Source: a virus (taxonomy: Duplodnaviria; Caudoviricetes). From it: 28,918 bases of DNA. This document shows, in pieces, positions 1 through 28,918 of the stretch (positions are counted from its first letter, which is position 1; each line of letters starts with the position of its first letter). The stretch covers positions 1-28,918 of the IMG/VR virus record IMGVR_UViG_3300049731_000043, one strand, 5' to 3'. Made by a program: the position numbers and the translations under genes. Below the pieces are notes generated by a model. It worked only from the letters and a program-made list of their open reading frames with translations. It was not told where the DNA came from and searched no databases.

Positions 1-1
1 C

Positions 2-319
2 ATGCGGCAAACGATCCAGCAGCGTGCCGCCGAAGTGCGCCAAGTCGTCGAGCGCGTCCAGCAAGGCTTGCTTGCCGGGCGCGTTCGCATCGTCGTCGGC
101 CAGCAAGGCGGCGTCGCCTTCACTGGTCTTTCCGAGGAGGAGCGCGCGGGGATCACGGACGGCTGCATATATCGCCGCATGATGATCACGGGCTCGGCTC
201 TGACGCGGGCGGCTATCGCTCGCGCCGAGCAACTCGCCGGGCGCTCGATCAACCCACAGACTGTAGCGCAAGGCTTGCACAGCCATGACGGCGGCAAGTC
301 TTGGCACGGACACGATTAG
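2..319 (+). CDS. hypothetical phage protein (possibly 5'-truncated by the window edge)
   Basis: 105-aa ORF with protein-like composition, ending GLHSHDGGKSWHGHD; ATG at position 2, so the true start may lie upstream. Confidence 0.7.
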   Translation: MRQTIQQRAAEVRQVVERVQQGLLAGRVRIVVGQQGGVAFTGLSEEERAGITDGCIYRRMMITGSALTRAAIARAEQLAGRSINPQTVAQGLHSHDGGKSWHGHD

Positions 320-404
320 GAATACCCATGACCGCCATTCTCCGAATCGGCGAGTGTGAGCGTCGATGCCGAAAGGCGGCCTGCGGTGGAGGTCATGGGG
401 CTTC
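320..404 (+). ncRNA. candidate structured RNA or cis-regulatory element
   Basis: Outer stem CCCATGACC (325-333) / GGTCATGGG (391-399) encloses the hairpins CCGA-A-TCGG (342-350) and GCC-GAAA-GGC (368-377, GNRA loop); intergenic. Confidence 0.35.
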
Positions 405-464
405 GCTGTCTATTCCCGTTCAAGGCCGTCGCCCTCACACCCAAATTTTGAAGGAGCCCCACCA

Positions 465-896
465 ATGCCGCTCGCCGTTCCAGCCTCGCCCGAATTGCAG
501 ACCGCCATTCAACGCAAGCCAGCGCACGGCAAGGCTTGCAACAATTGCGGCGCCTGTTGCCTCGCCACGCTTTGCCCGCTCGGCAAGGCGCTATTCCTCC
601 GCGAGCGCGGCCCATGCCCGGCGCTCCTCCGCGCTGGCGCCTCCTATCAATGCGGGCTCGCCGCGCATCCGGCGCGCTTTGTGCCCGGCGCCGTCCAGCG
701 CTTCGGCTCGACCATGCTCTCCGAGGCCGCGCGCTATCTCATCGGCGCGGGCGACGGTTGCGACGCGCGCTTCAATGGCGAGCCGAAGGACGAAGCCTTT
801 GCGCGCGACCTCGACGCGCGCAAGCAAGGCGAGGAGCGACTGTCGCTGATCGCGCAGATCCTATGGGGCGTGCGGGGACTTGAATGGAAACGCTAG
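465..896 (+). CDS. Cys-rich CxxCGxCC protein (putative Fe-S/Zn-chelating, YkgJ/FliB-like)
   Basis: AAGGAG RBS before ATG 465; motif CNNCGACC...CP...CPAL...CGL. Confidence 0.75.
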   Translation: MPLAVPASPELQTAIQRKPAHGKACNNCGACCLATLCPLGKALFLRERGPCPALLRAGASYQCGLAAHPARFVPGAVQRFGSTMLSEAARYLIGAGDGCDARFNGEPKDEAFARDLDARKQGEERLSLIAQILWGVRGLEWKR

Positions 897-1153
897 CGCT
901 ATGCGGAGCCGACGAGAAGCGCTGCGCGCCGACGCGGGTGCACCGCGCGATGCGAACGCCCGACGGCGGCATTCTCACCTTGGAGCCCATTGCAGCCTTT
1001 TGTGAACGCTGCGGCCGATACCGCCGCAAGAAATTGGCGAAGCGCCGCGCGCCAGCGCTCGCCATGTTCAAACCAAACCGGCGCAAGAAGGACAGCTACC
1101 ATGGCAAGAAAGCTAAAGCCCGAGGCGGGCGATACTCACACGGAAGTGCATGA
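884..1153 (+). CDS. small basic hypothetical protein with CxxC
   Basis: GGGGA upstream of ATG 884; CERC motif; overlaps both neighbours (53 nt with the next gene). Confidence 0.35.
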   Translation: METLALCGADEKRCAPTRVHRAMRTPDGGILTLEPIAAFCERCGRYRRKKLAKRRAPALAMFKPNRRKKDSYHGKKAKARGGRYSHGSA

Positions 1154-1985
1154 GATCGCCACGAGCATGCTCGGGGTCTACCTCCTCGGCATCACACCGC
1201 TGGTGCCGCATGCAATGTCGTTCAAGAGCAAGGGACAGTTGCTCTATCCGGCGCCCGCGAAGAATCGAGCGGAGCGGGAGACCTCGCTCAAGCACGATCC
1301 GTTCGAGGAATTCCGCGAGGCGGCGTATCGCTTTCGCGATAAGGACAAGCAGCCGACGCGGCTCTATATGCCCGCCGGTTCTTTCCACGCCGCCATGGCG
1401 TCGGCCGCACTCGATATGGTCGGCGTCAAGAAGTCTCAGATCGGTCGGCTCACCAGCGTGAGCGGCGAGAGGATCGCGGACAAAATCCCGATATTCGGCA
1501 CGCCGCAAATTTGGTGCGTCTCGGTGCGCTCAAGCGACATGGCCCGCACGCCGGACATTCGGACGCTTCCGATCCTCCCGCGCTGGTGCTGCTTCATCAA
1601 CGTGACGCACATCGGCTCGCTGATCTCCGAGCGCTCGATCATGAACCTCCTCGGCGCCGCCGGAGAGATCGTCGGCGTCGGCGACGGGCGACCGGAGAAA
1701 GGCAAGCTTAACAACGGCAAGTTCCGCGTGGTCGATGCCAAGCACCCAATGGTGCAGTCGCTCATGAGAAGCGAAGCCACCAAGGCGCAGGACGCCGGGC
1801 TCGCCTCGCCGGTCTACTACGACGCCGAGACGGAAGCCTTGCTTGAGTGGTTCTCGTCCGAGCGGACCAGCCGCCACGCCAAGCAACCGCACGCGCTCAA
1901 GGCCAGCAAGTCTCGGGGCACGCCGCGAGGCAAGCCGCGCGGCAAGGGCAACGGCGCCGAGGCAGGCGAAGGCGCGCACACCTAA
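1101..1985 (+). CDS. stand-alone Cas7/RAMP-fold-like protein (candidate Vipr-like RNA-guided effector)
   Basis: AAGGA RBS, ATG 1101, 294 aa. RAMP-like motif order: GITPLVPH (strand 1), LYMPAGSFHAAM (P..S.K.A-type helix), and C-terminal Gly-rich loop AGEIVGVGDGRPEKGKLNNGKF. No cas1/cas2/cas5/cas6 in the window. Fold assignment is by motif recognition only. Confidence 0.75.
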   Translation: MARKLKPEAGDTHTEVHEIATSMLGVYLLGITPLVPHAMSFKSKGQLLYPAPAKNRAERETSLKHDPFEEFREAAYRFRDKDKQPTRLYMPAGSFHAAMASAALDMVGVKKSQIGRLTSVSGERIADKIPIFGTPQIWCVSVRSSDMARTPDIRTLPILPRWCCFINVTHIGSLISERSIMNLLGAAGEIVGVGDGRPEKGKLNNGKFRVVDAKHPMVQSLMRSEATKAQDAGLASPVYYDAETEALLEWFSSERTSRHAKQPHALKASKSRGTPRGKPRGKGNGAEAGEGAHT

Positions 1986-1997
1986 GCCCTCACACAA

Positions 1998-2040
1998 AAT
2001 GCTGGCGGCGAGCACCGTGGGGAGCCCGCCGCCAAGCATT
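1998..2040 (+). promoter_or_regulatory. strong intergenic hairpin between the RAMP-like gene and its partner
   Basis: AATGCTGGCGGCG (1998-2010) pairs with CGCCGCCAAGCATT (2027-2040, one bulged A); no U-tract. Confidence 0.5.
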
Positions 2041-2068
2041 CACTACTCAAACTCCGAAGGAGGTAACG

Positions 2069-2548
2069 ATGTCCACTATGAAGACGAAGGTGAAGGTTTT
2101 AAGGCAAATGTTCCGCAACGGCCGGGCGACCGCCGAGCAATTGGTGCGAGAGGCTTCAAAGAAAAGCCACGAGATGCACGACGACTTCGAGTGGGACGAC
2201 CGCAAGGCCGGGCACGCTTATCGAGTCGACCAAGCGCGCAAAATTATCTCGTCGGTCGAGATCATTCTCACCCAGTCGACCAAGGTCATTCGCACCGTTG
2301 CCTATGTGCGCGACCCTTCATGCGCTCCGAAGCAGCAAGGCTATATCTCGGTCGACAAATTAAAGTCGGAGCGAGCGCTCGCTGGTGAGGCGCTCGAAAA
2401 TGAACTCGACCGAGTCATCGCTTGCTATGAGCGCGCCAGCGCCTTTGCTGACGCGCTCGATCTCCGCTCGCAATTCGACGCCGTGCTGCTCTCGGCGGTC
2501 GATCTCCGCTCGCTGATAAAGCGCAAGCGAAAGGTCACGCCGGAATAA
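2069..2548 (+). CDS. conserved phage protein, probable partner of the RAMP-like protein
   Basis: GGAGGT RBS, ATG 2069, 159 aa; motif HDDFEWDDRKAGHAYRVDQARKII matches a recurrent phage family (H..FEWDD..A...YR..QAR..I); lies directly between the RAMP-like gene and the array. Confidence 0.8.
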   Translation: MSTMKTKVKVLRQMFRNGRATAEQLVREASKKSHEMHDDFEWDDRKAGHAYRVDQARKIISSVEIILTQSTKVIRTVAYVRDPSCAPKQQGYISVDKLKSERALAGEALENELDRVIACYERASAFADALDLRSQFDAVLLSAVDLRSLIKRKRKVTPE

Positions 2549-2582
2549 GAAGCGAGCGGGCGCGCCTCATGTCTTCGTCGGC

Positions 2583-3946
2583 AACCAACGCGACTGGTCA
2601 GGACAAGCCAAGCCCGGCTTGGCCGCGTCAAGTCAAGCCAAGCCCAACAAGTCGGGCCGAGCCACGCACGCCCCGTCAAGTCGCGCCACGCCTAACATGC
2701 CCGGTCGCGCCGCGCCGAGCCTTGCCCCGTCTCGTCCCGTCGAGCCAAGTCGTGTCTTGCCGAGCCTCGACTAACGCGTCCGGACTTGCCCAGCCATGTA
2801 GCGTCGCGCCCAGCCGGGCCTTGCCTTGCCACGCCCATCGAGCCGCGCTCCGTCCGGCCGTGCCCTGTCGCGCCAAGCCGAGCCATGTCGCGCCCAACGC
2901 GTCGAGTAGAGCCGTGCCGGGCCGTCGCCGGGAAAAGCCTCGCGATGCCGTGCCGTGCCCAGCCATGCCGAGCCTCGACCGACGAAGCCTTGCCCAGCCT
3001 TGTCATGCTTTGCCGTGTCAGGTTGCGCCATGCCATGCCTCGACCAACGGGTCCGGCCGCGCCATGCTAGGCCGCGCCAAGCCGAGTCCGGACCAACGCG
3101 CTTTGCCAAGTCAGGACGAGTCCGGTCTAGCCTTGCCGGGCCTTGTCAAACGAGCCGACCCGTGTGGAGCCGGGTCAGGGCACGACGAGTGGAGCCATGC
3201 CGTGTCCAACGAGTCCGGTCCCGTCTGGCCGCGCTCTTGCTTGTGCCGAGCCATGCCAAGCCCTGTCGCGTCCAACGAGTCGGGCCGGGCCTTGCATGTT
3301 CGCGCCAAGCCAAGCCCCGCCATGTCATGCCCAACGAGTCTTGCCGTGCCAAGCCGCGCCGCGTCCGGCCCTGCCCCGGGCCGCCCGTACCAACGCGCCG
3401 TGCCTCGCCCAGCCGCGAGGAGTGAAGCCGAGGCCAGCCGCGTCCAACAAGCCGCGCCCTGTCGAGCCGTGCCACGCGGTCCCGAGTCTAGTCCTGACCA
3501 ACGCGCCAAGCCAAGCCAAGCCTCGCCTCGCGCTGTCTTGACCAACAAGCCACGCCGGGCCAAGCCGCGCCGAGCGACGCCCGGCCGGGCCGCGCCTAGA
3601 CCAACGAGCCGAGCGACGCCCCGTCAGGTCGTGCCCTGTGAAGTCCCGCCAAGCCGGGCCGAGCCTCGCCAAGACCAACATGCGGTGCCGTGCGGTGCCC
3701 AGCCGCGCCACGTCTTGCCCGGCCGAGCCGGGACCACCGTGCCGCGTCCCGCTGTGCCGCGCCCCGCCGTGTCCAACAAGACCCGCGAAGCCAAGACAAG
3801 CTGTGCGGAGCCGAGCCTTGTCATGCCATGTCCAACGAGCCTCGCGATGCGATGCCACGCGAAGCCTTGCCGAGTCCCGCCTTGCCCAACATGCAATGTC
3901 GAGACAAGCCGTGCGGAGCCGAGCCTAGTCCTGTCCTGTCCAACGC
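2583..3946. repeat. pentamer-code array 1: 23 units, each a CCAAC delimiter plus (NN-GYC)n
   Basis: 24 CCAAC-like delimiters at 2585, 2644, 2692, 2771, 2835, 2894, 2979, 3044, 3093, 3147, 3206, 3272, 3331, 3390, 3444, 3498, 3542, 3601, 3675, 3734, 3773, 3832, 3886, 3940; 19 of 23 spacings equal 5n+4 (39-79 nt); 5-nt periodic GCC/GTC triplets with variable dinucleotides. Confidence 0.92.
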
Positions 3947-3971
3947 GCCTATCAACCAGTGGAGAATTAAA

Positions 3972-4214
3972 ATGTCAGACGATATCGAGAAGAAGTGGAC
4001 GAAGGTCGCCAGCGACTTGCTACTCAACCGCAAGATCGTCGGCGTCAAATACATCAGTAAAAGTGAAGCGAAGTCCCTCGGCTGGTACGGGCGCTCGCTC
4101 TCGATCACACTCGACAGCGGCTTGGTCGTGTATGCGTCGCAAGACGACGAGGGCAATGGTCCCGGCGCTCTATTCACCACCGCAGAGAAGGCTAGCGTTC
4201 TGCCGGTGCTGTGA
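3972..4214 (+). CDS. small conserved phage protein inserted between the two arrays
   Basis: GGAG RBS, ATG 3972, 80 aa, motif SQDDEGNGPGALF; AT-richer and non-repetitive compared with its flanks. Confidence 0.85.
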   Translation: MSDDIEKKWTKVASDLLLNRKIVGVKYISKSEAKSLGWYGRSLSITLDSGLVVYASQDDEGNGPGALFTTAEKASVLPVL

Positions 4215-4695
4215 CCAACAAGACCCGCGAAGCCACGCCAAGCCGGGCCGAGCCAAGACCAACGCGCCATGCCAAGCCGCGCGATGTCCGGTCGTGCAAT
4301 GCCGGGCCAAGCCCTGCCTCTTCCAACGGGCCGAGCCGCGCCGAGCCGAGTTGGTTGCGCCATGCCGCGTCAAGCCCAACGTGCCTGCCTTGCCGGGCCT
4401 CGACCGGTCAAGTCACGCCCAGCCGGGACCAACAGGTTGCGCCGTGCCCCGTCTCGTCCCGTCGAGCCAAGTCCAACATGCCCCGCCGTGCCCGGTTAAG
4501 CCCCGTCGGGCAACGCCCAGCCGAGCCTTGCCGTGCCCGGCCCAACGTGCCGCGTCCGGCCATGCCAAGTCAGGTCGCAGCCGAGCCCGGCCCAACTTGC
4601 CGTGCCACGCCTTGCCCGGCCGAGCCCTGTCAAGACCAACGGCGCCGGGCCGTGCCCTGTCATGCCCTGCCCTGCCGAGACGCGTCAGGACCGCC
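4213..4695. repeat. pentamer-code array 2: about 9 units, same grammar as array 1
   Basis: CCAAC at 4215, 4259, 4323, 4376, 4429, 4473, 4542, 4592, 4636; GCC/GTC-NN periodicity; ends just before ATG 4697. Confidence 0.9.
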
Positions 4696-4696
4696 A

Positions 4697-5080
4697 ATGT
4701 CGAGAAAGCGAAAGTATGTCCGCATGCCCGAGCGGCTCGCCGCCGCTCTCGCATGCTTGCTCACGCAAGAGGAGCGCGACGCGCTTCGAGCGAGGAGAGC
4801 GCCAGCACGCGAAGTGCTCGCGCTTTTCACCTTCGATCACATCGCGCTCCATGCGTGGGGCGGATCGGATCGCTGGCACAACCTCGATCCAAAGCGCCGC
4901 GGTCTCGCGCTCAAGAAAAAAGACGCGGCCGATACCAGCCGCGCATTCAAAGCAAAGCGCATCGAAGAAAAGTGGAGTGCGTTCACCCGCGCAATGGCGC
5001 GCGGGAAAAAACCCAAACGAAAGGACAGCCAATGGCACCGCAACAAGCGCCGCCCGAATACGCCGACGAAATACATCTAG
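4697..5080 (+). CDS. HNH endonuclease-like protein (possibly degenerate)
   Basis: 127 aa from ATG 4697; FDHIALHAWGGSDRWHNL matches the first half of the HNH motif; the usual downstream CxxCH is absent; basic C-terminus. Confidence 0.65.
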   Translation: MSRKRKYVRMPERLAAALACLLTQEERDALRARRAPAREVLALFTFDHIALHAWGGSDRWHNLDPKRRGLALKKKDAADTSRAFKAKRIEEKWSAFTRAMARGKKPKRKDSQWHRNKRRPNTPTKYI

Positions 5081-5238
5081 GCGATGGACTCTACTGCGCT
5101 CTCAATATGTTCGGACAAATCCGGCTCCGCGCGCCTCGCGGCGAGGGTGACCACATTTGCTATTTGGAGCCGGAGGTTCTCGCAAGCTTCCTCGACTGGT
5201 GCATTCACAAGAACCTCATCAAAGGATTTGACCAGTGA
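5032..5238 (+). CDS. small phage protein (HLGDGLY family)
   Basis: AAGGA RBS, ATG 5032, 68 aa; the real C-terminal part of the spurious 889-aa ORF. Confidence 0.75.
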   Translation: MAPQQAPPEYADEIHLGDGLYCALNMFGQIRLRAPRGEGDHICYLEPEVLASFLDWCIHKNLIKGFDQ

Positions 5239-5423
5239 GCCCCAACAAACCCGACGCGGAAGTCCATCTAGGCGAAGGCGTCTATGCGTCATGGTCAGGC
5301 AATGAGTTGCGCCTGATGTGGCGGCATCGCGTCAACAGCGCGAACCGCATCACGGTCTATATCCCGGCGAGCGGCGCGGCGATCCTCGCGGCTTGGCTTG
5401 AACTCACGCGAGGCAAGCAATGA
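5235..5423 (+). CDS. small phage protein, paralog of 5032-5238
   Basis: GTGA overlap with the previous gene; EVHLGEGVYASW vs EIHLGDGLYCAL. Confidence 0.7.
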   Translation: MSPNKPDAEVHLGEGVYASWSGNELRLMWRHRVNSANRITVYIPASGAAILAAWLELTRGKQ

Positions 5424-6364
5424 TCGAAACCCTCGTATGGCATCAGGACATCGGCGCGATCTCCGCGCCGATGATCCTCAAGGACGTGCCCATTGATATC
5501 TACCATGGGCAATGTTGCGCCGGGCCGAGCGTTAGCTCCACCAACTTGCGCCGCATCTTTGAAGCGAACGGCGGCTCGCCCGCGCATTGCTTCTCCGAAT
5601 GGAGCGGCAACCCGCGCAAGGCGGAGAGCGAGGACGAGGAGCGCGAGCACTTCGTGACCGGCCGCGCTGTTCACCATTTGCTCCTCGGGCAGCAAGCCTT
5701 CTCGGCGCACTTCGCTATCCGGCCCGAGAAGCGCTGGACAAGCTGGCGCACCGACGACTCGAAGAAATGGCGCGCGGCGCAAGAGGCGGCCGGGCGCTCA
5801 TGCCTCACCGAGACGGTGGTAAAGGACATTATCGGCATGGCGAAAAGCTTGGCCGCCGACCCGACCGTTCGGCGTGGCTTGCTCGGCGGCAAGATCGAGC
5901 GCTCGATATTTTGGTTCGATAAGGAGTCGGGCCTTTGGTGCAAGGTCCGCCCCGACGCCATCCCAACCGATAGCGGGGACTTCGCCGATCTCAAGACGAC
6001 GACCAGCGTTCAATACGGCAACCTCGCGCGCGCTGTGCGCGAGCATGCCTACCACCAGCAAGCCGCGCTGGTGTTCGAGGCGGCGACGCTGGTGCTCGGC
6101 ATTCCAGCGGCGGCCTTCTCCTTCACCTTTTGCTTCGTCGAGAAGAAGCCGCCCTACTCGGTGCGACAAGTCGCGCTCAAGGCCGAAGACCTGGCCCTCG
6201 GCGTGAAGCTAAACCGCGCCGCCCGGCTCCGCTTCGCTTCATGCTTGAAGCAAGGGCGCTGGCCCGGTCCCGGCGACGGGCACATTGTCAACATCGACCT
6301 CGGCGACCGCTATCGCGGTGAGGCCGTGAGCGCGGCCGATCAAATTTTCAGAGGAGGAGAATGA
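5420..6364 (+). CDS. recE: RecE/exonuclease VIII-like PD-(D/E)XK nuclease (DUF3799-like)
   Basis: YH...VSSTNL, GRAVHHLLL, IERSIFW, CKVRPD, ADLKTT, YHQQAA, FCFVEKKPPY. Confidence 0.9.
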   Translation: MIETLVWHQDIGAISAPMILKDVPIDIYHGQCCAGPSVSSTNLRRIFEANGGSPAHCFSEWSGNPRKAESEDEEREHFVTGRAVHHLLLGQQAFSAHFAIRPEKRWTSWRTDDSKKWRAAQEAAGRSCLTETVVKDIIGMAKSLAADPTVRRGLLGGKIERSIFWFDKESGLWCKVRPDAIPTDSGDFADLKTTTSVQYGNLARAVREHAYHQQAALVFEAATLVLGIPAAAFSFTFCFVEKKPPYSVRQVALKAEDLALGVKLNRAARLRFASCLKQGRWPGPGDGHIVNIDLGDRYRGEAVSAADQIFRGGE

Positions 6365-6663
6365 TGCCGGTATCTGTCGGGCCAGCTTACATCGCCGCCC
6401 TCAACGATAAGACCGATCGTGTGGTGGCGCTAGCAAACGAAGCCATGAAGCTGCTCGCGGGCATCGACGACGACGAGGCGCACACCGCGCTCACGCTCGT
6501 GGTGACGGCGATGATCCTAGCGACCGCTCCACCCGGCAAGGAGCACGCCGCCGCCGACGCCATGAAGCGCACGGTCCTCGAAATGCTGGACCGGCCCGAC
6601 ATCGTCGAATGGATCAAGCAAGGAATTAAGCACTTGCCGCCAACCAGCAGGAGGAAACAGTGA
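6361..6663 (+). CDS. hypothetical helical protein
   Basis: GGAGGAG RBS; ATGA overlap with the recE-like gene; 100 aa. Confidence 0.75.
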   Translation: MMPVSVGPAYIAALNDKTDRVVALANEAMKLLAGIDDDEAHTALTLVVTAMILATAPPGKEHAAADAMKRTVLEMLDRPDIVEWIKQGIKHLPPTSRRKQ

Positions 6664-6959
6664 TGCTCAAGCCCGTTTGCTTTCCTTGCCGCCGCTTCTT
6701 CCGCATGCGCAAGAGCGGCTACTACTTCACCGAAGGCATGCCGCGCGACGGCTCCAAGCGCCCGCCCGCTGGCAAGGACGCCGACGCGCACTGGAAGCCC
6801 TACAAAATTTGGTGCGCCGATCTGTGGGAATGCGAAGGCTGCGGCACCGCGATCCTCGCGGGCTCCGGCTTGTCGGCGATAGCCGTCCAGCACGAGGCCG
6901 ACTTCGCCGAGGTCCGCAAGCAACTCGGCGCGACTCAGTATCAGGTTAACGACTGCTGA
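6660..6959 (+). CDS. Zn-ribbon hypothetical protein
   Basis: AGGAGG RBS; CFPC ... DLWECEGCG. Confidence 0.75.
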   Translation: MMLKPVCFPCRRFFRMRKSGYYFTEGMPRDGSKRPPAGKDADAHWKPYKIWCADLWECEGCGTAILAGSGLSAIAVQHEADFAEVRKQLGATQYQVNDC

Positions 6960-6976
6960 AAAGGAGGAGAGAAGCC

Positions 6977-7483
6977 ATGTCAGTTTTCCGTTGCCCGCAA
7001 TGCGGGCACGAATGGCGCCAGCCGAAGGAAGGATACAACGGCGCGCTCAAGCCATTCCTTGAGCGGGTCGTCGCCATGGGAAAGGACGGCCGCACGCTTG
7101 ACGAGATCACCGACTATCTCCTGAAGCGCGACGCCGACCTTTTCCTCTCGCAAGATTACGAGACGATCAGCAGCAATAGGCAGCGGATCAAGGCCGCCGC
7201 TCGGCAAGCGCTTCGTTCTCATGGCATCGCCATTCCGCAAGGGGTCGCCAACGATGTGCGGCGGGAGAAGGCGCGTGCGCGCCGAGCGCTCATTGTGCAA
7301 CAGCATGACGAGCAAGGGATGCTGTTCAAGGAGATCGCGCAAGTGCTCGGCATTTGCACGCAGCGGGCGCACCAGCTTTACCGACTCGAAAAGCGCATCA
7401 GGGACGAGCGTCATGGACCAGCACCGCAAGCGGCTAAAGGATTCGCCACCACCAGCAAGGAAGAGGAAGACGACAATGACTGA
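6977..7483 (+). CDS. DNA-binding protein with N-terminal CxxC and C-terminal HTH (sigma70 region 4-like)
   Basis: AAGGAGG RBS; FRCPQCGHEW; GMLFKEIAQVLGICTQRAHQL. Confidence 0.8.
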   Translation: MSVFRCPQCGHEWRQPKEGYNGALKPFLERVVAMGKDGRTLDEITDYLLKRDADLFLSQDYETISSNRQRIKAAARQALRSHGIAIPQGVANDVRREKARARRALIVQQHDEQGMLFKEIAQVLGICTQRAHQLYRLEKRIRDERHGPAPQAAKGFATTSKEEEDDND

Positions 7484-8606
7484 CGAACACACTACCGACC
7501 ATACGCCTGTCACCCGCCGCGACTTGCACGAGCAAAATATCGACAAGGTATTTCCCGAGCGCTCGCGCGGCGATCTCGTGCGCGTCGAGCATGGCAAGCT
7601 TGAGTTTGCCAACATGACGGAAATGATGAACGCCGCGAAAATGTTGAGCATGGCGACCGTCACCTTGCCGCAATGGCTGCGCGGAAACCCCGGCGACTGC
7701 TTCGTCATTCTCGGCAAGGCTTTGCACTGGGGTTTCGAGATCAGCGCGGTCGCCAGCCAAATTTACAAGACCGTCAGCAAGTCGGGCGTCGAGCGCATCG
7801 AGCACCAAGCGCAACTGGTGAATGCGCTGATCCTCTCGCGCGCCAAGCTGGCGCGGCGCCCGCGCTATATGTTCAGCGGCGAAGGCGAGAGCCGCCGCTG
7901 CACATGCACCGTCTACATTCGCGGCGAGGAGAAGCCGTTCGTCTATGAGTCGCCGCCGATCTCGCAGATCTCGCCAAAGAACTCGCCGCTATGGGCGACC
8001 GATCCGGACCAGCAACTCGCCTACTATTCCATCCGAGCGTGGGCAAAGCGCCATTCACCCGAGACGCTCATGGGCGTCAACAGCGCCGACGATATCGTGG
8101 AGAACGAGCCGCTCTCCGCGCCCGCGCCGCTCGCGCTCGCCGAGCCCACGGCGGCGCTCCATCAGCGGCTAGAGCAAGCCGCCGCCGCCAGCAATGGGGA
8201 GCCCGGCGAAGGCTTCTCCGAGTCCGCCATTGAGGAGGCCGTGCGCGAGGCCAGTGGCGTAAATGCCACAGCGCCCGGCGGGCCAGCGGAGCCCGCTGGT
8301 GAGCCGGAGCCGGGAGGGGATAGCCGAGGCCAGCCCGAGCCGGAAAAGCGCACGGGCGCCCGCCCGGCCGCGAAGGCGAAGGCGGCCAAGGCGGAGAAAC
8401 CCCCCAAGGAAAGGCCGCTGCCGACCAGCCCCACGGAATACCGCAAATGGGTCGCGGGCTGGCTCCGCGAATATGACGACGAGGCCAAGATCGCGGAGCG
8501 CTGGCGCACGGAGCGGCGGCTCCGCAATGCTTGCGGGCTGATCGAAGAGGACCGCGAGAAGGTGCGCGCCTTGGTCGACAACCGCATCGCCGACATTCGC
8601 CGCTAG
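7476..8606 (+). CDS. recT: RecT-family single-strand annealing protein
   Basis: ATG 7476; LRGNPGDC, AQLVNALI, SPLWATDPDQQLAYYSIRAWAKRHSPETLMGV, then a low-complexity linker and C-terminal helical domain; near the RecE-like gene. Confidence 0.88.
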   Translation: MTDEHTTDHTPVTRRDLHEQNIDKVFPERSRGDLVRVEHGKLEFANMTEMMNAAKMLSMATVTLPQWLRGNPGDCFVILGKALHWGFEISAVASQIYKTVSKSGVERIEHQAQLVNALILSRAKLARRPRYMFSGEGESRRCTCTVYIRGEEKPFVYESPPISQISPKNSPLWATDPDQQLAYYSIRAWAKRHSPETLMGVNSADDIVENEPLSAPAPLALAEPTAALHQRLEQAAAASNGEPGEGFSESAIEEAVREASGVNATAPGGPAEPAGEPEPGGDSRGQPEPEKRTGARPAAKAKAAKAEKPPKERPLPTSPTEYRKWVAGWLREYDDEAKIAERWRTERRLRNACGLIEEDREKVRALVDNRIADIRR

Positions 8607-8656
8607 GGCACGAAGCGTGGCGAAGTCCGGTGCTCAAAAGGGGACGCCGGAAGCAA

Positions 8657-8706
8657 GGCGGGCGGCGGGCTTCGTGAACCCTACAAGGCCCATGCCGCCG
8701 CCCGCC
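8657..8706 (+). promoter_or_regulatory. intergenic GC-rich hairpin downstream of recT
   Basis: Perfect 12-bp stem GGCGGGCGGCGG (8657-8668) / CCGCCGCCCGCC (8695-8706); no clear U-tract. Confidence 0.5.
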
Positions 8707-8780
8707 ACCCTTCGACACCACCAATGAGGAACCGAACGATGATGATGACTTTTCGCTCAAGCAAAGACAAGGACCCACCC

Positions 8781-9224
8781 ATGAACCCGAACCCGCTCGA
8801 TCAAATCCGGCCGCCGCAGCCGGTGCCGATTCCCGCCGCGCTGGCGCGCCAGCGCTCGGAGATCGCGGCGCAAGCGGCGCAGCAAGCGCACGAAATGGAG
8901 CAAGCGCTCGAAGACAGTCACGCCCAGCTTATGCAAGCGAGCACCCGCGTGCATTTGCTCGAAGCCAAGCTCGAAGAAATTAAGGCGCAACTTCTTGCGC
9001 TGGCCGACGAGCGCGACTGGCACAAGGCCCGGCACATCAGGATCGAAAACTCGCTACGCAATTCGGCCTCGATCTTGCTCGATGTGCTGCGCGAGCCGAT
9101 GCCCGAGAGCGTCGTGGTCGAGCATCAGACCGACCCCGAGCGGATCAAGCAAGCTGTCGAAGGCATCGAGCGCGAGCTAGCGCAAGCGACGGCTGGCAAG
9201 GAGGAGAGCAAGTCGAGCGGCTGA
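8781..9224 (+). CDS. coiled-coil hypothetical protein
   Basis: AAGGA RBS before ATG 8781 (alternative start 8724); heptad-like E/Q/L/A-rich helix. Confidence 0.75.
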   Translation: MNPNPLDQIRPPQPVPIPAALARQRSEIAAQAAQQAHEMEQALEDSHAQLMQASTRVHLLEAKLEEIKAQLLALADERDWHKARHIRIENSLRNSASILLDVLREPMPESVVVEHQTDPERIKQAVEGIERELAQATAGKEESKSSG

Positions 9225-9287
9225 AAATTCGAACCCCTCGCGGCTTTCGTGTCCGCCTGCCAGTTGGCCTCGCTGGCCGCGAGGGTA

Positions 9288-9328
9288 GAGCCGGAGTGTG
9301 GTGCCCCCCGCTCCGGCTCGCTTTTCTT
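9288..9328 (+). terminator. intrinsic terminator
   Basis: GAGCCGGAG (9288-9296) / CTCCGGCTC (9311-9319) followed by GCTTTTCTT; preceded by a second 10-bp stem 9235-9244 / 9276-9285. Confidence 0.6.
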
Positions 9329-9355
9329 GCACCGCAATTTTCAATTGGAGAACTC

Positions 9356-9673
9356 ATGACTCAGCAACAGCGCCTATGGCTTGCATGGGCCGTGCTCGGC
9401 ACGGCTTTGGTCCTTTCCATCACCGCCGCCTTTCAAGCGCGCGCCGAGGTTTGTCACACCAAGCGGCAAATAAGCGACGCAACCTTGGAGCGGCGGCCGG
9501 GTTACCGCTGGCAATGGCGCAACGTCGATGCTCGCCCTTGCTGGTATTATTCCAACCGCGTGCTGCCCGCCGAGGAGTTGGTTTGGTCGTTCACGGAGCG
9601 CGAATTCAACTCCGATGTTGACCGCGTCATCCAGCGCAAATTCTACACGCCGGAGGAGCTAGCCGATGACTGA
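9356..9673 (+). CDS. exported/periplasmic hypothetical protein
   Basis: GGAG RBS, ATG 9356; signal-peptide-like N-terminus ending QARA; motif WQWRNVDARPCWYY. Confidence 0.75.
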   Translation: MTQQQRLWLAWAVLGTALVLSITAAFQARAEVCHTKRQISDATLERRPGYRWQWRNVDARPCWYYSNRVLPAEELVWSFTEREFNSDVDRVIQRKFYTPEELADD

Positions 9674-9866
9674 CAGGAACACGCTCGACATTAATTGCAT
9701 GACGGTCGAATTAGCAGAAGGCATTTGGCGGATCATGCTGGTCTTTGACGACAACTTGACCTTCTTCTCCGCCCGCTCATGGCGAACGCACGAGGAGTGC
9801 GACGCCTTTCTCGCCACGACCAAGATCGGCCTCGGCCTCGACCGCTCGGAGCGCTTGCTGCAATAG
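9666..9866 (+). CDS. hypothetical protein
   Basis: GGAGGAG upstream; 8-nt overlap with the previous gene; 66 aa. Confidence 0.6.
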   Translation: MTDRNTLDINCMTVELAEGIWRIMLVFDDNLTFFSARSWRTHEECDAFLATTKIGLGLDRSERLLQ

Positions 9867-9873
9867 CACCACC

Positions 9874-9915
9874 AAAAAGGACCGCCCGAAAGGATGAGGA
9901 GTATTTCGGGCGGCC
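9874..9915 (-). terminator. intrinsic terminator of the late operon at the convergence point
   Basis: 10-bp stem CCGCCCGAAA (9882-9891) / TTTCGGGCGG (9904-9913); T5 tract on the minus strand at 9874-9878. Confidence 0.65.
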
Positions 9916-9964
9916 AAGTTATCGGCGAGTCGGGAGGACAGCATCGTCGGACTGACTCGCCGAA

Positions 9965-10279
9965 TCAGTTTGGCCCTCGATGGCGCACTTCCATCAAACG
10001 AATGCACTCAAGCCCGACAATGACGATCACCGCGACCAGCGCATAGCCGACCGTCGATGCGCCGACGAGCCCGAGGTCGGCCGCGTGCCCGGTCCAGATC
10101 ATCGCCGCCCTAAGTGCCGACACTCCGGTCAGCACTCCGAAGAGCACCAGCCGGATTCTTGATAGGGTCGTCGCTCTGCTCGGATCGAACCTCAGTATCG
10201 CCGCTAGCTGAATCGCGAACGCGAGCGCTCCCGTCCCGAGCACCAGCGCGAGCAGCGTTTGATACGTTTCCGTTGCCAT
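9965..10279 (-). CDS. membrane protein (3 TM), lysis-cassette associated
   Basis: GGAGG RBS before ATG 10279; three hydrophobic segments; last gene of the late operon. Confidence 0.7.
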   Translation of the reverse strand: MATETYQTLLALVLGTGALAFAIQLAAILRFDPSRATTLSRIRLVLFGVLTGVSALRAAMIWTGHAADLGLVGASTVGYALVAVIVIVGLECIRLMEVRHRGPN

Positions 10280-10553
10280 TGCTGAACCCTCCAATTTTTT
10301 TAACCACGAACCGGATCAGCACATCGGTGAGCACGAGCGCGCTCATGCCGCACAGAAAGCCCGCGACCGGCTCGGGGAGATCGAGCCAATGCGCCACCAG
10401 CGGCGCGCCATAGTTCGCCATGAACACGCCAGCGATCACACTCGCAATGGCTTGCGGGAACCCCTGCCAAAACACCAGCGCATTGACCACGCCGCCAGCG
10501 AGCCCGGCGAACATCAGCTTTAGGTTCAAGCCAAGGTCGGTTTCTATGTTCAT
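10110..10553 (-). CDS. putative holin
   Basis: ATG 10553 overlaps the endolysin stop (ATGA); about 3 TM segments (FAGLAGGVVNALVF, IASVIAGVFMANY, VAGFLCGMSALVL) followed by a KK tail. Confidence 0.7.
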   Translation of the reverse strand: MNIETDLGLNLKLMFAGLAGGVVNALVFWQGFPQAIASVIAGVFMANYGAPLVAHWLDLPEPVAGFLCGMSALVLTDVLIRFVVKKIGGFSNGNGNVSNAARAGARDGSARVRDSASGDTEVRSEQSDDPIKNPAGALRSADRSVGT

Positions 10554-12859
10554 GTGACGCTCGAATCGGTTGGCGTCGGCGCGGCGTTGGGCGCAAGGAG
10601 CGTCACAAGATCGCGCGTCAGCTTGTCGATAGCCGCGTCGGTTGCCGCCTTGCATTGATCGACCGCGGCGACGATAGAGTCGACCGGCAGCGGCGGCTCG
10701 GGCTCGGGCTCCGGCGCCGCCTTGATATAGGTGGCAACTTGCGCGAGGAGCGCCTCGGCCTCGGCGCGTATCTCGACCTCTTGCCGAACGATCGGTCCCC
10801 AATGGTTGTAGAGCACGCGCACGCCGACCGCGCACATATCAGTGGCGAAGGCCGGGCATGACTTGGCGAGGTCTTGGAATTGCCGCCCATCGCCGGTGCC
10901 ATAGCTTTGCGTGTCCTTGATCGTAATGCCGCGCTTGAAAATTTCCGCGAAGGAAGGTTCGCTGCCCGCCTCGTAGCGGTCGAGCAGCTTCGGCATTTCC
11001 GGCGAGGCCGCCGCGCTATTCCATGACTGCTGAAACAGCCCGGCCTCGGCGGTGTTCGCCGTGACATTGCTCGCGGTCATGTCGCGGCCTTCGGTATAGT
11101 TGCCGCTGCTCTCCCGCATGCCGAGCCCATAGAGCATGACGAAAGCCTTGCGCAGCACATTCTCGTCGCCGCTCGCAACAATGCCGTAGTAGGCCAGCGC
11201 GTCCTTGCTGTTGGCTCCTATCGGCGCCGCCATGGCAACCGCGCTTGAGTCGCGGGCGATCAGCTTGCGGAGGCTTTGCGCGAACATCACCGCCATGCCT
11301 TGCGTATAGCCGATAGGCGCCCGGCCGCGATCTTGCCAAGCGTAGGTCGCTATCGCCGAGCGCTCCGCCATGGCGCAAACGTCCGCGATCTCTTGCGCCG
11401 TGAGCGGGTGATAGTCGGTCGGCGGGAGCGGGCTCATGCCCTCAAATAGCGCCGTCCATGTTTGCTGACCGACGATGCCGTCAACCTCAAGCCCGCGCGC
11501 GCTCTGATAAGTCTTAACCGCTTGCTCGGTGAGCGCGCCAAAGTCGCCGTCCTCCTCAAGCTGCGGAGAGGCGCCTTGTGCGTTCAACATTTTCTGCAAG
11601 ACCACCACCGCATCGCCCGTGCTCTGAATCATGAGCATGGGCATGTCGGTCGGTTGCACGACATAATTCTCGACCGGCGGCGCCCGGCGCACGAAGTGCG
11701 GCGCCTTGCTGAAAGCGGTCTCGGTGACGGTGTTGCTTTGGTTGCCGCCGATATATCTGCGCGGGCTCACGCTCGATATGAAAGCGATGTGGTGGAGATC
11801 GGAATACTCGAACAGCGCAATGTCGCCGACCTTCTCCGCGCCGCTGGCAACCGGCGTGCCGAACGGCTCCCACGCATCGACATACATCCAGCCGCCGACG
11901 CCGAAGTCCGCAAGCGGCGGCTCGATGCCGAAGCGCGCCATTTTGTCCGCGATATAGATGCCGCACCATGCGGTGCTCGGCCCGGCTTGCGCGGCATACT
12001 TTGCATGTGAAGGGAAGGCGCGGCCGACGCGCGCCGCCAGCATCGGCACATCGGAGCCGTCTTTATATCTCGGCGGCGGCCCGAGGTCCTCGCGCATCTC
12101 CTTCACCCATGGCGTCCCGCTGATCACGATAGGAGGCACGGGCGGCGAGTCGGGCGGCGAGCTCGCGAGCGCTGGCCGCATGATGTTGAAGTGGGTCTCG
12201 TATTCGCCGCTTGGCGAATTGGTGACGCCGAAGTCCAGCAAGCCGAGCGCCGTGGCCTCCGCCGCGATCTTGTCCGCCCATGCGCGTCCCTCCTCCTCAT
12301 AGCTCACCACGCGGATCGAGAGGTCGGGCTTGCCAGCCGCGCGCCGCATGTCGTCGAGCTTCTTCGCGGTGGTGTCGCTCTCCTCGATAATGAGGCCAGC
12401 GCACCCGGCATGGCGAAGCAACGAGACAGGATCGCCGCCGCCGACCATGTGCGGGTTCTTCACCAGCACGCGCAAGCCTTCTTGAACGGCGGCGTCTAGC
12501 ATCTGATCGGCTTGCGGCACGGTATAGGTATCGAGGTTGTCGATCTCGCCGAGCGTGAAGCCGAGCGCCTTCCACTTGCGCCATTGCGTCGCGAGGTTCT
12601 GCCAGAAATAAGCGGTGCCAAACACCGGCGCGGGCTCGCCGTACTCCTCCTCGATATCATCCGGCGGATCAATGTAGTCGATGCCGGGCTTGCGGCCCTT
12701 CTCCTCTTGCCGCGCGTTGGCATAGAAGGAAGCGATGCCGAGGCCGGGCTTAGTGGTGGCGTCGTAGCCAACCTCGGTGGCGGCTCCGCTCTCTCCGGTA
12801 TCGTTGCTCTTGCCGATCAAGTAGCGGAGCGGCAAGCCCGCCAGCGGGAACGCGGCCAT
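10550..12859 (-). CDS. multidomain endolysin: GH114-like barrel + CHAP/NlpC-P60 (TIGR02594-like) + PG-binding + lysozyme-like domain
   Basis: EIDNLDTY..VKN; TAWCG..GDIALF..HHIAF..IGGNQSNTV; LQKMLN..DGDFGALTEQAVKTYQSARGLEVDGIVGQQTW; LGMRESSG..AEAGLFQQSWN; located between tail genes and holin. Confidence 0.85.
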   Translation of the reverse strand: MAAFPLAGLPLRYLIGKSNDTGESGAATEVGYDATTKPGLGIASFYANARQEEKGRKPGIDYIDPPDDIEEEYGEPAPVFGTAYFWQNLATQWRKWKALGFTLGEIDNLDTYTVPQADQMLDAAVQEGLRVLVKNPHMVGGGDPVSLLRHAGCAGLIIEESDTTAKKLDDMRRAAGKPDLSIRVVSYEEEGRAWADKIAAEATALGLLDFGVTNSPSGEYETHFNIMRPALASSPPDSPPVPPIVISGTPWVKEMREDLGPPPRYKDGSDVPMLAARVGRAFPSHAKYAAQAGPSTAWCGIYIADKMARFGIEPPLADFGVGGWMYVDAWEPFGTPVASGAEKVGDIALFEYSDLHHIAFISSVSPRRYIGGNQSNTVTETAFSKAPHFVRRAPPVENYVVQPTDMPMLMIQSTGDAVVVLQKMLNAQGASPQLEEDGDFGALTEQAVKTYQSARGLEVDGIVGQQTWTALFEGMSPLPPTDYHPLTAQEIADVCAMAERSAIATYAWQDRGRAPIGYTQGMAVMFAQSLRKLIARDSSAVAMAAPIGANSKDALAYYGIVASGDENVLRKAFVMLYGLGMRESSGNYTEGRDMTASNVTANTAEAGLFQQSWNSAAASPEMPKLLDRYEAGSEPSFAEIFKRGITIKDTQSYGTGDGRQFQDLAKSCPAFATDMCAVGVRVLYNHWGPIVRQEVEIRAEAEALLAQVATYIKAAPEPEPEPPLPVDSIVAAVDQCKAATDAAIDKLTRDLVTLLAPNAAPTPTDSSVT

Positions 12860-12875
12860 GATGTCCTCCGGCCTT

Positions 12876-15743
12876 CTAGTTTATTTGCGGCCCTAGCTCC
12901 GCCCCCGAGCCGCTCAAAGTGACAAAGCTTATGCCGTCAATGGAGGCGCCCGCCGCGCCGGGCGAGAAGCCGGAGGAGCCATTCACGCCAGCCGCGCCCG
13001 GCCCGCCGCCCGCGCCCGCGCCGCCGCCTCCTCCGGCGCCAGCCGCGCCGCCAGCATCCGCGGTGCCGCTGGCACCCGGAAATGTGCCCGCGCCGCCCAC
13101 GCCCGGATTCGTGCCCGCACCACCGCCGCCGCCCTCGACTGATCCCGCGCCTTCGCCGCCGCCGCCGCCGCCATATATCTGACCATTGTTGATGAGCGCG
13201 ACTGTCTTGCGCGTGTAGAAGGCCGGGCCGCCAGCAAATCCGTTTTGGCCCAACTGGTTGCCGCCGTCGCCGCCGCGCCCTTGGATGCGCGCGCCGACAT
13301 CGAGGGTGACTTGCACCGTCACGCCAGCGGGCCATGTCCCGACATCGAGCGCGGGCAACGCGGTGCTGGTCGAGCCAATGACGACGCCCGCGTTGATGAT
13401 GAGAAAAATATTGTTGCCGCTGACCGGCGCGACATAGAGCGAGTCGTGCAAGGTCCGCAAATTGACGTTCATGTTATTGGCGTCGAGAACGATCGTGCGA
13501 TTCGTCGGGTTGGTGACTATCGCCTGAAAACGCATCTCCTCCGCTTCGATATCGAACTCGTCGGCCTTCGGGTTCATGCGCGTGATCTGGATCGGGATCG
13601 TCGCTGGCTCGCCGGTATCCAATTGCAAAGGCCACGCGGTGATCTGATAGCCGCCGCCGAGCGAGGGGTCTTGGTCTGGACTGTAGCGGCGGAACACCGC
13701 GAAGTTGAAACGCCGGGGCGGATTCCGATAGCGCGCCAACTGAATTGCATTCGAGGCCAGCGCAATTGTCTGGCCGCCCGTGCTGATCCAGCGCGTTTGC
13801 CGCTTGCGGATCACCGACTGCTGATAGTCGAGCTCGGCGGCGGCATCGACCGACTGCGCGACCGAGCGGAAGTTATCAAGCTGGTCCAGCTTCAAGAGCG
13901 GGTTGATCTGCGCGAAGTAGGTCCAGACTTGCGACAGTCGCTTCTCGGACAGATCCTTGATCTTGAGCGTATCCTCCCGCCGATCATCCTTGGTGAAGGT
14001 TGCCGCCGTTGTCGGGATAGCGCGGAGCACTTGGAGGCGAACCAATTGCGCGCGGTCATCCCACCACACCGATAGCGCCGCTATGTCGATAATCTCGTCG
14101 ATGAGATCGCGCACCGACATCGGCTCGGTGATCACCGCGCTATAGACCTGCCCGAGGAAGGCCGCGGTCTCCGCCAGCCATGAGGCGAGCGGAATGTATG
14201 TGCTCGGGACGCCCGCGTAGGTTTGCAACAGATCGGAGATAATGTTCGCCGGATCGACGCCGTTATAGCGCACGCAAAGTTGCGCCCGCTCATCGGCCTC
14301 GTGCGCTACCGCCACGGTATTGAATTGCGCGCGCGTAATGGTCGCGCCGTCGCCGAGCGCCGAGTAGGCGGCAACCGGCGGCGTGAAATTGGCGGTGAAG
14401 TCGGCGCGCCCTTTGGTGATGCGCATCTCGTCGATCCAGCCATTGTAGTCCAGCAAGCCATCCGTGCGCGCTCCCCATATCGGCCGCCCCGACGTGCCGC
14501 CGATGATCAGATTATCCGCGCCGATGTAGGTTGATCCTACCTGCGTGCCGCCGACGAAGAGACGGGTACTCGTTCCCTGCCGACACAGCGCAACGTGCTG
14601 CCATGTGTTGGTGACGATCACGCCCGCCGCGCTTTGAATGCGGTTCACGTTGGTGTCATAGAAGATCACCCCGGTGCTATCGATGCGGATGCCGGGCGCG
14701 AGATCACCAACATTGAACCGGAAGTCGATCAGTTGCGAATTTTGAATGCCCGGGATGCGCATCCAAAAGTCAATTGAGAAGTCGCCCGCGCCGAAAGCAA
14801 AATCAGGATCGGCAAGCGCCGTGGTGCAGATCAAAGTATCGTCGCCGCCGTCAAACAAAACCGACGCCGCGCCGAACTTGAACTGCGCGGTATCAACCTG
14901 CGTGTTGCCACCGCGCGATACCGGCTTTGCGCCAGCCGAATCCGTGAACGTCGTCTGTCCGTCCGTTCCCTCGCCATGGCAAAGCCACGTCGCATTTTCC
15001 GTGCGCGTGAATGCGACAACTTCCGAGCCGCCCAAATTGATAAAGCCCGTGGCCGGATACTGCGCGCCGACGCCCGGCGGCGTGAGGCGCATGAAGGTCG
15101 CGCCAACAGTGATCGCAGTATCCAGCTTGCCCGCGCTCAGGAGCGGCGCTTGCGCGCGGTCGCCGTCCGCCAGCTTCAAGATGTCTTTTGCAATGACGGT
15201 GAATTGTCCGTCCCAGCTTGGCCCTTCGGTGCTCTCGATCACATAGTGCCGGGTGTCCATATCGACGAGCGCTTCGCCGAGGAGCCCACGGATCACCCGA
15301 ATGTTGCGGCCTTGCAAGAAGGGATGCCGCGTCTTGAATTTTCCGAAGTGCGACCCTTGCCGATACGGGTCGTAAGTCCGCTCGGATACATACTTGTCAT
15401 AGCCGGTGCCGGTGTCGCTGTGCGGGCTGTCCCGGAACACCACCTTGAGTGAGGCGCGCCCGCCGAGGCTCTCGCCGGGCTCAAGCGTGCCGGGCGTTAG
15501 CTCCACTGAAATGATGTTCGGCATCGCTTCGATATTCTTCGGCAAGTAGGCCGCTGGCATGGCGAAGCGGAGCGTGGCGCCGAGGTCGGTGAAGTTCGCA
15601 ATATCCTGACAGGTGACGCGGGAGTTGAAGCACTTCTTTGTCCCGGTCGGCGGCGAGGAGGAGAGCGACGCCTGACATGGCGGCACGCCATAGGTCAGCG
15701 AGCAATAGTCGATGTCGATCTCTACATAGGTTAGCGCTTTCAT
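12876..15743 (-). CDS. tail tip / host-specificity protein with inserted LamG domain and Gly-rich C-terminus
   Basis: N-terminal Cys motif CSLTYG..C..KCFNSRVTCQD; LamG-like DFSIDFW..WQHVALCR..GWIDEMRIT; GGGGGG-rich tail; position downstream of the tape measure gene. Confidence 0.85.
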   Translation of the reverse strand: MKALTYVEIDIDYCSLTYGVPPCQASLSSSPPTGTKKCFNSRVTCQDIANFTDLGATLRFAMPAAYLPKNIEAMPNIISVELTPGTLEPGESLGGRASLKVVFRDSPHSDTGTGYDKYVSERTYDPYRQGSHFGKFKTRHPFLQGRNIRVIRGLLGEALVDMDTRHYVIESTEGPSWDGQFTVIAKDILKLADGDRAQAPLLSAGKLDTAITVGATFMRLTPPGVGAQYPATGFINLGGSEVVAFTRTENATWLCHGEGTDGQTTFTDSAGAKPVSRGGNTQVDTAQFKFGAASVLFDGGDDTLICTTALADPDFAFGAGDFSIDFWMRIPGIQNSQLIDFRFNVGDLAPGIRIDSTGVIFYDTNVNRIQSAAGVIVTNTWQHVALCRQGTSTRLFVGGTQVGSTYIGADNLIIGGTSGRPIWGARTDGLLDYNGWIDEMRITKGRADFTANFTPPVAAYSALGDGATITRAQFNTVAVAHEADERAQLCVRYNGVDPANIISDLLQTYAGVPSTYIPLASWLAETAAFLGQVYSAVITEPMSVRDLIDEIIDIAALSVWWDDRAQLVRLQVLRAIPTTAATFTKDDRREDTLKIKDLSEKRLSQVWTYFAQINPLLKLDQLDNFRSVAQSVDAAAELDYQQSVIRKRQTRWISTGGQTIALASNAIQLARYRNPPRRFNFAVFRRYSPDQDPSLGGGYQITAWPLQLDTGEPATIPIQITRMNPKADEFDIEAEEMRFQAIVTNPTNRTIVLDANNMNVNLRTLHDSLYVAPVSGNNIFLIINAGVVIGSTSTALPALDVGTWPAGVTVQVTLDVGARIQGRGGDGGNQLGQNGFAGGPAFYTRKTVALINNGQIYGGGGGGEGAGSVEGGGGGAGTNPGVGGAGTFPGASGTADAGGAAGAGGGGGAGAGGGPGAAGVNGSSGFSPGAAGASIDGISFVTLSGSGAELGPQIN

Positions 15744-17839
15744 GCCTCGCCCGACATCTTGAGCGCTACCGCGACGCGTTGCGTCACTGGGTCAGTCGTT
15801 GGGTCCGGGTCATCGAGCAAACTCACGAAGCCGACTTCGGCCGGATAATCGACCGGGTTCCATGCAAAGAAAAATGGGTTTTCCATTGCCGCTGCAAGGA
15901 ACGGGTCGAAGTTCGCGCGATACCATGCGGGCGTGAACCATTTGAAGTCGGCAACGCTCTCGCGCCATTCGCCGAGCACAATGCGACCGATATGCTTGCC
16001 GCTCTCCGCCTTGCCGATGGCAACGCGCGACTGCCTGCCATGGTCAATGACAACGTGCCCGACGTTGACGTCGAGGCTTCGCTCTAGCTCAAGCGCGAGG
16101 CCCGCGTACATGACGCCGATCTCCGGCGCGGCCGAGCCGGGGAGGAGCTGCAAGGTAACGCGCGAATAAACGGCGGGCGCAAATTGCATGATGATCGGAC
16201 CATTGGTGCTCGGCACCCGCGACATGGCCGTGCGCGAAGGTGGCGTGAAGTTGCCGGTCCAGCGAACCGTGTCACGAATGAAACGGAAGTTGTCGATCCA
16301 GCCTTTCCATTCTCCGCTCGCGAACTCACCGGCGCGGCCGACCGAAATATTATTGACGCTCGCATTGACCGAGCCCGAGACAGGCGCGGTCGCAACAAGC
16401 ACCCCGTCGATGAAAAGCAAGAGCGTGTTGCCCGAGCGCGAGAACGCAAGGTGATGCCAGCCGGGAGTTTGCTGCCCGTTGTATGGCGTCGGGCTTGAGA
16501 CGGCGAACTCGGTTGAGCCGACATAGACCACGCCGCGCATGAAGCCCGCCGCGTTGCGCTCGATCAGGAACGAAACGCTGGTCGGCGTCACCGACGCATC
16601 GCATTGCCCGGCTAGCTCCCGATAGACTCCACCCACGTCCGTTGGGTCGAGATAGAACCAAGTGTCGAATGTGAACGGCGCGGTGCCGAGCGCGAGGAAT
16701 GCCGCCGCCGTGATGTAATCCCCAACGCCATCGAAGTATCCCGCCGGAACGCCGCCGACATTGTTTTGAATCACCGCATTGCCTTGCGTCGACCAAAGGC
16801 GTTCATAGCGCCCCTCGTCCTTGAAGTTGGTCGGCCCCCATGTGTTGTCCATCCAGAGGAGAATCTCCTCGGCCTCATTGCGAACCGGGAAAACATCCGC
16901 GACGGACATTTCAAACGGCGCGGTCGGCCTCGCAAAGTTTGCGGTGTAGAGCGCTTGCCCCACTGTTAGACGAAACTCATCCATCACTCCTTGCATAAAG
17001 AAGTTGTTGATCTCGCCCGGCCGCCCTATCGCCCATTGGTTAGCACTATCGTTCACCGAGCCAGTGATCGCGGCGCTGCCATCTTGCACGCCGTCGATGA
17101 AAAGCTTGACCGTCGAGCCTTGCCGAACGAATGCAAGGTGGTGCCACCCAACGTTTGAGGAGGCATGATAGGTCGCCGCCGTGACCGCGGTTGAGCCCGT
17201 GCTGCCGACCATCGCCGTCGCGGCAATTTGGTTTGCTGCGTTGCGCTCCACATAGAGCGAAGCCGTCGAGGATGTCCCGGTGCTGTTGATCTGCCCGCAG
17301 AAATATCGCGACGCGCCGCCGAGGTCGGTCAGATAAAACCAGAACTCCAATGTCCAGTCGCCCGCGCCGAGCGTGAAGTTGCCGCTGTCGGGCGTGCTGA
17401 TCCAGTCGCCCGCGCCGTCGAATAGGCCAGCCGAGACGCCGAAGCGTTGAAGTGAATTGTTAAGTTGCGCGTTGCCGTTCGCGGTCCAGACATTGCCGAC
17501 CTCGTCGGTGAAAACGGTGGTGCCGGTAATGCCATTAAAATGCAGCATCATGCGCGTGCTCGGCGGCGGCGCCTGATAGGCGGTCGCTTGAATGCCGCTT
17601 TGTACGGTCGCGAGATTATGTGCCGCGAACGCGAGGTAGCTCACTTGCGTTTGCGGCGGCACCACAATGACTCGTTGTTGCGTCGCGACGGCCGAGCGCC
17701 ACAGCAAATTGACCGCCGGGTTCGCCATGTTGCTTGCCGGATATCCGGCGGCCGAACTATCGGCGGAAATATTGGTCGGCGTCACCACGTTGTGCCAGCC
17801 GATCAACGGGTTGCGTTGCGAGGAGGAGGTTATCAGCAT
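15740..17839 (-). CDS. distal-tail-position protein carrying two LamG (ConA-like) domains
   Basis: Immediately follows the tape measure gene; two repeats of FDG.GD..T.(E/D).WFY..GWHHLAF.R.G....LFIDGV..D.FR. Confidence 0.82.
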   Translation of the reverse strand: MLITSSSQRNPLIGWHNVVTPTNISADSSAAGYPASNMANPAVNLLWRSAVATQQRVIVVPPQTQVSYLAFAAHNLATVQSGIQATAYQAPPPSTRMMLHFNGITGTTVFTDEVGNVWTANGNAQLNNSLQRFGVSAGLFDGAGDWISTPDSGNFTLGAGDWTLEFWFYLTDLGGASRYFCGQINSTGTSSTASLYVERNAANQIAATAMVGSTGSTAVTAATYHASSNVGWHHLAFVRQGSTVKLFIDGVQDGSAAITGSVNDSANQWAIGRPGEINNFFMQGVMDEFRLTVGQALYTANFARPTAPFEMSVADVFPVRNEAEEILLWMDNTWGPTNFKDEGRYERLWSTQGNAVIQNNVGGVPAGYFDGVGDYITAAAFLALGTAPFTFDTWFYLDPTDVGGVYRELAGQCDASVTPTSVSFLIERNAAGFMRGVVYVGSTEFAVSSPTPYNGQQTPGWHHLAFSRSGNTLLLFIDGVLVATAPVSGSVNASVNNISVGRAGEFASGEWKGWIDNFRFIRDTVRWTGNFTPPSRTAMSRVPSTNGPIIMQFAPAVYSRVTLQLLPGSAAPEIGVMYAGLALELERSLDVNVGHVVIDHGRQSRVAIGKAESGKHIGRIVLGEWRESVADFKWFTPAWYRANFDPFLAAAMENPFFFAWNPVDYPAEVGFVSLLDDPDPTTDPVTQRVAVALKMSGEA

Positions 17840-17845
17840 GGCCGA

Positions 17846-19867
17846 TCACACCGCGAATTTGAGTCGATAGCCATCCCGATTCGCCGCATTGAGCGCCTCG
17901 GTCAAATTGCGCAAGTCGTCGAGCGTGAATAGCTCCGAGATACTCCGCCCCCTGATCACAATTTCGTTCGGCGTGCTGCGGCTCGCCTCGCCGCCGCCCG
18001 TGCGCGCCCCCATCACCTCGGCCGCTGGCGTGATCTCGACCCGCTCGCCGCTCGCGAGATTAAGCGGCACCAGCCGGTTGTCGGTCCCGCTCGACCCGCC
18101 GGGCACCTCGAAGGCGCCGCCGAGCGCAAAGCTAGGCAGCACGCCCTTGATGCTCGCCACGAACGCTAGGCCCTTCGCCAGCGCGGCGGCGGCGGCGACA
18201 TAGCTCGCCGGAGGCGGCAATGTCGAGAAGGCCAGCGAGGCCGCCCGGTAGGCATTGATGAGCGCCTCGGCAATGGCGAAGCCTTGCGAGATTTTGAATA
18301 GCGTCCCGCCTTCCTTGGCGAAGGCGCCGGTGATCGTCTTGAGCGTGCCCGCGACGCTCGCCGCCATTTGCTCGGTGGTCATTTCAAACTTCTGCTCCAC
18401 CTTGGAGAGCGCCAGCGCCGTCGCCTCGGAGCTAGCGCCCGCCGCCTTCATGGCCTCGCTGGTTCGCAATAGCTCATCTTGATAGCGCACCATCGGGTCA
18501 CGGTTCTCTTGCAAGAGCCGCAAGCCTTCAAGCTTGAGCGCGAGCCCGCCAGCGGTGGTGCCCAACTCCTCGAGCTTGGCGCGATAGGTCTCGGTTATCG
18601 GAATGCTGGCCGCGTGCGCCGCCTGCAAGCCTTGCTCTACGACCTTGGCCTTCTCCTTCACTGCGGTGTTGTCGAAGAAGGTCCGCGTCTCGGCTTGCAT
18701 CGCGACGATATTTTTCTCGACGCTCTTGATGTAGCTCTCTAGCGCCTTGGTATCTACCGGCTTGCTCAACTCGGCCATGCCGACCGCAGCGCGCACCGTT
18801 TGCAACGTCAGCTTTTCAAGATGGATCGCCGCCCCGGCCGCGCCCGCCGAGAGCCCAGTGAACAACGCGACGGTTTGCCCAGTCTCGCGCGCCAGCGCGA
18901 CCATATCGTCCTTGAACTTGAGCACCGCCGCCCCGGCGCCGCTGAAGTCTCCCGACTTCAATTTGCCAGCGACCTCGACCAGCGCGAACAATTCGAGCGT
19001 GAGGAATTTGAATTGCGACGCCGTCAGCGTCACAATTGTGCCGACGCCGCGCAGCACAAAGCCGATAGCGGTGCCCACCGTCTCGAACGACTTGCCGCTC
19101 TTACTCGACTTGACGAATTCCTCGGAGAGAAGATTCAGCGCGGGCAACATCCCCACGGTCATTTGCAAGACGATCCCTTCGGTCGCCTTGCTCATCCGCT
19201 TCATGTTGTCGTTGAATTCTTGCGCCGCGTCCGATGTGCCCTTGGAAAGCGTAAGCCCTAGCTTCTGCGCCTCCTCTTCGAGCTTCTCGATTCCGCCGCG
19301 CCCCATATTGAGAAATGGGATCATCGCGGCGGCATTCTTGCCGAAGAGTTCGTAGGCAATTGCGGTCTTGGCCGCGCCGTCCTCGGCCGCAAGGAAGCGG
19401 TCGGAGATTCGGAGCAATGCCTCCCGGCCGGTAATGAGTTTGCCCTCGGCGTCGCGCACATTGATGCCGAGGTTCTTGAATGCCTCCGCCGCTTCGCCTG
19501 TCGGCTTGGAGCCCGCATCGACCAGCGAGCGGGACAGCTTGACGATGCCTTTCTCTAGTTGCGCGATCTCCACGTCCGCCAGCTTGGCGGCGTAGGCCAT
19601 GCCGGAGAATTCCTCGACCGGCATGCCGATAGCTTGCGCCGCCTTGCCGAGATCGTCGGCCGACTTCAATGCTTCTTTGAAAGCATGGATCGTCGCCTCG
19701 ACCGACTTCTCGACCGCGCGCTCAAGCGCAATGCCGGTGAATATTTTCTTGACGCCAGCGGCGAAGCCTTCGGTTTGCTTGCTCGCCTTCTTGAGTCCGT
19801 CCTCATAGGAGGCGGTGTCCGCTCCGAAGATGACGCGCAGTGCGCCGACAATGGAGGAGCCAGCCAT
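17846..19867 (-). CDS. tail tape measure protein
   Basis: 673 aa, Ala-rich helical; VGALRVIFGADT N-terminus; AYELFGK; FALGG..LASGERV C-terminus. Confidence 0.92.
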   Translation of the reverse strand: MAGSSIVGALRVIFGADTASYEDGLKKASKQTEGFAAGVKKIFTGIALERAVEKSVEATIHAFKEALKSADDLGKAAQAIGMPVEEFSGMAYAAKLADVEIAQLEKGIVKLSRSLVDAGSKPTGEAAEAFKNLGINVRDAEGKLITGREALLRISDRFLAAEDGAAKTAIAYELFGKNAAAMIPFLNMGRGGIEKLEEEAQKLGLTLSKGTSDAAQEFNDNMKRMSKATEGIVLQMTVGMLPALNLLSEEFVKSSKSGKSFETVGTAIGFVLRGVGTIVTLTASQFKFLTLELFALVEVAGKLKSGDFSGAGAAVLKFKDDMVALARETGQTVALFTGLSAGAAGAAIHLEKLTLQTVRAAVGMAELSKPVDTKALESYIKSVEKNIVAMQAETRTFFDNTAVKEKAKVVEQGLQAAHAASIPITETYRAKLEELGTTAGGLALKLEGLRLLQENRDPMVRYQDELLRTSEAMKAAGASSEATALALSKVEQKFEMTTEQMAASVAGTLKTITGAFAKEGGTLFKISQGFAIAEALINAYRAASLAFSTLPPPASYVAAAAALAKGLAFVASIKGVLPSFALGGAFEVPGGSSGTDNRLVPLNLASGERVEITPAAEVMGARTGGGEASRSTPNEIVIRGRSISELFTLDDLRNLTEALNAANRDGYRLKFAV

Positions 19868-19870
19868 GTG

Positions 19871-20203
19871 CTATTTCCGTTGCTGCCTTTGCGACATCGC
19901 TTCCATGATCGCGAACTGCTCCTCCCAGCTTTGGCGCGGCTTCGGCTTCGGCTTGCGCACGACCTTGCGCTTGACTTGCATTTTGTCGAGCCGCGTCATT
20001 CGCTTCTCGCGCATAAGGCTGGCGGTGTGCCAAGCGAGCCACGCCAGTTCATTGTGCCGCCGAATCAGTACGTTCTGCCGGGCGGCAAGTATCAAGTCGA
20101 TCTCGCGCGGGGTCTTGTCCCAGAAGGCGTCCGGATCAAGTTCGTATTCGATCCAGATCGCCCAATACTCTAGGTCGTCGGACCCCGCGTCGGAGGGTTT
20201 CCC
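19871..20203 (-). CDS. tail assembly chaperone, gpT-like -1 frame extension
   Basis: LDPDAFWDKTPREI motif typical of gpT/GT regions; entered through slippery GGGAAAC at 20197-20203. Confidence 0.8.
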   Translation of the reverse strand, partial: GKPSDAGSDDLEYWAIWIEYELDPDAFWDKTPREIDLILAARQNVLIRRHNELAWLAWHTASLMREKRMTRLDKMQVKRKVVRKPKPKPRQSWEEQFAIMEAMSQRQQRK

Positions 20204-20505
20204 GCCTCCCCTCCACCTTGCTGCAGCAACGCGGCGTTCATGATCCGCATTGCTTCGTCTTCGCTCAATTCCTCGATCATGTTCGCAATGTCGTCGTCCG
20301 ACATTTCGGGATGGCACGAGAGGAGCAAGAGACGAAACATCAGGATCATGTCCTCGGCGCTTTGCGTAGCCGTATCGGAGAGCGCGCCGACAAGGCTCGG
20401 CATGGTGCGACCGAACTGCTTCTCGAACGCGCGCCGAGCGCCGAAGCTATAACGCAGCGTGTAGGTTTTGCCTCCGGTTTCGAACCGATAGTCAAACGAC
20501 TTCAT
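20170..20505 (-). CDS. tail assembly chaperone gpG-like
   Basis: GAGGA RBS; YTLRYSFGARRAFEKQFG; lies between tail tube and tape measure genes. Confidence 0.85.
   Translation of the reverse strand: MKSFDYRFETGGKTYTLRYSFGARRAFEKQFGRTMPSLVGALSDTATQSAEDMILMFRLLLLSCHPEMSDDDIANMIEELSEDEAMRIMNAALLQQGGGEAGNPPTRGPTT
20197..20203 (-). other. programmed -1 ribosomal frameshift site (G GGA AAC)
   Basis: XXXYYYZ heptamer in frame near the end of the gpG ORF; the -1 frame continues GKPSDAGSDDLEYW to 19871. Confidence 0.85.
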
Positions 20506-20535
20506 TTTGCTGTCCTCATTTTTTTCTGACCCGCA

Positions 20536-20982
20536 TTAGGTGGAGAAGCCTCGGGTGATCGGGCCGGTCACCTTGAACGTAACGGTCGAGCTCATCTTGT
20601 CGTCGGTCGGCACCGCCGACTCATAGCTTTGGAGTTCGACCTCGAAGGTATGCGTGACGCCGTTCGGATATCGAATGCGCGCCGTGCGCCTCCGCGTTTG
20701 CCCAACCGGCGTGTCGAGGATTTCGTGCAACTCGGTATCGCCGATGGAGCCGGGGATGTAGTTCATTTCGAACGAGGTCTCACCGCCGTCGACCAACCCG
20801 GCGATGAACTCCCGCCGCCGGTTCGGCGACTGCATGTGCGTGACGTCGATCTGATCGACCACCGCGCTCGGCGGCGTGATGTTGTAGATTTCGCCAAGTG
20901 AGATCAGGTCGCTCGGGGAGTTGCCGCTCGTCGCGATCTCGAACGAAGAGCCGTAGCCAAGCATTGCGCCGCTTGCAGGCAT
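20536..20982 (-). CDS. major tail (tube) protein
   Basis: AAGGAG RBS; IDVTHMQSPNRRREFIAGLVDGGE..VTFKVTG. Confidence 0.9.
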   Translation of the reverse strand: MPASGAMLGYGSSFEIATSGNSPSDLISLGEIYNITPPSAVVDQIDVTHMQSPNRRREFIAGLVDGGETSFEMNYIPGSIGDTELHEILDTPVGQTRRRTARIRYPNGVTHTFEVELQSYESAVPTDDKMSSTVTFKVTGPITRGFST

Positions 20983-21000
20983 GATAGGTCTCCTTTGTGG

Positions 21001-21498
21001 TTAGCCTCGCGCGAGCCTCGCCGTCTTCCGGGCCACTCGCTCCGCCGCTCTCTTGACCTCATCCCACAAGTCATCGCGAATATTTTTTAACGCTTGTTCT
21101 TTTCCGCCTTCCCAAGCTGGCCGCATGTAAGGCTGCGGCGAAACATGGATGGAGCCGAACTCTTGCACGATCGATTTCGCCGACCCGCTTGGACCCATGA
21201 ACATCCACACTGTCGTTTGCGGCTCCATGCGGAAGCCCTCGGAAGTGCGGATAGCCTTCGAGCCGTACTCGGCCCGGTGCAAAGAACCCTGCCGCTTCGA
21301 TAGCTTCGCGCTGATCTCGATAGACTCGCGCAAGTGTCGCGTCTCGCCCACGGGCGCGTTCGTCTCGGCGCGTTGCTCCATGGGATAGAGCGCCTTTGTC
21401 AGCGTGCGCCGCACGACATTGCGCCCCGTCGCCTTCGACAATTCCTCGATGGCGTCGTTTAGCTCCCGGAGCCCTTCGATCTTCGTCGTGACTTTCAT
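21001..21498 (-). CDS. HK97 gp10-like tail completion protein
   Basis: IEGLREL, APV..HLRESI, QEFGS..PQPYMRPAW. Confidence 0.9.
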   Translation of the reverse strand: MKVTTKIEGLRELNDAIEELSKATGRNVVRRTLTKALYPMEQRAETNAPVGETRHLRESIEISAKLSKRQGSLHRAEYGSKAIRTSEGFRMEPQTTVWMFMGPSGSAKSIVQEFGSIHVSPQPYMRPAWEGGKEQALKNIRDDLWDEVKRAAERVARKTARLARG

Positions 21499-21926
21499 CG
21501 CGGCTCATACCAAATGCGATAGTCGCGGCGCCGAACATACATGATCGCGACGGCGTCGTAATCGTCGCGACCGTTGTCATGGAAAATTCCGCCGATGAGC
21601 ATTTGCAGCGAATTGCCGGTGCCGTAGAGCGTGAGCCCTTTGTAGCCACTCAGCCGCTCGAATACCAAGCCCGCCAAATTGACCGCTGCGTCATGGCTCT
21701 GTGCCCAGCAGTCCAGTTGCGTGAGCGCGCCGACAAAATTCGAGTCGCCCGCCATGTGATATGGCGCGTCCTCAAAGATAAGGTTCTGCACAATGCTCGG
21801 GCGCTTCTCGCCTTGCGGCACTATCACAGGATAAACGCGGTAGATGCCATTGCCCGAATCGACCGCGGCATTGATCGCCGGGTCGGCGAGGAGGATGGAG
21901 CGGAGGCATGCGCGCAGATCCTTCAT
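21495..21926 (-). CDS. tail terminator (DUF3168-like)
   Basis: LLADPAI..RVYP..PQ..QLDCWA; neck gene order. Confidence 0.85.
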   Translation of the reverse strand: MKDLRACLRSILLADPAINAAVDSGNGIYRVYPVIVPQGEKRPSIVQNLIFEDAPYHMAGDSNFVGALTQLDCWAQSHDAAVNLAGLVFERLSGYKGLTLYGTGNSLQMLIGGIFHDNGRDDYDAVAIMYVRRRDYRIWYEPR

Positions 21927-22273
21927 GGCGCGAGCCGCTCCTCGCCCGGCGCGGTCGCGTCAACCTCAATGCCGACGCGGCGCTCGATCTCGCGCACGTC
22001 CGTCACATCGAATTGCCGCCCGTCGAAAAGGATTTTGTGCTCGTCGGTGATCGGCTTGGTCGCTTGCGACCAGCGAAAGCGAAAAGTCGCGATATGATCC
22101 CCGACCAATTGCCGGTCGGCGAAGCGCTCGCGCCCGTCATTCTCGACCTTCTCCGCCCACACGGTTGCCAGCGGCGTCCAGACCACGACCTCTTCGCCGC
22201 TCGGGCTTTGCGTGATCTGTTGACTCTGGATGGTGATCCGCCGGTCCAAGCGCCCGGCATGCAACCGCGCCAT
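21923..22273 (-). CDS. head closure / head-tail joining protein (SPP1 gp16-like)
   Basis: AGRLDRRITIQ..W..ATVWA..GRE..FRFRW. Confidence 0.9.
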   Translation of the reverse strand: MARLHAGRLDRRITIQSQQITQSPSGEEVVVWTPLATVWAEKVENDGRERFADRQLVGDHIATFRFRWSQATKPITDEHKILFDGRQFDVTDVREIERRVGIEVDATAPGEERLAP

Positions 22274-22283
22274 TGTCCGCCCC

Positions 22284-23090
22284 TCACCATAGCAACCGGA
22301 AAAGCGTTCCGTCGACTAGCTCGGTTTCGTTATACTGCGAATAGGCCAGCGAGCGAAGCCAAGCGTCGCGGTCAGGATATACCGGAGACTCGATCTTTGT
22401 GAAATCGGTTAGGCCCATAGGCGCGGCGGCGCTTTGCTTGTCCACGAAAACCGGGACACCGAACACGACCGCCTCGACCGCCGCAATGCTCCCGTGCGTC
22501 ACCAGCGCGAACGCGCCAGCAAGGTCGCGGTCCAGAGGTATTGTGCTCTCCTTCGGCCGGATGCGAATCGGCCGGTCGGTATATCGCCTTAGCTCCTCGG
22601 CCACGCGCGCCGACCATTCGCGATCCGCGAAGAGGTCCCAGTAATCCGGCCCGGTGTCCGCGATGACGATCTCGCGCCCGCCCTTGCGCCAGCGCACCAC
22701 ATGGCCTTCGAGCCGGAGCGCTTTCCAGCGGTCGTCCGAATACTCGCGGACCTCCTTCATTTGCGGAGCATTGATCGTCCAGCGGTAATAGCCGCCGTTG
22801 TATCCTTGCGGGAGCCATGTCGCGAACACGCGCCGGAGATAGCCTCGGTCCCAAAAAATGAACGGCCGCCCCTCGCTCGGCCATTCGTGCACCAGCTTGC
22901 GAAAGCGCGGCGAGCAACCAATGATCGGCACCGCATGGCGCGGCAAGCGATAGACCGCATCGAAGTCATGCTTGAGCACGTCGCCGCCCTGCGCAACGAT
23001 CCGCTCCGCGATGCGATCAAACAAATACTTTTTAAACTTCGCCAAGCCGGGCGGATAGAACATCACCGTATTCTTCGGCTCTATCGCCAA
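22284..23090 (-). CDS. GT-B-like glycosyltransferase (capsule-synthesis-like)
   Basis: WDRGY, IRIRPK, LVTHGSIAAVEAVVFGVPVF; start uncertain (TTG 23090 or ATG 23063). Confidence 0.7.
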   Translation of the reverse strand: MAIEPKNTVMFYPPGLAKFKKYLFDRIAERIVAQGGDVLKHDFDAVYRLPRHAVPIIGCSPRFRKLVHEWPSEGRPFIFWDRGYLRRVFATWLPQGYNGGYYRWTINAPQMKEVREYSDDRWKALRLEGHVVRWRKGGREIVIADTGPDYWDLFADREWSARVAEELRRYTDRPIRIRPKESTIPLDRDLAGAFALVTHGSIAAVEAVVFGVPVFVDKQSAAAPMGLTDFTKIESPVYPDRDAWLRSLAYSQYNETELVDGTLFRLLW

Positions 23091-23773
23091 TGGTTTTGCA
23101 CCCACGGTAGATGCTTGAAGGCGCGCGGCTTGCGCCAGCCGATGAAGGTTACCAAGCGCGCGTCGGCCGGGAGATCGAAGCCCTTCGGCCACCCCGGTTT
23201 CTGGAACGCATACACACCTTCGGTGCCCGCTTGCCAGCCCGGTGCGGCTTTCAGCTTATGCCACATCCAGCCTTGGTCGTCGGCGAACTCATGGCGCGGG
23301 ATATGCTCGACCGCCGCAAGCGAGAAGTCGTGCCATAGCTCCGGGTGCGCGCCCGGCTTGAGCATGAATAGCGCGCCGACAAACGGGCAAGGGTTCGCAG
23401 CGTTGGCGCCTTGCAGGATTTTGAAGGACACCCCGCGCGGAAAGAGCCCGTCGCAATTGTTAGTAAGGATGGTATCGAGATCGACATTCACCAGCCGGGT
23501 CGCCTCGCTCTCGATCTCCTTGGCGGTGCGCCAGATCACGCGCCGCTGAAAGTCCGGCTCGAATAGCCGGAGCCGGGCAAAGCAACCGACGCGGCGCGTG
23601 AGCCCCATATCCTCAATGTAGGCTGTCTCGATCTCGTCCGCGACGAACGTCCGATCCGTGAAGCACAGGAAGCGATGCGGCTCCTTCACATGCCGGTTGA
23701 GCGCCGAGCGCAAGCGGCGCACATCGCCAATGTCGTACTTCTCGCCCCACAGCCATGTCGAGAACGTCAGCAT
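23081..23773 (-). CDS. GT-A fold glycosyltransferase
   Basis: WGEKY, FLCFTD, RLRLF, DxD motif VDLD, DDQGW, GWRKP. Confidence 0.8.
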   Translation of the reverse strand: MLTFSTWLWGEKYDIGDVRRLRSALNRHVKEPHRFLCFTDRTFVADEIETAYIEDMGLTRRVGCFARLRLFEPDFQRRVIWRTAKEIESEATRLVNVDLDTILTNNCDGLFPRGVSFKILQGANAANPCPFVGALFMLKPGAHPELWHDFSLAAVEHIPRHEFADDQGWMWHKLKAAPGWQAGTEGVYAFQKPGWPKGFDLPADARLVTFIGWRKPRAFKHLPWVQNHWR

Positions 23774-23774
23774 T

Positions 23775-24419
23775 TCATTGTCCCTTCACCATCATAATTG
23801 CGGTGTAGTCGATCTTGTGCGCGGGCGGCCGGGCGCGATCCAAAAAGTAGTCGTCCACCGCTTTGCGCGCGCCTTCCCAGTGCCCGTAGTCATCGACAAT
23901 GAGAATGCCGCCCAGCACCAGCCGAGGGTAGAGCGCTTCGAGCTCCGCCTTGGTCGAGGCATGCCAGTCGGTGTCAAGCCGAAGGAGCGCTATGCGCTCG
24001 GGGAGGTTGGTCGCGACCTTGAGCGTCTCGCAAACGTCGCCGACCACGAAGCGGCAGAACTTCTCATCGAGCGTGCCGGTGCCACGCATGAATTTTTGCA
24101 CTTCATGCAAGGAGGCCGCCGCCCATGGCTTACCCTTCGCGAGTTTCTCTTGATAGTGATCTATCGCCCGCACGCCCTTCTTCTTGACATCGAGTTCGGT
24201 CGGCTCGGTCATGCCGGTGAAAGTATCGTAGAGCCAGCACAGCCGCATGGGCGCGAGCATGCGCGCGAGCATGATATTCCCGCCGCGCCAGACGCCGCAC
24301 TCGACAATGTCGCCCATGATGCCGTCGCGCTCGATGCGCTTGACCGACTCGGCCATGGCGAGGAGGCGCTCGCGTGAGGATTTGCTGTAGCGCGCGGCGG
24401 TCGCGATCAATTCCTCCAC
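23775..24419 (-). CDS. TylF/MycF/NovP-family sugar O-methyltransferase
   Basis: GDIVECGVWRGG, YDTFTGM, LLRLDTDWHAST, IVDDYGHWEGARKAVDDY. Confidence 0.92.
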   Translation of the reverse strand: MEELIATAARYSKSSRERLLAMAESVKRIERDGIMGDIVECGVWRGGNIMLARMLAPMRLCWLYDTFTGMTEPTELDVKKKGVRAIDHYQEKLAKGKPWAAASLHEVQKFMRGTGTLDEKFCRFVVGDVCETLKVATNLPERIALLRLDTDWHASTKAELEALYPRLVLGGILIVDDYGHWEGARKAVDDYFLDRARPPAHKIDYTAIMMVKGQ

Positions 24420-24952
24420 AGCACACCTATCCCATTGTCGCGCGCTTCAAGCCTGATCTCCTCGTGCCGGTAGTCGATCTTGATGGCTTCCCAAAATTGC
24501 GGGACATCTATCGAAGCCTTGCCCGGCCTCGGCCCTTTCCATGAGATGTCGTGGAAGGCCACGATCTTTCCCATCGGCCCATAGTTCGCCCAGTCCTTCA
24601 TAACGAACGGCAGCAAATGGTTGCCGTCAATGAACACGCAGTCGTAGGGACCATGCGCGCGCACGCGCTCGACCACTTCCGCGTCGGTGCTATCACCGAG
24701 CACTAGGCGCGCCTCGTGCCCTCCCGCTTGCAGGAATTGCACGCAGCTTTTGAGGCTCGCAATAGAGTCGCCGACCGGGAGGTCGACCGCCACCAGCTTG
24801 CTGCCCGGCGGCAAGGCAAGCGAGACGCGATAGAGCGAGCCGCCGAACTTGCTCCCGATCTCTAGGTAGCTCCTGACCTCCTCCTTGCGGAGCAAGGCGC
24901 AAAAGCGCTCGTGCTCGATAGTGTTCTGTAGAGCCTTCGGCTGCTCGCTCAT
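24407..24952 (-). CDS. class I SAM-dependent methyltransferase (Methyltransf_24-like)
   Basis: YLEIGSKFGGS, VAVD, GDS, YDCVFIDGNH, VAFHD. Confidence 0.88.
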   Translation of the reverse strand: MSEQPKALQNTIEHERFCALLRKEEVRSYLEIGSKFGGSLYRVSLALPPGSKLVAVDLPVGDSIASLKSCVQFLQAGGHEARLVLGDSTDAEVVERVRAHGPYDCVFIDGNHLLPFVMKDWANYGPMGKIVAFHDISWKGPRPGKASIDVPQFWEAIKIDYRHEEIRLEARDNGIGVLWRN

Positions 24953-25263
24953 AACACCGCCCCGACCGACAACAGTCGTTCGCAGCGCTTTAGCGCCGCA
25001 CCGAAAGTCCAGTCCTCCTCGGGCATGTCGTTGCCCGCCGCCACCAAGTCGAAGCCGGGCGGCAAACGGAATTCGCGCCCATCGGCGAGGACATAGCTAT
25101 TGCCGACAAAAGATACCTTGAGCCCGAGCGCCTTGTAGAATTGCGCGTTCGCGCAATTGCAAGGGTCGGCGTAATTGTAGCGCTCGTCCCTCGGCTTGGT
25201 CTTGAGCCAGTCGCGCAGCTTCCTTAGCTCGTGCTGATTTTCCCAATTCGGGTTGTAGAGCAT
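24949..25263 (-). CDS. hypothetical protein
   Basis: GGAGGT RBS; TGATG coupling upstream and 4-nt overlap downstream; MLYNPNW..DWLKTKP..YNY..C.CA.AQF..WTFGAAL. Confidence 0.75.
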   Translation of the reverse strand: MLYNPNWENQHELRKLRDWLKTKPRDERYNYADPCNCANAQFYKALGLKVSFVGNSYVLADGREFRLPPGFDLVAAGNDMPEEDWTFGAALKRCERLLSVGAVL

Positions 25264-26069
25264 CACGTCACCTCCGCTGTTGGCTCGGCTTGCAAGAGCG
25301 CGAGCGCATGTTGCGTGACCTCGCTGACATGGATCGCGTTCAATTGTTGCGCGCAATGCGGGCACGCATAGAGGCTCCCGCATGCCGTGGTCGGCCCGCC
25401 CGTCAAATTGCGGTGCATGTCATAGCCGGTGAGCGAAGGCGGAATGAAGCCGCCGAAGATCACCACGCCCGGCACGCCGAGCGCCGCTGCCGCGTGATGC
25501 ATCCCGCCCTCGTGTCCAATGAACAGCGTCGCCCGCGCGAGGATGGAGGCCGCGTGCCGAAAGCTGGTCGACTCCTGATACTCGACACCGCGCAAGACAT
25601 GCCGCTGCTTATCAAAGCGCAATTGCACAACGCGATAGCCGAGGCGCCGCAACTCATCCGCGGTCGCTTGCCAGCGCTCGACCGGCCACTGCTTATTGAC
25701 CGCGACCGACTTCCAGTGCGGCACATTCGGCTCGATCAGCACGAAGCCGTGCGGCACTTGCTCGGCGCGCCTGATCTCGCCTTGGGAAAAAAAGAACTCG
25801 CCCGGCTTCGCCTTCCACGCCGGATTGAATAGCCAGTGCGTGGGCGTTTGCCCGATATGATAGCCGCGCCCGCCTTTGTAGTGCGGCACCCACTCGATAT
25901 CAGGCGCACCCTCGGAGCCCGGCCGCGCCACATTCGGGTTGCCCCTGAATATCTCTTCGCACCATGGCCCCCAAATAATCCGGCGACCATCACCGAAGGC
26001 GGCGCGCTTGCCTCTTGCGTGCATGCCCTTTGCGAGCCCGGTCGCCATGATCTCGTCGCCGTATCCCAT
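25263..26069 (-). CDS. GT9-family (heptosyltransferase-like) glycosyltransferase
   Basis: MGYGDEIMAT, KQWPVERW, LFIGHEGGMHHAAAALGVPGVVIFG, C-terminal Cys cluster. Confidence 0.88.
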   Translation of the reverse strand: MGYGDEIMATGLAKGMHARGKRAAFGDGRRIIWGPWCEEIFRGNPNVARPGSEGAPDIEWVPHYKGGRGYHIGQTPTHWLFNPAWKAKPGEFFFSQGEIRRAEQVPHGFVLIEPNVPHWKSVAVNKQWPVERWQATADELRRLGYRVVQLRFDKQRHVLRGVEYQESTSFRHAASILARATLFIGHEGGMHHAAAALGVPGVVIFGGFIPPSLTGYDMHRNLTGGPTTACGSLYACPHCAQQLNAIHVSEVTQHALALLQAEPTAEVT

Positions 26070-26256
26070 GGACCTTCACCTTGAGCCGGTCGATGTCAGC
26101 ACAGATCGCCTCATACTCGGCGGCCATGGCGGCGCGCTCCTCCGGCGAGAGCGCATCCCACATGGGCATCACAAGCTTTGCCGGGCGGCCGAGGAGCAAG
26201 CGCAAATGGCGCACGCGCTCAAGGCCGAGGTAGGCGGCTTCTTCCGGCGAGAGCAT
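25990..26256 (-). CDS. small hypothetical protein
   Basis: Fills the gap between two GT genes; internal LSPEE repeat; 80-nt overlap with the GT9 gene. Confidence 0.45.
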   Translation of the reverse strand: MLSPEEAAYLGLERVRHLRLLLGRPAKLVMPMWDALSPEERAAMAAEYEAICADIDRLKVKVHGIRRRDHGDRARKGHARKRQARRLR

Positions 26257-26258
26257 GG

Positions 26259-27056
26259 CTAGCGCCCATAGATGCCGAACATCGGATCGACGCGGAACGT
26301 CTCCGGCCCGCGCCCGACTGCGATGGCGTTCGCCAGCATGGTGTCGAATAGCTCGGTGATATCCTTGCGCGGATGCGGCCGGTCTGGCCCCGGCCACCAA
26401 TGCTCGCGGCCCTCGCGCTTCAAGCGCTCGCGGGCATACTTGTGGTTCGGTTGGGTCGGGATATCGGTGTAGTGCACATTCTTGACGTGCGCCTCAAAGA
26501 TGCTTTGACAGCCTTCGCCGTCGCGGCAATTCCAGTCGTTCTCGAAGTTCGCCATGACCGGCAGCACGTTGCGCCTGATCTGGCGGAAGGCTTGCGAGTC
26601 AGTGCGTAGATGGTTGATCGGCGGGAGCGCCAGTTGCATGCGCGCATTGTCGAAGAGCATGCAGCATGACACCACATCGCGCGGCGCGCCCTTGCCGAGA
26701 AAGGCCCGGCCGTCCGGGATGTCCTGATCGGCGAGCTCGGCGATATCGGCAAGCGGGATCTGATCGCAGTCCATATAGATCGCGCGGCCTTTGAAGTTGC
26801 AAAACTCCGGGATGCCCCAGCGCAAGGCGGAGAATGGCGTCGCCCACGTCTTCATATTCCACCCGGCATTCTTGTAGGGATAGCCGGAGTACCAAAACGA
26901 AGCCGGGTCGCGGCTCACCATCATGTAGGTGATATCGAGCGGGCGCGTCGCATGCTGGCGAAGCGCGAAGTCGATCACGGCTTGACACTCCAAATCCTCA
27001 TTGTTCGCAGGTGTGCCGACAAAGATGCGAATAGTGTTGTCGTCGTTGGTTGTCAT
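26259..27056 (-). CDS. GT-A fold (GT8-like) glycosyltransferase
   Basis: ATG 27056 in ATGA overlap; IRIFVG, TPFSALRW, GRAIYMDCD, WN, HYT. Confidence 0.85.
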   Translation of the reverse strand: MTTNDDNTIRIFVGTPANNEDLECQAVIDFALRQHATRPLDITYMMVSRDPASFWYSGYPYKNAGWNMKTWATPFSALRWGIPEFCNFKGRAIYMDCDQIPLADIAELADQDIPDGRAFLGKGAPRDVVSCCMLFDNARMQLALPPINHLRTDSQAFRQIRRNVLPVMANFENDWNCRDGEGCQSIFEAHVKNVHYTDIPTQPNHKYARERLKREGREHWWPGPDRPHPRKDITELFDTMLANAIAVGRGPETFRVDPMFGIYGR

Positions 27057-27706
27057 GCCAACCCCCATCGTTCGAGCGCCTCGGGCACGCTGATTTTCGG
27101 ATATGCGGTGACGGTGCTTATCGGGGAGCAATTGACCACATCGACACCCATGCGCGCAAGCTTCGGCGCGACGCCATTGAGCGCGCCGCGCCAGCGCATG
27201 AAATTTGATTCGTCCGGGTTGGTGCAAGGCGGGAGGTGCCGCCCGTGCCAATGCTGGCCGCCGAAGTCGAAGCCGATGAGGAGCACGCCGCTACAGCCCA
27301 TTTGCACCGCAAGGTTCACCATCTGAAAGCCGCCGTTGCCGCCAGAGCCGACCTTGCCGAACTTCTCGGTGAGGATGTCGTCGCTTTTCGGCACGACCTC
27401 GATGCCGACGATCTCGGGCCAATAGGTCGTTGCCAGCACGTCTTGCGATATCCTCACGCCGCCGAAATCCGTCGCACCGCGATAGAGCAGCCACCAATTG
27501 TAGTCGCACGCATAGAGCATGTCGGCCCATGGGCAAAGGTGGACCGCATTGTTGATGGCGATCACATGGATGCGATCTCGCAACAGGGAGAGGTCAACTC
27601 CCTTCGCCGAGGCGCCGCTCCCCACCACCGCCACGCACTCTCCCGGCCAGCGCGGGAGATCATCTCTGCTTCGCCCGGTTTGTAACTCTAGTGCTTTGTC
27701 GAGCAT
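27053..27706 (-). CDS. DUF115/MptE-like (sialyltransferase-like fold) putative glycosyltransferase
   Basis: VAVVGSGAS, IAINNA, ADMLYACD..WW, GGNGGFQMVNLAVQMG..LLIGFD, VVNCS; start 27706 or 27748. Confidence 0.78.
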   Translation of the reverse strand: MLDKALELQTGRSRDDLPRWPGECVAVVGSGASAKGVDLSLLRDRIHVIAINNAVHLCPWADMLYACDYNWWLLYRGATDFGGVRISQDVLATTYWPEIVGIEVVPKSDDILTEKFGKVGSGGNGGFQMVNLAVQMGCSGVLLIGFDFGGQHWHGRHLPPCTNPDESNFMRWRGALNGVAPKLARMGVDVVNCSPISTVTAYPKISVPEALERWGLA

Positions 27707-28918
27707 CGTTGCGACTTGGCCTCGTTCGATTCGTGTCAGCAAAAACATTACCGCGCGGCGCAATTGGGCGCGCGGCGGCGAGCCCGCCCACAGTGGCGTC
27801 GGCCGCCATGGCTCCGGTGCCGCCGAAGCGCACCAGCACCACGCCCCGCATATTGACGTAGCTGGACAGCACGCCCTCGCCCGCGAGGAGCACGCTCGCC
27901 GCATGGCGCTGGCGCACCAGCACCGACATGCCGCCGACGCCCGCCATGCGAATGTCGGCAACCTTGGTGGCGCGCGCCGATAGGTTTCCCACGCCGGAGA
28001 AGGAGACCGCGGCGGTCTTGTACTTCGCGGTATCGACCGACATGCCGCCCACGGCGTCGAGCAACTCGGCGGCGGCGCGCTGGTTGACAGTCGCCAACGC
28101 GGAGAGCCCGCCGACCGCATCGAGCAACTCGGCGGCGGCCCGCATGACCTGCGCGGTGGCGACCGACATGGCGCCCGCGCCAGCAAATGTCGCTTGGCTC
28201 CCGAATAGCGAGAGCGCGGAGAAGGAGCCCACGCCATTGAAGCGAGCGGAGGCGACGGCATTGACCCGAGCGGCGGCCGAGAGCGCGCCTGCTCCCGCAA
28301 AGGTCGCCGCGATCGTTTGCACTTGGCCCTGCTGGACGACCGCAAGAGCGGAGAGCGAACCGACACCGTCGAAGTCCGCCACCGCCGCGAGGTTGGCGCG
28401 CGCCGAGGCCGAGAGCGAGCCGACGCCCGCAAATGTCGCTTGGCTCCCGGCCGCTTGGAGCAAGGCCGAGAGCGAGCCGACGCCGCCGAAGCGAACCTGT
28501 GCCGCATGCGCTTGCTGCGTTGCAGCGGACAGCCCGCCCACGGCGTCGAGGAGTTCGGCCGCCGCCGGGCGCGCCAGCGCGGCCAGCGCCGAGAGCGAGC
28601 CCGAGCCCGCGAAGCGCGCCGAGGCCGGGGAGAATACGAGCGCCTCGACGGCCATGCCGCCGAGCGCATCGAGTAGCTCCGCCCGGCCTTGCTGGTTGAG
28701 CCGGGCACTCGCGGCCAGCCCGCCTCGCGCGTCGAGCAATTCGGCCGCCGCTTGCTGCGCCGAGGTGGTCGTCGCGAACAAGGAGCCCACGCCGGTGAAG
28801 CGCGCGGCGCCGATAGCGATGCCCGCTTGCACCGCCTCGACTGAGAGATCGCCGACGCCATTGAAGCGGGCCGAGGCTTGCTGGACGCTGGTGGTGGTGG
28901 CGAAGAGTGAGCCCGCGC
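27660..28918 (-). CDS. Ala/Gly/Ser-rich repeat protein, probably virion structural (5'-truncated)
   Basis: Frame open to the window edge; about 20-23-aa repeats A.F.G.GSLSA and AAELLDA.GG(L/M)S. Confidence 0.8.
   Translation of the reverse strand, partial: AGSLFATTTSVQQASARFNGVGDLSVEAVQAGIAIGAARFTGVGSLFATTTSAQQAAAELLDARGGLAASARLNQQGRAELLDALGGMAVEALVFSPASARFAGSGSLSALAALARPAAAELLDAVGGLSAATQQAHAAQVRFGGVGSLSALLQAAGSQATFAGVGSLSASARANLAAVADFDGVGSLSALAVVQQGQVQTIAATFAGAGALSAAARVNAVASARFNGVGSFSALSLFGSQATFAGAGAMSVATAQVMRAAAELLDAVGGLSALATVNQRAAAELLDAVGGMSVDTAKYKTAAVSFSGVGNLSARATKVADIRMAGVGGMSVLVRQRHAASVLLAGEGVLSSYVNMRGVVLVRFGGTGAMAADATVGGLAAARPIAPRGNVFADTNRTRPSRNDARQSTRVTNRAKQR

Follow-up and report, generated by a model that had tools for sequence, protein, structure and literature searches.

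VIPR systems, the closest described relatives of the locus reported here, have so far been presented as weapons between phages, or as host defenses once captured. They combine a phage-borne RAMP gene and one accessory gene with a pentamer array, and their NN dinucleotides are read with a one-base skip at the wobble position, features that our locus has in common with them; published VIPR guides lack self-targets at 80% or more (10.64898/2026.04.26.720920). In SUSP1, R138A or an altered GGY scaffold abolishes silencing, according to the accessible passages of two preprints (10.64898/2026.04.26.720920; 10.64898/2026.04.26.720927), and excerpts of the structure paper assign roles to the Vipr residues that contact the scaffold (10.64898/2026.04.26.720927). 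Natural targets named in the available parts of the published work are satellites, prophages, and other VIPRs (10.64898/2026.04.26.720920; 10.64898/2026.10.15.759431). Data S3 of the first of these, as far as its accessible text indicates, is a target list that could include defense genes (10.64898/2026.04.26.720920).

We analyzed a 28,918-nucleotide stretch of phage DNA (hereafter the window), IMG/VR record IMGVR_UViG_3300049731_000043. It encodes about 32 predicted wobble-skipping guides, and we consider it quite probable that its Vipr protein binds these and uses them to silence both rival-phage genes and the anti-phage genes of hosts. Judged from sequence comparison, the window VIPR is likely to be an RNA-programmed anti-defense weapon.

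A phage VIPR locus with a staggered array

The region 2585–4690, together with the two genes upstream of it, is a phage VIPR locus, consisting of vipr (1101–1985), an accessory gene (2069–2548), and a staggered array (2585–4690; Table 1). The phage character of the window is evident from its tail, tape-measure, RecE, and RecT genes and from its source, a virus record. Genes resembling glycosyl- and methyltransferases by eye are also found among the virion genes (22284–27251). The contig is present in soil metagenome runs, all from one year and possibly from one campaign. Short stretches of vipr and the array are represented in metatranscriptome contigs from three soil runs, though these contigs may be DNA, and strand and processing are invisible in them. 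Promoter and terminator scans stayed at chance level.

Table 1. Coordinates of the features discussed in the text (positions in the window).
Feature	Position	Strand	Evidence
vipr gene (294 codons) encoding a RAMP-fold protein, the predicted guide-RNA coat	1101..1985	+	Profile match to SUSP1 Vipr, structure model, Foldseek
Leu codon at the SUSP1 Arg138 position (thumb contact to second scaffold G)	1566..1568	+	Alignment to 36pp_D
Gly codon at the SUSP1 Trp178 position (G-loop stack on second G)	1686..1688	+	Alignment to 36pp_D
Likely vap accessory gene, 159 aa, function unassigned	2069..2548	+	Directly 3' of vipr; phrog_15946, E 3e-17
Guide array, part 1: G-C/T-C + NN pentamers	2585..3955	+	Units joined by scaffold-C-AAC, one-base phase slip
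Predicted guide, first 9 dinucleotides matching a presumed helicase-like motif in phage genes	2894..2977	+	Partial match
Predicted guide against the DGG..ANNP stretch, conserved in CBASS phospholipase genes	3272..3330	+	Gap-1 matches, 401 genomes
Predicted guide against capH of a CBASS locus, 19/20	3444..3497	+	Blind scan
Predicted guide against phage genes for Sak4-like ssDNA-annealing ATPases (L380, 22/22)	3542..3600	+	Viral pattern search
80-codon ORF inside the array, own ribosome-binding-like site	3972..4214	+	ORF list; period-5 repeat interrupted there
Guide array, part 2	4208..4690	+	Period-5 repeat, parse
Predicted guide against a small unnamed gene leading operons beside DNA methyltransferases and other defense genes, 22/24	4259..4322	+	Blind search

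Vipr has 413 homologues. A profile built from 120 sequences found a single match in the PDB, the SUSP1 Vipr (36pp_D, E 6.7e-7, from thumb to G-loop). The structure model (pLDDT 87.3) has chains of type III Csm/Cmr and type VII CRISPR complexes as its top Foldseek matches (best E 1.5e-5). Distant homologues, annotated as hypothetical, also occur in Mycobacterium and Gordonia phages (records H1–H30). Pentamer arrays (at least 15 pentamers nearby) adjoin 131 of 171 distinct homologous proteins. These proteins derive from 200 fetched loci, which were the best 80 of 441, the best 80 of 443, all 40 of a third set, and 2 more; the 40 below that threshold, many of them on short contigs, were left out.

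Look-alikes of the vap-like product are found in phages only and belong to no family. By eye, a similar gene adjoins vipr in loci L003 and L004. The order differs in these two relatives (L003:10820–11690 and L004:5535–5800), whose main array separates vipr from the accessory gene instead of following both. The ORF inside the array matched no family in Pfam, NCBIfam, or PHROGs, and a family scan of ORF 4697–5080 gave no match. A repeat search returned pentamers only and no CRISPR repeats, and no cas family was present among the neighboring genes scanned; the repeat-spacer array and several cas genes that characterize class 1 CRISPR-Cas are thus lacking from the window.

The array is a period-5 repeat: identity at lag 5 is 0.51 (2585–3950), versus about 0.25 at lags 1–4 and 6–9. 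It parses into 32 units of 7–16 repeats, compared with about 9–16 per guide in VIPR systems, and 24 of 30 unit spacings are of the form 5n+4. On the plus strand, the most frequent scaffolds are GCC (185 of 302 pentamers), GTC (62), GCG (15), and GAC (13). Some dinucleotide runs are common to 2692–2770 and 4429–4472, and others to 3773–3831 and 3886–3939, which suggests duplication or recombination within the array.

The variable dinucleotides (n = 333) comprise AA 44, GA 44, GC 39, GT 29, AT 27, TT 22, CG 20, GG 20, CC 19, AC 14, CT 14, TC 13, CA 10, AG 9, TA 5, and TG 4. This parse agrees with the hand tally of a first-pass annotation (GA and AA about 45 each, TC about 13, TA and TG about 4), which had proposed that the dinucleotides behave like codon positions 1 and 2. 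The excess of GA over its reverse complement TC noted there was confirmed (43 versus 13 among 324 dinucleotides in units of at least 5; p = 7e-5). With 7,507 codons from 28 window genes as reference, the sense codon 1-2 profile reached a log-likelihood of −857.6, compared with −898.3 for uniform and −902.4 for genome dinucleotide frequencies. It also beat the other five registers (−903.2 to −1017.2), leaving a margin of more than 40 log units. This best fit was still imperfect in a chi-square test (chi2 38.6, 15 df, p = 7e-4), mainly because of an excess of AA. Sense was favored over antisense by 26 of 30 units, and the protein-like strings decoded earlier from units 2835, 3147, and 3044 were all reproduced.

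Scaffold variant and scaffold-contacting residues

The scaffold of the window array is G-C/T-C rather than GGY: read on the vipr strand, 3 of 301 pentamers carry G as their middle base. A canonical VIPR is marked by GGY on the guide strand, which is thus missing here. Note that published VIPR papers permit related consensus motifs, so the missing GGY excludes the canonical form only. Between residue 138 and the G-loop, Vipr aligns to 36pp_D without gaps. The residues that contact the first G (H17, D177) and the pyrimidine (R179) in SUSP1 Vipr, as given in the available part of the structure paper (10.64898/2026.04.26.720927), have unchanged equivalents here; the two that contact the second G are both replaced (Arg138 by Leu, Trp178 by Gly).

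This change coincides with the scaffold. The middle-G fraction is at most 0.09 in 5 of 5 distinct Leu loci and at least 0.33 in 126 of 126 Arg loci. Seventeen Arg loci with Gly at the Trp178 position retain GGY, so the Trp-to-Gly change alone is insufficient for loss of the second G. Leu occupies the position in 102 of 120 aligned proteins, and the Leu proteins fall into a single clade (support 1.0); the association therefore represents one evolutionary event, not independent covariation. A scan for further viral contigs of the Leu clade gave only the same 5. On this comparison, the pairing of second-G loss with Arg138-to-Leu appears to go beyond published VIPR descriptions.

The same array could also be read from the other strand. 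GCC, at 185 of 302 scaffolds, has GGC as its reverse complement, and the sole promoter-like match of the scan is on the minus strand, though it points away from the array. Minus-strand guides with a canonical GGC scaffold would pair with coding strands, and no scaffold variant would exist. We consider this improbable, as the closest relatives contradict it. The other four Leu loci (L003, L004, L090, and L125), which have CCAAC-type joints (variants in L090), have a scaffold that is mainly GAC when read along the vipr strand, GTC when read along the other, and GGY in neither direction. The Arg that binds the second G is lost in exactly the Leu loci. In addition, the strand that carries vipr is the one with the sense-codon bias in 101 of 126 GGY (Arg) loci and in all 5 Leu loci, including that of the window. 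Because the Leu relatives have GGY on neither strand and the bias marks the vipr strand, we infer that the guide RNA corresponds to the plus strand. In one Arg-type locus (L174:9730–9870), a run of GCC precedes vipr and a run of GGC follows it; the array there may be divergent or inverted.

Predicted targets in phage and defense genes

Searches of large collections covered 9 of the 32 guides: four had gap-1 matches, four had nothing, and one had a partial match. Units 2692, 4473, 4259, and 2835 were chosen blind; 3272, 2894, and 3390 because their decoded strings looked like a known motif; 3444 following a local match in a blind scan; and 3542 after convergence with relatives. The genomes searched share an order or a family with G001 (Bradyrhizobium), a choice based on a guess at the host. 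Chance expectations use codon frequencies with one gene misframed, and a corrected composition test gives nearly the same result. The chance model is calibrated, as unit 3390 had 15 matches against 10.4 expected and unit 2835 had one (two for its controls) against 1.7 among 151 genomes.

Unit 3272 matched CBASS genes. It had 10 matches with at most two mismatches, spread over 10 of 401 genomes, three of them at 21/22, where 0.32 and 0.011 were expected; reversed controls had none in the same genomes. Nine of the ten lie in frame on the same peptide, with the third codon base skipped, and the remaining one is a chance hit. The targets include eight phospholipase genes located beside a nucleotide cyclase. 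Six of their products score above the NCBIfam cut-off as CBASS cGAMP-activated phospholipases, one falls just below it, and one is DS2-like.

A blind scan of all 32 guides against the nine unit-3272 loci (86.5 kb) gave a second CBASS match. Unit 3444 matched capH in G206, 2.7 kb from the phospholipase site, where 0.0013 such matches were expected for any guide. The gene was identified by PADLOC (E 4e-35) and adjoins a CapP-like peptidase gene. We take the matched stretch to encode a common helix-turn-helix motif; among 301 genomes unit 3444 matched two, the other match being in a metabolic-looking gene. CapP cleavage relieves CapH repression of CBASS, according to the accessible text of 10.1101/2022.04.27.489752. 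One might speculate that blocking the capH operon prevents CBASS induction.

Unit 4259 points to a gene family that has no name. Its 22/24 matches were found blind in viral contigs, and the first three were all viral. Among 401 genomes, 9 matches occurred in 8, against 0.90 expected; six of these represent one family of 76–89-residue genes, and three are unrelated. Neighbors of the gene encode DNA methyltransferases, Vsr, PDC-M33, a defense reverse transcriptase, and ThsA. Across 120 homologues, the first 11 codon boxes fit in 86 and the twelfth in none, and the first 11 dinucleotides matched 0 of 151 genomes from the bacterial family searched. A recurring unit of the small gene, an 825–841-aa protein, and a convergent gene is present in L240 (9876–13843), L239, L241, L242, and L244, and we regard it as a candidate unnamed defense system. 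In L240 the convergent gene is annotated as a DNA methyltransferase, and the 825–841-aa partner is without family. The 825-aa neighbor gave no family match; an Hsp90-like ATPase reading of it, which was set aside, comes from Atlas clusters in which 26 to 30% of members have that annotation.

Unit 3542 has a phage target. A search pattern with two relaxed positions gave an estimated 1,400 matching stretches in viral sequence. Among the 120 listed, the exact guide had one match at 22/22 (L380) and 46 at 21/22. All ten skipped positions vary freely across these 120 matched Sak4-like genes. The phage's own recombination genes are RecE/RecT, not Sak4, and the best self match of unit 3542 is 16/22. 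Across the contig, which may be a partial genome, self matches reached 13/16 (81%) for one short unit and at most 79% for the others. No guide matched Vipr homologues. The start of unit 2894, whose motif we presume to be helicase-like, was matched 18/18 in L260 and L272. Its best whole-unit match is 25/32 elsewhere; the unit matched 0 of 181 genomes, and none of the 22 viral matches to its first part extends.

Other VIPR arrays converge on the same sites, a result that does not depend on which databases were chosen. When window guides were compared with 1,224 tracts from relatives, 7 close matches were found, versus 1 and 0 for shuffled guides. Guides of L024, L032, and L189 cover the phospholipase site in sense and that of L046 in antisense, in the wobble register; three of the seven matches concern the Sak4 site. 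The converging loci are canonical GGY systems with Vipr proteins 32–56% identical, and defense targeting is therefore not tied to the scaffold variant.

Further guide sharing was observed among relatives. GGY guides of five loci (L013:4849, L068:4194, L073:3252, L127:854, and L046:13719) decode to one JAB-like motif, one of them antisense, and a similar motif occurs in the CBASS JAB gene of L288, a resemblance at motif level and not a close DNA match. Two distant arrays (L003:11100 and L046:13472) have a guide core in common in opposite orientations; the L003 guide had no target in 201 genomes. At least three guides in the L046 array are reverse complements of guides at other loci, where orientation is mostly sense.

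Other searches returned nothing beyond chance. No targets were found for 29 window units in 2.2 Mb of vipr-neighborhood loci (gaps 0–2 and shuffled), and 481 guides from relatives, scanned likewise over 2.2 Mb, were not enriched for gap-1 matches. In 648 kb of defense loci, 449 relatives' guides had 11 matches at gap 1, 10 at gap 0, 9 at gap 2, and 11 when shuffled, and 27 guides from the four other Leu loci had no target. Wider flanks of the matched loci (382 kb) and Sak4 loci (629 kb) yielded no further guide match. The core of unit 2692 had 0 viral matches, and that of unit 4473 had three (best 20/26), none beyond chance. The 15 matches of unit 3390 are scattered and near chance, so the metallo-hydrolase reading first considered for it was rejected.

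The first-pass annotation had proposed that guides match coding sequence two bases at a time and skip every third base, out of reach of synonymous escape. Four guides now have gap-1 matches with the skip on codon position 3, and among the Sak4-like matches of unit 3542 the skipped bases vary. The expected contrast with gaps 0 and 2, for which controls were confined to the fetched loci, holds for unit 3444 (19/20 at gap 1, 14 at gaps 0 and 2) but does not appear as a bulk gap-1 excess. Phage targets had been anticipated and were found in the Sak4-like genes, but CBASS and defense-linked genes were matched as well, never perfectly and at best at 21/22, 19/20, and 22/24 (units 3272, 3444, and 4259). 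Both the skip rule and the escape argument were already published for VIPR (10.64898/2026.04.26.720920; also the accessible part of 10.64898/2026.10.15.759431), so the inferred code is right but not new.

Could these matches be chance hits of codon-like composition on conserved motifs, and the array a degenerate pentamer minisatellite? Codon-like queries do exceed a reversed control by chance (15 versus 2 for unit 3390), and four tested guides lack matches. We give this explanation almost no credence given that period-5 arrays adjoin most of the distinct Vipr homologues, that guides of five VIPR loci address a single site, in both orientations, and that units 3272 and 4259 exceed expectation by 10 to 0.32 and 9 to 0.90.

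A more serious alternative is an ordinary VIPR aimed at rival phages and mobile elements only, with the CBASS and methyltransferase-linked targets carried by competing prophages or islands and not part of host immunity. CBASS can ride on prophages, which would blur the distinction between host and rival targets. The sole perfect match is to a phage gene (unit 3542), the first three unit-4259 matches are on viral contigs, and the natural targets in the available published text are satellites, prophages, and other VIPRs. We nevertheless hold this to be unlikely. The phospholipase and capH matches lie on contigs of bacterial genomes, of which three span 3.6–5.6 Mb, and the matched operons are annotated as CBASS or DS2. 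Silencing defense genes would also be anti-defense wherever they are located.

Proposed mechanism and comparison with known systems

Under the anti-defense reading, the array would be transcribed from the plus strand together with vipr and the transcript cut at the phase slips, giving guides of 7–16 repeats. Each guide would have the coding-strand sequence and pair with the template strand. By analogy with SUSP1, one Vipr per pentamer would bury the three scaffold bases, leaving NN to pair with DNA with a skip of one target base, and the filament, once bound, would block transcription without cutting (accessible passages of 10.64898/2026.04.26.720920; 10.64898/2026.04.26.720927). Targets here would be rival-phage recombination genes and host defense operons. 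The guides would lie on conserved-motif codons, so that synonymous change would give a target no escape. Loss of the Arg138 contact may have freed the middle scaffold base, giving rise to G-H-C guides.

More broadly, we lean toward the view that a large environmental VIPR lineage acts against bacterial innate immunity as a programmable silencer of multiple targets. Its targets would be CBASS phospholipases, CapH, JAB proteins, and methyltransferase-linked operons, at conserved-motif codons beyond synonymous escape, and one sub-clade would have its scaffold re-coded by a single Arg-to-Leu change. CBASS-aimed guides would add a third role for VIPR, the RNA-programmed transcriptional shutdown of host immunity, several systems together. 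If so, decoded arrays would map the defenses that phages meet, unnamed ones included, and unit 4259 already points to such a gene beside methyltransferases. Codon-box reading of arrays could thus be a cheap route to the genes that phages are selected to silence. Guides with the re-coded scaffold would be orthogonal to GGY systems and would resist being hijacked by decoy guides of the GGY type. The joint change of Arg138 and the second G offers a testable rule for scaffold reading by Vipr, and suggests an orthogonal gene-repression tool.

The anti-defense targets and the scaffold-residue pairing seem to extend published VIPR work. The word CBASS is absent from the available main text of three VIPR preprints (10.64898/2026.04.26.720920; 10.64898/2026.04.26.720927; 10.64898/2026.10.15.759431), and a literature search that included few subscription journals turned up no publication that describes VIPR guides aimed at CBASS or the Arg138 change. 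The COMPASS survey (10.64898/2026.10.21.760802) describes, in its accessible passages, 21 clusters with other scaffolds, including GAC/NN, beside Vipr-like folds, and the four related, mainly GAC, Leu loci resemble its GAC/NN arrays. Those passages contain no GCC/GTC scaffold, residue link, or targets; Fig. S10 of the survey may include the Leu clade.

Compared with SUSP1, the window has a G-C/T-C scaffold with Leu at 138 and Gly at 178, versus GGY, Arg138, and Trp178; a Vipr of 294 aa versus 202; and about 32 guides versus 4, without the 40-nt tail between guides. A staggered array with a one-base slip is also found in VIPR, according to the Fig. S18 legend of 10.64898/2026.04.26.720920. The excerpts available of the SUSP1 anti-satellite study list satellites, REP decoys, vipr genes, and other guides as targets, with guides on conserved-residue codons from which escape needs an amino-acid change, as appears to be the case in the window (10.64898/2026.10.15.759431). 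Unlike those of SUSP1 VIPR, the predicted window targets include CBASS and other defense-linked genes. The Cas7 backbones of Class 1 CRISPR systems (Csm3/Cmr) have the RAMP fold and an RNA-guided filament in common with the window system, whereas their pairing is contiguous and that predicted here is gapped, with two of every three bases paired.
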